From assembly GCA_046758505.1 (NCBI GenBank), contig JBHIAH010000006.1, forward strand, positions 10,517-74,516: a stretch of 64,000 bases of DNA, read 5' to 3'. This stretch comes from Candidatus Methylomirabilales bacterium (GTDB lineage: Bacteria; Methylomirabilota; Methylomirabilia; Methylomirabilales; CSP1-5). The translations under genes and the position numbers were made by a program. The notes below the pieces were generated by a model. The model ran no database searches, was not told where the DNA came from, and worked only from the letters and a program-made list of their open reading frames with translations. Shown piece by piece: positions 1 to 64,000 of this stretch; the stretch's first letter is position 1, and each line of letters opens with the position of its first letter.

Positions 1-809
1 TTCTCCCACCCCTGTCCCGCTATTTCATCAATCTCTTTGATTGGAGAACTGCATATCAACTTCTCGCCCTCTGTGCATGGATTCTCATGATCCCGGCCGC
101 CCTCCTCCTGCGACCCCACGAGAGCAGAGAGGCACGCGGTGCCCCGAAGCCTCTCCGCGCCCCCCCCAGGCCGCCGCCCCACCGCGAGGAAGGACCAGCG
201 GTCCCCTTCCCCGCGACCCCGCCGTCCATCTGGTGGCTCCGGGCGGCCATGTTCTGCTGCTGCGTCTGCATGTCGGTTCCCTTGGTCCACATTGTCGCCC
301 ACGCCACCGACATCGGCATCCCCAAGATGGCCGCGGCGGCCATCCTGGGGGTGACGGGCGCCACTGCGTTTCCGGGACGCATCGGCATGGGAATGCTGGC
401 GGATCGGATTGGGGGACGGAGGGCCCTCCTGCTCTGTTCCGGGATCCAGACCTCCATGGTCCTCGGATTTCTCCTGTCCCACACCACGGCCAGCTTCTAT
501 ATTGTGGCCGCCCTCTTCGGGATCGGCTATGGCGGCATCATTCCACAGTATCCGATCCTCTGCCGGGAGCTGTACGGAACCAAGGCCCTGGGCCGCATCT
601 TTGGCACCGTCACCCTCTTCGGCACCTCGGGGATGGCGACCGGCGGGTACCTGGGAGGCCTCCTTTTCGATCTGAGCGGCGGCTACACGCTCCCCCTCCT
701 GATCGCATTTCTTTTCGGCGGGATCAACTTTGCCATTGCGCTTTCACTCGTCCTGCGGCAGGCTGCCGAGCTGCCACAGGCGGTCGGCCTGGGCAAGATC
801 TCTCGGTAA
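1..809 (+). CDS. MFS transporter (5' part lies outside the window)
   Basis: Frame is open from the window edge (LPPLSRYFINLFDWRTAYQLL...); GMLADRIGGRR MFS loop motif; multiple hydrophobic helices. Confidence 0.85.
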   Translation, partial: LPPLSRYFINLFDWRTAYQLLALCAWILMIPAALLLRPHESREARGAPKPLRAPPRPPPHREEGPAVPFPATPPSIWWLRAAMFCCCVCMSVPLVHIVAHATDIGIPKMAAAAILGVTGATAFPGRIGMGMLADRIGGRRALLLCSGIQTSMVLGFLLSHTTASFYIVAALFGIGYGGIIPQYPILCRELYGTKALGRIFGTVTLFGTSGMATGGYLGGLLFDLSGGYTLPLLIAFLFGGINFAIALSLVLRQAAELPQAVGLGKISR

Positions 810-1092
810 CCTTCGCTCGACCCGAAGACCGTGGACCATGCAGCGCATCGAGCCAAGCCCCCTGCTGGCTCAGGGTTCAGGGTCTCATGAGAAGGCAAAG
901 CCGTTTGCACGGCGTGAACTGTGAGAGGGGGAACTTTCTTTGATGCCTTCGTTGCCCCCGTATCGAACTCTTTGGGAATATTTTGCCCCCCTGGAGAGTC
1001 TACAGGAGGTAGAGGGTGAAACGACCAGGTGTCGGCCGACGTCTCGCGAGCCTCGCGGTGTCGGGGCACGCGTACGGAAAGGAGAAAAGATT

Positions 1093-1521
1093 ATGCGGTA
1101 CTGTCGCACGTCACCCGTGCTGTGTGCCTGGATGCTGGGCATCGGACTCTTCGGTATCATGATCGCCGGGACCGCGTGGGCGGCCCAACAGGTAAAACTC
1201 AATGCTACCGAATTTGCCTTTCGTCCCTCCAGCGCCAGCGTGGAGCCGGGCGAGGTGACCTTTGTCGTCAAAAACAACGGCGAATATGTCCATGGGTTTG
1301 CCATCGAGGGCATCCGCAAGAACCTTCCCCGCATCGAGCCCGGGGAGACCGCGAGGCTCACGGTACCGCTCAGGAAGGGAACCTATACCTTCTACTGTCC
1401 GGTGAAAGGACACCGGGGAAAGGGGATGGAGGGTGCCCTCGGCGCCGGCGTGACCCCCAAAGCGGTGGAAAAAGCTCCCGTCCCCGCAGCTCCGAAAAAG
1501 AAACGTCCGGCCTACTATTAA
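1093..1521 (+). CDS. Secreted cupredoxin (type 1 copper) protein
   Basis: RBS AAGGAG before ATG 1093; signal peptide ending AWA; His (VHGF) plus C-x4-H-x4-M (YCPVKGHRGKGM) copper ligand set. Confidence 0.85.
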   Translation: MRYCRTSPVLCAWMLGIGLFGIMIAGTAWAAQQVKLNATEFAFRPSSASVEPGEVTFVVKNNGEYVHGFAIEGIRKNLPRIEPGETARLTVPLRKGTYTFYCPVKGHRGKGMEGALGAGVTPKAVEKAPVPAAPKKKRPAYY

Positions 1522-1606
1522 GTGTATAAGGAGACGGTATCCCGGCCGTCGACTGGAGAGCAGGGACGGCACGGACGCCGGCTTCAACGCCGAAAGGGAT
1601 GTTGGC

Positions 1607-2866
1607 ATGGCAGGCTCGAAAACCGGCGGAGGAGCGGAACGCTCCCTCACACGACGGGCGTTCATGCGCCTGCTGGCCGGGGCGGCGCTGGTCCCTCTCG
1701 CTCCCGCACCTCGCGCCCGGGCCGCGCGTCGTCGCCCCCTGAAGGTCGGCGCGTCCCTCAATCTCACCGGCGACTTCAACGACGAGGGGATTCGCCAGGG
1801 CCTGGCCTACCGCCTGTGGGCGGAAGAGGTGAACGCCGGCGGGGGTCTCCTCGGCCGTCCGGTCGAGCTGATCCTCTACGATGATGGCTTCTCGCCCGAC
1901 CGGGCGGCAGCCCACTATGCCCGCCTGATCAGAGAGGACCGGGTCGACCTCCTCCTCGGGCCGTTCGGGAGCATCCCCTCGGCGGGCGCCGTCCCGGTGA
2001 TCGAAGCCTCCAGGATTCCGTGTGTCATGCCCATGGCCGCCAATCCACGCATCTGGACCCCCGGGCGGCATTGGTGCGTCCAGCTCATTCCCCCGGCACC
2101 GACCTTCATGAATGGCGTGGTCACACTTCTCCAGCAGGCGAGAGTCCGCCGGCTCGCCATCATCCATGTCGATGCCCTCATGGCTCTGGATGTCGCCACC
2201 GGATTTCGGGACAAGGCGCGCCAGGCCGGCATCGCGGTGATTTTCTTCGCCCAATACGCCCACGGAGCAGGGGAAATATCCTCGGTCAAGCGGTTATACC
2301 GGCAGATCCGGGACCTCCGTCCGGACGCCGTGGGCCATATCCGCTCCGCCCACGACATGGGGGAGATTCTCCATGCGGCCGGAGAGATGGCGCTTCGCCC
2401 CCGACTTTGGGCATGGATGCAGATGGATGAGGCGGAGTGGCTGGAGGTAGAGCCGGAAGCATGCGAGGGAATGGTCGGCAGCGCCTTCTGGACGCCGGAA
2501 ATGCCCTTCCCCGGCTCACAAGCTTTCGTGCGGAGCTTTCTCGAGCGCTGGCGCCACGGGTACCCCGCGTGGCAGGAGGGGGGACTGCTGGATCACCACG
2601 GCCCCGCTGGCTATGCGGCATGTCAGCTCACGCAGCAAGCGGTGGAGGCGGTCGGGAGGCTCGACGCCGCGGCGATGCGCGACTGGCTCTTTGCGGTGCG
2701 GACGGAAACTGTCTTTGGCGGGTATGGCATCGATCACAGCGGAGCCCAGGTCCGCAAGCGCAGCCCGGTTTTGCAATGGCAGGATGGGAAGCGGGTCGTC
2801 GTGTGGCCTTCGGAGTATCGCACGGCGACCCTTCGCGTCCCCGCCCCTGTGGGAGGACCCAAGTGA
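1607..2866 (+). CDS. Branched-chain amino acid-type ABC substrate-binding protein, Tat-exported
   Basis: TRRAFM twin-arginine motif; NAGGGLLGRPVELILYDD signature; QWQDGKRVVVWP C-terminus. Confidence 0.85.
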   Translation: MAGSKTGGGAERSLTRRAFMRLLAGAALVPLAPAPRARAARRRPLKVGASLNLTGDFNDEGIRQGLAYRLWAEEVNAGGGLLGRPVELILYDDGFSPDRAAAHYARLIREDRVDLLLGPFGSIPSAGAVPVIEASRIPCVMPMAANPRIWTPGRHWCVQLIPPAPTFMNGVVTLLQQARVRRLAIIHVDALMALDVATGFRDKARQAGIAVIFFAQYAHGAGEISSVKRLYRQIRDLRPDAVGHIRSAHDMGEILHAAGEMALRPRLWAWMQMDEAEWLEVEPEACEGMVGSAFWTPEMPFPGSQAFVRSFLERWRHGYPAWQEGGLLDHHGPAGYAACQLTQQAVEAVGRLDAAAMRDWLFAVRTETVFGGYGIDHSGAQVRKRSPVLQWQDGKRVVVWPSEYRTATLRVPAPVGGPK

Positions 2867-2888
2867 CCGCGGAGCTCGGAGGGGGAAA

Positions 2889-4211
2889 ATGACGCACGAG
2901 ACGTCCCTACACCTCTACCAACGCTACGACCGTATCGTCCCCGGGGGGGTCCATTCGAACGCCCGGATGAGAGACCCCCATCCCCTCTACTTTCGCGCTG
3001 GGAGCGGGGCTCGGGTCTGGGATGTGGACGGCAACGAATACCTGGACTGCATCATCGGTTACGCGTCCTGCATCCTCGGCCACGCGGATCCCGATGTGAC
3101 CGCCGCGGTCACGGCCGTCATCGAGGCGGGGCTCAGCAACGGCCTCGAAACCGAACTCAGCCTGCGGGTGGCCGAGCAACTCCACGAGATGATCCCCGGG
3201 GCCGAGCAGGTCCGTTTTGCAGGTACCGGGACCGAGGCAGTCATGAAGAGCCTGATGATCGCCCGCGCCGTGACCGGCAAGGGCAGGATCGCCAAGGCCG
3301 AGGGGGGGTATAATGGCTGGTATGACGACGTCCTGGTCAGCGTCCGGCCTCCCGTGACCCGGGCGGGGCCGCGCCGGGCGCCGAGGCCGGTGACGGAGGC
3401 CGCCGGCTTACGGGACGGGCTCCAGACGGTGGTGATCCCCTTCAATGATGCGCGCCGCGCGGTCGATATCATTCTCAAGCAACAGAAGGATCTGGCAGCG
3501 GTCATGATCGAGCCGGTGCTCTTCGAGTGCGGTTGCATCGAGCCCGTGCCCGGTTATCTGGAAACACTCCGCGAGGTGACCGCGCGGCACAACATCCTCC
3601 TCATCTTCGACGAGATCGCCACGGGCTTCCGCTTGGCCCCGGGCGGCGCCCAGGAGCGGTATGGCGTCATGCCCGACCTGGCGGTCTTTGAAAAGGGGAT
3701 GGCCAACGGATACCCGATCAGCGCGGTGGTCGGGAGTGCGCGGTACATGCAGGCGACCCATCCGCGATCCGGATCGGTCGCCTATCTCGGGGCCAATAAT
3801 GCGAACCAGGTTCCGCTGGCCGCAGCAGCGGCGTGCCTGGCCAAGCTCAAACCCGGCGGGATCCAGGAGCAGCTTCAGGCTGCCGTCGAAACGCTGCGCA
3901 GCCACTTTAACGCATCGGTGGCAGAGACCGGTGTGGCCGCACGCTTCAACGGGATCGGGGGACTTTTCCAGGTGTACTTCACCCCACAGCCCGTTACCGA
4001 CTACCGCTCGGCGCAGCGGTCCTCCCGGGATGCCTACCACATCTTCCACCAGCGGATGTTCGAGGCCGGTATCCTCATGGGGTGGGACTACCTGTCGTCT
4101 CACCACGGCGTGAGCGCGGCCCACTCCGCGCCTGACATCGAGGCGATCGGTCGCGCCATCCGCCAGGCGATGCGGGCCGTGGCCGGACACGCTGCGCCCG
4201 GGACCCCCTGA
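2889..4211 (+). CDS. Class III PLP aminotransferase (glutamate-1-semialdehyde aminomutase-like)
   Basis: VPGGVHSNAR, WDVDGNEYLD, GTGTEA, FDEIATGFR, PLP lysine in PDLAVFEKG. Confidence 0.85.
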   Translation: MTHETSLHLYQRYDRIVPGGVHSNARMRDPHPLYFRAGSGARVWDVDGNEYLDCIIGYASCILGHADPDVTAAVTAVIEAGLSNGLETELSLRVAEQLHEMIPGAEQVRFAGTGTEAVMKSLMIARAVTGKGRIAKAEGGYNGWYDDVLVSVRPPVTRAGPRRAPRPVTEAAGLRDGLQTVVIPFNDARRAVDIILKQQKDLAAVMIEPVLFECGCIEPVPGYLETLREVTARHNILLIFDEIATGFRLAPGGAQERYGVMPDLAVFEKGMANGYPISAVVGSARYMQATHPRSGSVAYLGANNANQVPLAAAAACLAKLKPGGIQEQLQAAVETLRSHFNASVAETGVAARFNGIGGLFQVYFTPQPVTDYRSAQRSSRDAYHIFHQRMFEAGILMGWDYLSSHHGVSAAHSAPDIEAIGRAIRQAMRAVAGHAAPGTP

Positions 4212-4252
4212 CGAGCGAGCCCGCCAGCGAAGCGTCTCCCGCCCGAGGAGAG

Positions 4253-5506
4253 ATGACGCACAGCCGGCGCACATTCCTCAGGCAGGCGGCCGGACTTCTG
4301 GGCGTCCTGGCGAGTAGCTGCTCCCCCGGAGCGCTGAGCGGTCGCGGCAGTACCGCCACGCGCGAAATCACGATCGGAGCCACCTTCTCCCGGACGGGCG
4401 ACTACGCGGCAATCAGCCACGACCTCGAGCAGGGGTTTCGTCTCTGGGCCGAGGAGGTGAATGTGACCGGCGGCCTCCTGGGCCGACCGGTCAAGCTGGC
4501 CCTCGCCGATGACCAAAGCGACGGCGATGCCGCTCGCGACGCGTACCGACAGATCCTGCCACAGGCAGATGTGGTCCTCACCCCATACGGGAGCTATCTC
4601 ACCGGGGCGGTCCTTCCTTTGATCGAAGCGGCACGGGTCCCGGGTCTCGCGCCTGCCGCGGCCGACCGATCCCTCTGGACGGCGGGGCGGCAGTGGACCG
4701 TCCAGATGCTCAACCCCGCCGACAGCTTCCTCGAGGGTGCCGTGACGCTAGCCAGGGCGCGCGGCGCCCGTCGGGTCGCGACCCTTTACCGCCCCTCTCC
4801 TTTTGTCGACATGGTCATGGCCGGCGCTCGGGCGGCAGCGCGGCGCGCCGGCATGACCGTGACCGCCGTCCGGCGCTACCAGAAGCTTGCCGATATCGAG
4901 ACCGAGATGCGCGCGATCTCGGCCTCCGACATCGATCTCCTCCTCGGCGGCGGGTTCGAGCCCGGAGCCGCCGGGGGCGGTTTCCTGCCCGATGCGGTCG
5001 CGCTCGCCCGTGCCTTGCGCCGGGCCCGCATGCAGGTCCCGATGGTGACATGGCTGGTTGGGTCAAGTTTCCCAGGGTTCGGCGAAGCCCTGGGAGCGGA
5101 GGTGGAAGGCATGACGGGGAACACGGCCTGGAAGCCGCTGCTTAAGACGCCCGGCAATCCGGCCTTCATTACCGCCTACCGCCGGCGATGGGGGGCCGCC
5201 CCCGACGCGCACGCGGCACAGGGCTACGCGGCCGGACAGGTCATTGGCGAGGCGATTCGACGGGCGGGATCTTTATCTCCCACGGCGGTGCGGGATGCAC
5301 TCTTCCGTCTTGAGATGCGCACCGTGTTCGGTCGGTTTCAGGTGAGCGCTTCTGGCTTGCAAATCGGCAAGGTGAATGCCATCCTCCAATGGCAGGAGGG
5401 AGACCGCCAGGTGGTCTGGCCCCCGTGGCTCAGGACTGCGCACCTGCGGTATCGGGTCACCGAGGCATCCTTCCGCGGGTCCATCCAATCCAATATCATT
5501 CGCTGA
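4253..5506 (+). CDS. Branched-chain amino acid-type ABC substrate-binding protein, Tat-exported
   Basis: SRRTFL Tat motif; GGLLGRPVKL; paralogous to 1607-2866. Confidence 0.85.
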   Translation: MTHSRRTFLRQAAGLLGVLASSCSPGALSGRGSTATREITIGATFSRTGDYAAISHDLEQGFRLWAEEVNVTGGLLGRPVKLALADDQSDGDAARDAYRQILPQADVVLTPYGSYLTGAVLPLIEAARVPGLAPAAADRSLWTAGRQWTVQMLNPADSFLEGAVTLARARGARRVATLYRPSPFVDMVMAGARAAARRAGMTVTAVRRYQKLADIETEMRAISASDIDLLLGGGFEPGAAGGGFLPDAVALARALRRARMQVPMVTWLVGSSFPGFGEALGAEVEGMTGNTAWKPLLKTPGNPAFITAYRRRWGAAPDAHAAQGYAAGQVIGEAIRRAGSLSPTAVRDALFRLEMRTVFGRFQVSASGLQIGKVNAILQWQEGDRQVVWPPWLRTAHLRYRVTEASFRGSIQSNIIR

Positions 5507-5523
5507 ACCAGGAGGGACCAACT

Positions 5524-6498
5524 GTGAAGGCGATTCGCGTGCACGAGTATGGGGGGCCGGAGGCCCTCACGCTGGAAGAGCTGCCCATTCCGCACCCGGG
5601 GTCGGGCCAAGCGCTCGTAAAGATCGAGGCCGCCGGCCTCAACTTTATCGATGTGTACCACCGGACCGGCCTCTACCCCGCTCCCCTCCCCCGCCTCATG
5701 GGCGTCGAGGGGGCCGGCGTCGTGGAGGCCGTCGGCCCGGAGGTGACAGAGGTCCGGGTGGGCGACCGTGTGGCCTACGCCTCCACGGCCGCCCCCGGCG
5801 CCTATGCGGAATACGCCCTCATCCCCTCGGCGCGCCTGGTCATCATTCCTCCAGGTGTGGACGCGCGCGCGGCGGCCGCCGCGATGCTCCAGGGCATGAC
5901 GGCGCACTACCTGACGCGGTCCACGTATCCCCTCAAGAAAGGAGAGGCCTGTCTCATCCATGCGGCGGCAGGGGGGGTCGGATTGCTTCTCTGCCAGATG
6001 GCCCGGCAGGCAGGGGCACGGGTCTTTGGAACGGTCTCGACCGAAGAGAAGGCCCGCCTCGCGCGTGAGGCGGGGGCCGAGGTGGCAATCCGCTACACCA
6101 CGCAGGACTTCGAGGCAGAGGTCACGCGGCTCACCGACGGCCAGGGCGTGCAGGTCGTCTACGACTCGGTCGCCAAGGATACTTTTGAGAAGAGCCTGAA
6201 CTGTCTGGCACCCCGCGGCACCCTGGTCCTCTACGGACAGTCGAGCGGACCCGTCCCTCCCTTCGATGCAAATGCGTTGAGCCAGAAGGGCTCGCTCTTT
6301 CTCACGCGCCCCACCCTCGCCCACTACATCCGCACGCGGGAGGAACTGATCGAGCGCGCACACGACGTCCTACACGGAGTGTCCACCGGCACCCTGAAGC
6401 TCCGGATCGGTGCGACGTTCCCCCTTGCAGATGTCGCCGAGGCCCACTGCCAGCTCGAGGGGCGCAAGACGGCCGGCAAAGTCCTGTTGATCCCATGA
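5524..6498 (+). CDS. qor: NADPH:quinone oxidoreductase (zeta-crystallin/MDR family)
   Basis: GTG after GGAGG; AAGLNFIDVY, HAAAGGVG, YGQSSG, KGSLFLTRPTL. Confidence 0.9.
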   Translation: MKAIRVHEYGGPEALTLEELPIPHPGSGQALVKIEAAGLNFIDVYHRTGLYPAPLPRLMGVEGAGVVEAVGPEVTEVRVGDRVAYASTAAPGAYAEYALIPSARLVIIPPGVDARAAAAAMLQGMTAHYLTRSTYPLKKGEACLIHAAAGGVGLLLCQMARQAGARVFGTVSTEEKARLAREAGAEVAIRYTTQDFEAEVTRLTDGQGVQVVYDSVAKDTFEKSLNCLAPRGTLVLYGQSSGPVPPFDANALSQKGSLFLTRPTLAHYIRTREELIERAHDVLHGVSTGTLKLRIGATFPLADVAEAHCQLEGRKTAGKVLLIP

Positions 6499-6637
6499 TC
6501 GATGACCAACGACGGATGACCGGTGACCGTGAAGAGCAGCGGTGAGCGAATAAATAGCTGAGAGTTGTGAGCTTTCTTGGCCGTTCGAGTCTACACATCA
6601 CAAGGATCCTGGAGGGGTGCGGCAAAGGAGGAACGCC

Positions 6638-7702
6638 ATGAGGCATCGCATTGCGGTGATCCCGGGCGATGGGATCGGTAAGGAGGTGGTACCTGAAGGC
6701 ATGCGCGTGCTCGAGGCCGCCGGGCGCCGATTCGGCTTTGACTTCGAGTGGACGACCTTCGACTGGAGCTGCGAGGTGTATGCGAAGACCGGTCGCATGA
6801 TGCCCGAGGATGGGCTCGATCAGCTCCTAAACTTCGAGGCAATCTATCTCGGTGCGGTCGGCTTTCCCGGGGTGCCCGACCATGTCTCGCTGTGGGGACT
6901 ACTCATCCCGATCCGGCGCGCGTTCCGCCAGTATATTAACCTCCGTCCGGTGCGGCTGTTGAAGGGCGTGCAGTCCCCCCTCGTCGGGCGCACGCCCCGG
7001 GACATCGACCTCGTGATCGTGCGCGAGAACAACGAGGGCGAGTATTCGGCGATCGGGGGCCGGCTGTATCATGGCACCGCCGAAGAGCTGGTGGTGCAGC
7101 AGTCGGTGTTTACGCGCCAGGGCTGCGACCGCGTGATGCGCTACGCCTTCGAGCTTGCCATGGGCCGGCCGGCGCGGCATCTCACCTCGGCCACCAAATC
7201 GAACGGGATCATCCACAGCATGCCATACTGGGATGAGCGGTTCGCCGCCATGGCGAGGAACTATCCAGCGATCACGACCGACCAGTACCACATCGACATC
7301 TTGGCCGCCCATTTCGTCCAGCATCCCGACTGGTTCGACGTGATCGTGGCCAGTAACCTCTTTGGGGATATCCTCTCCGACCTCGGCCCGGCGATCGCCG
7401 GCTCGATCGGGACGGCCCCCGGGGCCAACATCAACCCGGAGAAGGACTACCCCTCGATGTTCGAGCCGGTGCACGGCTCGGCGCCGGACATCGCCGGGAA
7501 AGACCTCGCCAACCCGATCGGACAGATCTGGTCGGGCGCTCTGATGCTCGATCACCTCGGACATCCCGAGGCGGCCCGAGCCATCGTAGCCGCGATCGAG
7601 AACGTCGTGGCGGAGGGGACGGTGCTTACGCGCGACCTGGGGGGGAAGGCCGCGACCGCCGAGGTGGCCGAGGCGATCGCCACCAGGACGGCGGCCGGCT
7701 AA
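6638..7702 (+). CDS. ttuC: Tartrate dehydrogenase / D-malate dehydrogenase (decarboxylating)
   Basis: IPGDGIGKEV, PDHVSLWGLLIPIRR, SATKSNGI, SNLFGDILSDL, FEPVHGSAPDIAG. Confidence 0.9.
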   Translation: MRHRIAVIPGDGIGKEVVPEGMRVLEAAGRRFGFDFEWTTFDWSCEVYAKTGRMMPEDGLDQLLNFEAIYLGAVGFPGVPDHVSLWGLLIPIRRAFRQYINLRPVRLLKGVQSPLVGRTPRDIDLVIVRENNEGEYSAIGGRLYHGTAEELVVQQSVFTRQGCDRVMRYAFELAMGRPARHLTSATKSNGIIHSMPYWDERFAAMARNYPAITTDQYHIDILAAHFVQHPDWFDVIVASNLFGDILSDLGPAIAGSIGTAPGANINPEKDYPSMFEPVHGSAPDIAGKDLANPIGQIWSGALMLDHLGHPEAARAIVAAIENVVAEGTVLTRDLGGKAATAEVAEAIATRTAAG

Positions 7703-7720
7703 TCGCAACCCCGAAGGCTT

Positions 7721-7736
7721 CGCAACCTCTATGCCA
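7721..7736 (-). promoter_or_regulatory. Orphan sigma54 (-24/-12) promoter-like site
   Basis: Minus strand TGGCATAGAGGTTGCG (GG-N10-GC); points antisense into ttuC, no gene follows. Confidence 0.45.
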
Positions 7737-7770
7737 CAGGGGTGCGGAGAGGGATGGCGGGGTGGCGCGG

Positions 7771-7797
7771 AATGTCAAGATTCAAGACCCGACCCTA
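7771..7797 (+). repeat. Y1-transposase-end-like motif, first copy of a dispersed family
   Basis: AATGTCAAGATTCAAGACCCGACCCTA; related copies at 9601, 10543, 12320, 13015, 13185, 13309, 14181, 14261 and inverted at 14650, 15434. Confidence 0.7.
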
Positions 7798-7860
7798 ACC
7801 CCCGTAAATCATTGTGCCGGAGGTGGGGCTAGCCGCCATGCCTCCCCCGGATGCTTTCCG

Positions 7861-8637
7861 TCAGAGCAAGATCCCCAAGATACGAATGACTAACCGTTGG
7901 CCCCTGGACCGTTCGCCCCTGGAGTTTGTCGCGCGTATTTTTTCCTGCGTACAGATCTCACGCGCGTTTGTTGCTGCATCGCCGGTAATCGAGACGCCAA
8001 AGTCGATCCCCTTAAGGTCGTCGACGGTGAAGGGCCGCTCGGGGCGCACTTGCCTGCTGTTGTAATACACGACGTCTTTTTCGGTGTCCACGAACAGATA
8101 CAGCCACTCGCCCGATGGGAGGTAGGCCTCTTGCCTCATCGCACCGAACCCCGTGCCGAGAAGTAAGAGGTAGCGCCCATCCGTGGACCACAGCAGGCAT
8201 TCTGATTCCGGCGGTCCCTCGTCCGGCGAGCGAAAAACATCTTTGTAATGAGTCGTTTCCCCGCGGTCGTTCGTCGTGAGGCGGACGACGAAGTGACGCT
8301 CGGCAAACGCAGGCACCTCCTGGACCTCAGCCACCACCCGACCATCCGGGGAGGGAGCCGACAGACTCACGTATACCTGGGTCCACGACGCGAGAACAAT
8401 CGGCAAAAACAGGCTCATCACACTCGCCAGTGCGGCCAACACGATCTTGAGATACATGCGCGATGTGAAGAAACACCCGAGCAAGACGGCGGCCAGGACA
8501 ATGATGAATGAAATGAGGCCATTGCCTCCGAAGTAAGCATTGGCGAACAGGGCCACTATGAGTATTGTGAAAACCCCAAGTTTCAGCGCGACGCGCCCCG
8601 ATCGCCGATCCCCCGGTGTCTGCTGTGCGAGTTCCAC
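7861..8637 (-). CDS. Hypothetical membrane protein
   Basis: 258 aa ORF; about three N-terminal TM segments then a soluble domain; sigma54 site upstream. Confidence 0.6.
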   Translation of the reverse strand: MELAQQTPGDRRSGRVALKLGVFTILIVALFANAYFGGNGLISFIIVLAAVLLGCFFTSRMYLKIVLAALASVMSLFLPIVLASWTQVYVSLSAPSPDGRVVAEVQEVPAFAERHFVVRLTTNDRGETTHYKDVFRSPDEGPPESECLLWSTDGRYLLLLGTGFGAMRQEAYLPSGEWLYLFVDTEKDVVYYNSRQVRPERPFTVDDLKGIDFGVSITGDAATNAREICTQEKIRATNSRGERSRGQRLVIRILGILL

Positions 8638-8705
8638 TCCGCAGGTCCCTTCTTTTTCTTAAAAAAGCAAAACGCCTTGACGGCTCTCCTTCACCGTAAA
8701 GGCGC

Positions 8706-8721
8706 TGCAATCATTGTGCCG
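8706..8721 (-). promoter_or_regulatory. sigma54 promoter
   Basis: Minus strand CGGCACAATGATTGCA, about 70 bp upstream of the 8637 start. Confidence 0.65.
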
Positions 8722-8761
8722 GGGGTGGGCGAAGAGATCGGCGGGCCTTAAATTCAACTCC

Positions 8762-9460
8762 CTACAAGTGCAAATCGCAGTTTTGACAATGATTGAACGG
8801 CCTGGGAATCCACTCGAATAATACGTTATCCAACTTCCACGGGTCGAGCATGTTGAAGTACTCCCCGCAGCGAGGACATTTGACGGAGCCCGTGAGACCC
8901 CCCAAAATCCCCAAGAGGCCGACATAGCAGAAGGCAAATACCTTACTCGTGGACGTGGACACTTGAGAGACCAGGATGACGGCGGGAAGAAACAAGAAAA
9001 ATAACACCAGTGTTCCGATGTTCCGCCGCCGGATCCGCTGCAATACCCGCATCTCCTCGGCATTGGGTGGCTTGGTTTCGTGGATAAAGAACGCATCGGT
9101 CTCCCGCCCTTTGTATACCATGGGAATTCTTACGGTTAAGAGGTCCTCGAACACACTCTGAAATTGTTCGTAAGACCAGCTGAGGTTTCTCTCCCTGGCC
9201 AATTGAGCATAGAGTTTTTCTCTCGGCACGGTCAGGTCTTTGATATCCAGCAGATCGTTCGAGGCGATGTATGACGCGATCTCGAGACACTGGGGATCCG
9301 GAAGCCTGGTATCCGTGGCTTGCCAGCGGATATCTTGCGGCTCGTCGTCGTCAGGCCAACTGACATGCACCTCAACGACATCAAAGGTTTCTTTTGTAAT
9401 TCTTACGGTCGGGCTATCGAACATCGCCAGAAACCCGCGCAAGAATTCTACTCGACGCAT
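8762..9460 (-). CDS. Hypothetical protein with C-terminal TM pair and CxxC...CxxC zinc ribbon
   Basis: ORF with KCPRCG and HCQNCD; likely ATG at 9460. Confidence 0.6.
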   Translation of the reverse strand: MRRVEFLRGFLAMFDSPTVRITKETFDVVEVHVSWPDDDEPQDIRWQATDTRLPDPQCLEIASYIASNDLLDIKDLTVPREKLYAQLARERNLSWSYEQFQSVFEDLLTVRIPMVYKGRETDAFFIHETKPPNAEEMRVLQRIRRRNIGTLVLFFLFLPAVILVSQVSTSTSKVFAFCYVGLLGILGGLTGSVKCPRCGEYFNMLDPWKLDNVLFEWIPRPFNHCQNCDLHL

Positions 9461-9547
9461 AGATATAACTTCCCCACGTATCACAGAGCGAATCAAGCGA
9501 GCCTGAAAAGTAAAACGCCCTCACGGCCTCCTTCGCCGCAAAGGCGC

Positions 9548-9563
9548 TGCAACCCTTATGCCA
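9548..9563 (-). promoter_or_regulatory. sigma54 promoter
   Basis: Minus strand TGGCATAAGGGTTGCA; adjacent leader 9512-9552 is homologous to 8670-8710. Confidence 0.65.
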
Positions 9564-9625
9564 CGACTAGAGCACATCACAGGCCTGGCCCCGCCCCTCT
9601 TTGCCCAAGACGCGACCCATCGAAC

Positions 9626-9683
9626 ATCGGCGTTCGCCGGCACGCCTGAAGTGCGGCGCGCTCAATTGCCCTGCCCCCGAGCC
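9626..9683 (+). repeat. About 58 bp direct repeat, second copy at 13116-13173
   Basis: ATCGGCGTTCGCCGGCAC.CCTGAAGTGCGGCG..CT.AATTGCCCTGCCCCCGAGCC; 4 mismatches by eye. Confidence 0.85.
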
Positions 9684-9719
9684 CCACTCGCAATCTAGGC
9701 ATTAACCATAGACGCCCAC

Positions 9720-10196
9720 TTATCGGTGGCAGTATTTACAGATGAGTTCTTCGTACTGTTTAATAATTTCTCCGTCGATCGCAATAACTCGGTCTTCTAC
9801 CAAGGGGTAAAGTTCACCAGTCTGAGCAAACCGTTCAACTGTCGAGATAGAGAAGTGAGGCTCGTACGGCCTTACGATAATTAAGCGTGCTTCGGGCCAA
9901 TACTTTGCTGCCCTGGTGCCCCACTCTTTGAGAGATTCGGCCAATCCGTTTCCTGATCGAAACTTGACCTCGACGAAAGAGACATCCCCATTTTTCATCA
10001 CAATAAAATCAGGCATCGTGCGGATCTTCTCGGCCTCGATATCCCCCTTGTTCATCCGGGGGAGGCCTCGTTGCACGAGGCTCTGGAGAATCCCCTCGTA
10101 GCCGAAGCGGTAGACAAAGTAACCGCCATCCTGGAGCATCTCGCTCACGATCGTCTCGGCCATTCGTCCCCGGAGGAGGCTTTCGGGAAACTTCAC
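9720..10196 (-). CDS. PD-(D/E)xK nuclease-fold protein
   Basis: GRMAE...MPDFIV...FVEVKFRS motif arrangement; GTG start after GAGG. Confidence 0.65.
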   Translation of the reverse strand: MKFPESLLRGRMAETIVSEMLQDGGYFVYRFGYEGILQSLVQRGLPRMNKGDIEAEKIRTMPDFIVMKNGDVSFVEVKFRSGNGLAESLKEWGTRAAKYWPEARLIIVRPYEPHFSISTVERFAQTGELYPLVEDRVIAIDGEIIKQYEELICKYCHR

Positions 10197-10259
10197 GGTC
10201 GAATCCTCATTTAAGTGCCCACAAAGGGCATACCATCCTTCCGTCAGGGGAGAAAGGAC

Positions 10260-10275
10260 TGCAACTCTTATGCCG
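10260..10275 (-). promoter_or_regulatory. sigma54 promoter
   Basis: Minus strand CGGCATAAGAGTTGCA; IHF-consensus match TATCAATAGGTTA at 10348-10360. Confidence 0.6.
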
Positions 10276-10593
10276 TAGGGCACCTGGGAGCCATCTGGCG
10301 CGCACCGTCCTCAGGGCGGGCGGCTCGGGCTACCAGAATAAAGGCCGTAACCTATTGATATGAGGGTGATCAGCCGCAGGGCAGGCTTTTAGGAGGGTTG
10401 GCTGAAAGTCTGCGGGTGAAAGCAGTATGCCCGTCCACCACAAAGCCGTATCCGCGCCGTCCTTTGCCAAAATGGCCCTTGAATCCTCGGCGTGCGGTCG
10501 ATGGTGCGGGAAGGGGTAAAGGGGGATCCTGGGGTGGCGCGCAATATCAGGATGCGCGGCCTGACCCTACAACCAGTCATGTTCGTGGCAATG

Positions 10594-11706
10594 TCAGCCA
10601 GAACTTGCTTCCACCATGCAAACTGCCTGGCGAAGCCTCTTGATTGCTTCCTCGCGGCCAACAGCAACGGACTGCACGGTGGGCGCGTCGAACAGGAGGC
10701 GTGCGTAATCTGCGTTTATAGCCCAGCTTACGTCCGGTGGCGCTCCCTTCGGGATGGACCGGAAACCCTGCAAAGCGGCAGCTGAATCTATGATGCCAAC
10801 AACTTCTCCTAGTTCATTTACAATTGGACCGCCAGAGTAATCTGCCTGAATTGGGACTGAAATTTGTAGGACGGACGCCTCACCTTTAGGTCCAGAAAGT
10901 GCGCTGATGACCCCCTCCAATGATCTTGCTTCTTCACCGAGGTGGTCCGTACCAGGATAACTCACCGTGAAAACACGCTCACCCAGGCGGGCAGATCCTG
11001 TCGACACTAAAGGGAGGAACTGTGGCGTGCGAGGACCAATTTGCAGAACCGCAAGATCGTTCCCGGCGTTATACGTTTGGACCTTGGCGTTTGTGACTGT
11101 TCCGTCAGCCAAGTGAACTTGTATGGACTTCGCGCCCTGGACAACGTGGTAGGTCGTTAGCAGGATCCCATTCCCACGCACCGCAAAGCAAGTCCCACGA
11201 ATGTTTTGATCTCTTTTATCTTTTGGCTCCACCTTTGGAATCTCAGGAGTAGCCTGTGCGCTTGCAACTGATTCCTCCTCTACATCTTCCTCTGCGTCTT
11301 TTGGTGGTGCGGGAACCGGCGCCTGATTGATGGCAAGGATGCGATCGTCGGGACCATAGATGATGGTGATCCGGTGCTTATCGGCTTGGGAAGCCTCGAT
11401 GGGTGTGCCAGCGACCTCCCAAATACCCAGGGTCAGAACATCCAACACAGCGTGCCCGGCAGCACGTCCCGCACTTGGCTCGTTGCCTAGCTCATACTCG
11501 TAGATGTCGGTTCGCCCACCATCCGGGGTCGTCACGGAGGAGACGGGACTGCCCAGTTGCAACTCCGCCTCCCCGCGGGTTGAGCCCACGCGTAACGCGC
11601 CCAAATTTGGTTCCCTTTTACCACTCATCGCCATACCGACAGAACATGCTGTTAGCGATGAAAGGAGGAACACACCTGCCAACAAAGCAGTTAGCTGCTT
11701 TATCAT
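10594..11706 (-). CDS. Lipoprotein with C-terminal trypsin-like (S1C) serine protease domain
   Basis: Lipobox LTAC; triad TYHVV / NDLAVL / DYSGGP. Confidence 0.8.
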   Translation of the reverse strand: MIKQLTALLAGVFLLSSLTACSVGMAMSGKREPNLGALRVGSTRGEAELQLGSPVSSVTTPDGGRTDIYEYELGNEPSAGRAAGHAVLDVLTLGIWEVAGTPIEASQADKHRITIIYGPDDRILAINQAPVPAPPKDAEEDVEEESVASAQATPEIPKVEPKDKRDQNIRGTCFAVRGNGILLTTYHVVQGAKSIQVHLADGTVTNAKVQTYNAGNDLAVLQIGPRTPQFLPLVSTGSARLGERVFTVSYPGTDHLGEEARSLEGVISALSGPKGEASVLQISVPIQADYSGGPIVNELGEVVGIIDSAAALQGFRSIPKGAPPDVSWAINADYARLLFDAPTVQSVAVGREEAIKRLRQAVCMVEASSG

Positions 11707-11833
11707 AATCAAACCCCCTCGTGGTTTCCCTTTCAACTTCAGAAATCTATGCGACCTCACTTTGCCATCAGATCCTGTAAAACAGGACACAAAAAATGCA
11801 TTCTGCTGGACTGTGCCAAGCAATAAAGGCTAG

Positions 11834-11849
11834 TGCAATGATCGTGCCG
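11834..11849 (-). promoter_or_regulatory. sigma54 promoter
   Basis: Minus strand CGGCACGATCATTGCA. Confidence 0.6.
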
Positions 11850-12359
11850 AAGATAGCTGGAAGCTATCACGGCCCTTACTTCAGCAACACTGCCATGGGA
11901 CTCGGCTAAAACCGGAAAGCTGCCTCTTTCGGATAGGGATCATGTTCGAGGTAAAACTTCGGGAAGCTGGGTGTGAAACGGTGTGCATAAGATCATAAGA
12001 TAAAAAAGGAGAGGGCTGCACCGAGAGCCGGGACGCCTGTCGAGCCGGAGCGTGCCGGAAAATAAGTTTGGCTGTGTGGTGGGCGGTCGAGTGGGCCCGA
12101 AGGGGGCGAGGGACTATGCCTGCCCCTTCTTCTTTCTGGGGGATTTCAGTTGGCCCCGGGGGACCGGTGTGCCGGGGGCTCGGGGCAACCGCACCCTCCA
12201 GATCTTCTTACGTGGCTTCTGGAGCTTTCCCACGAGAGCGATACGCCCCTCTCCGCCGGCCCGAGGAGGCTGCGCCAACCGCGCATCAGACCCGCGGCCG
12301 CTCGCCGCATTCCAAGTGCAATGTCAGGATTCAGGACCCTACACTAGAGCTACGGCCGG

Positions 12360-12587
12360 TCACGCCACAGTCTTCCAGTTCATCTCCAGGCGCTTCCCAG
12401 TGGCCGCGCAATCCCGAAGGTATAGGTTAATGAGCGTCTGATACGGGATCCCACACTCCTCCGAGATCGACTTGAAGTACTTGATCGTCTGCTCGTCGAG
12501 TCGGATGGTGACCTGCCGCTTGAGGCGGCTCGCGTAGGGGTTCCGCCGTGCCTTCGAAAAGTCGTATTCTTTCTTCATGTGTGCCAC
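12360..12587 (-). CDS. brnA: BrnA-family antitoxin
   Basis: MKKEYDFSKARRNPY...VTIRLD...PYQTLINLYL; overlaps brnT. Confidence 0.85.
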   Translation of the reverse strand: MAHMKKEYDFSKARRNPYASRLKRQVTIRLDEQTIKYFKSISEECGIPYQTLINLYLRDCAATGKRLEMNWKTVA

Positions 12588-12871
12588 CTTTGATTGTAGA
12601 TGTCCCGTTCCCTGCGGGTCGCCTTGCGTGCGGAGATGATCTGGATCACCCCCTGGTCCTCCCGGTAGGCATGAGCCACCACAAGGATGCGCAGCTTCGC
12701 ACTGAGCCCAAGAAGGATGAACCGGTCTTCCGCGGTTGCGTGCTCGGGGTCGTCGATCAATAACGCGTGCTCGTCCGCGAAGACCGTCTCTGCCTCGGCA
12801 AACGGTACTCGGTGCTTCCGCCTGTTCTGCGAGTCCTTCTTGGGATCCCAGGCGAACCGCAGATCAGACAT
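12575..12871 (-). CDS. brnT: BrnT-family toxin
   Basis: FAWDPKK..NRRKH..F.EA.TVF.D; EDRFILLG; IISARKATRRER. Confidence 0.9.
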   Translation of the reverse strand: MSDLRFAWDPKKDSQNRRKHRVPFAEAETVFADEHALLIDDPEHATAEDRFILLGLSAKLRILVVAHAYREDQGVIQIISARKATRRERDIYNQRWHT

Positions 12872-12877
12872 ACTTAC

Positions 12878-12906
12878 ATCATAACTACGAAGTAGGGTCT
12901 TGTCAA
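12878..12906 (-). promoter_or_regulatory. sigma70 promoter of brnTA, probably leaderless
   Basis: TTGACA-N17-TATGAT then 6 nt to ATG; CTAC-TTC-GTAG palindrome in the spacer. Confidence 0.75.
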
Positions 12907-13283
12907 GATATCTCTCGTGTGCGCCTAACGCTAACGCCGAGCCGCCGCTGTTGAGCGAGCGGTCTGAACCAACCCTGCCCCTTCCCGCACTACGGCCATC
13001 TGAAGCGTCCGCAGAATATCAAAATATCAACGTCAGACCCTCATGCGAGCATACGCCCGATAGTTTCGGAATTCCGAAAACGTGGGGGAAATGGGAAATG
13101 GCCAGCCTCGACTCTATCGGCGTTCGCCGGCACCCCTGAAGTGCGGCGTACTGAATTGCCCTGCCCCCGAGCCTCGACCAATCCAATTACAAATAGCAAA
13201 CCGCCGGCCTGACCCCGCCCCTCCACTGCAACACGATCCTCAGTATGCTCGACGGGAAGAGGGGTGGCCATCACCCGGTCCGC

Positions 13284-13333
13284 AGCGGCTGATGAAGAGA
13301 GCCGATGCAATTGACAATTGTAGACTCGACCCC
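13284..13333 (+). repeat. About 50 bp direct repeat, second copy at 14156-14205
   Basis: AGCGGCTGATGAAGA.AGCCGA.GCAATTGACAATTGTAGAC...ACCCC; the two copies bracket the MNT-HEPN pair. Confidence 0.85.
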
Positions 13334-13546
13334 TTATTCGCCCTCATGGGTTCTCGGGAACGGGACGGCTAGCAGGGTTAATAGCCCCTTGAGATATTTT
13401 TCGGCGCACTGCTGGGCGTGAAAACACACCGTGCCTAGGGGGCATCTCGCGCGGAGGGTTAATGTATGCTCGGCAGTGGTGAGATCTTCCTCAGCCTTCT
13501 CGACCCATTGGCGAACCACCCGAAGCGTCTCAGGCGACACGCTCAT
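13334..13546 (-). pseudogene. HEPN domain protein, C-terminally truncated
   Basis: W.EKAEEDL..A, CFHAQQCAEKYLK, PRTH then stop at 70 aa, next to the repeat motif. Confidence 0.8.
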
Positions 13547-13862
13547 ACAACACCTCGCCCTCGCGCAGGGCAGGATAGATGATCGTCCCGACAGTATCGC
13601 GGTATCGCTCGACCTCCTCAGGGGTGACCACGATCACGTCCTTCGGGAACCCGACGCCCGCGAGGGCGAGATCGATCTCGACGGCGGTCTGGCGCTTAGA
13701 GCCGGAAACGCGCATCACTACCAGCAGGTCGGCGTCGCTGTCCGGCCCACCCGTCCCGCGAGCCTGCGACCCGAACAGGATGATCTTTTCCGGATCGAAG
13801 CGGTCCACGATCCGTCGCACCATCTCCCCGATGATCTGCTGTCTCCAGTCTCCGTCGTCCAC
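13530..13862 (-). CDS. Minimal nucleotidyltransferase (MNT)
   Basis: ILFGSQARG...DSDADLLVV; overlaps the HEPN start. Confidence 0.9.
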   Translation of the reverse strand: MDDGDWRQQIIGEMVRRIVDRFDPEKIILFGSQARGTGGPDSDADLLVVMRVSGSKRQTAVEIDLALAGVGFPKDVIVVTPEEVERYRDTVGTIIYPALREGEVLYERVA

Positions 13863-14312
13863 GGCCTTTTCCGATCACAGCCTTCGCTAACTGCTACGGC
13901 TGCCAGGGCCAGCCAGCCCTTTCTCTCGCTCACGGTAGCATGATACACAACACCGCTAGACTTGACGAGCCCTTCCTGCCAGAGACCGGGAGACGTGCCA
14001 GGCGAGGACTGCACGGGGTAGCGTGTCGGCAGGGCGCACGTGCGGGGCCCGCCCCAGGTACATGGAGTCGAGCTGGAGGGCGACGACGGGCATGGCGTCC
14101 CACCGGCCCGGCCGGCTGGCGGCAGCCAGTGCGAGGGACATTCAGCCAACACCCGAGCGGCTGATGAAGAAAGCCGAAGCAATTGACAATTGTAGACCTC
14201 ACCCCATCCCTCAAATTTCTACAGCATCAGGCCCGCTGCCGCTCGCCGCATTCCGATGGCAATGTCAAGATCCTAGGCCCGACCCTACGACCTTATACTC
14301 CGATCCGTGACA

Positions 14313-14639
14313 CTATTCAGGTGCGAAAAAATCCTCATCGATGCCGAGAAGTGATAAACGACGCCTTGAAACACCTATGTTATTCTCAATCATTAGCTCG
14401 ACAATACGCTGTCCGTCGATAAGCATAATGGGGACTGCCCCACGTTTGAATCCCACCTGTTTTGCCTCCGCGGTAAAGGACGACGTCGTAATGAATATTC
14501 CTTGGTCGAAGTCCCCAGTAATTGCACCCCGAAACTTATCGATTTCTGGGCGAGAAATCGTCGTTTGTTGCCACCGCTTGCTTTGGAAAGCCGCATTAAT
14601 GTTCAAAATGCCTTGCCGGAGCTTACCATGACCGTCGAT
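14313..14639 (-). pseudogene. mrr: Mrr-like restriction endonuclease C-terminal fragment
   Basis: IDGHG, FQSKRW, I.RPEIDKFRGA, GIFITTSSFT, LIDG; N-terminus missing. Confidence 0.8.
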
Positions 14640-14649
14640 CCGACTTCAT

Positions 14650-14677
14650 GTAGGGTCAGGTCTTGAATCTTGAATTT
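14650..14677 (-). repeat. Inverted copy of the Y1-transposase-end-like motif
   Basis: Minus strand AAATTCAAGATTCAAGACCTGACCCTAC; faces the copy at 14261-14288 across the mrr fragment. Confidence 0.75.
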
Positions 14678-14747
14678 TCCCCATCCCCGCGTTCACCCGA
14701 CCAGGACCCAAGTATCTTGACGCCCGATTCTCGCCCCCCCAAAACAC

Positions 14748-14787
14748 AAAGCACCGGGGAGCCTGTGGGGCCCGCCCGGCGCTTTGC
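14748..14787. terminator. Hairpin downstream of hicA, possible terminator
   Basis: CAAAGCACCGGG...CCCGGCGCTTTG inverted repeat. Confidence 0.35.
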
Positions 14788-14880
14788 CCTTGTCAAAATC
14801 TCCCCTGCCTACATCCTCATCCATCCGGCCCGTCCCTGGATAGTTGAGGGTCGAGAGCGGAGCGTTGAGTGTCAATTACC

Positions 14881-15111
14881 TCACAAGACTTCAAATTCCT
14901 CTGGACTCAACGCTGCCTGTCGCAGAATGCTCCGCGGGGTGCCAACGGCTACCTCGCGATGCCGCGGCACGATGGCGGTGCGGATACCCACGGCCATCTG
15001 CTTGACAAACTTGACATGGCTGCCCTTCTGCCCTACTTCCGCAAAGCCCGCTGCTTCCAACCTACGCTTCACTTCACGGTAAGGCAGCGGGCTAAGCGGC
15101 ACTGACTTCAA
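14881..15111 (-). CDS. hicA: HicA-family toxin
   Basis: LEAAGF...QKGSHVKF...VPRH.E..GT..SILRQA. Confidence 0.85.
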   Translation of the reverse strand: MKSVPLSPLPYREVKRRLEAAGFAEVGQKGSHVKFVKQMAVGIRTAIVPRHREVAVGTPRSILRQAALSPEEFEVL

Positions 15112-15298
15112 TCTCGACCCGCCGCATTTGCGGGGTCAGCGTCGCACGCGGTTCCTCGAAGTGCAATTCCAATGCCTCACGGAGGTTCGCCAACGCCTGG
15201 TCTTCGGTCTCCCCTTGGCTGGCGATATCGATCTCCAGGCACTGCGCCACAAACCAGTCGCGTTCGCGTAATATGCTTGCGGTAAACGTCTGCTTCAT
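15092..15298 (-). CDS. hicB: HicB-family antitoxin (short)
   Basis: WFVAQCLEIDIASQGET..QALANLREALELHF. Confidence 0.85.
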   Translation of the reverse strand: MKQTFTASILRERDWFVAQCLEIDIASQGETEDQALANLREALELHFEEPRATLTPQMRRVEIEVSAA

Positions 15299-15534
15299 TC
15301 TCGGCTTTCCTGCCTATCGGCTGCGGCGGTGAGAGGCCACGGAGTGAGTGTGGAGCGCGACACCATTCGTCGGCAATCCAGCCCGTCCCCGTATCCCCCT
15401 AAACCATGATGCGCGAATAGGCTATCAAGGCGAGGGGTCAAGTCTGCCCTTGACTCATCTCCGTTCCAATGCCTTCAAGTCAGACCTGCTCATCAAGCGG
15501 CTTTCGTCCGAGGAAGTAGCTCCTTGGGTATGTA

Positions 15535-15768
15535 TCATAGCTCCTCTAATATTCGGTGATAGTCTTCGATGCTTCGGCCCATGTCTCGGAGGATCTTACG
15601 AAGCAGCGGCCGCACAATAACCTGCGAGCCGTGATCGGGGATGACCACGATCCGTCCTTCGGCATTGCGGAACACGTTGTGGCTGCCCTCCCGCCGGACC
15701 CAATGAAAGCCTACTGCCTCAGCCATCTTACTCAATTGTCGATAGGCGACGAGGCGTAGCTTTGTCAC
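15535..15768 (-). CDS. hicA: HicA-family toxin
   Basis: GF.WVRREGSH...VIPDHG...LLRKILRD. Confidence 0.85.
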   Translation of the reverse strand: MTKLRLVAYRQLSKMAEAVGFHWVRREGSHNVFRNAEGRIVVIPDHGSQVIVRPLLRKILRDMGRSIEDYHRILEEL

Positions 15769-15983
15769 GCTGGGACCTCGACCCTCCAGGTCCCCACGAA
15801 GTCAGGTAGGGGCTCATCAGGTGAGGTTGTTTTCAGGTAGGCCTGAATTGCTTCGCGAATATTTTCTTCGAGCGCTGGCAGATCAGGGGCCTGGGTGTAA
15901 CACCCTGGTAGCTCCACCACTTCCCCCACCAGCCACTGGCTTTCGGGGTCCCGTTCCACCACTATCGTAAACGACCGTTTCAT
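15765..15983 (-). CDS. hicB: HicB-family antitoxin (short)
   Basis: ELPGCYTQA..L..LEENIREAI; GTGA overlap with hicA. Confidence 0.85.
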   Translation of the reverse strand: MKRSFTIVVERDPESQWLVGEVVELPGCYTQAPDLPALEENIREAIQAYLKTTSPDEPLPDFVGTWRVEVPA

Positions 15984-16165
15984 CCTAAGCTCCCTGCGCG
16001 AGCGATCCAGGCCAATTATACGTGCTTAGTGTTGATCGGCAAAACCCAAAAGCGCCGGGGAATCGCCCTTCCTTACGCCACCTAAACCACGATGCCCGCT
16101 ACTCTATTCCCTCGGATGCCCCCATGTCAATAGAGAGTGGCGGGGGAACGGCTGACCGCTGACAG

Positions 16166-16363
16166 CTATTCGGTGTCTTCCTCGATATGCTCGTAAATCA
16201 CCGTCCCACAAGTGGGGCACCGGTCGGTGAAGCAGATCAGGACCTCGGGATCGTACTTCGCATGCGCAGAATAGTACCCCCGTGTCACCTCCGTGCGTTC
16301 CACCTCGGTTCCGCCGCATGTCGGACACCGGGTTAAGTCACGCTCGGGCCTCTGCTCCATCAT
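16166..16363 (-). CDS. Small zinc-ribbon protein
   Basis: Two CPTCG motifs; ATGA overlap with the upstream gene. Confidence 0.6.
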   Translation of the reverse strand: MMEQRPERDLTRCPTCGGTEVERTEVTRGYYSAHAKYDPEVLICFTDRCPTCGTVIYEHIEEDTE

Positions 16364-16845
16364 GCCTCCCCGTCCACCTCAGCGCTGCCCCCCCTGACCG
16401 TCTCCACCCACGCCCGCGGCAGCTGCGATTTGAGCCCGGCCGCCCCGTAGAGCGCACAGCCCAGCATTTTCCCCTCGTAGCGGACCGCCACGTACCCTCC
16501 CTCCACCAGAAAGGGACCAGCGAGAATCTCACCGCGGAGGAAAGGGTTAAGTTGCTCTGCGGTCAGGTCGACCACATTCTTGGCGATGGCGTCTCCGAGG
16601 AAAAGCAGGGCGGCCGTCGTGGGCTTCCAGAGGCTCCTCCGTTTCCGAAGAAACGGCAAGCCGGCCGCCTCGACCTTCAGCAAGGCAAGGGCTTCCTCGA
16701 CCCCCATCAGGTCTGCCATCGCCCAGACGTTCTTCCCCCGCACCAGAAACCGGAGCCCCTTCAGGGCGGAAAAGGGGACACCGAACCGCCCGTGCCAAAA
16801 TTCGAGAATTGCCTGCTGGTCACTCGGGCTTACGGAGACAAGCAA
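16360..16845 (-). CDS. RsmF C-terminal/NIP7-PUA-like RNA-binding protein
   Basis: WKPTT.AL..LG....NVVDL; FLRGE; GYVAVRYEG..LGCA..LKSQLP; overlaps the m5C methyltransferase gene. Confidence 0.65.
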   Translation of the reverse strand: MLVSVSPSDQQAILEFWHGRFGVPFSALKGLRFLVRGKNVWAMADLMGVEEALALLKVEAAGLPFLRKRRSLWKPTTAALLFLGDAIAKNVVDLTAEQLNPFLRGEILAGPFLVEGGYVAVRYEGKMLGCALYGAAGLKSQLPRAWVETVRGGSAEVDGEA

Positions 16846-17722
16846 TGAAGAACCCCCACGAATCGACGAGGTGCGGATAGCACCGGGCCGCCCGGCTCAG
16901 GGAGGGGTGAAACCGCTGCCCGTTCCACTCTGCGAGGCCCGACGCACACGGGACCGGAAGATGCACGGGGACGAGCTCGGCCTGCCCCTCCTCAACGACC
17001 GGCTGAAGCACCGCCTCGTTCTCCTCCGGGGCGTAGGTACACGTAGAATAAACCAGGATCCCGCCGGGCCGGAGCACCCTCAGCGCGTGACGCAAAAGCA
17101 TCTGCTGTAGCCGCTGCAGGCGGCGGCTGACCTGGGGGTCCTCGGTCAATGGCGGCCGGGCCCCGATCCGATAGGTTCCCTCGGCCGAGCAGGGCGGATC
17201 GAGGAGGATCCGATCGAAGAGGACCCGCGTTGGAAAGCTCTGCCCCCGATACCGCGTCACAACGATGCTGGTGATCCCGAGGCGATCCGTGTGAGACCGG
17301 AGGATGCCGATCCGCCGGTGGTTCACATCGTTGGCAACGATCAGGGCGCGGCCGTGCGTGAGCTGGGCCAGATAGGTCGCCTTCCCCCCCGGTGCGGCAC
17401 ACAGGTCGAGCACTCGTTCCCCCACCTGCGGACCGAGGACCACGGGCGGAAGCATCGACGTCAGGCCTTGGATTTGGTACCATCCGCGAAAGTACTCGAG
17501 CGTGCCGCCGGGCGTTCCCGAGCTCTCCCACCGGAACGCCTCTGGAATCCCCGCCACCGGTGCAAGCAAGTAACCCCTGTCCGCCATCGTACGGCAAAAG
17601 GTGTCCCGCGCGATTCGCAGCGTGTTGACCCGCAGGTGGGTCGGCGGCTCGACCTCTACGGCGTCCAGGAACACGGCAAAGTCGGGAACGATGTCGCGAT
17701 ACCGCGCAAAGGCCGGCACCAT
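16820..17722 (-). CDS. RsmB/RsmF/NOP2-family RNA m5C methyltransferase
   Basis: LRVNTL, DLCAAPGGK, DPPCSAEG, YSTCT.APEENE. Confidence 0.9.
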   Translation of the reverse strand: MVPAFARYRDIVPDFAVFLDAVEVEPPTHLRVNTLRIARDTFCRTMADRGYLLAPVAGIPEAFRWESSGTPGGTLEYFRGWYQIQGLTSMLPPVVLGPQVGERVLDLCAAPGGKATYLAQLTHGRALIVANDVNHRRIGILRSHTDRLGITSIVVTRYRGQSFPTRVLFDRILLDPPCSAEGTYRIGARPPLTEDPQVSRRLQRLQQMLLRHALRVLRPGGILVYSTCTYAPEENEAVLQPVVEEGQAELVPVHLPVPCASGLAEWNGQRFHPSLSRAARCYPHLVDSWGFFIACLRKPE

Positions 17723-17723
17723 C

Positions 17724-18641
17724 TCACATCACGGCGGAGCGGAGCGTCTCAATCGCCGCCCGGTCGGGAAGCGACTCTTGGGCTCCTCGGCGAGTGGTGG
17801 CAAGCGCGCCGGCGGCGTTGGCAAAAGAAATGGCCTCCCCCAGTTCCTTCCCCTCGGCCCATGCGGCGGCCAACGCTCCGTTAAAAGCGTCACCGGCGGC
17901 CGTCGTGTCGACCGTGCGGACTGCCTGGCCCGGAAAGTGTCGTGCTCCGTGCTTCCCAACCCATAAGCACCCGTGTGCACCCAGGGTAACGATTACGCCC
18001 CCGCAGCCCATCTCCAGGAGTCGTGCACCCGCCTCCTCGGCCCCACCTTTGTCCCTCACCGGGATGCGGGTCAGGGTGGAGACCTCCGTCGCATTGGGGG
18101 TGAGGAGATCCACCAGGGGGAAAACGTCGTGCGGAAGAGGAGCGGCGGGGGCGGGATTCAGGATGGTTCGCATCCCCTTCTGTTTGCCCCGCCGGAGGGC
18201 ATAGAGGACCGTTTCGAGCGGGGTCTCGAGCTGCAGCAGGAGAACCGCTCCGGAAAGCAGGTGATCCAGGCCTTGGATTTCTTCCGGGCTGAGGCGGTAG
18301 TTGCACCCAGACGCCACCACAATCTGATTCCCCCCCGCCGGTTCGACCAGGATGAAGGCCACGCCGGTGCTGCATGTCGCATCCGAGATGAGTCCGGCGC
18401 CATCAATCCCAACCGATTCCAGATGTGTGCGGATCTGCTCCCCATGCCGATCCTTTCCCACCTTCCCTACAAAGGTCACCCCCGCCCCCGCCCGGCGGGC
18501 GGCCACCGCCTGATTCGCGCCTTTGCCGCCAAAAGAGACCAGGAGGTCCCGCCCCAAAATCGTCTCCCCCGACCGGGGCGCCCGGTCCACCCGGACGGTA
18601 AAGTCCACGTTGGCCGACCCGACCACTACGACCGCCGACAT
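17724..18641 (-). CDS. rbsK: Ribokinase
   Basis: VGSANVD, GGKGANQAVAA, LQLETP, LNPAPA, DTTAAGDAFNG. Confidence 0.92.
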   Translation of the reverse strand: MSAVVVVGSANVDFTVRVDRAPRSGETILGRDLLVSFGGKGANQAVAARRAGAGVTFVGKVGKDRHGEQIRTHLESVGIDGAGLISDATCSTGVAFILVEPAGGNQIVVASGCNYRLSPEEIQGLDHLLSGAVLLLQLETPLETVLYALRRGKQKGMRTILNPAPAAPLPHDVFPLVDLLTPNATEVSTLTRIPVRDKGGAEEAGARLLEMGCGGVIVTLGAHGCLWVGKHGARHFPGQAVRTVDTTAAGDAFNGALAAAWAEGKELGEAISFANAAGALATTRRGAQESLPDRAAIETLRSAVM

Positions 18642-19597
18642 ACCCGTTCCATAAACAGACTGAGGAACCGGTCCACATCCACTGCCATGGCCACCTCCAC
18701 GTTGGGTCGCCCCTCGGCCCGGAAGGGGCGGCGGTCGGCCACCGTCATCCCCGCCGTGATCTCGCCTCGGGTCTCCACCTGAACGTACAGGGACCGGCAT
18801 TGTACCAGATCCTGGTCCGTGACAACGCCCACGGTGAGGGGATCGTGCAGGATAACCCCGGCGAATCCTTCCCATTTCTCGGAAAAGGCAGTGAGGTGCG
18901 CGGTGCAGTCCAGCAGAAACTGGGCCGGAGGATCGGCCAGGGGTTCGACCCAGGTTCGCAGCGCATCCCTCGAGAGTCGGACACGCTCCGTCACGTCGAG
19001 AGGGATCAGGGTCAGCGGGAGCCCCGAGGTAAAAACGATCTGGGCCGCCTCGGGATCGGTGGCAATGTTGAACTCTGCCACCGCCGAGGTATTCCCCGGC
19101 ACGCAGACGGCTCCCCCCATGCTGACCACGCGGTGGACCTTCCCCATGGCGCTGCGATCCCGGAGGAGGGCCTGGGCAACGTTCGTAAGGGGTCCGAGCG
19201 TGATGAGGGTGATCTCACCCGGAGACCGACCTACGAGGTCGAGGATGAGGTCGGCCGCACCGACCGGTGCCAGCGCTTCCCGCGGTTGAGGATATCGGGG
19301 GAGACCGTCCGGATTCCGATAGCGGGAGAGTCCCCCGAGTCCGTCGGAACCGTGCACCTCGACGGCCGTCCGGAGCTCACGGGCGAGCGGATGGGCGGCC
19401 CCGCGCGCCACCACGGGGCGGGGTTCTGCATTCAGGACCTCCAGGAGCGTGAAGACGTTTCGGGTACAGTCCTCTACCGGGGCGTTGCCCGCCACGGTGG
19501 TGATCGCCTCGACTCTCAACTCTGGCGATTTTAGGGCCAGGAAGAGGGCTAAGGCGTCGTCAATCCCCGGATCGGTATCGATGAGAACTCGCTTCAT
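18626..19597 (-). CDS. Inosine-uridine-preferring nucleoside hydrolase
   Basis: IDTDPGIDDA, VHGSDGLG, LGPLTNVA, AEFNIATDPEAA, LHDPL. Confidence 0.92.
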   Translation of the reverse strand: MKRVLIDTDPGIDDALALFLALKSPELRVEAITTVAGNAPVEDCTRNVFTLLEVLNAEPRPVVARGAAHPLARELRTAVEVHGSDGLGGLSRYRNPDGLPRYPQPREALAPVGAADLILDLVGRSPGEITLITLGPLTNVAQALLRDRSAMGKVHRVVSMGGAVCVPGNTSAVAEFNIATDPEAAQIVFTSGLPLTLIPLDVTERVRLSRDALRTWVEPLADPPAQFLLDCTAHLTAFSEKWEGFAGVILHDPLTVGVVTDQDLVQCRSLYVQVETRGEITAGMTVADRRPFRAEGRPNVEVAMAVDVDRFLSLFMERVCRRS

Positions 19598-19702
19598 TTC
19601 AAAATTTCGACGTCCAATGTCCGCGATTCGACGACCGATGACCCACGACCGATGACCGCAAAAAACCACGAACCTGCTTGTTCTTCAGTCGTTGGTCAAC
19701 GG

Positions 19703-20158
19703 TCATCGGTCGGCCATCGAGCTCTGCCAGATCCGATCCTTTTCAATGATATGAACTGTGCGCCAGCCCCGACGCTCTAGGTCGGCGGCGATAAATCGCC
19801 GGTGGCATCGCCACGGCAGCCGCTCGCAGCACATGAAAGCAGCCCTCGCCTCCCGACCGATGGATTCGAGGATATCAAGGCCCCTTGCAAACTGCGGCGT
19901 CTGCATGTAGGCCGCGTATCCGCCGCGGCGATATCCCCCGAGTTCCTTACCGAGATATACATACCGAAGGCCTCGCGATGGGATATTTTCCTCAAGTACC
20001 TTCTTAGAAAAATGCGGGAACCGCTTGCTATGTGGGAACATTCGTACGTCAACCAACACAGCAATCTCATAACCTTGGAGCAGACCCAGGAACTCTGGTA
20101 GTGGCCGCGTGCTCGAACCGATCGTGTAGATCGTCCGAAGCCCTGCCCCGCGTTCCAC
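19703..20158 (-). CDS. DUF488-family protein
   Basis: IYTIGSSTR, LVDVR.FP.S, LGGYR, MCCE..PWRCHR. Confidence 0.8.
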   Translation of the reverse strand: MERGAGLRTIYTIGSSTRPLPEFLGLLQGYEIAVLVDVRMFPHSKRFPHFSKKVLEENIPSRGLRYVYLGKELGGYRRGGYAAYMQTPQFARGLDILESIGREARAAFMCCERLPWRCHRRFIAADLERRGWRTVHIIEKDRIWQSSMADR

Positions 20159-20566
20159 GGCTCCGCTCCCCCCGCCCGTATCCTGCTCGACCCCAGACTC
20201 CGCACCTCCGTACGGCCATCTTAGCGAAGCCCCGCTGACGCTGCCAACCCCTTTTTCGGTGCATGGCCGTTGTACATCCCCCGTTCACGAAGCCTCACCA
20301 CAGTCCGACCATTCCATCAGCAGCACGATCAGGACGAAGAGACGCGTGCGGGGGGTTGACGGTCACTCCCCGCCTGAACACCGGATTGCCTGTCGGAATG
20401 TGAGGGTTTCCGGAGAGGGAAGATCAGGACTGCTATGCCAGATGCCCAGTGGGGCGAGCGGCGAAGGCCTCGATCGCCTATCCGTCAAGAGATGACGGCC
20501 AGGAGCGCGAGGGCGAGTAGCGTGCCATCAAGCTCCTCGTGCGGTAGGCTAGGCTTCTGATGCCCT

Positions 20567-21631
20567 TCATATTCCCGTTGCACGCGGTCTCCGGCCCTTC
20601 CGGCCTATTCCGATTCCACATCCGATGATCGACGCTTGAATCGTAATGAATAACATCAAGGTGAGATAGGGATGCGCGTACCCGAACGGGAGAAAATCCG
20701 CAATCACCAACCACTCAAAAATATCTTCCAGGGAATTCACGTACGTCACCACCCTGTCCAATGCATCCCGTACCGAGACAGCGTAGTGCGACACATGCAG
20801 AACAGACTGAATTCCAGCATCCGAAACATCGAAGACCATCGTATGGTAGAAGCCCGCCTTCCCATACAGTCGCGATCCCCCGCCCCCGCTCACCACATAT
20901 TTGACGCCGTCCACTTCCATCGAGAGAAAGCTGTGGTAATTGCCGAAAAAAGCGTAGCTGATGCCCCACTTTTTCGCTAACTGATGGATCGGATGGCTCC
21001 GCTCCACTAAAAACTGATCGTTTTTAATGTCGAAAATAGGGATGTGCATCGCCAGAAAAATGTATCGTCTTCCGCCCGCCTCTCTCTGCAACACTTCATC
21101 GAGCCAACGGACGAGGTCCCCGATCGACTGGGTCACGTCATCGGCGATGATGAAAAGGTCGTTTCGATATATGAAATGAATCTGGCGTGGCCCGAGGACC
21201 CGATCGAACCACTGGCCCTCCTTACTCCCCTTCATATCCAGGTCATGATTCCCGGGTACCACGAACACCGGAACGTGCCGGATCTCCTGAAATTCCGGCA
21301 CCACGTATCGATACTCCCACTCCCCAGGGTCCTCCACAAAATCCCCCAAGTGCAAAACAAAGGCGGGCTTCGTATCCTGCCCTTTCTCGAAAAGCCATTC
21401 GGCAATTTCTTGATTGCCCTTCGTATCCCCGATTACCGCAAACGTATATGGATCATGGGCCTCCGGATCAGGCAGAATAGCGATGTTCTCCGGTCGGTTT
21501 CCCAGGAGGGGAAGGCGTTCAGCTGGCGCCGCGGTCAGTCCGATCCATGCGCCCCACAGAATCGTCACCTCTAATCCTACCACCGCAATGACGAAGAAGA
21601 ATCCGGCAACACGTATCATCCCTCTCTCCAT
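20567..21631 (-). CDS. Membrane-anchored calcineurin-like metallophosphoesterase
   Basis: IGDT, HLGDFV, PGNHD, MHIP; the usual GH.H motif reads GNYH. Confidence 0.8.
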   Translation of the reverse strand: MERGMIRVAGFFFVIAVVGLEVTILWGAWIGLTAAPAERLPLLGNRPENIAILPDPEAHDPYTFAVIGDTKGNQEIAEWLFEKGQDTKPAFVLHLGDFVEDPGEWEYRYVVPEFQEIRHVPVFVVPGNHDLDMKGSKEGQWFDRVLGPRQIHFIYRNDLFIIADDVTQSIGDLVRWLDEVLQREAGGRRYIFLAMHIPIFDIKNDQFLVERSHPIHQLAKKWGISYAFFGNYHSFLSMEVDGVKYVVSGGGGSRLYGKAGFYHTMVFDVSDAGIQSVLHVSHYAVSVRDALDRVVTYVNSLEDIFEWLVIADFLPFGYAHPYLTLMLFITIQASIIGCGIGIGRKGRRPRATGI

Positions 21632-21695
21632 CTCGTGGAGCCTTCATCACCGTTGCGGGCAGACAGACGTACGGCTCGAGAACAAAACGAGAGAA

Positions 21696-22646
21696 CTATG
21701 GAGAACTCCGTGCGTCGTGGAAGGGTTGAGGTCGGTAGCGGAAGGCAATGTAGAGCAGGAAGAGCCCCATCGCGACCCAGGCGAAAAGGGCCGGACCAGT
21801 CCCCTCGCGCCCGAATAGCCACTGCCGTAGCCCTCCGTCGGTCAGGAACAGGTTATCGGTCTTGTCGATGAAAACCCACGCGGCATGAAGACCGATGGGA
21901 AAATAGAGGTTCCCGGTCCAGATAAATGCATAGGTGAGGACGACGCTCATCAAGAAGAGGCCAAAGAAGGCTGGAAAGAAACCCGGGCGCGGGTGCATAA
22001 GCACCCAGATGTGCTCCTGGAGGCCTCGGATGCCAACCCCCCAATCGATCGCGCCCATCTTCACGGGGACCTTCGCATCAACCAGGAGGTGAAACGACCC
22101 GTACAAGAGACTTGTCAACAACAAGGAACCCGTCACTGTAACCCACCGCGCGAGCACTTGAAAGAAGATGCCCCGGAAGATGATCTCCTCCACGACGCCG
22201 GCCGCCACCCCCGACATCATGAACTCCACCGGCTCTTTGATCCACTTCCACCACGGGGTCCGGATATGGATGGACCGCACGCCGAGCACGAGTGCAATCC
22301 CCACAACCAGCAGATAGGCAACGAGCCCCCAGAGAAACCCCTGCGAGACGAGGGTCTTCCACCGGGTGCGACCGGGAAACCCCAGGGTGGAGGGAGACGT
22401 AAATCCCATGCGGCGCATGCTGATGAGAAGGAAAACCATGATGACAATTTGATTCACCGTACGCCACACCCGAGCGTAGTCGTACCCGCCCGGATATTTG
22501 TTGGCATCGAGAACTTCGAACATCCCCGGAACGATGGGAATTAGGAACTCGACAATCGGCATTGCCAGGGGGGCAAGCACGATTGTGCCGATCACGATAC
22601 CGGCCACAACCAGCAGACAATTCATAATCGATCGACCTGCTTTCAT
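21696..22646 (-). CDS. CPBP (Abi/CAAX) intramembrane glutamic protease
   Basis: EEIIFRG, YGSFH, IGLHAAW; many TM helices. Confidence 0.85.
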   Translation of the reverse strand: MKAGRSIMNCLLVVAGIVIGTIVLAPLAMPIVEFLIPIVPGMFEVLDANKYPGGYDYARVWRTVNQIVIMVFLLISMRRMGFTSPSTLGFPGRTRWKTLVSQGFLWGLVAYLLVVGIALVLGVRSIHIRTPWWKWIKEPVEFMMSGVAAGVVEEIIFRGIFFQVLARWVTVTGSLLLTSLLYGSFHLLVDAKVPVKMGAIDWGVGIRGLQEHIWVLMHPRPGFFPAFFGLFLMSVVLTYAFIWTGNLYFPIGLHAAWVFIDKTDNLFLTDGGLRQWLFGREGTGPALFAWVAMGLFLLYIAFRYRPQPFHDARSSP

Positions 22647-22804
22647 CCGATCCTCCACGAGGGTTCGACCGCCGCTCCAGCGCCTAAAGACATTACAAAT
22701 TGAACCCTGCGAATTCAATTGTCAAGGAAAAACTCCCTCCCTCGCCCGGGGCGTTGAACCCAAAGCCCCGCGCAACCAAAGGAACAGCCAATGAGCGGCC
22801 GGGA

Positions 22805-23578
22805 TCATTCTCCTGTCCTGGGAGCGAGGCTGTCGAGGAAGCTCTTGAGCTTCGCAAAGTACGCCTCTCCGCCGGCAAGGTAGGTGTCGTTGTGCGTTGC
22901 TCCGTCGATGAGGTAGAACTCCTTTGGGGGACGCGCCGCTTCATACAGGCGTCTGCCCATCCACAGCGGGATAATCTCGTCGTGCTCTCCGTGAATGATC
23001 AGCGTGGGGGCAGTCACCTGTGCGATCAATGCGAGGGAATCGTATTTGATCATGTCCGGCGGGAGGGAGGGGAGAAAAGGAAAGTAGAGACGCATCACGT
23101 CGTCCGTCGAGGTAAAGGCCGATTCCAGAATGACCCCGAGACACGTGTGCTTTGCCGCCACGGCGACTGCCAGGGCGGTCCCCAGCGATCGGCCAAAGAG
23201 AACGATCCGGCTCCGGTCGAGCGCTGACCCCGAGCAAAGATATTCAAAGGCCGCGAAGGCATCCACGAAGGTGCCGGCCTTCGAAATCTCTCCCTCGCTC
23301 CTGCCGTACTCCCGATAATCGAAGATGAAGATATTGACGCCGAGTCGTCTATGCAAGAGGACGAGGTTGTCAAGTCGGTGGCTGATGTTCCCGGCATTAC
23401 CGTGAAACCAAAGGAGGGTGACGGGACTTTTGTGATCGGGAACGTACCAGCCGTGAAGTCGCAGCCCATCCTCAGTCGGAAAGAACACCTCTTCATACGC
23501 CAGCCCGAAGTCTGCCGGCGTTCCGATCATGTACGGATCGGGAAAAAAGACGGTACCCTTCTCGGGGAACATCGGCAT
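22805..23578 (-). CDS. Alpha/beta hydrolase
   Basis: FHGNAGN, DYREYGRSEG, GRSLG, HGEHDEII, ATHND. Confidence 0.9.
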   Translation of the reverse strand: MPMFPEKGTVFFPDPYMIGTPADFGLAYEEVFFPTEDGLRLHGWYVPDHKSPVTLLWFHGNAGNISHRLDNLVLLHRRLGVNIFIFDYREYGRSEGEISKAGTFVDAFAAFEYLCSGSALDRSRIVLFGRSLGTALAVAVAAKHTCLGVILESAFTSTDDVMRLYFPFLPSLPPDMIKYDSLALIAQVTAPTLIIHGEHDEIIPLWMGRRLYEAARPPKEFYLIDGATHNDTYLAGGEAYFAKLKSFLDSLAPRTGE

Positions 23579-23581
23579 CGG

Positions 23582-24424
23582 CTATCTGGATTCCCGCCCG
23601 CTGACCCCGGGGAGGAGATGGGTGCTCTCTTTTGCCTGGGCCGGAGAGGGCCGGTAGTAGGTCAAGGCGTTCGGGACCAGGCGCTGGAGGTCCTGGATGC
23701 GACGGCCAGGGCTCGGGTGGGTCGAGAGGAACTCGGGCGGCTGACGTCGGTCCCCCCGCGCCATCCGCTCCCAGAGGTGAACGGCCTCCCTGGGATCGTA
23801 GCCGGCCTGCGCCATCAGGAGGAGCCCGATCCGATCCGCCTCGGACTCCTGAATACGGCTGTAGGGGAGGAGAACACCCACATTCGCCCCCAGGCCATAG
23901 GCGGTCATGACACTGCGCACAACGGCGGGGTCCTTTCCGGCCATCCCCGCCTCAATCGCCACCGCCCCCATCTTCGCCAAGAGCCCTTGGCTGAGTCGCT
24001 CCCCTCCGTGTCGCGCCAGCACATGGGCCACCTCGTGCGACATCACCGCCGCAAGCCCCCCTTCGGTCCTGGCGACGGGAAAGATGCCGGTATAGACCGC
24101 GACCTTCCCCCCGGGGAGGGCGAACGCATTCACCATTTTCGGATTGTCAATCACCGCAAATTCCCATTGAAAGTCGGGCCGCTTGGCCACGCGTGCGATC
24201 CGCCACCCGATCCGATTCACCACCGCCCGAAGCGCGGGGTCGTGACTGATCTTCTCCTTTGCGAGGACCTCTTTAAACGACCGGACGCCGAGCCGGCTCT
24301 CCTGTCCCGGCGAGATGAGGATCAGCTGGGAGCGCTGGGTGTACGGCGCGGTCACGCAGGCCGCCAAGAGAAAGAGCGGCCCAAGTACGATTCCTGCGAT
24401 TCTCCGTTGACAGAGCTGCCGCAT
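23582..24424 (-). CDS. M48 family metallopeptidase lipoprotein
   Basis: Lipobox LAAC; NAFALPGG; HEVAH; ESEAD; FLSTHP. Confidence 0.9.
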   Translation of the reverse strand: MRQLCQRRIAGIVLGPLFLLAACVTAPYTQRSQLILISPGQESRLGVRSFKEVLAKEKISHDPALRAVVNRIGWRIARVAKRPDFQWEFAVIDNPKMVNAFALPGGKVAVYTGIFPVARTEGGLAAVMSHEVAHVLARHGGERLSQGLLAKMGAVAIEAGMAGKDPAVVRSVMTAYGLGANVGVLLPYSRIQESEADRIGLLLMAQAGYDPREAVHLWERMARGDRRQPPEFLSTHPSPGRRIQDLQRLVPNALTYYRPSPAQAKESTHLLPGVSGRESR

Positions 24425-24501
24425 CCTCGGTCCTCCTGCACAATGGATCGGAGCATCATACCATCGGCATGCCACGGAAGCAAGGATCGCCGGCCGAAGC
24501 G

Positions 24502-24774
24502 TCATGACCTTCGAAACCAGTTTCGGACGAGTTGCTTGAGGTAGAGATAGCCGTCCCGTCCCACCAGGAGTGTCCCGACAAAGAAAAGTCCCCAGCTGAC
24601 AAGCCATCCGACTCCCAACATGCTCACCATCGTCTTTTCTGAAACCGGCAAAAACGGGATCACCAGATAGAACCCGAGGACGGCAAAACTCGATGCCATG
24701 AGTCCTACGCCGATCCAAAACCCCTTCCCCTTTGGACGTGCAGGGTCGGGCTTCGTGTGCTGCACCGGGTCCAT
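24502..24774 (-). CDS. Small two-TM membrane protein
   Basis: Two hydrophobic segments; in operon orientation. Confidence 0.6.
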   Translation of the reverse strand: MDPVQHTKPDPARPKGKGFWIGVGLMASSFAVLGFYLVIPFLPVSEKTMVSMLGVGWLVSWGLFFVGTLLVGRDGYLYLKQLVRNWFRRS

Positions 24775-24800
24775 GCGCGACAGCTCTCCCGCCTTTCCTC

Positions 24801-25331
24801 TCACTCCCCCCATTCCGTGGCCAACGCTCGCACCGCTGCCTCTGGCGTCCTCACCTCGTGCACGCCGGCCGTCTGGCCGCCGCGCTCTCGCTGCGCCACC
24901 GCCAGTGCCGGGCGCCAGTAGCGGCCGAGAAGCACCACCGGTGCAGGCTCCATGAGCCGCTTGTGCAGGTACTCCAGAACCAGCGCGAGCTCGAGCAGCG
25001 TGCCGGAACCTCCCGGCAGAACAACGTAGCCGTCACCGAGGTGCAACAACCGGCCGAGCCGCGCACAGAGGTCTTTCGCCTCCTCGTGGTGGGTGATATG
25101 AGGATTCGGCGGGCCACCATACACGGCACAGGTGATGCCAATGCTCTCCCCGCCCGCCCGCCGCGCACCCTCGGCCGCGGCGGCCATCGTCCCCCCGTAG
25201 CCCCCATTGCAGACCACCCACCCCCGTCGTGCAATGGCCAGGCCGAGGCGCTCCGCCCGCCCATAGGCCGGGGTGCCGGGATCCGGACGGGAACTGCCAA
25301 AGACGGTGACGACGCGTCGCCCCTGCCACAT
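24801..25331 (-). CDS. LOG-family nucleotide phosphoribohydrolase
   Basis: VFGSS, NGGYGGTM, PGGSGTLLE. Confidence 0.85.
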   Translation of the reverse strand: MWQGRRVVTVFGSSRPDPGTPAYGRAERLGLAIARRGWVVCNGGYGGTMAAAAEGARRAGGESIGITCAVYGGPPNPHITHHEEAKDLCARLGRLLHLGDGYVVLPGGSGTLLELALVLEYLHKRLMEPAPVVLLGRYWRPALAVAQRERGGQTAGVHEVRTPEAAVRALATEWGE

Positions 25332-25365
25332 GGTTGTTCTCCTGTTCCGATTCCTTGCCCGTCTG

Positions 25366-25770
25366 TCACTCGGCGGGCTGGACGAGCAGGGTGAGCCCCC
25401 GGACCGCCCGCACCCGCACCCGCCCCCCCGGGGGAATCGGCTCGTCTGTCCGCATCGCCTCGGCCCGCCACAGTTCTCCGCCCACCCGGATGTACCCTGA
25501 CGGCGCCAGCGGCTCTTGCGCGACGCCTTCGGCCCCGATGAGCTGCTCCGCCCCCGCCCTCCCATTGGCCTCATAGGCGTGGCGGACAAAGGGGTAGAGA
25601 ACGAGGTCCTTGACCACCCAGAGGAGCAAAAGCCCCACGGCCGCCCACAGCGGAAGGTCGATCCATCGCCGCAGGAGCGCGAGGCCCGCCGCCGCTAGAA
25701 TCCAGCCGGGGATCTGGATCACAAGATATTTCGCCAGGGGCCGCCGCCACCATTCAGCTCTGTTCGCCAT
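25366..25770 (-). CDS. NfeD-like membrane protein
   Basis: TM pair followed by LIGAEG, G.IRVGGELWRA, VRGLTLLV. Confidence 0.8.
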   Translation of the reverse strand: MANRAEWWRRPLAKYLVIQIPGWILAAAGLALLRRWIDLPLWAAVGLLLLWVVKDLVLYPFVRHAYEANGRAGAEQLIGAEGVAQEPLAPSGYIRVGGELWRAEAMRTDEPIPPGGRVRVRAVRGLTLLVQPAE

Positions 25771-25812
25771 TCTCCCCTGCCCATCATCAGCTCTGCGGTC
25801 AGCGGTCATCGG

Positions 25813-26745
25813 TCACTGCCGGTCATCGTCCCAGTCACTGTTCGTCGGTCCCTGACGCGACCTAGGAGATTCCCCGCATGGTATGCCCTTTGCAAAGCGC
25901 CAGGCCTCGTTCATCACAGCCTCTGCATCGTTGCCACCCCATATCTCGAGAATACACGCGCCGCCGTAATCCAGGCTTCCGAGTTTATCAAAAAACCGCG
26001 ACCAGTCGATCCGTCCCCTCCCAGGGACCCAGTGCAGATCTTCAACACCGTCGTTCTCGTGCAGGTGGAAGGAACAGAGCTCCGAGGCGCACTGATCGAT
26101 CTCTCGAAGGGGATCGAGGCCGCTGGCCAGGCAATGGCCGGTATCGAGGCATATGCCGACATTATCCTCCCCCAGGCGGCGAGTTAGCCTCACGAGCTCC
26201 CGAAGGTCGGCAAAGGCAGGCGCCGTCTTCCTGAGGAGGTTTTCCAGGGCGATCCTGATTCCTTTCCGTCCGGCCAATCGCGCGACCCTTCGCAAGGATT
26301 CCTGACGGCACCCCGTCACGCCCGGCTCATCCTGGGATGGACCAGACGAAAACCATAGAAGCACCGGGTGCACCACCACGAAACGCACCTGCAACCGCTC
26401 AGCAGCCTCGAGCACCGGCACCATCAGCCTTTCCCATGCCACCCAGGCAGTATCGTTCGATAATTCCCGTCCCCTGAACTCATATGGGGCATGCAGGGAG
26501 ACAGCTCGAAGACCCTCCCGCGTGAGAGCCTCCTGGACCCGGGCCACCTCATCCCCGAGGCGCGGGTCGAGATGGGCATAGTTACACCACAGCTCCACAT
26601 TCCGGAACCCATGTCGCGCAATTCGTTGCAGCGCATCAACGGTCCCATCCGTCTCGCACGTCCAACTGGCAATCCCCACTTCAAACACGCGGTCGCTCTC
26701 CCGCTCCACTCTGCGCGTGCCCTGCGACGCGCGGGGATCGGACAC
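25813..26745 (-). CDS. Sugar phosphate isomerase/epimerase (TIM barrel)
   Basis: SLHAP, ALEN, CLDTGH, HLHENDG..DLH..PG.G.IDW, ILE. Confidence 0.85.
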   Translation of the reverse strand: MSDPRASQGTRRVERESDRVFEVGIASWTCETDGTVDALQRIARHGFRNVELWCNYAHLDPRLGDEVARVQEALTREGLRAVSLHAPYEFRGRELSNDTAWVAWERLMVPVLEAAERLQVRFVVVHPVLLWFSSGPSQDEPGVTGCRQESLRRVARLAGRKGIRIALENLLRKTAPAFADLRELVRLTRRLGEDNVGICLDTGHCLASGLDPLREIDQCASELCSFHLHENDGVEDLHWVPGRGRIDWSRFFDKLGSLDYGGACILEIWGGNDAEAVMNEAWRFAKGIPCGESPRSRQGPTNSDWDDDRQ

Positions 26746-26804
26746 GACGACAGGCGTCTCTCTCCGGGCCCGTCAGCGCATCTCCACCACTTCAACGTCC
26801 CGGC

Positions 26805-26960
26805 CTACCCTTCGTAGGCGTACGTGCCCCTCCGTAAGGGACCGGGATTTACCACTCTCGCTCGTCCGATGAAGTCCATGCCTCGTCCTTCGGGGATATG
26901 TCCCGTAAAACAGAGGAGCGGCTGCATCCGTGTAATGAACGCCCGGGTGGACGACTCCTG
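26805..26960 (-). pseudogene. Metallophosphoesterase C-terminal fragment
   Basis: SSTRAFITRMQPLLCFTGHIPEGRGMDFIGRARVVNPGP resembles the Icc-type GHIHE...VVNPG tail; no N-terminus. Confidence 0.55.
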
Positions 26961-27009
26961 CCTCCCCCTCGGCTGCCCCTGGGAGGAAAGATTCACACCT
27001 AGTTGCCTG

Positions 27010-27711
27010 CTATGCTGCGGCCTTGCGCTCGCGGTGGAAAGCCTCGAGCTCGCGATTGGCGGTGATGATGGTCTCGAGTTTCTCCAGGAGAGCAGCCACC
27101 TTCGCGCCTGGCAACGCAACGTACAGCTCCTCGTCGGCCAACCCCGTGTAGATCCGGTTGCCGATACACCCAAAGCTCAGACCGGCCCGGCCTGCCTCGG
27201 CCGCTTCGGGGACAATGGCACAGGTCGGCCGAAGCCTCAGCGTCATGTCCTGCCTGATCCCGGCCGCGTACACCGCCTCCGCCACCAGCATCATCTGTTT
27301 CGGGTTCCCCCATACGAGGACGACGTCCGGATCGACCGGGGTTGCCGTCAGCGGCGCATAGATGGCGACACCAAACGGCGTGCGGCGCCGCGGGATCGTC
27401 GGCACCTCCTCCATGTGCATGTATTCGATCCGGGCCATCATCCCGATAAGACGCTCGAGCTCCCGGGCCGGCTCGGCCGCCAGTTCGATACCGTGCGTGT
27501 GGGCGCCAATGGGACAATCGTAATGGTCCGACCCTTCCGTGCAGAACACCTGTCCTTCCGCTGCAAGCCTCCAGTACCCGCATCCCGCCGGCGCATGATG
27601 GCTAATCCGTTGGACGTTCGGCGGGGGCGTCGCCCTGAACGCGAGCGCCACCGGCACACATTGCAGGCCAAGCAGGTTCTGTAACTGCGTCCCCTGCGTC
27701 TTGTAATCCAT
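27010..27711 (-). CDS. DUF169-family protein
   Basis: PVAL.F, CG, CPIG, DPDVVL, PTC, SFGCIGNR.YTGL.D.EL. Confidence 0.8.
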   Translation of the reverse strand: MDYKTQGTQLQNLLGLQCVPVALAFRATPPPNVQRISHHAPAGCGYWRLAAEGQVFCTEGSDHYDCPIGAHTHGIELAAEPARELERLIGMMARIEYMHMEEVPTIPRRRTPFGVAIYAPLTATPVDPDVVLVWGNPKQMMLVAEAVYAAGIRQDMTLRLRPTCAIVPEAAEAGRAGLSFGCIGNRIYTGLADEELYVALPGAKVAALLEKLETIITANRELEAFHRERKAAA

Positions 27712-27959
27712 GGGAACCTCCCCTCTCTCACATTCCACCACCAGGAAACCACCTGGGGTTCGGTATTCTCTCCCAAGAAATCGGAAACATCCTGTGACAG
27801 GGTCCCCGCGACGAGGTCCATCGAAGGAGACCGCGCCCCAGAGCTGGGGCCAGGCCTTGAAACGTGCGTCGTATCATGCAACCCAGACTCGCTCAGGCAT
27901 ACTGGTCCGCCAAAGGCCATCCGTACTGGCTCCGCACGCTCGGCACCCCAAACCACCTC

Positions 27960-28262
27960 TCAGGTGTCGCCTTCCTCACCGCCACAATCTCCCCTTCCCT
28001 CAGACCGTTCTCGTACGTGAAGCTCTCGCATCGCACCAACACTCGAAAGCGCGGAGACGATATATGGCACAAATACCGTCAGGACCATCTTGAGGAACCG
28101 GGCACCATTGAGATCACCCCTGACGATTGCGTCCCCGTGGTTAATCGCGATGAGCACTGCTCCAACAACTACTGCGTACTTCAGCGCCCGTCGAACTACA
28201 GGCCAGGTGCATGCCAAGCGAACCCAATCACGGATCACTGGTAAGCTCCCCTGCACTCTCAA
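27960..28262 (-). CDS. Small membrane protein, NrtS-like
   Basis: RRAL..A.VVG..L.AINHGD...T..VPY.VS pattern; function not inferable. Confidence 0.6.
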   Translation of the reverse strand: MRVQGSLPVIRDWVRLACTWPVVRRALKYAVVVGAVLIAINHGDAIVRGDLNGARFLKMVLTVFVPYIVSALSSVGAMRELHVRERSEGRGDCGGEEGDT

Positions 28263-28329
28263 GAGCGCTTAAAGTGGACGAGTTGGCGGTACACGACCTG
28301 CAGCTGAAAGCGGATTCCCACGCCTCCCC

Positions 28330-29214
28330 TCAGCGGAGAGCAAGAGCCCAGCAGCAGATCAGCACCGCGAAGGCGGCACTGCCGAGGGCCCACTGAACGC
28401 GAGGTCCCGGCCGACGGGGCACGGCCAAGGCGACGACGAGCCCCAGGCCGCCACCCACCAGGAGGCCAAAAAGGTGAGCCCACAGGTCGGCGCGCTTCCC
28501 CATCCCCAGCATCGCAAGGAGGGCCAAACCGGCCGCGATAGGCACCCAGGCCCGGCGCCCATGCCTCGCTCTCCGCCGGCGCCGCACGACCCCCAAGCCC
28601 ACGAGCACCCCAACCGCACCAAACACTGCGGTAGACGCTCCTACCGAGACGTGAAGGGACCCGTGCACAAAGGCGTTTACGAGATTCCCTCCCGCACCCG
28701 CGAAGAGGACGAGGGCAGAGCCAAGTCCCGAACCCAACAAGCGACAAACAGCGCCCAGCACGACGGCCCCGGCGATCGCGTTGGCTACCGCGTGTCCGAG
28801 ATCGGCGTGCAGCGTAAGCGCGGTCACGATCCGCCAGATCTCACCGAGAAGAATCCGCTCGGCGTCGGCGCTACCCCGCTCGAACCAGTATACCCCCGGA
28901 TCCCACGGACCGGTCACAAAGAAGAATGCCAGAAGCACCCCCGCGACCCCGAGTCCCGTCCACAGGTGTCCAGCTCCGGCCGGTTCCTCGCCCTCCTGAG
29001 GCTCTATCGGGTTCTCGTGCTCGTAGGCAGTGAGGGCGGCACCAGCCCTTTCCACCTCTTCGGCCGGCACGCCGAGGACATAACCCTCCTGCGCGGCCCG
29101 CACCCTCGGGGTGAGGCCCTCGGCGATGAGCACCAGCGCCCACTCCTCGGCGAGCGCGCGCTCGGGAGCGACCCGTAGTGGAATCTCTGATTCCATATTC
29201 ATGGTATGCGTCAT
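28330..29214 (-). CDS. Rhomboid intramembrane serine protease
   Basis: WR..TALTLHAD..H..AN, GAST.VFG, AHLFG. Confidence 0.9.
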   Translation of the reverse strand: MTHTMNMESEIPLRVAPERALAEEWALVLIAEGLTPRVRAAQEGYVLGVPAEEVERAGAALTAYEHENPIEPQEGEEPAGAGHLWTGLGVAGVLLAFFFVTGPWDPGVYWFERGSADAERILLGEIWRIVTALTLHADLGHAVANAIAGAVVLGAVCRLLGSGLGSALVLFAGAGGNLVNAFVHGSLHVSVGASTAVFGAVGVLVGLGVVRRRRRARHGRRAWVPIAAGLALLAMLGMGKRADLWAHLFGLLVGGGLGLVVALAVPRRPGPRVQWALGSAAFAVLICCWALALR

Positions 29215-29270
29215 CTGAGGCGTTCGCTACGCCCAACGCGCTCGGACGCCTTTGTGGGATAATCGGAGCC

Positions 29271-30209
29271 TCAGGACCATTGCTCGATAGTGATTAAGGC
29301 GTGCGCGATTCTCTGTTTCAGCGCCTGCGCCGACTCTGGAGTCCAGTCGTAGAAGCCCTGCCCCGTCTTTACCCCGAGCTCGCCTCGTTCCACTTTCCCC
29401 TTCAGCACGGGCGATACGTCAGGCGAGGATGCCAGATGAGGAAAAAGTCCCGAACTCATGGCCAAGAGTAAATCCCATCCCGCGACCTCAAAGACCTCAA
29501 AGACGCCAGCCACCGCCCAGCGGCGTCCGATGCTGTTTTTTATCACGGTATCCACGTCTTGTGCCGTAGCGACGCCGTTTTCAACGAGCCAGAGCGACTC
29601 CCGAAGCAGCGCCCCCTGCAGGCGATTCACGATGAAACCGGGAACCTCTTTCTGCAGGATGACGGGACGTTTTCCAATTTTTGCCAGCAGGGCAAAAATG
29701 GTTGCGACGGTTTCCTCGGATGTCGCAGGGCCTCGCACGATCTCAACAAGCGGGATGAGATATGGAGGATTGGAAAAGTGCGCTACGAGCACCCTGTCGG
29801 CCCGCCGGATCCCCGAGGCAAACGCACTCGGCATCAACGTAGACGTAGTGCTCGCCAGGATCGTGCGGTCTGGACACGTCCTATCAAGATCCCGAAAAAT
29901 CCGGTGCTTGAGTGCCAGGTCCTCATACACGGATTCGATGACCACATCGGTACCTTCGACCGCCTCGGTCAGCACCGTGCTGGTATGAATCTTCGCCGGG
30001 ACGGACTCGGCCTGCTCGCGGGTTACCAATCCAAACCCCATGAGTCTTTCGAGGTTATCCCGAATATTTCGGGTGGCCCCTTGCACACTGTCTTTGGTGT
30101 GTGAGTGCAGGTGGACCTCATAGCCGGCAAGGGCAAATTCCTGGGCAATTCCATGTCCCATCAAGCCGGCACCAACAACCGCTATCCGCCTGATCTCATC
30201 GGCGTTCAC
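29271..30209 (-). CDS. 3-hydroxyacyl-CoA dehydrogenase family protein
   Basis: GAGLMGHGIA, AHFSNPP..PLVE, PGFIVNRLQ, LGVKTGQGFYDW. Confidence 0.9.
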   Translation of the reverse strand: MNADEIRRIAVVGAGLMGHGIAQEFALAGYEVHLHSHTKDSVQGATRNIRDNLERLMGFGLVTREQAESVPAKIHTSTVLTEAVEGTDVVIESVYEDLALKHRIFRDLDRTCPDRTILASTTSTLMPSAFASGIRRADRVLVAHFSNPPYLIPLVEIVRGPATSEETVATIFALLAKIGKRPVILQKEVPGFIVNRLQGALLRESLWLVENGVATAQDVDTVIKNSIGRRWAVAGVFEVFEVAGWDLLLAMSSGLFPHLASSPDVSPVLKGKVERGELGVKTGQGFYDWTPESAQALKQRIAHALITIEQWS

Positions 30210-30290
30210 AAGACCCTCCTTTTCTCGAGCTACAGCTATCAATACCCGATGTCTGTAGGAACCTCGTGTATTCGAATCCCGCCAACACGC

Positions 30291-30632
30291 TCAATGTGGA
30301 CCCAGCCAGCCGACCTTGACTAAATTCACACGTCCTTGTCGGTCAAAATAAATCCCCTCTGCTTCCAGCAACTGACGCTGCCGCAGCTCGCCGTCCCCGC
30401 CCCCGCGGCGACTGATCTTGCCCTGGCGGTTGATCACCCGATGCCAGGGAACATCGGCATCATCGGGAACCGCAGCCATGGCATATCCGACGATTCGGGC
30501 CGTACACCGACCTACGATTTTTGCAACCTGACCGTAGGTCGCCACCCCACCGGGCGGAATGTGACGAACAACGGCATATATCCTTTCATACAGGGGAGCC
30601 CCTCTCACCGAACGTGTGAACATATTTGTCAA
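30291..30632 (-). CDS. Alkyltransferase-like (ATL) protein
   Basis: [16 protein letters not shown] (Trp replaces the MGMT active-site Cys). Confidence 0.85.
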
Positions 30633-31090
30633 TACATCCGTCTCTGCTTTTCCACGTACCGTTGATGATAGTCTTCCGCCCGATAGAACGCCGATGCGGG
30701 CGTAATCTCTGTCACAATCGGTTTCCGATACCGCCCGCTCTTCTCCAGCTTTTCTTTACCCGCGATGGCCGCAGCTTCCTGATCGCAGTTATGAAAAAAT
30801 ATGGCAGATCGATACTGCGTGCCAATGTCCGGTCCCTGCCGATTGAGCGCCATGGGGTCATGGACATTCCAGAACACTTCCAAAAGATCCTCGTAGGACA
30901 CCTCGGAGGGGTCGTACTCGACCTCCACCACCTCAGCATGTCCGGTCTTCCCCGAGCACACATCTGTATATGTCGGGTTTTCAAACGTTCCTCCGAGATA
31001 CCCCACCGTCGTTGACACAACTCCCGGAACCTTTCGAAACGCAAATTCGACTCCCCAAAAACACCCTGCTCCAAACGTGGCCTTTTCCAT
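30629..31090 (-). CDS. msrA: Peptide methionine-S-sulfoxide reductase
   Basis: [36 protein letters not shown]. Confidence 0.95.
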
Positions 31091-31158
31091 TGTTTGTATG
31101 CCCTCCAATGATTTTCCGACTGCCAGGTTGGCAACGACACCTCTTGCGCACACGTCGC

Positions 31159-31602
31159 TTAGAAGACTTCCCCCGTCCGAAACGCGACACCCATCATGGC
31201 GAGAAGAACTGCAATGATTGTCACCGCAATGATGTGAAAGGCAAGATTCCCCATATTGTGCGAAGACAGATGGGGGGCAATTCGCACGCGCGCATCAACT
31301 GCGAGAGTGACCGTAAGAACGAGAAGGGCTACCTTGGCAAAAATGAGCGTGGATACAGGGTCTTCGAATGAAAACCAGCTGGAGACATCCGGAACCAGTT
31401 GATATGCGAGCCAGAAACCTGTGGCGACTTGAAGGAGCAGGGCCGGAAGTCCAATCCGTTCGAACCCCGAGTCGAACTCGAGGATCAACGCGGGATCGCG
31501 ACGCCTCAGGGCCTTCGGTAGCACCGTCATCGCAAGTACAAGGTGTCCCCCTGTCCACACTGTGGCCCCCAACACGTGAAGCATCAGAAGATATTTATAC
31601 AT
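31159..31602 (-). CDS. CopD-like membrane protein
   Basis: [13 protein letters not shown]; four TM helices. Confidence 0.7.
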
Positions 31603-31670
31603 CGATCCCCTTCTACACCTACTTTGATTCAGGCGCCTACCGAAGGCGTGCGATGTGTACGGGAAAGATA

Positions 31671-32009
31671 CTACAGGGGCTCATCACGGTACCGTTGCTC
31701 TTGGAAGATCGTGGACAGCGTCCAGAACGTATCAAGAATCTCCCCTGCACAAATCCTCATCTCTCCCTTCGTGGCGGCGCCACTTACCTCGGACATCAGG
31801 GCCTTGATTGCGGCCATGATGTCCAGGATTTCAGCCCGATCGGATTTCGCAGCGATGCAGTTTCGCACGTCGTCTATCAGCGGCTTCAACCCGTGGTGTA
31901 ACCGCTTTGTGTACATCATCTGGGCTGTCAATCCCTGAAAGTCGGCGAGTCCCGCGGCGACCGACTCGAGGGCGTGAAGCAGTTTCTCTGCGTCCGCTTG
32001 AAGCCCCAT
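31671..32009 (-). CDS. Hypothetical helical protein
   Basis: 112 aa ORF with ATG, fills the intergenic gap in operon orientation. Confidence 0.45.
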   Translation of the reverse strand: MGLQADAEKLLHALESVAAGLADFQGLTAQMMYTKRLHHGLKPLIDDVRNCIAAKSDRAEILDIMAAIKALMSEVSGAATKGEMRICAGEILDTFWTLSTIFQEQRYRDEPL

Positions 32010-32120
32010 CTCTCTCTCGAAATATCGTGGCCCATGCAGCCTGCGTCACAAATCAACATTACGCTGTAGAAGGCCGCGCAGCGCACTCCTGTCGGCTTTC
32101 TTGCCCTCTGTGACGGCAAG

Positions 32121-32603
32121 CTAGATACCCAGCTCGACCACCTCCGCATCGAGGTTGCCATCGCGTATGCAGAGACGGGCCACCGAGACCGGCAGGGCGA
32201 ATCGCCGGGGACCGGCACTTCCCGGATTCAGGAACAGTACGCCGTCTCTCTCCTGAGCTCCAGGCCGATGCGAGTGGCCGGAAATCACGACGGTGAACCC
32301 GCCTGCCGCCGGATCGAGATCGAGTTCGCTCGGGTCGTGGAGGACATAGAGCGAGTGTTCGCCCACATCCACGACCTCGGTTTCCGGCAATGCCTCTGCC
32401 CAGGTGCCCTTGTCGGCATTACCCCGCACCGCGGCCACCGGCGCGATCTTTCTGAGCTCCTCCAGAACCTCGGGCTTTCCGATGTCGCCAGCGTGGACGA
32501 TCAGCGTAGAACCCTCGAGCGCGGCGACCGCTTCAGGTCGCAGCAGCCCGTGGGTGTCAGCGATGACCCCAACAACGTGATCAGCCTGTCGACCGGACCC
32601 CAT
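32121..32603 (-). CDS. YfcE-like metallophosphoesterase
   Basis: ADTHG, HAGDIG, RGNAD, GHSHRP, NPGSAGP. Confidence 0.85.
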   Translation of the reverse strand: MGSGRQADHVVGVIADTHGLLRPEAVAALEGSTLIVHAGDIGKPEVLEELRKIAPVAAVRGNADKGTWAEALPETEVVDVGEHSLYVLHDPSELDLDPAAGGFTVVISGHSHRPGAQERDGVLFLNPGSAGPRRFALPVSVARLCIRDGNLDAEVVELGI

Positions 32604-32814
32604 CCTTGGCCAACTCCTCCTTGTCCAGCACGCTGACGCTTCGTTCACCCGGCAATACTGAACCTACCATGCCCGCATACTTGTGTCGAGGCGCCGACGT
32701 CTTCACCGGCCAGACCGCAACCGAATGCGCATCCAGCTATTTTCGACCGGTGCGAGAACACGACCACGCATCCCGGCGGAAATCGCGAGGGGCGCAGAAA
32801 ACAGCAGATGAATC

Positions 32815-33387
32815 TCATTGCATTGCCCGGATCTCGGCGTGGCGAAAGCAGGCGACCAGATGATCGTTCACCATTCCGGCAGCCTGCATGAACGCGTAAC
32901 AGATGGTCGAGCCCACGAAAGTGAAACCCCGGTCTTTCAAGGCCTTGCTCATCCCGTCTGATTGCTTCGTCCGGGCGGGAATCTGCCGGATCGTTGCCCA
33001 CGAGTTGTGCCGAGGCATCCCGCCCACAAACTGCCAGATAAAGGCCTCGAACGATCCGATCTCTTCCTGGATCCGAAGAACTGCCTGGGCGTTGCCCACG
33101 GTGGCCGCAATCTTTTGTCTGTTCCGGACGATTCGGGGGTCTAACAGCAGCCGATCCATTCGGCGCGTCGTGTACCGGGCAATCTTGTTGGGCTCGAAGT
33201 TGTCGAACGCCCTGCGGAAGCCCTCGCGCTTGTTGAGGATAATCGCCCAGCTCAACCCCGCCTGGAAGGTATCCAGCACCATGTACTCGAAGAGCTTCCG
33301 GTCGTCGTGTACGGGTACGCCCCACTCTCGATCGTGGTAGGCGATCATCAGCGCACTCCCCTCGGCCCACCCGCACCGCTTGGTCAT
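32815..33387 (-). CDS. tag: DNA-3-methyladenine glycosylase I
   Basis: RCGW, YHDREWG.P, QAGLSW..IL.KR, FVG.TICYAFMQAAG.VNDH..C. Confidence 0.95.
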   Translation of the reverse strand: MTKRCGWAEGSALMIAYHDREWGVPVHDDRKLFEYMVLDTFQAGLSWAIILNKREGFRRAFDNFEPNKIARYTTRRMDRLLLDPRIVRNRQKIAATVGNAQAVLRIQEEIGSFEAFIWQFVGGMPRHNSWATIRQIPARTKQSDGMSKALKDRGFTFVGSTICYAFMQAAGMVNDHLVACFRHAEIRAMQ

Positions 33388-33643
33388 GGCCGCCGTCGCC
33401 CCCTCCGGCTCAATGGCTCAACCCGGCCATTATCCATTGTATTTTGTTCAAAGCCTCATGCGTTTGAGGTAAACAGCCGGGATTCGGCCATATCAATTCC
33501 ATGAACAGCCTCGTTATCAATCAGATACGAAACATAGATTATGTAATGGTTTAAGTTACTGTGTCATGGTCTTTCATTCAAATCGATACCGATTCCTCGC
33601 CAGACGCCGGATGGCCCCGCTGCACGCCATCACAGTTCCCCCT

Positions 33644-34507
33644 TCATGCCTCGGGATTCACCACCGTGAACAGCGCCGAATAATCCGCATCCCCCCAGCC
33701 CGCCGACACGGTCCGTTCCAACATGGCGCGGAGGCCGTGCAGGGCTCCCGTCTCAAGCCCCACGTACCTCGCCTCCTGCAGAAACAAATCGACATCTTTC
33801 AACAGATGGCGCGTAGGAAAGTTAGGGTTCGCATAATCGCGTTCCAACAGGCGTGACAGTTTCTTATCGAAGGTCGGGGCATAGAGGGCGCTGTCGCGTA
33901 CGAGAGACATAAAGGTCTCCACCGGGACCTGATCGCGGAGAACCAGGCCCAGGCTGAGCGCAAAGGCAGCCGTCAGGGAGGCGATCAGTTGGTTCAGGGC
34001 AAGCTTCGTGGCCGCCGCCTGCCCCACCGGACCGATAAGACGAGGGCTCGGGCCGAAGCATTGGAGGAGCCCCGACCATCGTTCAAGCTGCTCGGACGAG
34101 GCCCCAACCATCACGATCAGGTTTCCAGCCCGCGCCTCGGGGGTACTCCCCAGGACCGGGGCCTCGAGATACTCCCCCCCGGCCGCCATCACGTCCTGGT
34201 GGATGGCCCGACTTTCGCGAGGAGCGATGGTCCCCATCTGAATGACGGTGCGCCCCGCCAGTGTTTTCCGAGCGGCTTCCGAGAACAGGACCTGCCGTAT
34301 CGCCTGGGCATCTGCCAGCATGAGGATCACACATGTCGCCGAGCGTATGGCCTCCCCAGGCTGCTCCGCGATTACCGCCCCTTTCGACCGTAACGGCTCG
34401 GCCTTCTGCCGAGTACGATTATAGACCGCCACCTCGTGCCCTGCGGCCAACAGCCGCTCCGCCATCGGCTGTCCCATCAATCCGGTACCCAAGAGCGCAA
34501 TCTTCAT
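33644..34507 (-). CDS. Beta-hydroxyacid dehydrogenase (3-hydroxyisobutyrate dehydrogenase family)
   Basis: GTGLMG.PMA, YNRT, EAPVLGS, KLALN. Confidence 0.9.
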   Translation of the reverse strand: MKIALLGTGLMGQPMAERLLAAGHEVAVYNRTRQKAEPLRSKGAVIAEQPGEAIRSATCVILMLADAQAIRQVLFSEAARKTLAGRTVIQMGTIAPRESRAIHQDVMAAGGEYLEAPVLGSTPEARAGNLIVMVGASSEQLERWSGLLQCFGPSPRLIGPVGQAAATKLALNQLIASLTAAFALSLGLVLRDQVPVETFMSLVRDSALYAPTFDKKLSRLLERDYANPNFPTRHLLKDVDLFLQEARYVGLETGALHGLRAMLERTVSAGWGDADYSALFTVVNPEA

Positions 34508-34547
34508 GTCCTGCTCCCCACCCGTCCTGCGTTGCTCTGTATATGCT

Positions 34548-34877
34548 TCACCGACGACTGCGCGAGGCTTCCTCCTTGATCGCATCGAGGCTCACAACGG
34601 ACTCATCCCCGAGCACCTCGGCGCTGTGCACCGCCCCCCGCGGCACAGCAAGACAGTCACCGACCTCAAGGACGGCTGCCTCCCCTTCCATCGTCATGCG
34701 AAATCGGCCGGAGACGACTGCATCGATCTTGTCGATGGCATGCGTGTGCTCGGGAAAAGATGTCCCCGGTGCGTACACGTAGCGTGTCACGCGATAGCCT
34801 CGCTCCTCCAACTTCTGCCACAGTGCTTTTTCAGACAAGGGCCCATCCCGCTCTGCATCCCACCGCTCGACCCTCAT
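34548..34877 (-). CDS. Cupin domain protein
   Basis: FPEHTH..DKIDAVVSG, VPRGAVHSAEV. Confidence 0.85.
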   Translation of the reverse strand: MRVERWDAERDGPLSEKALWQKLEERGYRVTRYVYAPGTSFPEHTHAIDKIDAVVSGRFRMTMEGEAAVLEVGDCLAVPRGAVHSAEVLGDESVVSLDAIKEEASRSRR

Positions 34878-34974
34878 CGCTCCCCCCCCTTCATTCCGGC
34901 ACCTAGCTCATGACATTCCCGACCTACTATACCTAAATAACAAGGCACTTACACATATCTCTTAAAGTAGTCGT

Positions 34975-36222
34975 TCATGTTCCAACGTGACGAAGCATCG
35001 TCCGTTTCACCACGGCCTCAAGCGTCAGTCCCTGCACCACGATCGAAAAAATGACAACAGCATACGTGATCGTCAGAATCACGTCGCGCTCGGGGCCGAG
35101 CGGCAGCGACAACGCCAGGGCGACCGAGATACCCCCCCGAAGGCCGCCCCAGGTCATGATCCGGACCGCTCCCGGACTGAACGTTCGAAAGACGCGAAGC
35201 AGTGTGACCGGGATCCCGACGGCAACGAACCGGGCCACGAGCACAAGCGGAATGATGAGCAGGCTCGCCAGGAGGACCTGCTGCGTGAACGCAAGCACCA
35301 GGACCTCCAAGCCAATCAGCACGAACAACACTGCGTTGAGGATTTCGTCGACAAGTTCCCAGAAGACATCCAGGTGAGCGCGCGTTTCCGCTGACATGCC
35401 GAGTAGCCGACCGTGGTTTCCGACCAAAAGGCCCGCCACCACGATGGCAATGGGTCCCGAGAGGTGCAGCGCGTCGGCCAGTCCAAAGCCTCCGGCGACC
35501 GTGGCGAGCGTGATGAGGACTTCGACCTGATAGTTATCCACGCTCTTGAGCATCTGGTAAGCCACATAGCCCACTCCCAAGCCAAACAGCGCGCCCCCGA
35601 TCGCTTCCTGAACAAACAGCCGCCCGACGTGCCCGGCACTGACCTCATGGCTTCCGGTGGCAAGCTCCAGGATGACCAGGAAGAGAACGATGCCCACCCC
35701 GTCATTAAACAGGGACTCCCCCGCGATTCGCATCTCCAGGCTTTTGGGGACCCGGGCGGTTTTCAAGATACCCAGCACCGCAATCGGATCGGTTGGCGAG
35801 ATGAGCGCACCGAACAGCAGGCAGTAAGCATACGACAACACAATCCCGAACCATCCCAGTACCACCCACATCAGCGTCCCGACGAGGAACGCCGATATGA
35901 GGGTTCCGACCGTCGCCAGGGAGCCGATGCTCCACTTCCACTCCATCAAATCATTGATGTTGATGTGAAGCGCGCCGGCGAACAAAAGGAAGCTCAGCAT
36001 TCCCTGGAGCACCGTCTTGTCAAAGTCGATACTGCGGAGCAACGTCTCTGCCTGCTCCTGGAGGCCGAACCCGAACCATCCCAAGAGATTGAGCGTCAGC
36101 GACATCGCAAGGGCAATCACCATGACCCCGATGGTGATGGGCAGGCCAATGTAGCGGAAATTGATGTAGCTGAATGCGGCAGCCAGCGTGATTAGAATCG
36201 CAAGAATGCTAAACAGGTCCAT
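34975..36222 (-). CDS. nhaP: Na+/H+ antiporter (CPA1, NhaP-like)
   Basis: SPTDPIAV, GESLFNDG, TWGGLRGGISVALAL. Confidence 0.9.
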   Translation of the reverse strand: MDLFSILAILITLAAAFSYINFRYIGLPITIGVMVIALAMSLTLNLLGWFGFGLQEQAETLLRSIDFDKTVLQGMLSFLLFAGALHININDLMEWKWSIGSLATVGTLISAFLVGTLMWVVLGWFGIVLSYAYCLLFGALISPTDPIAVLGILKTARVPKSLEMRIAGESLFNDGVGIVLFLVILELATGSHEVSAGHVGRLFVQEAIGGALFGLGVGYVAYQMLKSVDNYQVEVLITLATVAGGFGLADALHLSGPIAIVVAGLLVGNHGRLLGMSAETRAHLDVFWELVDEILNAVLFVLIGLEVLVLAFTQQVLLASLLIIPLVLVARFVAVGIPVTLLRVFRTFSPGAVRIMTWGGLRGGISVALALSLPLGPERDVILTITYAVVIFSIVVQGLTLEAVVKRTMLRHVGT

Positions 36223-36499
36223 GCCAGGCCCTTGCAGGACTTATCGGCGTGTATGAGCTGCAGGGATGACCTATCGTTCCTGGCGGTCTCACGCTGAGCG
36301 GTGCAGAGTTGTAACGATGCTTACGGGTGTGAGGAAGAAAAAGGACCTTTTGGCCTGTCCTTCTCAGGATTGAATCTCGGGCAAGCCTAACTCTGCCGCT
36401 GGAGGACTTACGATCAAGGACCGCCTGACGGCTCTTGCTTGGACAGCCCGAGTCGCCGGCGCGAACCGCTCCGTGCTCCCTCGTGCGGTTGGGCAACTC

Positions 36500-36799
36500 T
36501 CACCCCACCACCGTGTAACGGCGGATGTCCGGCTCCACCGCCACGAGCGGCGGGAGCCTACCGGCAGTCTCTTTGAAGTGGTTGGTAGCGATGTGGGCTT
36601 TGAACGCCGCGTCGCTCTCCCACTCCTCCACAAAGGTAAAGTCGGTCGGATCCGCTTGATTTTGGAGCAATTCGTAGCGAACGCAGCCCGGCTCCCCACG
36701 GGTGGGCTCGATCAGGCGCGTGAGAACGGCGCGCAACTCGTCCACCTTCCCCGGCAGTGCCACGATCCGGGCGACGACTCTTACGGAATTCTCCGACAC
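36500..36799 (-). CDS. ABM-family (putative quinol) monooxygenase
   Basis: TR.EPGC..YEL, F.FVEEWES..A..AH...H. Confidence 0.85.
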   Translation of the reverse strand: MSENSVRVVARIVALPGKVDELRAVLTRLIEPTRGEPGCVRYELLQNQADPTDFTFVEEWESDAAFKAHIATNHFKETAGRLPPLVAVEPDIRRYTVVG

Positions 36800-37054
36800 T
36801 TCCCCCTCCTTTCCGCATTCGCGTGCAGAACCACACAAAGACCCCTTTCCCCTTGAACATCATGCGTCTGCTGCTGAGGGTGGCTGTGAGTGCCGCCCGG
36901 TTGACCGAATGTCGCGCAGCACATGTCCGAGCCCCCAGATGCTCTGAACCCTCGGCAAGTTCTTCACGCTGCCAACGATCGCATCCCGATCGTCCCCGGG
37001 ATCGAGGTCCAAGCGCTCACCCGGGCCACACTCCAAGGGGGGTCGCACTGGCTC

Positions 37055-37315
37055 TCAGCGCCATGCTGCCGGCGTGAATCGCTGTCGCACCATCCCGCCG
37101 AGATACTGGCCTGCAAAGTATGCGCCCACCAGTATCGGAAAGGTCGCGAGCTGCCATCCCAATCCCGAAAGGATTCTTAGGCCCGCCACCACGGGAACTG
37201 GCGCGTGCACAGCGACAAACCACGCAAGTGAAAACTTCCTCACGCCTGACCGCCAATAGCCAAATGGGACGTTGACCACTACCACTGCAATCGCTACTAC
37301 CCACACACTACCCAC
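37055..37315 (-). CDS. Small membrane protein
   Basis: NVPFGYWR..VRKFS..WF.AVH.PVP pattern; start approximate. Confidence 0.6.
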   Translation of the reverse strand: MGSVWVVAIAVVVVNVPFGYWRSGVRKFSLAWFVAVHAPVPVVAGLRILSGLGWQLATFPILVGAYFAGQYLGGMVRQRFTPAAWR

Positions 37316-37446
37316 AACGCTTCCACAATCTGACGTTGCGATAACCAACGGACAGCCGCACAACCCGTGCTTCCGGTCAACGGGGCACATCCGAAGCTGC
37401 ACGCTCTTTCACGCCTGCTACCAAACGCCCCGACTCAGCCTTGTGA

Positions 37447-37830
37447 TTACTTTTTTCTCTCTAGCGGCGCAAGAAAGAAGGTTTTGGCCGAACCAGAATG
37501 CACCCAAATCACGGCAATGAGGCCCCTGAGTCCGTAGATCTGCACCTCCCATACCCGGTCCCCTTTGCGCGCGAATCCTTTGATCTGAACGTCCAGCGTG
37601 TGAATGGAAACGACCTTGGCCGTCTGCAATGCGCGGAGCCCCCCCATCTCCTTGACGTAGGCTTTCACGGCTATCTTCCTCGCCTCCTCCTCTGTTGATA
37701 CCTTCGCTCCCTCTATCCGGAGAGGTGATTCCGCCAATGCGCTGAACCGTCGCAAAACACTCGTACCCTCGGAAACACCAGGCCGAACCACACTCATGAC
37801 AGTGGCGAGAATGATCACGAATCGCAGCAT
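37447..37830 (-). CDS. Hypothetical secreted protein
   Basis: N-terminal hydrophobic signal. Confidence 0.5.
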   Translation of the reverse strand: MLRFVIILATVMSVVRPGVSEGTSVLRRFSALAESPLRIEGAKVSTEEEARKIAVKAYVKEMGGLRALQTAKVVSIHTLDVQIKGFARKGDRVWEVQIYGLRGLIAVIWVHSGSAKTFFLAPLERKK

Positions 37831-37875
37831 TTTCCTACCCCAAACGCCTCCATACACTGGTCCGCGTTCTCGATC

Positions 37876-38232
37876 TCAGTCCTTCCGCCCAGCATTACCA
37901 TTCGTGTGTGTCTTGCGGGACCCCCTCATCAATCGATTCAGCTGCAGGGTAAATATTGATCCCACGAACAGGATTATAGAGGTCCCCAGGAGCCTCCACA
38001 CCAGCTCAGAATCCTTCGGTCCCCAAAGAAGGAGAATGCCGGTAGCCACACCCGTTAACACCGATACAAGACTGACAAGATAGCAGGTCTTATCAATCTT
38101 CGAGAATTCGATCATCATACTCCCAACCCCAAGCGAGTCCGGATACCCATATACACCGCGTGGTTCAAGCCGATTCGCAAACACAAATATGAGGATCACG
38201 ACAAAGACAGTTACTACGAGCAAGGATACCAT
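37876..38232 (-). CDS. Hypothetical membrane protein
   Basis: Three hydrophobic segments; GAGGA RBS. Confidence 0.5.
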   Translation of the reverse strand: MVSLLVVTVFVVILIFVFANRLEPRGVYGYPDSLGVGSMMIEFSKIDKTCYLVSLVSVLTGVATGILLLWGPKDSELVWRLLGTSIILFVGSIFTLQLNRLMRGSRKTHTNGNAGRKD

Positions 38233-38250
38233 TTCCTCCTCTATTGTCCT

Positions 38251-38658
38251 TCATAGCGCTCTACGACGTGCGGTTAGCGGGGAGCGCCACTCCTGCCATG
38301 CCCATTGAAGTCCTTCTCTAACAGCTTCACGGGAAGCTTTGCATCCGCAATGGCCTGGATGCGCCATCGCTTGCGCGGGCGGTTCGTCCTGCGGGTTCTC
38401 TCGAAAATACCAGATTATGCCGTTCGCCTGTTTCAGCCGGACAACTTCTTGTTTCAGCTCTTCAAGAGTCGAAGTCTTTCCGCTGAGATAAATCGTGCCC
38501 GCGCGGTCAATTTTCACTTTGGCAATTTCTTTGAACTCTTTCACTGCGGATCCATTTTGTGCCTGCTCAGCTCGCTGGTCAGCTCTTCGATCGCACCCGA
38601 CCCCAAAGAAAACTAGGCCAACAAGGATTACCCAAATGACCTGCGAGGCAGCCTCCAT
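38251..38658 (-). pseudogene. ExbD-like lipoprotein, apparent frameshift near 38371
   Basis: G.IYLSGK...LEELK; after QAMA the plausible tail IQAIADAKLPVKL continues in another frame. Confidence 0.5.
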
Positions 38659-38949
38659 CCTGATTCATGAACGATACGTACCATTCTCCGTAGCCAGCGA
38701 CCGACAGCGTCCTGAAATACCCTGCCGGCTCCGGCCAGCTGCCGTTGGCCTCGCCTCCTTTGGAACGAGATTCGAATCCTCCATCTTCCCTGTCTCGGGA
38801 GGCGTTGTAGGCAATATACCGGAGCTAGCCGAAGGGTTCAAGCGCTACCGGGCAAGCACGCGATCCGCTCAGCCTGATAGCCTTTCGGAATCTCTCAAAG
38901 AGATACGCGGATCCACAGAGAGATAGGGAGGATGGTGGGGGCTTTGCCG

Positions 38950-40434
38950 TCAGGGCAGGTCAGTCGAACCCATGAGGTACCGGTCGCACTCGCGCGCGGC
39001 GCCGCGTCCCTCATTGATGGCCCAGACGACGAGGCTCTGGCCACGCCGCATATCGCCGGCAGCGAAAACACCTTTCACGCTCGTGGCGAACTTCCCATAT
39101 GTTGCCTTGGCGTTGGACCGCTCGTCCCGTTCGACGCCGAGCGACCCGAGCACCGTGTCCTCCGGCCCCAAAAAGCCCATGGCAAGCAGCACAAGCTGCG
39201 CCGGCCATACCTTCGCAGTACCGGGGATTTCTCTGGGGACGGGCCAGCCGTTGTCACCCCGTTCCCATTCGATCTCGACGGTGTGCAACTCTTTGACGTG
39301 CCCGCTCTCATCCCCCGCAAACTTCTGGGTCATGATGCAGAAGTGGCGGGGGTCTCGCCCAAAGATGGCCGTTGCCTCCTCCTGGCCGTAGCCAGCACGG
39401 AAGATGTTCGACCACTGTGGCCACGGATTGTCGGGGGCGCGTTCCGGGGGGGGCTTTGGCAGGATCTCGAACTGCGTCAGGCTCTTACATCCGTGGCGCA
39501 TGACAGTAGCGACGCAGTCGGTACCGGTGTCCCCGCCGCCAATGACGATCACGTCCTTATCCTTGGCGGAAATATACTTGCCGTCCCGATGGTTGCTATC
39601 GAGCAGGCTCTTGGTATTGGCCCGCAGCAACTCCATCGCGAAATGAATACCCCTGAGGTTTCGCCCGTCGATCGGCAGGTCGCGTGGTTTGGTCGCTCCA
39701 CCGCAGAGGACGGCCGCATCAAATTCCTTGAGGAGTTTCTCGACAGGATAATCCTTGCCGACCTCGGTACTCGTGACAAACTTCACTCCCTCCTCGGCCA
39801 AGAGATCGATACGACGCTGGACAACTCTCTTGTCCAGGTGGGGATTCGGAATGCCGTACATCAGCAGTCCACCGATGCGGTCGTCCCGTTCGAAGACGGT
39901 CACCCAATGACCCGCTTTGTTGAGCTGGGCTGCACACGCAAGCCCGGCGGGACCGGAGCCGACCACGGCCACTGTCTTGCCCGTGCGAGTGGGAGGAGGC
40001 TCGGGAACCACCCATCCTTCTTCAAAGCCCTTGTCGATAATGGCGCACTCGATGCTCTTGATCGTGACCGGGGGATCGATAATCCCCAGGACACACGCTG
40101 CTTCGCAGGGTGCCGGGCAGACCCTGCCTGTAAACTCGGGGAAATTGTTGGTCTTGTGGAGGCGATCGAGCGCCTCTCTCCAGAGCCCGTGGTAGACCAG
40201 GTCGTTCCACTCCGGGATCAGGTTGTTGGTGGGACAGCCCGAGGTCATGCCCTTGAGGATAATGCCGGTGTGACAGAAAGGCACGCCACAGTCCATACAG
40301 CGTGCCCCCTGCGTCTTCAGCGATTTCTCAGAAGCGTGGAGGTGAAACTCCTGCCAATCACGAACCCGTTCTGCAGGCGGACGGTCCGCCGGGAGCTCGC
40401 GCGGGTATTCCATGAATCCCGTCGGCTTGCCCAT
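38950..40434 (-). CDS. gltD: Glutamate synthase small subunit
   Basis: [56 protein letters not shown]. Confidence 0.97.
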
Positions 40435-40450
40435 TCACTTTCCTCTTAAC

Positions 40451-43400
40451 TCAATTCCCACTCACGCGTGCCAGATCGCGCTTGTTCGCTTCGAACGCCG
40501 CCATGGTGGCTTCCTCACCGCTCAGGCCAGCCTCCTCGACGCGCCTCATCGCTTCGAGCACCCGCTTGAAGTCCTTCGGAAGAACCTTGACGAACTTCGG
40601 CACCATTTTTTCCCACCGAGCCAGGATGAATCCCGCACGCTCGCTGTTGGTATACTCGGCATGCCGGCCGACCATGCTTTCCACTTTCTTGATCTCCTGA
40701 TCGTCCTCCAGCCGTTCCAGATAGACCATCTCCTGGTTACACCGCCTGTGGAAGTCGCCGGACTCGTCCAACACGTACGCGATGCCGCCCGACATGCCGG
40801 CGGCAAAGTTGCGCCCCGTAGGACCGAGTACGACAACACATCCACCGGTCATGTACTCGCAGCCGTGATCCCCCACAGCTTCGATGACGGCATGCACGCC
40901 GCTATTCCGGACGCAGAACCGCTCGCCGGCCATTCCTCGAATGTAGGCTTCCCCACCCGTGGCACCATAGAATGCCACGTTTCCGATGATGATGTTTTCC
41001 TCGGGCACGAAGGTCGAGCCTTCGGGCGGGTAGACAATGATCTTTCCGCCGGAAAGCCCCTTGCCGATGTAATCGTTGGAGTCCCCTTCGAGGATCAGTG
41101 TGATGCCTCGCGGGACGAAGGCGCCGAAACTCTGGCCAGCCGATCCCTTAAAATGGAGTCGGACCGTGTCTTCCGGCAGGCCGTCGCCGCCATACCGCCG
41201 GGACACTTCGCTGCCCAAGATCGTTCCCACCACGCGGTTCGTGTTGTGGATGGGGAGGGTCGCCCGTATCGCCTCCCCCCACTCAAGCGCCGGCTTACAG
41301 AGGTCCAGAAGCACCCGTCTGTCGAGCGATCTGTCCAGCCCATGATCCTGAGGAATCTGGCAGTGGCGCCCCACGTCCGGTGGGACGTTCGGCTGATACA
41401 GGATGGCCGAAAAGTCGAGACCCTTCGCCTTCCAGTGATCGACGGCACTGCGTACATCGAGCTTATCGACCCGGCCGATCATCTCGTCGACGGTGCGGAA
41501 TCCCAACTGCGCCATCCACTCACGCATTTCCTGGGCGATGAAGTGCATGAAATTTACGACATGCTGCGGGTCTCCGGTGAACTTCTTGCGCAGCTCTGGA
41601 TTCTGCGTCGCGATGCCGACCGGACACGTATCGAGATGGCAAACCCGCATCATCAGACACCCCAGTACGATGAGAGGGGCCGTCGAAAATCCAAACTCTT
41701 CCGCCCCGAGGAGCGCCGCAATGACGACATCGCGGCCGGTCTTGATCTGCCCGTCGGTTTCTACCACGATCCGGCTGCGCAGGTTGTTGAGGACAAGGGT
41801 CTGGTGTGTTTCGGCCACTCCCAGCTCCCACGGAAGACCGGCATGCTTGATGCTGCTCTGCGGGGAGGCACCCGTACCGCCGTCATACCCGCTGATCAGC
41901 ACCACATCGGCATGCCCCTTTGACACACCGGCAGCGATCGTGCCTACGCCCACCTCCGACACCAGCTTGACGTTGATCCGAGCATTGTGATTGGCGTTCT
42001 TGAGGTCATGGATCAGCTCGGCCAAGTCCTCGATCGAGTAGATGTCGTGGTGGGGGGGCGGCGAGATCAGGCCCACACCAGGCGTCGAGTATCGGACCTT
42101 GGCGATCCAGGGATAGACCTTGCGACCCGGCAACTGTCCCCCTTCTCCGGGCTTCGCCCCCTGGGCCATCTTGATCTGGAGCTCCCGTGCGTTAACGAGA
42201 TATTCGCTGGTGACACCGAACCTCCCCGAGGCAACTTGCTTGATGGCGCTCGAGCGCGAGTCCCCGTTGGAGTCTGGGATATAGCGCGCCGGATCCTCCC
42301 CGCCTTCACCCGAGTTGCTCTTGCCACCGATCCGATTCATGGCGATGGCCAAGCTTTCATGCGTCTCCTGGCTGATGGAGCCGTACGACATCGCTCCGGA
42401 CTTAAAACGCCGGCAGATGGATTCCACCGGCTCGACGTCCTCCAGGGGGATCGGTTCGGAGCCCAGCCTCAACTCCAGAAGTCCGCGCAGCGTGGCGAGC
42501 TTCTTGGACTGGTTGTTGACCAGTTCCGCGTATTCCTTGTAGGCGCGATAGTCGTTCGTGCGGCAGGCCATCTGCAGCTTGTGCACCGTGGCCGGGTTGT
42601 ACATGTGATACTCCCCGTCACGGCGCCACTGATACTGGCCGCCGACGTCGAGGGTCCGGCCCTCAACCGGGCGGTCCGGGAACGCATGGGCGTGTCGCAT
42701 CTCGACTTCATGCGCCAGCACCTCAATCCCAACACCCCCCACCCGAGAGGGGGTCCAGGTGAAGTACCGGTCGACGACGGCGTGGTTGAGGCCGACCGCC
42801 TCAAAGATCTGAGCGCCTCGGTAACTTTGGATCGTCGAGATGCCCATCTTCGACATGACCTTGACGACCCCCTTCACGGCGGCCTTGATGTAGTTTTTGA
42901 CTGCTCGGTCAACGGTGATGTCGGTCAGCATCCCCTCCCGAATCATGTCGTCCAACGTTTCATACACCAGATACGGATTAATGGCGCCCGCACCGTAGCC
43001 GACCAGCAGGGAGAAGTGGTGGACCTCACGGGGTTCCCCGGATTCGAGGACCAGTCCCACCTTCGTCCGCGTGCCTTCACGAATGAGATGGTGGTGGAGG
43101 CCTGACACCGCCAGGAGCGCAGGTATCGGCGCCTTCTCACCGTCGACCCCCCGGTCCGACAGAATAAGGATGTTGGCCCCTTCGGCGATGGCGCCGCTTG
43201 CCTGGCGGCACAGCCCATCCATGGCCCGCTCCAATCCCGGGCCTCCCTCGGGGGCCGCAAAGAGAATCGGCAACGTCACCGCCTTGAAGCTGGGGAGATC
43301 GATGTGCCGAAGCTTTTCCAGTTCCTCGTTCGTCAGAATCGGCGTCTTCAGCCTGATCTGGCGGCAGGTTTCCGGATCCGGGGCAAGGAGATTCCGCTCC

Positions 43401-45049
43401 GACCCGAGCATCGTTTCCGTGGCCGTGATGATCTCCTCACGGATGGAATCGATCGGGGGATTGGTGACTTGCGCAAAGAGCTGCTTGAAATAGTTGTAGA
43501 GCAGCTGAGGACGGTCGGACAGCACCGCCAGCGGCGTGTCGTTCCCCATCGAGCCGACGGGTTCGACGCCATCCCTGGCCATCGGTCCGATAATGATGCG
43601 CAGCTCTTCGAAGGTGTAGCCGAACGCCTGCTGGCGCTCGAGCACTGTCTCACGATCTCGTCCGGCAACAGGGGGAGATTCGGGGAGGCCTTCGAGCGGC
43701 ACCAGGCGCTCATCCAGCCACAGGCGGTAAGGATGCTCGGTCGCCATGCGGTGCTTGAGCTCTTCGTCCCCCACGATCCGTCCCTCTTCGGTATCCACCA
43801 GGAGCATCCGGCCCGGCTGGAGACGCCCCTTGTGGAGCACGCGGTCCGGCGGGACGTCGAGCACACCCACCTCCGAGGCCATGATGACCAGGTCGTCCTT
43901 TGTCACGTAGTACCGCGACGGGCGCAGGCCGTTCCGGTCGAGCACCGCACCGACTCGTGCGCCATCGGTAAAGGCGATGGAAGCGGGACCGTCCCACGGC
44001 TCCATCAGGCTACTGTGGTACTCGTAGAACGCCTTCTTTGCGTCGCTCATGCTCTCGTGGTTCGACCACGGTTCCGGAATCATCATCATGACGGCATGCG
44101 GCAGAGACCGGCCGGCCAGGACGAGAAACTCCAGGCAGTTATCGAACATGGCCGAGTCGCTTCCATCGGGTTGGATGACAGGCAGGAGCTTGGGCACATC
44201 ATCTTTGAAGAGATCGGATGTGAACATCGACTGCCGCGCGTGCATCCAGTTCACGTTCCCGCGCAGCGTATTGATCTCACCGTTGTGGATCAAATACCGG
44301 TACGGATGGGCGCGTTCCCAACTCGGGAAGGTGTTCGTGCTGAATCGCGAATGGACCAGGACCAGGGCGGCTTCCATGGCGGGATCCGACAGATCCGGGT
44401 AGTATTCCTCGAGCTGCTCCGCCGTGAGCATCCCCTTGTACACGACTGTCTTATAGGAGAGGCTGGTGAGATAGAAGTATTTTCCGCCCGGCATCCCGGA
44501 GTACCGAACGGCGTTTTCGGCCCGCTTCCGAATGACGTAGAGTTTTCGCTCAAAGGCCAGCTCGTCCTGGATCGTGGGATCACACCCGATGAACACCTGG
44601 CGCACACACGGTTCACACGACAGGGCCGTGCGTCCCAGGGAGGCATTGCATGTTGGGACCGTCCGCCATCCCAGCAGGCGCTGCCCCTCCTCCGCAATGA
44701 TCTCCTCGAAGCGCTTCTCGCACTGCCGGCGCTCGGAGGGATCGGGGGGGAGAAAGACCATCCCGACGCCATACTCGCCAAAGGAGGGGAGATGAATGCC
44801 GGCCGCGGCACATGCCTGCCGGAAAAAGGCATGCGGTGTCTGTAGCAGCAAGCCTGCACCGTCGCCGGTGTCGGGCTCGGCGCCGCGGGCACCCCGATGG
44901 GTCAGGTTCTGGAGTACCGTGAGCGCCTGGCGCACGATCTCGTTCGACTTTACCCCCTTGACGTTCACAACAAAGCCGATGCCGCACGCGTCGTGCTCGA
45001 ACCGGGGATCGTATAAACCTTGTCTCGGGGGAAATCCGACGGATTTCAC
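40451..45049 (-). CDS. gltB: Glutamate synthase large subunit
   Basis: [59 protein letters not shown]. Confidence 0.98.
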
Positions 45050-45453
45050 GTTACGTCCCTTCTCCGGACGAAACACTGAGTTCGGGACTGCCTCATTGCT
45101 CAACAGGTCTTTTCGGGAGGCCTCGGGACCCAGGACACACCCCCACGCCCCGCCCCTTCAAGGCATGGAACACCCCTCCTCCCACTCGCCCATCGGAGCC
45201 GGCGTCCCATAGAATGTTTTTATCCCAACCGGGATTCCTTGTCAATCAAAGACTTCCGAACTTCGTGACCCTTTTTTAGGCACGAGTTTGACGCCCAGGG
45301 CAAGCTCGTCTTGGCTGACCGGGATCAGTGTTAAACCCTGATTTAGGCCACCGGGACGCGCCCCTCTTCCCTCAATACTCGACCCTTTGTGAATTCTGGA
45401 TAGGCGGGGAACCCCGACAGCATACCCGGCGGGGGGGGTTGAACCCCAACCAC

Positions 45454-45984
45454 TCATGTTGGCAGGCGCTTGCGCAGCCACCGGATCTGGCCCCGGTGAT
45501 TGATCTCGTCCTCGAAAACGTGAAACCACTTGAAGTAATTGTTGGCGGGCTGGCCGCCCCAAAAGGGAGCCTGTTCCGAGAGCCACTCGTCAGTCCGGTC
45601 GCCAAACTCGTTCAGGGTCTTTCGTCGGACGCTTCCGAGCAGCTCCACGTAATACTCCAGTGGATGGCCCCGGACCTCCTTCCTCGCCTTTTCGCCGAGA
45701 TCCAGCAGCGTGTCCCACCGGCGTCTCTCATCAGGGGTCAGGCCGCGCCCCTCGAACGTGTCCACCTGATACGCCACCTCCACGGCGGCGATATGCCCCA
45801 GCAGAGCCCCGATCGTGTTACTCTGAGGGTCGTGCAGGTAGTCGAGCTGGCTGGTCGTTAGCCCTTGCACCGCCATCAACGTCGTGTACCGCGCGTAGTT
45901 CATCATCACCACCAGTCGGCCAATCTGAGGCGTGTAGCCTGGGAGATCCCGGACCAGAAACGGGCTTCCACCACTCTCATGCAT
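45454..45984 (-). CDS. DinB-family protein
   Basis: NTIGALLGHIAAVE, WFHVFEDEINHRGQI. Confidence 0.85.
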   Translation of the reverse strand: MHESGGSPFLVRDLPGYTPQIGRLVVMMNYARYTTLMAVQGLTTSQLDYLHDPQSNTIGALLGHIAAVEVAYQVDTFEGRGLTPDERRRWDTLLDLGEKARKEVRGHPLEYYVELLGSVRRKTLNEFGDRTDEWLSEQAPFWGGQPANNYFKWFHVFEDEINHRGQIRWLRKRLPT

Positions 45985-46154
45985 CGCCAAACCCCCCGCG
46001 TACCACATTCCGGTGTACTACCTGATTGAATTTGTCCATCCTTACGCCTTAACGCCGGCCCCTAGGGGCCGTCCGCATCGTTCGGTGGGGATTCGCGACG
46101 GAATTTCTAAAGGCGGTATACCCAATTTATTTGCTAGCGAATTTCAGAATATGA

Positions 46155-46883
46155 TCAGTGGGTGTTTTGCTCGATCCAATCGAAGAGTCGTCTTGGATCG
46201 ATCCGCAAGACATGCCGTTGGCCAGGAAGAACGGTAAGGGAGGCCCGGGCTTTGGCCTGCTGAAGCGCTCTGAGGGTGTTTTCGGCGAGGCGCTTCCACG
46301 ACACGTCTCGCCCCCCGACAAGAAGCCATACATGTTTCCCCATCAGGCTCTCGAGATCCTTCGCGGGCCCCCGATACCCCCCGGGTAAGACGACAACCGC
46401 CCCAAACCACCCTGGCTCGGCGACGGCCGCGTAGAAGGCGCCCAACCCCCCGTTTGATGCCCCGGTCAGGGTAACCCGGCCCTTGTCATACAGCACGTTC
46501 GTATCCATCCAGTCAAAGACCGCCGTGAGAAGTGCAACCGCATCGGTCCGCAGGACCAGTCCGAAAACCTCAGGAGCAACAACGATATAGCCCCGTTCGT
46601 AGGCCTCTTGCTCCCAATATGCTTCGAGGTTGACCTGTACCATTCGGGCATTCCCCGGACCTGGAGGAAGCGTGAAAATCACGGGATATCTTTTCGCCGC
46701 GTCATAACTTCTTGGGAGGACAACCGTGACAGGGAGACGGGTCTGATGGTTACCGTAGGTGAGTACGATCTTTTGTTCTGCAATTCTCGCCGCGGAGGCG
46801 GGGGCCACCAACAAAGCACACTGCGCAATGAGCATAAACAATAGGCACCATGATTTCCTCACAGCGGACTCCGTGTACGACAA
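46155..46883 (-). CDS. Secreted esterase-like alpha/beta hydrolase
   Basis: Signal peptide; GASNGG nucleophile elbow; GGRD; QRH. Confidence 0.7.
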   Translation of the reverse strand: MSYTESAVRKSWCLLFMLIAQCALLVAPASAARIAEQKIVLTYGNHQTRLPVTVVLPRSYDAAKRYPVIFTLPPGPGNARMVQVNLEAYWEQEAYERGYIVVAPEVFGLVLRTDAVALLTAVFDWMDTNVLYDKGRVTLTGASNGGLGAFYAAVAEPGWFGAVVVLPGGYRGPAKDLESLMGKHVWLLVGGRDVSWKRLAENTLRALQQAKARASLTVLPGQRHVLRIDPRRLFDWIEQNTH

Positions 46884-46910
46884 ATGTGCCTGTCCCCTTG
46901 CTCGATCAGA

Positions 46911-47333
46911 TCAGCGCCATCCGATGGGCTTATAGCCTCGCTCACGCAGACATTCCTCGACGTACCGTTTCTGAACAGGATCCAGATTTCGGGAGCGGGA
47001 GAGCCCTCGTATCAGGCCCCCCGTGCCCCCACCGGCGGCCCCCGCCGCCGCGCCACGCCCAGCGTGGCCAGTCACCGCACTGACTGCCGCACCAACTGCG
47101 GCGCCTGCAGCAGCGCCTCCCGCGGTGTGGCCGACGACTTTTCTTCCCGGCCGCGATTCCAGTCCGGCCTCGGCTGCGAGGTTGATACACTCATCGATGT
47201 CGCGCTCCGCGGCAACCCGTCCCACTTCCCGAAGCCGCTCATTCGGATAGAGGACCGGACGTTTCGATGCGCATGCCGCGCTGAAAACAAGGATCCCTAG
47301 CACCATTATCAGACGCAGGCGATTGTTCCTCAT
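46911..47333 (-). CDS. Glycine-zipper lipoprotein
   Basis: Lipobox SAAC; GAAAGAAVGA repeats; CLRERGY. Confidence 0.8.
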   Translation of the reverse strand: MRNNRLRLIMVLGILVFSAACASKRPVLYPNERLREVGRVAAERDIDECINLAAEAGLESRPGRKVVGHTAGGAAAGAAVGAAVSAVTGHAGRGAAAGAAGGGTGGLIRGLSRSRNLDPVQKRYVEECLRERGYKPIGWR

Positions 47334-47504
47334 GTGACACTCGACCCTGGTTGTCATCGAGTAGCCCGACGATGCCTGGTGGGGGGTGTTGCCTGCACGC
47401 CATGACCTGGCAGCGGGCTTATGGCTTGTCCGTGAACTCCAATAGAACAAGCTAAGGAAGGTTGATCGCTCGTGTTTTCAGACAAGTGTTCGCCTGTAAT
47501 TCCG

Positions 47505-47867
47505 CTATCCCTTCTTGACATTAAAGAACAGTTGCTTGTCTTTGCGCCGCCGGTCAATCCGTGCGTGGCCAGTCGCAACCAGAACATAGAGGATGTTGAG
47601 GGCCTCGAGCGCCGAGCCGACAAGGCGGGGATTCCGTGAACGTCTATGCACATCCTGTGAGGTGACTCCCTGTTTCCCCCCGGCAAGCCGCTGGACATAG
47701 CGTACCGCCTCGATATCTACGACGTTGAAATTCCCCGCTTTGCGCTTCGTGCGGGAAAATGAGCATATGAAATAGAACTTCTCCCCCTCGAACACATGGT
47801 ACGTCTGAATTTGACCCTTGACCTTCCCCCGAAAGGTCAGACCCGCGCCGAGACTCTTAAGATTCAT
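47505..47867 (-). CDS. Hypothetical basic protein
   Basis: GGAGGG RBS, 120 aa ORF. Confidence 0.55.
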   Translation of the reverse strand: MNLKSLGAGLTFRGKVKGQIQTYHVFEGEKFYFICSFSRTKRKAGNFNVVDIEAVRYVQRLAGGKQGVTSQDVHRRSRNPRLVGSALEALNILYVLVATGHARIDRRRKDKQLFFNVKKG

Positions 47868-48281
47868 GATTCCCTCCTGTAGAGGCTTCTTCCCGCATGC
47901 TCGCATGCGGTTTACCACGAAACGGACCGGCGGTATTATCCCTTAAACGTTGCTGCCGTGCAGTCTATTTCGCCCTCCTCGGATCGAGACTCAAATCCCA
48001 TGCTTCCTGCCTCAAGGGGACTTGGTGTGCCGAGTGCTGTCGTGAGAGACGACCCAGAGAGACTGATATTTTGTTTGTGTATTCAGTCCTGACCCCCTCC
48101 GCAGACACGTTGAGAACATGGGACAGGATACGGCCCGTAGCCAATCAAAGGCGCGGTGGCATGAAACGTTTCTATCTCTACCCCGTCTCGGAGTCAAGAA
48201 AAGACTCCCGGCCCTTTTTTGACGAACGCGACTGTGGTACAATTGCGCTGCCCAGGAGACTTGAACAGGGAGTTCCCATTC

Positions 48282-48758
48282 ATGGATAGCGAGATCAAGG
48301 AGCACATCCCGGCCCCGCCCCCCGTAGTCGGTAATCACAGCAAGGTGATCCGGCACCGGGGAAACTTTACCTGGCAGGATATTCCCCTCGAGCCATACAA
48401 AGAGACGACCGAGACCTGGAAGCGCATCACGCGCCGCGAGCTATCGGGGAAACGCGGGGAGTCCCAGCGGTTTCACGTGCGGTATTTCGAGATCGCCCCC
48501 GGCGGCTATAGCACACTGGAAAAGCATGAACACGAACACGTCGTCATTCCGCTGCGGGGGCGAGGCGAGGCTCAGTTCGGCTGCTATATCTACAAGGTAG
48601 GGTTGGGGGATGTGGTGTACGTCGCGCCGAACGACCCCCATCAGTTTCGCAACCCCGAGAACGCACAAGAACCGTTCGGCTTTCTCTGTATTGTCAACGC
48701 CGAACGCGATACACCGCAGACCGTGGACGGCGTTGGCTTCTGCCATATTTGTGAGTGA
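48282..48758 (+). CDS. Cupin domain protein
   Basis: RYFEIAPGGYSTLEKHEHEHVV, HQFRN, GFLCIVNAERD. Confidence 0.85.
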   Translation: MDSEIKEHIPAPPPVVGNHSKVIRHRGNFTWQDIPLEPYKETTETWKRITRRELSGKRGESQRFHVRYFEIAPGGYSTLEKHEHEHVVIPLRGRGEAQFGCYIYKVGLGDVVYVAPNDPHQFRNPENAQEPFGFLCIVNAERDTPQTVDGVGFCHICE

Positions 48759-48948
48759 AGGGAGGCTCAACAGGCACTCGAGATGGGCTTTCTGAAAGGG
48801 CGCCCGGATGGTTGGGGTCGGGCGTGCGATTTGCGATGTGCCCGCCTCCCCTTCTGCCGTGCCACTACATCCGATCGGTGCAGCAACCTCAAGAAGGTGC
48901 CGCCTCCCGTATATCTTCCTCGTCGTCGTAATGTCTCCGGACTATCTG

Positions 48949-49614
48949 CTAGCCAAAAACAATTTTCATAATCTGTGCACCGGGATCCTCACCCAACACG
49001 ACGTAAAATGCCACCGCTCCAAGAATGCCGTGTACGATACCGACCGCCCACAGATTCGGGAATTTGTGGTAGATCAGGGTGAAAAAGAAGCCGCCCAAAA
49101 CAGTAAGAAAGACCAATGGAGCGCGTGGATAGTGCGCCATTCCAAAGAGTACCGCGGCTGCACAGGCGATCGCGAGGGGATGAGACAGCAATCCTGTCAG
49201 GTTCCTCGCAATAAGGTTCTGGAGAGCAAACTGCTGAGCAATGCCCCACACGGGATAGAGCCCGAGGGTAAGCCAGAACGTCGCCGGAAGGGATACCGAT
49301 CCCACCACCATTCCAAAGGCGAAGATAAGCAAGACACCAACCGCGCCAAAGCTGAGCTGAAAACGGAGTGCCGTCCAGAAGTTGTCGAGTCGCATGCCCC
49401 ATACCCGCAAGACGTTCTTCGAACGCATTGCACGCCAGACCAAATACATCAGAAAGCAAAGAGATACCAAGATGTTGTAGATTTCTGCAACCGACGGTGA
49501 CACGAGAATCTCGGTTGCCACGTGCAGCGCACCAGCGATGATAATGACCACGAGCTCGACGGTACACGGGTGGTCGCCGTAGTTATCCGATTGTTTGATT
49601 TCCTCCTGGGTCAA
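48949..49614 (-). CDS. CPBP-like membrane protein
   Basis: FGMAHYP, GIVHGILG; the EE motif position reads QQ. Confidence 0.7.
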   Translation of the reverse strand: MTQEEIKQSDNYGDHPCTVELVVIIIAGALHVATEILVSPSVAEIYNILVSLCFLMYLVWRAMRSKNVLRVWGMRLDNFWTALRFQLSFGAVGVLLIFAFGMVVGSVSLPATFWLTLGLYPVWGIAQQFALQNLIARNLTGLLSHPLAIACAAAVLFGMAHYPRAPLVFLTVLGGFFFTLIYHKFPNLWAVGIVHGILGAVAFYVVLGEDPGAQIMKIVFG

Positions 49615-49895
49615 TTCACTTCACCCCTTCCATAGCCACGACGGATTCTCCTGTCGGGGCCGCCACAGGCAGTTGAGATCAGGATTGCGATTTCCTATTT
49701 GCCCTTCTCGCCTTTTGCCCGTGCCGCCAAATTCAATCGGCGCCCCCTCTCGAAAAAGGTGCCTATCCCCCCTTTTGTCCCCGGGAGCGTCCGAAGACTT
49801 TGCCCTGCGTGCTATCCATATCCTCTCTCATCCAGGGCGAACTCTCATCGATTTGGAATCTGCTACCACCAGTAACAGCTTTGCCCCACCGGAGT

Positions 49896-50471
49896 CTATT
49901 TCGCCCTGCCGGGATTAAGACCTTTATCGCGGGCCTGCCAGAGCAATAAGTGCTCCTTCCGGAGGAGGGAAATGTAATTGCGATCCCCCGTAAGGACGTA
50001 TGCAGCGGTTAACCTCTGGACATCCTCGATCCATTCTTGGACATTTGGATGGCCGGATGCGGTTTCGAGAAGTTTCTCGAATGCATCCCTCCCAGAGGAA
50101 ATGATCGTAGCCTGCTGCTCTGGACGATACCATTGAAAGACCGTGAAGCCCGCACGAGTAAAGACAGCCGGAACGTCAAGCTGGATCCCTTGATTTTTCA
50201 GGTTGACAGACAACCCGCTGAGACAGGCTGCCATCAAACATGCGGCACACGATGCTGTCTCGGTCGTGGCACCGCTGGGGTGAGGCCTGTGTTCTGTTCC
50301 GGCCCCCTCAAGCGTGGTTGAGAGGATCTCGCTCAGGACAATAACCGCTGCCTCAGCGAGGTCATCGGAAGGCTCTAGGTTCGAACTCTCCTGGATCTCG
50401 TTCGCAGCAGCAATTAACGCCTGGTCGAAAGGCTCGGCAGGGTCCGGCACCTTGGCCTTACTGGTATTCAT
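49896..50471 (-). CDS. Hypothetical protein
   Basis: Likely ATG at 50471; the upstream ORF extension is a polB remnant. Confidence 0.5.
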   Translation of the reverse strand: MNTSKAKVPDPAEPFDQALIAAANEIQESSNLEPSDDLAEAAVIVLSEILSTTLEGAGTEHRPHPSGATTETASCAACLMAACLSGLSVNLKNQGIQLDVPAVFTRAGFTVFQWYRPEQQATIISSGRDAFEKLLETASGHPNVQEWIEDVQRLTAAYVLTGDRNYISLLRKEHLLLWQARDKGLNPGRAK

Positions 50472-50502
50472 TTCAGGCACGATGCAAGCCCCTTCAAAGC
50501 TA

Positions 50503-50616
50503 GCCTGGAGGAGCAACCCCACATACCTCTTATCATAACCTTCGTTCCCTGTCAGCAGTCCTGCAGGCCAGGCCTGCTCCCCTTTCATCTTAGACTGCCG
50601 ATAAAGGAGGGGATAC
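50503..50616 (-). pseudogene. polB 3' remnant D
   Basis: YPLLYRQSKMKGEQAWPAGLLTGNEGYDK-RYVGLLLQA vs PolB YIILDRKARVKGERARPAVLLTGNESYDKERYVELLLRA. Confidence 0.85.
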
Positions 50617-50618
50617 AC

Positions 50619-51761
50619 TCACCGTGCCAGCCGCTTGCCCAGGAGATTCAGCTTGAACTTCCTTACTGTATCAGGCATCAGCAAGTCTCCCCTCGGACTC
50701 TCGAAGTAAAGCGCGTCGAAGGGACATTGCACGATGCATGCTCCACACTGTACGCACTTCGCCGCCCTCGGCAGGGTCGCCACATGCCGAACCTGTTCCA
50801 CCTCGAAGACGGCCGTAGGGCACACCTGCTCACACAACCCGGCTCCCTTGCACCGGTCCGAGTCCAGACGGATCCGAAGCAGTCGGTCTTCGTGGAGGCT
50901 ACTTTTATAAACGGGGGTGCTCCCCATCAGGTCGAGACTCACAATCAGGACCACCACGATTGAGCTAAGGCCCCAACGGAACATCAAGTCCCAGGAAAAA
51001 TCACCGGCCAGGCCCGCATAGCCAGCGAGACCAAGCATGAAGAGCAGCCACAGGAGCAGCGAAACGCCTCGCTGGCCGAAGTCGAAGAACACGAAGCCGA
51101 CATGCTTCCCCCCGGTACGGAGGCGTCCTTCGTAAAGGGGAAAGCTTAGGAACATGAGAAGAGACAGTCCCCAGACCAGACCGACAAGCGGGAGCACTCC
51201 GTCCCTCCACACTGGAAAGACGACGAGCGCACCAACGAGGGAAATGGGAAATGCCCAGGCGACGGCCATTTCCATCCGCTGCGGCCACAGGAAGCTCACC
51301 CTGCACATTTCTGCGGTCTTCTCGCGTCCGCCGCTGAGAAAGGCGGGAATTGCGGCTGCGTACACCGGTCCCCACACGACTCTCCAACCGGTCTTCCCGT
51401 GAATGATCTTTCCCTCGATACCCGTTGCAGCGAGTTGCGGCAGGATTACCTGCCGGTGGTCCACGAGGTCTTCGATACCACTCGTCTTCAGGACTGAGAC
51501 GACGTTGTGATTGGTCAAATGCCCCCCCGTCGCGCCACACCATACGTTGACTCCGCGGCTGTTCGCAACCAGCAGGTATGCATCCATCCCTTCGAGGGCG
51601 CGCTTGACGCGTTCCACTGTGAGGTGGAAGTTACCGGTTAGAAGGACTGGTGAATTGCGGCCGGGGTTTCCGATCTTGACGAGACCCATCTTACACGGAA
51701 ACGGAAGCACCCGCAGCAGAGTTTGGAGGACATTGACCCAGACGAAAGTAAAATGCTTCAC
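50619..51761 (-). CDS. HgcAB-like fusion: CdhD-type corrinoid-binding domain, TM region, ferredoxin
   Basis: IGNP..SPVLLTGNF.LT, cap helix GVNVWCGATGG, ILPQLAATG, WGPV.A; CKGAGLCEQVCP and CVQCGACIVQCP. Confidence 0.88.
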   Translation of the reverse strand: MKHFTFVWVNVLQTLLRVLPFPCKMGLVKIGNPGRNSPVLLTGNFHLTVERVKRALEGMDAYLLVANSRGVNVWCGATGGHLTNHNVVSVLKTSGIEDLVDHRQVILPQLAATGIEGKIIHGKTGWRVVWGPVYAAAIPAFLSGGREKTAEMCRVSFLWPQRMEMAVAWAFPISLVGALVVFPVWRDGVLPLVGLVWGLSLLMFLSFPLYEGRLRTGGKHVGFVFFDFGQRGVSLLLWLLFMLGLAGYAGLAGDFSWDLMFRWGLSSIVVVLIVSLDLMGSTPVYKSSLHEDRLLRIRLDSDRCKGAGLCEQVCPTAVFEVEQVRHVATLPRAAKCVQCGACIVQCPFDALYFESPRGDLLMPDTVRKFKLNLLGKRLAR

Positions 51762-52426
51762 GGTACCACTCCAGCGGGCTTTTGGGCCACGAGCTCGATG
51801 AAGCTTTGCAGCGCACCCGACTTGACCGATAGGATCGTCAGACCCGCCTCGGTCAATCGCTTCGGCAACTCCGCGATGGGATGCGTCGTTTGCTGGGTGA
51901 TGAGGTAAGCAAGGACCACGAGAGGTGTTCTGGCCAACGACTGAACCACCCGGGCGGCAAGGGTTCGAGGTTTGACCTCATCTGCGACGAGCAGAAGGCC
52001 TCCGGGCCGCAGGATCCGCCCTACCTGCCTGAGGGTGTAGGCACGCTCATCCTCGCTCAACTCGGAGAAGCAAAGGCCACTCATCACTGCGTCGTACTTC
52101 TCTGCCTTCTCACCGTCCAGCTCGGCGACGCCCATCTCTACGAAGGTGACGCTTTCCGCAAGACCTGCTTCCCGCGCGCGCTGCGCAGCGATCTCGAGCA
52201 TCCGAGCGTTGATGTCGATCGCTTTCACCTTCCCCCCACGTCGTGCGGCCCGAAGCGCCAGGGCGCCAGTGCCGCAGCCGAGATCCATCACTTGCTGCCC
52301 GTCCTCGACGTGGCTCGCAAGGCGATCGTAGGCCCTATCCAAACATCCGAGCGTGAGGAGGCGGATACCGAGATCGTATCGACTCGGAGCGGATTCCAGG
52401 ATCCGCATCAGGACATACGTGCTCAT
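51758..52426 (-). CDS. Class I SAM methyltransferase coupled to the corrinoid fusion (CpaM-like)
   Basis: DLGCGTG, IDIN, LRPGGLLLVADE; GTGA overlap with the HgcAB-like start. Confidence 0.85.
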   Translation of the reverse strand: MSTYVLMRILESAPSRYDLGIRLLTLGCLDRAYDRLASHVEDGQQVMDLGCGTGALALRAARRGGKVKAIDINARMLEIAAQRAREAGLAESVTFVEMGVAELDGEKAEKYDAVMSGLCFSELSEDERAYTLRQVGRILRPGGLLLVADEVKPRTLAARVVQSLARTPLVVLAYLITQQTTHPIAELPKRLTEAGLTILSVKSGALQSFIELVAQKPAGVVP

Positions 52427-52496
52427 GGTAGCATCCACGCTGGTGGTTTGCTCCCAAGCGCGCGTCGCATCTTCCTTGCTGGGCACCCCGAGGGGT

Positions 52497-52598
52497 TCAA
52501 CAGGTCACAACTAGGGACTGGCGCCGCTCGGTCGGATAGCCGAGGGGGTCGAACAAGGTTTCAGCGGCCCGCAGGAGCAACTCTATATGCCCCGCTTT
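52497..52598 (-). pseudogene. polB 3' remnant C
   Basis: KAGHIELLLRAAETLFDPLGYPTERRQSLVVTC* vs PolB KERYVELLLRAAETLLAPVGYPAARLQSWLDTS*. Confidence 0.9.
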
Positions 52599-52642
52599 AC
52601 GAGCACGGACGCAAGTTCCCATTGATGGTGGTAACGAGCCGG

Positions 52643-53512
52643 TCATCTTACCGCTTTTAAGATGTCGGCTGTGGGATGCACTTTGTTGAGGCAGTAGAAA
52701 TGAATCCCGGGAGCACCGCCGTCCAAAAGTTGTTGGCACTGGCGGATGGCAAATTCGATCCCTGCTTTGAGGGTCGCATCCCGATCATCCTGTAACGGTG
52801 CAAAAATTCGTTTCACTTCGTCGGTGACGGTCGCGCCGCATAACAAACAGAATCGCTGTAAGGCCGCATAATCTGTGATTGGCAGAATGCCCGGAATCAC
52901 CCGCACGTGAACGCCAATTCTGCGCAGCCGCTCGACGTATTCAAAATAATCCTTGTTATCAAAAAATAGCTGCGTGATGACGAAATCCGCTCCCGCGTCG
53001 ATTTTCAACTTGAGAAACTCTGCATCCTTGTCCCTATCCGGACACAAAATATGTCCTTCGGGGAATCCCGCCACCGCAATGCCAAAATACTCCGCGTACT
53101 TCGCACGGATAAACGCGGCCAGTTCACTACTGTACTTGAAATTGTCATCCGTGGGTTGCCAGTCAGGTTGACCTTGGGGGGGATCACCGCGCAGGGCCAA
53201 AATATTTCGTATCCCCCGAGATTTAATGTCCTCCACGATTGCCGCGATATCATATTTTGTATTGAGAACACAGGTGAGATGCGCCATGCCAATGACATGA
53301 TGGTGGGCTTCGATATGCTGGACGATATCAAAGGTTTTTTCCCGATTTCCTCCACCGGCCCCATACGTACACGAGATGTAATCGGGCTGCAGTTCGCAGA
53401 GCTGGGCGATGGTGTTCAGTAAATTCTCATACCCTTTGTCCGTCTTCGGCGGAAACAGTTCAAACGAAAACGTTCGCTTTTGATGGGCAAAGAGATCTTT
53501 TATTCGTTCCAT
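52643..53512 (-). CDS. metF: 5,10-methylenetetrahydrofolate reductase
   Basis: FSFELFPPKT, TYGAGG, AHLTC, LALRGDPP, AGFPEGH, ITQLFFDN, HFYCLNK; visibly lower GC than flanks. Confidence 0.95.
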   Translation of the reverse strand: MERIKDLFAHQKRTFSFELFPPKTDKGYENLLNTIAQLCELQPDYISCTYGAGGGNREKTFDIVQHIEAHHHVIGMAHLTCVLNTKYDIAAIVEDIKSRGIRNILALRGDPPQGQPDWQPTDDNFKYSSELAAFIRAKYAEYFGIAVAGFPEGHILCPDRDKDAEFLKLKIDAGADFVITQLFFDNKDYFEYVERLRRIGVHVRVIPGILPITDYAALQRFCLLCGATVTDEVKRIFAPLQDDRDATLKAGIEFAIRQCQQLLDGGAPGIHFYCLNKVHPTADILKAVR

Positions 53513-53608
53513 ACGCAAGTATCCTTATTTGCAGGTCTCTTTCCGCGAGGCCCGCCTTGGACGGGATCTCGGCCCTCAGTAGCAGCATACCGAAGTGAGC
53601 CGAAGGGA

Positions 53609-53755
53609 TCAAGGGGCACCGAGTCAGGGGTAAATCCGCTCGGCCGGGTGGCCGACGGAGGCAAGCAGGGTCTCGGCCGCCCGTAACAGCAAGCCTCATA
53701 CCCCTCCTTATCATAGCTCTCGTCTCCTGTTGGCGGCACTGCCGGCCGGGCCCGC
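53609..53755 (-). pseudogene. polB 3' remnant B (frameshift and premature stop)
   Basis: RARPAVPPTGDESYDKEGYE / LLLRAAETLLASVGHPAERIYP*LGAP*. Confidence 0.9.
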
Positions 53756-53831
53756 GCGCCTATCAACATATCGTAACAGGACAAGCGGGCTGAGATGTCA
53801 AGCCAAGATTAGAGAGAGGGTGAGGATGGTG

Positions 53832-54644
53832 TCAATTCGCATGATGCGGTAATTTTCGTAGACAATCTGATCTCCTGACGAACGACGGCAACTCAGAATC
53901 CATCCTTGCGGAGCTGGCAGCTGCGAATGTCACGCCGTCGTCCGGAAGAAACATCTTGATCCACACCCCCCGCGAGTCGTACCAAAGCTCTCGATTGTGA
54001 CCATCTTGATCTTGCACAAGGTACCGTTCCGCATTTTCGGACTTGTTTTCGATCGATAAATTCTCCACTCCCTTATTGGAGGTGATCATCGATTCAAGTT
54101 CTCCCGTAATTGGGCTGATAACCTGTACGATATGGTCTGACCCCCTAAATACAGGATTCAAGAAATTCGTTGGGACGGCCTCTGCGGAAATTTGTTGACT
54201 CTTCTCTGAGCCAAATTGTTTGAAGAGTACATTATCTTTTCGAACAAGCGAGACCGTCATCGGATCGCCGAATTCATCCCATGGGCACACACTCGGTCGC
54301 GCCATTCGTACGAAAATGGAACACCAGCCTACGGTAAAAGACTCGAAGGCTGTTAGCGTTCCGTGGCGCCACACCTCCCTCCGTTTCGAGGCACGGCAGT
54401 AACCGGTGTCATCCAACCATTCCTCAGTTTCCACGACGACATCTTCGCCCTGTCGTGTAGATACAATCTTCTGTATTCCTGTCTGGTTGTTCTTGCGAGT
54501 AATCTCATAGTAGAACGTCCCCATGGGCCAATCCTGGGATAAAGCGGTGCCGCTCACAAAGAGAAAGGGGATCCAGACGAAGAGCCATCTTCCAAGTGTG
54601 ATCCAGGACTTTGTGTTCCTGTCAAGATTGCGCCGGTGAGCCAT
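53832..54644 (-). CDS. Secreted hypothetical protein (DUF6134-like)
   Basis: Signal peptide; RREVW.HG.L, ELWYD.RG.W pattern; lower GC than flanks. Confidence 0.6.
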   Translation of the reverse strand: MAHRRNLDRNTKSWITLGRWLFVWIPFLFVSGTALSQDWPMGTFYYEITRKNNQTGIQKIVSTRQGEDVVVETEEWLDDTGYCRASKRREVWRHGTLTAFESFTVGWCSIFVRMARPSVCPWDEFGDPMTVSLVRKDNVLFKQFGSEKSQQISAEAVPTNFLNPVFRGSDHIVQVISPITGELESMITSNKGVENLSIENKSENAERYLVQDQDGHNRELWYDSRGVWIKMFLPDDGVTFAAASSARMDSELPSFVRRSDCLRKLPHHAN

Positions 54645-54855
54645 TTCTCAGATTTTCCCCATCGGATGTCTGGCAAACCGAAACATTATGGTATTCCCGT
54701 TGTGCTAATTGCGCGCCCCGGCGTGCCCCTCGCGGATATGGAATGCAATTCCCGCACCAGCGATCGGCGGGAGCAGATGGGACGCCGCCGAAACTCATAT
54801 ATGTCCTGATCGTGTAAAGATGGTTTCGGAGCATCGCTAAGGATAGATAGGAAGC

Positions 54856-54927
54856 TCAAGAGGTGTCAAGCCATGACTGGAGCCGGGCGGCCGGATAGCC
54901 GACCGGGGCAAGCAGGGTCTCGGCCGC
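54856..54927 (-). pseudogene. polB 3' remnant A
   Basis: 69/72 nt identical to 58356-58427 including the stop codon; all 3 differences are synonymous. Confidence 0.95.
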
Positions 54928-54960
54928 ACGAAGCCACCTGGAGACGCCGTGGCATAAGAC

Positions 54961-55051
54961 GCTTGAGAATATGGGGGATCAAAGCATCCTCGTTTTGCTT
55001 TTTTCGTCTTCCGCGGCAAACGTTGCTATAATAGCCGTAGTATTGGACCAT
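54961..55051 (-). mobile_element. IS91-family transposase fragment
   Basis: MVQYYGYYSNVCRGRRKK resembles the conserved VRYYGxYSN.RG motif of IS91-like transposases. Confidence 0.65.
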
Positions 55052-55184
55052 TTTTTTCACACTGTTCATACATCTTTTACCCTTCCGTCGGCGTCGAGCA
55101 ATGCCCGCGTAACCTTCGCCCGCTATCGCACAACCTGACCAAGCCGGGCCGCCAGTACTGGCAAGACAGCGACTAGCCGAGGGA

Positions 55185-58058
55185 CTAGCTCCCCCGGGGA
55201 ACGGTGAGCGCGAATCGCTCGCGCAGCAGCCGCAGCGCTTCGGGCGTGAAGAGGTCCGGCGGTCCTCCCGCCCTGACTCGTCGGGCCTCGTCGGGGCGGC
55301 CGTCCAGGAAGAGGGCGAGCACCAGCAGGCGGAGCGTCGCGGCGTCTCCCTCCTTGCGCTCGTTCGCGGCGGCGTAGTGGGTCGCGGCCGCGGCGTAGTC
55401 CCGGTCGGCCAGGGCGCGGTGCCCGAGGAGGCGGTGGACCGCGGGGTCGGGATGGCCGGGGCCCGGGTGGTCCCGCAGCTCGGCCTCAAGGAGCCGCAGC
55501 TCGTCGGCGTTCGTCCCCAGCCTCCAGAGGACGAGGGTCCGGTAGTCCGTCATGGAGAGCAGCTCAGACAGCTCAACGATCAGATCCCGCTTGGGCCCGA
55601 ACTTCCAGGAGGTCATGCTGTCGTGGAACGCAAACCGGGCGGCGAAGTGGCGCAGGCTGGCGCGTCGCAGCCCCTCCGGCCACAGACGTCGGATGTGCCC
55701 GCTCGCCAGGAACCGGTGCTGGGCTCGACCCGGGTCGAGCAGCAGCGGGTAGAGCCTCTCCCACTCCGACGCTCCCCACGGGCTGAGCCGGTAAGGGAAG
55801 TCGTCGACGAGCGGGGGGATATCGCCGACGAGCTCGAGCATCCCCTCGCCATCGAGGACGAACAACGCGCCGAGCTGCTCTGGCGACTCGACGCCCAGGT
55901 CGCGGAGCTCGGCACCCATCCGGGGATCCTGCCACGGACGGCGGAACTCCTCCTCGCTGACGGGGCGACCACCCTCGCGCACCCCGAGCAGGATCCAGTT
56001 GCCCCCGCTGCCAACCCACAGCGACGACTCGGGGAACACATCCACCCAGGCGCGCACGATGGCGCGCAGGTCGGCCTCGTTGAGTTGGGGAACAGGCAGC
56101 CAGTGGGTCGCCATCCCGCCCGGCGCCAGGCGGTCGTGGGTGAGCTGAAAGTACTCACGCGAGTACAGGTTGACCACGCCGAGCCCCTGGGGTGGCGGGG
56201 GCTCGCTCGTGATCAGGTCGTAGCGCTCATCCGTCGTCTGGAGGAAGAAGCGCCCGTCCTCGATGGTGACCCGGACGCGCGGGTCGCGCAGCGGGTGGTC
56301 GGCGGGCGACGGGTAGACAAGCTCGCCCAGCTCGACGACATCGCGTGAGATATCGACCACGTCGATGCGCTCCAGGCTGGCGGTGTTGGCCAGCGCCCTG
56401 GCGGTCATACCGACGCCGTAGCAGATGAGCAGCGCGCGCCGCGGCCGCGGGTGGAGGGCGACCGGCAGGTAGACGAACAACTTCATGTAGCGCTGGGCGA
56501 CCGTGCTCGTGTCGGACATCGAGTGGCCGTTGGTGACGAGGCGGTGGTAATAGGGGCGGCCGAACCGGTCGGCGCGCAGATAGAAGATGATCTCGTTGGA
56601 GCCCTCGCGGAGCGCCTCGAGGTAGGCCCCCTCTTTCGTGAAGCGCTCGTAGGAGCTGGCGAAGATCCGCGCGCTCACGCTCCCCCGCGGGAAGAGCGCG
56701 CAGGCGAGCAGGAAGGCGACCGCGGTGGTGGCCAGCGCGATGCGCTCCGGGCGGACCAGTCCCCCCGGCGGCCAGGCGAAGGCAAGCAGCCCCACGCCCC
56801 CGTAGCCGAGCGCGAGGACTGCGAAGGAGGCCTCGACCCCCCAGCCGGGGACGAGCAGGAAGCCTGCAACCAGCGCCCCGAGCATCGCGCCGAGGGTGTT
56901 GGCAAGCGTCAGGTAGCCGGCGGCGCGCGTCTCGGAGCCCAGCTCGGTGTGGAGCTCCGTGCCGAGGAGCGTGAACAGGACGCCGGACAAGACGGAGACC
57001 GGGAGCATCAACCGCACCGCTCGCCCGATGAAGACCCACCCGACCGTGCTCCAGGCCAGGTCGAGGCCCAAGGCGGGGGACGCGTACAGGGTCAGGGTGA
57101 GGACGGCGGCGGCGCCCGAGAGCAGGGCGGTCGCCGCCGCCAGCCGGTCCTGCCGGCGGAGCCGCGAGTACCTGGATGCGAGAAACCCGCCGATCCCGAT
57201 CCCCGCCAGCACGACCGCGAGCATCACGGCGAACACGACGCTCGTCCCAAAGATGTGCAGGCGGAGGGTGCGGAACCACACCACCTCCAGGGCTAGGAGG
57301 AGTCCACCGGCCAGGAACGCGGCCAGGAGCAGGCGCAGGGCACGTCGGGTGAGCGGACGCGGCTCCGCGGCGACCGCTGGCCCTGGATCCGCCGATCGCC
57401 CGGCAGCGCCCCAATGCCGGGTCCCCCGCAGCACGACCAGCGCCACGCTCAGATCGAGGATGGCCGCGACCGCGGCGGTGCCGCGGACGCCGACCTGCTC
57501 GATGAGGACGAGCTCCCCGGCGAGGGCCCCCGCCATGGCGCCGAGGGTGTTGAGCCCGTACAGGAGCCCGAGGGAGTCGCCGAACCCGCGCTGGCGGGCG
57601 CACAGCTCCCGGACCAGGAGCGGCAGGGTGGCCCCCATCGCAGCCGCCGGGAGGAGCATCAGCAAGAAGGCCAGGCCGAGGCGAACGGAGTTGAGCGCCC
57701 AGGGCCAAGCGGTGAGATAGCGGAACACGGGTGCCAGGAGCGCGTTGAGCAGCGGGAACAGGAGGGCGAGCCCCAGCCCGAGCACCCCGATGAGCAGCTC
57801 GAGGAGCCCGTAGGCTCGCAACGGGTCACGCAGGCGCTCCCCCCAGCGGCCGACGACGCCGTTGCCGATGGCGAGCCCGCCCATGAAACTCGCCAACACG
57901 AGGCTGCTCGCCCACAGGCTGTTGCCGAAGGCCAACCCGGCCAGGCGAAACCACAGGGTCTCGAACACGAGCGCCGTGGCGCCGGAGAGGAAGAACAGCG
58001 CGTAGAGGACCGCTCCAGGGAGGGGCCCGGTCTCGTTGTCGGCGCGCACGGAGCTCAT
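55185..58058 (-). CDS. Fused membrane domain / spermidine-synthase-like SAM-dependent transferase
   Basis: LFFLSGATALVFETLW, LYGLNTLGA, HPRPRRALLICYGVG.T, VDIS, EDGR, YDLITSEPP; very GC-rich. Confidence 0.88.
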   Translation of the reverse strand: MSSVRADNETGPLPGAVLYALFFLSGATALVFETLWFRLAGLAFGNSLWASSLVLASFMGGLAIGNGVVGRWGERLRDPLRAYGLLELLIGVLGLGLALLFPLLNALLAPVFRYLTAWPWALNSVRLGLAFLLMLLPAAAMGATLPLLVRELCARQRGFGDSLGLLYGLNTLGAMAGALAGELVLIEQVGVRGTAAVAAILDLSVALVVLRGTRHWGAAGRSADPGPAVAAEPRPLTRRALRLLLAAFLAGGLLLALEVVWFRTLRLHIFGTSVVFAVMLAVVLAGIGIGGFLASRYSRLRRQDRLAAATALLSGAAAVLTLTLYASPALGLDLAWSTVGWVFIGRAVRLMLPVSVLSGVLFTLLGTELHTELGSETRAAGYLTLANTLGAMLGALVAGFLLVPGWGVEASFAVLALGYGGVGLLAFAWPPGGLVRPERIALATTAVAFLLACALFPRGSVSARIFASSYERFTKEGAYLEALREGSNEIIFYLRADRFGRPYYHRLVTNGHSMSDTSTVAQRYMKLFVYLPVALHPRPRRALLICYGVGMTARALANTASLERIDVVDISRDVVELGELVYPSPADHPLRDPRVRVTIEDGRFFLQTTDERYDLITSEPPPPQGLGVVNLYSREYFQLTHDRLAPGGMATHWLPVPQLNEADLRAIVRAWVDVFPESSLWVGSGGNWILLGVREGGRPVSEEEFRRPWQDPRMGAELRDLGVESPEQLGALFVLDGEGMLELVGDIPPLVDDFPYRLSPWGASEWERLYPLLLDPGRAQHRFLASGHIRRLWPEGLRRASLRHFAARFAFHDSMTSWKFGPKRDLIVELSELLSMTDYRTLVLWRLGTNADELRLLEAELRDHPGPGHPDPAVHRLLGHRALADRDYAAAATHYAAANERKEGDAATLRLLVLALFLDGRPDEARRVRAGGPPDLFTPEALRLLRERFALTVPRGS

Positions 58059-58147
58059 CGCAACCGCCCGTGGCTCATGGGGCCACGATAAAATTGGGGC
58101 GTGATCACAGCAAAATGCCCTCTCGGGTCTCCTAACCCCAAGAGGGT

Positions 58148-58163
58148 TGCAACGCTTGTGCCA
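58148..58163 (-). promoter_or_regulatory. sigma54 promoter
   Basis: Minus strand TGGCACAAGCGTTGCA, 90 bp upstream of the 58058 start. Confidence 0.7.
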
Positions 58164-58355
58164 CCAGCGGTTTAGAGGCTATCCCACCTCATCAGGAGAT
58201 CATCCGCCAGGCTACCAACCCGCCGTTTCCATTTAGTGAAGTGATAAGAACTCCCCTTTGGGCGAGAGCAACCCAACGAGCCAGGCGCTTCGTGTCAAGG
58301 GAAATAGAAACAAGGAGATACGGCGGTTAGAGACTGAAGAGCAGCCCGAAGGAGG

Positions 58356-60563
58356 TCACGAGGTGTCAAGCCAGGACTGGAGCCGGGCGGCCGGATAGCC
58401 GACCGGGGCAAGCAAGGTCTCGGCCGCCCGCAGGAGCAACTCGACGTATCGCTCTTTATCATAGCTTTCATTGCCCGTCAGCAGCACTGCCGGCCGGGCC
58501 CGCTCCCCCTTCACCCGGGCCTTCCGATCGAGGATGATGTAGCCGATCTGCTCTCCCGGGTGGAGCTTCACGCCGGCTCCGGCCATCGCTTTGGCGGCGA
58601 TGGCGCCGGCATCCTCCCGGACGTACTGCATCGGGTCCTTCGACAGCGTCCGGGTGATGACGAGCTCCTCGAACGGGACCCGTCCCTCACGGATCTCATC
58701 CACATGACGCCTGAGCAGCTCTAACGCCTCGGGGACCCGGGCCATAAACTCGGTGGCATTTTCAGCCCGGGCCAGGCAGTCGAGCATTGCTTGCTGAGCC
58801 CGGGCGATCCGGGGGGCGGTGTCGTGCCGCCGAAGCTCAAGACCCCGGACCTTTTGGTCTCCGCTCTGAAAGACCCCGTAGAAACGGTTCGGCACCGTAA
58901 TCTCCGGGGATTCCCGCGACGGGCAAAAGACGATCCAGCGATAGATCCCCTCGAGCGCAATAGGGATCTTTGTCGCGTCCTCGATCTCACGACACAGGGC
59001 CCCGAGCTCTGCCTCCGTAAGGTCCGGCTTCTGGACGTAGACCGAGTCCACGACGGCGTGGATCACCTGAAAGCCAGAGGCCTCTGCGATCGTCCGGGCT
59101 CTCAAGAGCATCTCGCGCCCGAGGCTCGTCACCGCCTCGTGGGCCATGATCTGTCCCCACCGGGCATTCCGGTACCCCAGGTAGCCAAAGCTCACCAGCA
59201 GGCACCAACGCAGCGCAGACTGCAGGAGGTCGTAGCGCCGCTGCGCCTCACCCTGGCTCGCCTTTTTGAGGTTTTTGTACCGAAGCCGCTTTTCGAGCAG
59301 CGGACGGAGGACCCGGGGGACGAGGCCTTCGCGCCGCTGGCAGAGGCTGTAGCCCGCCTCTGGTACCGTCCCCTTGGGACAGCAGTCGCAGTTCACCGTC
59401 TCGGACGAGATGTTATAGGCCACCATGAGGGAGGGGTACATGCTGGCAAAGTCGATCTCCGCCACGTTCTCGTGCAGCCCCATCGGCGGCAGATACACCA
59501 TCCCCCCCTTGTCTATCGTAATGAGCTCTGCCAACGTCTTGGCCTCTTCCACCTCTGCCTTCTTCCAAGGAATCAGGGCCCCCATCCGGGTCGCCTCGTC
59601 CATCTGCATCGAGGTGATGGCGACACCGGTCGAGAGGCGGGCCTGCCGTTGGACCGGGACCTTGGCGACCCGACAGACCTCGAGCAGCCCGGGGAGTTCC
59701 CCATCGTGGTAGATAAAGGAGTTACAGAGATCGATGTGCCAGCGGCCGTGAAGGAGAAAAGGCGGGGTCATGTAGATCACCCGGCCATAGCTGAAAAAGC
59801 TCCGCCCCTCTTTCGGCGGTCTGCGGACGACCGGCTCACGGTCGAGCGGCAGGTCCACCCGGTGCCGCTTCGCCAGCGCGAGCAGGAGGGGGAGCAGAAA
59901 CGCATCCCCCTCTTCGGTGTAGATCAGGTCGGGGTCGTACTGCGCGAGCAGGTCTTTGAAAGTCTCGAGCAGCTCGGCCTCGCTCCCATCGGAAAGATCA
60001 TACCTCTCTCCCTCGACCGTGACCCGGAGCGCGGTGAGGCGCCTCGAAAAACGGCCGACAGGACCTGTGCCCCGTATCTCCATGATCCGAAGGGGGGGAA
60101 GGGCGTACTCGAGCGCCCAGGGATCATCGAGGCACTCCACCCCACGGAGCACTCCCCCATCGTGCTCAATCCGGCAAAAGGCCAACGGGAAAAGCTGCCG
60201 CTCGTAGCAATAGAGTTGGGCCGGGTGGATTCCACAGTTCCAGAAGAGGACCCGTGGGTGCTCCAAGAAGAGGCGCTCGGGGAGCACGGGGTATTGGCTC
60301 GGGTCGGCCAGGGCGATCTTCAGGACCTCGACCCTGTCTTCACTGACGAGATCCCACCGCTTGACAAACTCGAGCCCTGCAATGGAAGGTTTTCTCTCGA
60401 GTTCCGCGATGAGCGGCCGAAGGTCCCGCGCTTTCCCCTCAGCGTAAAAGGCCGGGGTAAAGGGGGTTTCCAGACGCAACCGCTCCCCCGCCTCGGTAAT
60501 CCACCAGAGGACCATCCCGCGCTTGGCGGGATACAGATCAAAGAGCCAGCCCTGGGTCTTCAT
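58356..60563 (-). CDS. polB: Family B DNA polymerase, PolB2-type
   Basis: Motif A IDFASMYPS; motif B LRWCLLVSFGYLGY; motif C HAVVDS; degenerate exonuclease motifs; KVRGLELRRHD. Confidence 0.92.
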   Translation of the reverse strand: MKTQGWLFDLYPAKRGMVLWWITEAGERLRLETPFTPAFYAEGKARDLRPLIAELERKPSIAGLEFVKRWDLVSEDRVEVLKIALADPSQYPVLPERLFLEHPRVLFWNCGIHPAQLYCYERQLFPLAFCRIEHDGGVLRGVECLDDPWALEYALPPLRIMEIRGTGPVGRFSRRLTALRVTVEGERYDLSDGSEAELLETFKDLLAQYDPDLIYTEEGDAFLLPLLLALAKRHRVDLPLDREPVVRRPPKEGRSFFSYGRVIYMTPPFLLHGRWHIDLCNSFIYHDGELPGLLEVCRVAKVPVQRQARLSTGVAITSMQMDEATRMGALIPWKKAEVEEAKTLAELITIDKGGMVYLPPMGLHENVAEIDFASMYPSLMVAYNISSETVNCDCCPKGTVPEAGYSLCQRREGLVPRVLRPLLEKRLRYKNLKKASQGEAQRRYDLLQSALRWCLLVSFGYLGYRNARWGQIMAHEAVTSLGREMLLRARTIAEASGFQVIHAVVDSVYVQKPDLTEAELGALCREIEDATKIPIALEGIYRWIVFCPSRESPEITVPNRFYGVFQSGDQKVRGLELRRHDTAPRIARAQQAMLDCLARAENATEFMARVPEALELLRRHVDEIREGRVPFEELVITRTLSKDPMQYVREDAGAIAAKAMAGAGVKLHPGEQIGYIILDRKARVKGERARPAVLLTGNESYDKERYVELLLRAAETLLAPVGYPAARLQSWLDTS

Positions 60564-60834
60564 CCCGCCCCCGACGTATGGCCGCCTCAAGCCGTTCGAG
60601 GCGGCCCCGGATTTCTTGCAGGGCCTTTTCCTGTTCCAGCAGGACAGCCATCACGACCGCCTCGAAGGGGGTGGGCCGGGCCACGTACCCCGCCTCGGCG
60701 GCGTGCCGCCGCGCGTGCTGGAAGAGGCGGTCGAAGGCCTCGCGGTCGCTCCGCGTGAGCGCCCGGCGGAACTTTCCCCAAGACTCCCGCTCGTGCTGGA
60801 AGGCCTGGACGATGCTCATGACGGTTCGACCCAT
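60538..60834 (-). CDS. Small PolB2-associated protein (arCOG07300-like)
   Basis: MGRTV, W..FRRAL...DR..FD.LF..AR.H, PFE...A.LLEQ; immediately upstream of polB. Confidence 0.8.
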   Translation of the reverse strand: MGRTVMSIVQAFQHERESWGKFRRALTRSDREAFDRLFQHARRHAAEAGYVARPTPFEAVVMAVLLEQEKALQEIRGRLERLEAAIRRGRDEDPGLAL

Positions 60835-60883
60835 GACTCACCTCCTGGGCTCACCGCAGGCGGTTCGACCCATGATTCACCTC
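60822..60883. repeat. 23 bp direct duplication of RBS and start codon
   Basis: CGGTTCGACCCATGA(C/T)TCACCTC at 60822-60844 and 60861-60883. Confidence 0.9.
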
Positions 60884-61643
60884 ATACGAACGGAAGGAAG
60901 TGGTCCATCGGCACTGTCTCAATCCGGCGCGAGAGTGGCTTTTCGTGCCGAAAGACCAGAGCTTGCCCTGAGCCCCTCGACTCCGCTCGGGGCAAGCCTG
61001 TCGAAGGGCCCTGGCCTGAGTTCATCGAAGGATCGACTCGGATGCTCCGCGACGCCACGTGCAGCCAGGGAAGGTGAAGATTCCTCCGTCCGGACTCGAC
61101 CGGTGCATCCGCCGCAGCCACCAAGACCTTGCACCCCCCCTCGGCCTGCCTTTTCACCTCTGCTGCGATCTCCTTGAGCAGCCAGCTTGCTTCTTTGTAG
61201 GGGACGTTAGCGTCGGCAAAGAGCGAGGTCGCACCCGAGAGGATCACCAGCCCCGGCGCGTGGTCCCGGATAAAGGGCATGAGGCGATGGAAGGCCAACG
61301 CCGCCAACTGGTGCACGGTAAAAGTGCGGATGACGTGGATCCGGGACAGGACCGGCTCGGGATCCTGCCGAGCGGCCAGGGCCAGGCGAGACACGATATA
61401 GGGATCGGTGCTGTTGCCCGCATCGACCAAGAGGACCTTCTGCCTCTTGAGGGCGTAGAGCCCCGCCGCAAAGGTTGCCAGGGGGATAACCATGCGAGAG
61501 CCGCGGAGGAGCGCGATCATCCCGTGGGGCGGCGGCTGAAACAGACTCCGAATGAGCGTCGGCAATCGCCGGTCTGGGGATATACCGGTTCCCTCGTCGT
61601 TGGGGACAACCCTGGCGGACGATGCGTGGTCAAGGGTGCGCAT
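60882..61643 (-). CDS. Inactivated RecA/RadA-like protein (ImuA analogue)
   Basis: VLLVDAGNSTDPY, RIHVIRTFTVHQL; no Walker A GKT; lies between lexA and polB. Confidence 0.75.
   Translation of the reverse strand: MRTLDHASSARVVPNDEGTGISPDRRLPTLIRSLFQPPPHGMIALLRGSRMVIPLATFAAGLYALKRQKVLLVDAGNSTDPYIVSRLALAARQDPEPVLSRIHVIRTFTVHQLAALAFHRLMPFIRDHAPGLVILSGATSLFADANVPYKEASWLLKEIAAEVKRQAEGGCKVLVAAADAPVESGRRNLHLPWLHVASRSIRVDPSMNSGQGPSTGLPRAESRGSGQALVFRHEKPLSRRIETVPMDHFLPFV
60961..61031. repeat. Palindromic REP-like element inside the coding sequence
   Basis: GCTTGCCCTGAGC-N11-GCTCGGGGCAAGC hairpin followed by two TCGAAGG units. Confidence 0.7.
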
Positions 61644-61691
61644 GGTAGAGACTCGTACCCTGGAAGCCTCGTCTCGGAACTGTTGTGGGCC

Positions 61692-62351
61692 CTAGACCCG
61701 GTGCAACTGCTCTTTTGATGCGGTCGAACCGTTGAACCGGCGGAGCAAGCCGACCACCTTGCCGAGAACTTTGATATTTTTGCCCTGCGGAAACCTCAGC
61801 GGAGTGTAGGCCAGGTTGTCCGAGATTAGGAGGACCGTCCCACCCTCACGCTGAAAGCGTTTCAAAACAGCCTCCTCCCCAAAAAGGGCCACCACGATAT
61901 CTCCAGGGGCGGCGACCGGCTGTCGGCGCACGACGGCAATATCGCCAGGGGTCACCGTGGGGGCCATGCTGTCGCTCGCGACCCGGACGGCAAAGCCCTC
62001 GCCACCGCCCAGCCACAAGGCCGGCACGGGGACGTAGTCCACGACCTCTTCCCGGGCGAGCACCGGCGGCCCGGCGGTGACGCGATCGTATACAGGGAGA
62101 TACCCTACCTGCTCTTCAGGAGGGAGGGGGTTGCCGGCCGGGTCCTTCAGGACCTGAATACCCCGGGGCCCGGGAAGGCGGCGGATGTACCCCTTGTGCT
62201 CGAGGGCCCGGACGTGGCGAAAGGCGCCAAAGCGGCTCGTGACCCCGATCGCCTCGGCGATCTCGTCCAGAATGGGGGGCATCCCCCGCTGCCGGAGCGA
62301 GCAGAGAATCGCCTCGAGCACCTGCCGTTGCTTCGGACTCAGGGTTGTCAT
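61692..62351 (-). CDS. lexA: LexA repressor
   Basis: N-terminal wHTH; Ala-Gly cleavage site (VTAG); Ser (DSM) and Lys (VLKR). Confidence 0.9.
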   Translation of the reverse strand: MTTLSPKQRQVLEAILCSLRQRGMPPILDEIAEAIGVTSRFGAFRHVRALEHKGYIRRLPGPRGIQVLKDPAGNPLPPEEQVGYLPVYDRVTAGPPVLAREEVVDYVPVPALWLGGGEGFAVRVASDSMAPTVTPGDIAVVRRQPVAAPGDIVVALFGEEAVLKRFQREGGTVLLISDNLAYTPLRFPQGKNIKVLGKVVGLLRRFNGSTASKEQLHRV

Positions 62352-62377
62352 GGAGTCCTCCTGGCTGGGACTCCATG

Positions 62378-62406
62378 GATAACCCCTGTTATCTATCCCG
62401 TGTCAA
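62378..62406 (-). promoter_or_regulatory. lexA promoter with palindromic operator candidate
   Basis: TTGACA at 62406-62401; GATAAC-N4-GTTATC at 62378-62393 over the expected -10 region. Confidence 0.6.
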
Positions 62407-62471
62407 GCAAAAAATTTCGGCGGGGAAAAGGCGGCAAGCTGGCAGGTTCGCAAACTCTAAAAACTACAGCA

Positions 62472-63236
62472 AAAAGGTGTCAGGACCCTTTTCCAGCTAC
62501 ACTACCCTCCTTCCTTGGTCGCCCGCGGGCACGTAACGTCGCTTCGAGCCCTAAGCGTCGCGCCCTATGCCGTGCCCACACCTCCGAGCCGAAGGGCTGC
62601 CCCCGCGTGACACTCCGGCGCAGCGCCTCCAATTCCGCCTCAGTCTGGGGCTCGTTCACCCAGTCCACCCAGCGCGACGGCCCCGCGACAGGCCACTCCG
62701 CCAACCACCGCTGCGTCGGCGCAGCGCCAAGTAGCCGCCTCCACAAGCTTGACCACCGCCACTCTTCTGCTCGCACCACCAACTCCGCCCTCAAAGGATT
62801 CCGTTCCACGTACCGGCACACCGCCAAGAAATGCTCGTCCTCTTGTACGGGAAATGACTTAAACCGGCCCTGGTACACATGCCCCCGACCCGCGGTCTCA
62901 TGGTGCGCATGCCAGCGCTGGGTGTGCGTGAGCGTCACCCAAGCCATAAACCGCGAGAGGTCGCCGTCGCCCCGTGGCCACAGTACTAGATGCCAGTGGT
63001 TGGGCATGAGGCAGTACGCTAGGGTCCGCATCGGGATGCGTTCGTGAGCCTCTTCGAGAACCCGCTCGAACGCCCAGTAATCCCCGGTTTTTTCAAAGAG
63101 CTGCAGCCCGGCATTAGCCCGGTTCAACACATGGTAGATCACGTCGCCAACAGCTGCACGTAACGGACGAGCCATGGGGCGCCAGCTTAGCCGTGCCCAC
63201 GCCCTTTGTAAACAAAAAAGGGTCCTGACACCTTTT
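62472..63236. mobile_element. RAYT element bounded by perfect 21 bp inverted repeats
   Basis: AAAAGGTGTCAGGACCCTTTT (62472-62492) and AAAAGGGTCCTGACACCTTTT (63216-63236). Confidence 0.85.
62480..63175 (-). CDS. REP-associated tyrosine (Y1/HUH) transposase
   Basis: YHVLNR, MPNHWHL (HUH), QGRFKS, RYVERNP, WRWSS. Confidence 0.92.
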   Translation of the reverse strand: MARPLRAAVGDVIYHVLNRANAGLQLFEKTGDYWAFERVLEEAHERIPMRTLAYCLMPNHWHLVLWPRGDGDLSRFMAWVTLTHTQRWHAHHETAGRGHVYQGRFKSFPVQEDEHFLAVCRYVERNPLRAELVVRAEEWRWSSLWRRLLGAAPTQRWLAEWPVAGPSRWVDWVNEPQTEAELEALRRSVTRGQPFGSEVWARHRARRLGLEATLRARGRPRKEGSVAGKGS

Positions 63237-63411
63237 CAGCCCCTTTTTAGTTTGCACCCAGGAGGGTCTTCATCGGGCCACCTTCTCATGGTACCCCATG
63301 GATACCTCGCGCTCTCTATCCCGTGCCAAGTGGAAAATTTCGGAGGGCAGAGCGGAAACGAAGGAAGTCCGTCTATTGGGCGTCATCTGAAGCGTCTTGC
63401 GAGACCGCGCG

Positions 63412-64000
63412 CTATCCCTGTGCCAAAAATTGGAGGAGTGCGGGCACGATCTCTTCGTGCGCGTCCTCTTGCAGATAGTGGCCCGCATCAGGGAGTCGAA
63501 GCACCTGGGCATTGGGGAAGTCGGGAATCCATAGATCTTCGAGATAGGTGGGCAAAAAGGCGATGTCCTTCATCGCCCACGCGATGAAAGTGGGCTTCGA
63601 ACGGAGTTGCATGAGTCCCTCGTGGACTGTGTCGAGGAACTCGCTGACACTCCCCTCGGGTCCCGCCGGGATTTCTCGGGGAAAGACCAAGATCCCGGTA
63701 CGCGAGGACCACGTGGGATGGGGGGCGAGATAGGCCGCCCGTTCGTTCGGACCGAGGCGTTCGGGACGGCGCAGGCCCGCCCGGAACAAGAAGCCCCGAA
63801 CGAAGGCGTGGGCGCCCTTGACAAGGATCTCGCCCACACCGGGAGTACGAAATAGGCGGAGCGGGAGGGGAAGCGCCACATCTCCGAGGGGCCGATGAGC
63901 GATCGTGTTCAGGATCGCGAGGGAGTGGATCCGCGCGGGGTGCTTACCCGCCCACGCGAGCCCGATGGGCCCACCCCAGTCTTGCGGCACGACGGTGGTC
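63412..64000 (-). CDS. Haloalkane dehalogenase-like alpha/beta hydrolase (5' part outside the window)
   Basis: QDWGGPIG nucleophile motif; AGHYLQED. Confidence 0.85.
   Translation of the reverse strand, partial: TTVVPQDWGGPIGLAWAGKHPARIHSLAILNTIAHRPLGDVALPLPLRLFRTPGVGEILVKGAHAFVRGFLFRAGLRRPERLGPNERAAYLAPHPTWSSRTGILVFPREIPAGPEGSVSEFLDTVHEGLMQLRSKPTFIAWAMKDIAFLPTYLEDLWIPDFPNAQVLRLPDAGHYLQEDAHEEIVPALLQFLAQG

Follow-up and report, generated by a model that had tools for sequence, protein, structure and literature searches.

Results

The end of polB2 recurs four times between unrelated genes

The 3' end of polB2 in this Candidatus Methylomirabilales bacterium is probably an integrase-free, additive gene-capture site, which works like the C-terminal displacement of Rhs and MafB. 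A BLASTN search of the window (the whole 64,000-nucleotide stretch that we analysed) with polB as query returns exactly four partial copies, all on the same strand and lying between unrelated genes (remnants A to D, Table 1), as the initial annotation had reported. They correspond to the last 75-200 bp of polB2, and the next-best match in the window has an E value of 0.16. A profile built from nine polB ends of the genus recovers the same four in the 2.99-Mb genome and no fifth tail at E<=1, so the segment is not a repeat dispersed genome-wide.

Table 1. Features of the polB2 locus and of the array behind it, in window coordinates.
Feature	Position	Strand	Evidence
Palindrome GATAAC-N4-GTTATC upstream of lexA	62378..62393	.	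candidate LexA operator
lexA	61692..62351	-	TIGR00498 145 bits, cut-off 111
RadA-like protein	60882..61643	-	weak RadA match, E 0.003
98-aa protein	60538..60834	-	no Pfam or NCBIfam match
Intact PolB2-type DNA polymerase, 735 aa	58356..60563	-	PF00136 E 1e-32
IS91-family 3' end piece (putative oriIS side)	58240..58332	-	profile E 3e-19
Cargo 1: fused MFS-like/spermidine-synthase-like gene, GC 0.72	55185..58058	-	family searches
IS91-family transposase fragment, residues ~340-374 of P0002	54965..55053	-	tblastn E 6e-9; profile E 3e-9
Remnant A: last ~25 codons of polB	54853..54933	-	BLASTN 75/81, E 1e-28
Cargo 2: DUF6134 protein, GC 0.50	53832..54644	-	PF19630 E 2e-18
Remnant B: frameshift and stop	53600..53765	-	BLASTN core 53641-53755, 92/116, E 4e-22
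Cargo 3: metF (MTHFR), GC 0.50	52643..53518	-	TIGR00676 above cut-off
Remnant C	52491..52599	-	BLASTN 52483-52583, 78/102, E 1e-14
Cargo 4a: CpaM-type methyltransferase	51758..52486	-	NF043040 above NCBIfam cut-off
Cargo 4b: HgcAB-like fusion protein	50619..51761	-	NF043039 above NCBIfam cut-off
Remnant D: 3'-truncated, in frame with next ORF	50503..50608	-	BLASTN 80/109, E 8e-12
Cargo 5: 194-aa hypothetical protein, GC 0.56	49896..50480	-	no family match

The translation of remnant A is identical to polB at 25/25 residues, and its differences are all synonymous (4/4). Remnant B carries a 1-nt deletion plus an in-frame TGA, and remnant D lacks the final ~70 bp and has a 3-nt deletion, in agreement with the frameshift, stop and truncation first read from the sequence. 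Since B, C and D are all 74-75% identical to their own best allele, and three tails of a related genome (G006) are 84, 84 and 85% identical to theirs, chronology is readable for A only, which can be ranked as the youngest remnant. The array had been described as chronological; this holds for the place of A, but an age gradient past it is unsupported, B, C and D being equally diverged. Synonymous changes make up 240/526 (0.46) in the tails, against 0.28 at random and 0.57 between intact alleles, an excess that is in part expected for a plain duplicate too, since selection continues to act on the evolving working copy. Near-duplicate loci (L091-L094) were excluded from the tail census, the tail-divergence counts, and the tree and first gap counts described below.

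Integrative elements replace the end of their target gene with a new flank. The array might be a tandem accretion of such elements, with the polB 3' end as attB, a replacement end carried by each and the integrase lost or acting in trans. A known hotspot of integration, in the part of PMC4542609 that deals with it, is the SOS polymerase gene rulB, and the genome has four tyrosine-recombinase (PF00589) matches, all on other contigs. Even so we judge this very unlikely, and the variable tail starts already largely refute it: across 24 remnants at loci of the genus, tails begin between -57 and -248 bp in polB, a spread of about 190 bp and not one position, whereas the rulB elements, as that part of PMC4542609 describes them, go in at a single base, leave a 3-bp repeat and bring three recombinases. 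Moreover, modules measure 1-4 kb, and no integrase family was detected in 57 cargo ORFs of relatives or in the 19 ORFs of the window, where the initial annotation had seen none either.

The anchor gene and its operon

The intact gene encodes a family B polymerase in which, judging by its sequence and PF00136, the first Asp of the DxD motif is substituted (AVVDS); the NCBIfam models PRK05761.1-2 match it with E 3e-115, below cut-off. The C-terminus is conserved among the alleles of relatives, with no variable tip, and the last ~250 bp of the gene would serve as the anchor for RecA-type recombination. The gene set and neighbourhood appear to be the same as in the bacterial PolB2-iRadA-PPB2 operons with lexA described in passages of PMC11791011; by its position as in those passages, the RadA-like protein is probably their inactivated iRadA, and the position of the 98-aa protein suggests that it is probably PPB2 (arCOG07300). 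The main-text passages of PMC11791011 on PolB2 operons do not mention downstream tails or cargo arrays. The palindrome GATAAC-N4-GTTATC lies 5' of lexA in 13/13 loci listed and has a single exact copy genome-wide. polB2 itself is an accessory gene, present in 8/14 genomes of the genus. No mosaic signal was seen along the polB of this genome (G000), in a comparison in which an indel made the G002 column invalid. A RAYT gene 5' of lexA, which has ~11 homologues in the genome, is not conserved at the loci of relatives, and we give it no part in the array.

Cargo modules recur behind intact polB in relatives

Family searches bore out the cargo identities read from the sequence, and the GC contents do differ, ranging from 0.50 to 0.72 (0.62 and 0.59 for the methyltransferase and HgcAB-like genes of cargo 4) against 0.64 for polB. 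The HgcAB-like fusion protein scores below cut-off against the separate HgcA and HgcB models.

Tails were found in 9/14 genomes of this Methylomirabilales genus and at 0/18 polB2 loci outside it. The content downstream of polB2 is not fixed but varies among relatives, and module order varies between genomes; some gene calls in these comparisons, in the screen for other gene-end remnants and in the tree and gap counts below come from a crude ORF scorer. In support of the push-out model of the initial annotation, the first cargo and the cargo of A, B and D each stand directly behind intact polB in some relative. The cargo 1 module lies directly 3' of intact polB in L095 (90% over 3.1 kb). Cargo 2, here behind remnant A, occupies that place in G005, G011 and L088, and the flank of remnant A is the flank behind intact polB in G005. 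metF, here behind remnant B, does so in L086, where the intact polB end aligns with the tail of B, its flank and the start of metF, and cargo 5, here behind remnant D, is 76% identical to the gene directly 3' of intact polB in G012. For A and B the spacer is common to the displaced and the attached state, and a lysozyme module is found 3' of intact polB in L100 and 3' of a tail in L086. Since the cargo of A, B and D stands behind intact polB elsewhere, each unit appears to be a former polB end that a newcomer displaced together with its cargo. The CpaM and HgcAB-like module behind remnant C was not found behind intact polB in the genus; its sole other copy there, in G006, lies away from the polB locus and has no tail. 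No module with a constant right-hand joint before different neighbours was found, the shared 3' flank of metF being only ~20-35 bp.

In a tree of tails and alleles most remnants group with the polB of their own lineage, remnant A with G000 polB (support 97/90) and two G006 tails with G006 polB (96/96). This is what a local tandem duplication of the polB end in one lineage would give, with unrelated genes inserted later and no incoming allele. We hold that course of events to be highly improbable, as the 3' flanks of tails match the cargo-linked intact allele elsewhere and not the flank of the present polB, and B and C fall outside the G000 polB group. A remnant of G007 groups with the intact allele of G005 (97/93), which carries the same cargo. 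Of the inner branches, 19/32 are open.

An assembly artefact would have to be considered because the genome is in 149 contigs and no listed piece runs across the whole array. It is extremely improbable: the copies are short and 73-93% identical, and the same pattern appears in independent assemblies of other species. Four sequencing runs of one study, one of which may be the source, contain 88-95% of sampled words; run X2 covers 30/30 bins, and its contigs agree with the assembly, one of them covering 53136-54904 with 0 differences and thereby crossing B and reaching into A. The run contigs show no sign of the misassembly whose check the initial annotation had called for. Among the listed contigs of the four runs, which as contigs drop rare variants, no module-skipping joint or circle was seen, and in the small-share runs X5, X10 and X18 the only pieces are those of relatives.

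IS91-family pieces accompany some of the tails

Two IS91-family pieces of the window had been overlooked in the initial annotation: an end piece, which starts ~25 bp after the polB stop, and a transposase fragment, which precedes remnant A by 32 bp. Such fragments are parts of IS91-family transposases (PF04986 and PF14319; top matches 69-76% identical), and the end profile was built from copies away from polB loci. All 27/27 pieces in these loci, which are not independent of each other, are co-oriented with polB. A piece lies within 45 bp upstream of 7/24 tails (5 distinct joints) and just 3' of 3/24. Gaps holding both a tail and an IS piece number 9/22 against 3.2 under the null (P 0.0004), or 8/20 against 3.1 (P 0.002) with a duplicate removed (G009_C238 left out). 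Behind intact polB, pieces occur at 5/17 loci, plus G002, and are only 3'-end pieces. A single polB-spacer-ori fusion is followed by different DNA past its sharp end, CTTATC (L026, G007, L087, L095); ori-to-cargo boundaries are sharp by eye, the oriIS itself being putative. At comM, an ori piece and cargo lie between two copies of a 220-bp repeat that are 100% identical.

All this could fit an ISCR1-like rolling-circle capture as the main engine, in which a transposase acting in trans would nick a ter-less IS91-family ori end, fused behind polB or placed downstream of cargo. One-ended transposition (10.1101/2025.01.24.634351) would then copy cargo and a variable length of polB tail, and the circle would be rescued by homologous recombination in polB. 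Such a capture model for complex class 1 integrons with partial 3'-CS duplications is summarised in part of PMC7707992. We consider it rather unlikely as the main engine. A complete ori end is kept at 0/5 IS-to-tail joints, two of which are direct (0-2 bp overlap), while in the other three the parts are set 21-47 bp apart by other sequence. Upstream of B, C and D no IS piece reaches significance (p 0.3-0.8). The enrichment in the first gap is small (5/17 vs 16/120) and owed mostly to a single inherited fusion. A search for tail-plus-ori units away from the polB locus gave none, and the 14 genus genomes, MAGs that often drop repeats, yielded no full-length transposase of the subfamily, the best cover being 114/485 residues. 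Nor is there an IS91 piece at hemH, where the same kind of end duplication occurs in 2/5 genomes examined. The IS91 pieces suggest ISCR1-like seeding, though the joints are imprecise and no full transposase was found.

Some candidates were rejected. Degenerate IS ends picked by eye before B and C score no better than 400 random segments (p 0.32 and 0.46), and the two IS91-family matches in G007 belong to a different subfamily, with no match to the pieces. A cryptic terIS in the polB tail was also considered, as tail starts form loose clusters at GC-rich palindromes near -240 and -160; these clusters may be alignment edges, and no complete element that could define terIS was found. A promoter-like match is absent from the IS end of the window and present in the copies in L026 and on C3. 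Read depth is high at the IS end, which is no evidence of copy number.

The end duplication at hemH shows that the process is not polB-specific, and the relevance of damage induction is thus not demonstrated. Of the proposal that the end of a damage-inducible polymerase gene acquires genes, the acquisition site stands.

Discussion

In the displacement that we favour, the exchanged unit would be the polB 3' end with its spacer and cargo. DNA of a close relative, either linear or excised as a circle from between two tails, would enter the resident polB by homologous recombination, leaving polB intact with the new cargo directly behind it and pushing the former end and former cargo outward, and the displaced end, freed from selection, would decay. 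Recombination would be of the RecA type, through a linear or circular intermediate, and DNA may arrive by natural transformation; the organism encodes both ComEC and DprA. Long repeats would collapse, so that only short, diverged tails would persist. IS91 ends would probably help without being required, as second homology patches, portable promoters or seeds of a first joint. Displacement does not explain the origin of the first tail or the preference for polB2 over other genes.

The closest description is that of Rhs and MafB arrays, for which Jackson et al. 2009 (PMC2935791), in the sections on displacement, proposed homologous recombination with circles, the circle itself not being shown. 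Those sections describe, as here, an intact gene followed by same-strand, decaying fragments of its conserved part with varying length, units that are attached in some strains and displaced in others (here A, B, D and the lysozyme module), a low-GC downstream region, exchange restricted to close alleles and no integrase. There, however, exchange affects the variable tip of the protein itself, a toxin tip with its immunity gene, whereas at polB2 the C-terminus is constant, the unit is a gene end plus whole unrelated genes, and IS91 ends are interspersed. For orphan immunity arrays of the Vibrio cholerae T6SS, Kirchberger et al. 2017 (PMC5361080), in the relevant passages, proposed homology-facilitated illegitimate recombination and compared the arrays to integrons without integrase. 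Successive anchored insertions move older genes outward in both, but in Vibrio a new effector takes the place of the old one and kin selection preserves the immunity gene; what stays behind at polB2 is the former anchor end, and the cargo there has metabolic or unknown functions.

ISCR1 complex class 1 integrons, in the Toleman model as given in that part of PMC7707992, share with our locus the anchor, a (here putative) IS91-family ori end, captured genes, a partial anchor copy and a repeatable process. The anchor here is the chromosomal polB2, the locus has only transposase fragments, IS-to-tail joints lack the ori end, and many tails have no IS piece. The hotspots free of mobile elements of Oliveira et al. 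2017 (PMC5635113), in the text we draw on, have high gene turnover without integrase in common with the locus of this ComEC- and DprA-encoding organism; they differ in double-crossover replacement between recombining core genes, which leaves no anchor copies, while polB2 is accessory. The rulB integron-like elements (PMC4542609, same part) likewise use an SOS polymerase gene as hotspot but are site-specific, with a 3-bp repeat and their own recombinases, and interrupt the gene. Integrons have IntI beside the array; none is seen here in window ORFs or cargo, and the separators are copies of coding sequence.

A bolder view, which we think unlikely, takes the locus as an integrase-free analogue of the integron. 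Non-autonomous IS91 ori ends, dispersed and driven by a transposase in trans, would roll out single-stranded DNA of cargo plus polB2 tail, which would dock by RecA-type recombination behind the LexA-controlled polymerase. Newcomers would thereby enter a stress-induced operon at its front, many with a promoter that the IS supplies; tails would be the universal cassette boundaries of a genus-wide module pool.

We found no description of PolB2 tails or of a PolB2 insertion hotspot in a literature search that had most subscription papers and supplements outside it. The claim of novelty in the initial annotation thus stands for PolB2 but not for the mechanism, which has been described before for rhs, mafB and Vibrio T6SS loci.

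Many hotspots of horizontal gene transfer have no integrases, and in the part of PMC5635113 on this point their turnover mechanism is left open. Each insertion has left a physical trace at the polB2 locus, and public genomes contain both donor and recipient states. With its ordinary enzyme gene and arbitrary cargo, the locus would take C-terminal-displacement arrays beyond toxin genes, so that remnants of gene ends become a searchable signature of anchored gene capture, and the association with IS91 may provide a testable answer to the question posed at rhs, namely the origin of the first circle. An HgcAB-like fusion, metF and genes for copper resistance are among the cargo, so the site would shape the accessory metabolism of an uncultured lineage.

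The polB2 locus and four copies of its 3' end

The minus strand of the window carries lexA, a RadA-like gene, a 98-aa gene and an intact family B polymerase gene (polB), a set that matches the gene neighbourhood of bacterial PolB2 operons as described in the accessible part of PMC11791011. Downstream of the intact gene, BLASTN of the window recovered four copies of the polB 3' end on the same strand (E 1e-28 to 8e-12; the next-best match has E 0.16), named A to D from the nearest outwards. The initial annotation had reported these four copies in this orientation, with A near identical, B carrying a frameshift and a stop, and D truncated, and inspection of the sequence confirms its observation. 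A profile search for the segment as a possible dispersed repeat returned the four array copies and no fifth in the genome. Of 75 sites compared, A and the present polB differ at 4, and every difference is synonymous; this would fit, weakly when taken on its own, a recently displaced working allele. Contigs from one sequencing run (X2) match the assembly and cross B, and among the pieces listed none spans the whole array; an assembly artefact fits poorly and is scarcely credible.

The stretch upstream of lexA is variable too. The palindrome GATAAC-N4-GTTATC is found there in 13 of the 13 loci printed, and the genome holds one exact copy and three one-mismatch copies; it is a candidate operator for the LexA of the polB2 cassette. 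The RAYT gene upstream of lexA, with about 11 homologues in the genome, is absent from this position in the relatives' loci.

Features of the window and of other contigs of the source genome (G000)
Feature	Location	Description
Remnant D and hypothetical gene	window 49896-50618	in frame; may add 46 polB-derived residues (start of the G012 homologue lies beyond them)
CpaM and HgcAB-like genes	window 50619-52486	methyltransferase; fusion with corrinoid domain, membrane part and 2x4Fe-4S
15-bp self-copy	window 60820-60880	precedes start of 98-aa gene (TCATGGGTCGAACCG twice)
Palindrome	window 62378-62393	just downstream of TTGACA, upstream of lexA
RAYT	window 62480-63175	NF047646 below cut-off; short repeats on both sides
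IS91 3' piece	C5:84955-85395	440 bp; same orientation as a large conserved gene, whose stop lies 25 bp before it
hemH end and copy (L108)	C66:4254-4330 and 8875-8951	77 bp
comM repeats	C3:72164-72383 and 76814-77033	220 bp, identical; promoter and first 8 codons

Modules behind intact polB in relatives

The end of polB had been proposed as a recurrent gene-acquisition site, and this core interpretation is supported by the content downstream of polB2 across relatives, where modules follow intact polB and variable cargo occurs in differing orders with tails between. Each remnant, together with its spacer and cargo, forms a module that elsewhere stands behind an intact gene. DUF6134, the cargo behind A, lies directly behind intact polB, with A's spacer, in genomes G005 and G011 and at locus L088; metF, behind B, does so at L086, where tail, spacer and gene start all align, and the hypothetical gene behind D does so in G012 with 76% protein identity. 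The first cargo of the window, a spermidine-synthase-like fusion, also follows intact polB at L095, where the next genes differ from those of the window, and a lysozyme module takes first position at L100 and stands behind a tail at L086. None of the genus loci examined has module C in first position; its CpaM and HgcAB-like pair occurs in 2 of 14 genus genomes, and the fusion falls short of the cut-offs for HgcA and HgcB. In the window metF comes before the hypothetical gene, and in G012 and at L096 the order is reversed. Local duplication of the polB end is a poor fit and highly improbable.

In a tree of tails and polB alleles, a G007 remnant pairs with the intact allele of G005, carrier of the same cargo, and most remnants remain within their own lineage, with weak support overall and 19 of 32 branches open. 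G007 is unpublished, as are L030, L039 and L040; its remnant, its IS joint, the pairing with G005 and one of the nine tail-bearing genomes rest on it, and module sharing between genomes stands without it.

The polymerase is patchily distributed (19 of 41 relatives; 38 of 251 phylum genomes). Of the 14 genus genomes, 9 carry tails, and all seven in which the polB end is followed by 4 kb or more of sequence have at least one; record L026 has none within 10 kb. Among 18 metagenome loci, five break off no more than 400 bp from the match and four are near-copies of G005 or G006; four of the remaining nine have tails. Outside the genus, none of 18 polB2 loci whose downstream sequence reaches 3 kb or more (sets of 4 and 14) has a same-strand tail. 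At two of them, L115 and L127, the last bases of polB2 recur in inverted form (74 bp and 39 bp) about 1 kb further downstream; an IS inverted repeat that overlaps the end of the gene is the probable source.

IS91-family pieces and the probable route of capture

Two stretches of about 90 bp, one following the polB stop and the other preceding A, are fragments of the 3' part of an IS91-family element. The genome holds five such pieces, two inside the array. All 27 pieces across loci are co-oriented with polB, lying immediately upstream of 7 of 24 tails and immediately downstream of 3. Tail and piece share a gap in 8 of 20 cases, above chance (null 3.1, P 0.002) in a set with non-independent kin loci and crude gene calls. 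An outward TTGACA-17/18-TAGATT match is present in some copies and absent from the window's copy. Altered or truncated ends of the polB gene itself occur at L028 (genome G002), L085 and L096; those in G002 and L085 share a CTTGAC(A) motif at which they are fused with an IS91 end. No copy of the large conserved gene's tail was found downstream of the C5 piece.

One-ended transposition of IS91, as proposed for ISCR1, might have made the substrate, a possibility we hold to be rather doubtful. Against a strict rolling circle, none of the IS-to-tail joints keeps the full IS91 end, B, C and D have no IS91 piece upstream, and searches of the genus yielded no complete transposase. The best reading, and a fairly probable one, is homologous recombination, by which a relative's polB end with its cargo would enter the resident gene and displace the old end outward; existing tails and IS pieces could supply the second crossover or the circle boundary. 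The two processes can coexist. Modules are shared and tail starts vary in position across loci; the enzymes and intermediates of capture are inferred. ComEC and DprA are present, which allows natural transformation without demonstrating it.

Comparison with known arrays

As far as the accessible portions of the sources go, the polB array works like the C-terminal displacement of rhs/mafB (PMC2935791) and like Vibrio T6SS arrays (PMC5361080), but it has neither a variable toxin tip nor an immunity gene and is not a member of either. Its layout resembles the ISCR1 complex integrons outlined in part of PMC7707992; however, an intact transposase at the locus and joints at the exact ori end, both defining for these, are missing from it. 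Insertion at the rulB hotspot is site-specific in the available text of PMC4542609, unlike the polB array with its variable tail starts. Integrase-driven accretion fits the array poorly and is distinctly unlikely. We also rejected the assignment of the array as an integron or an att-site island. No report of PolB2 tail arrays was found in the literature, searched as main texts outside subscription journals, and we regard the array as a variant of a known array type.

Other anchors in the genus

Among 2,132 crudely called genes screened for separated 3'-end remnants, polB is the sole clear multi-copy case; there are single cases besides. The copied hemH end of G000 lies 4.5 kb downstream, beyond 4.5 kb of cargo with a two-component regulator and cytochrome-like genes; in G006 a copy of 126-159 bp lies 10.9 kb downstream, and three other genomes have none. 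No IS91 piece was found at the hemH duplications. The repeats on contig C3, at a gene that we take to be comM (YifB-like), enclose an IS91 end, two cargo genes and a RAYT, and are a very recent mirror-image event. Because hemH and comM provide cases besides polB, anchored insertion with the anchor kept is habitual in the genus, and polB2 is the busiest such site among those examined.
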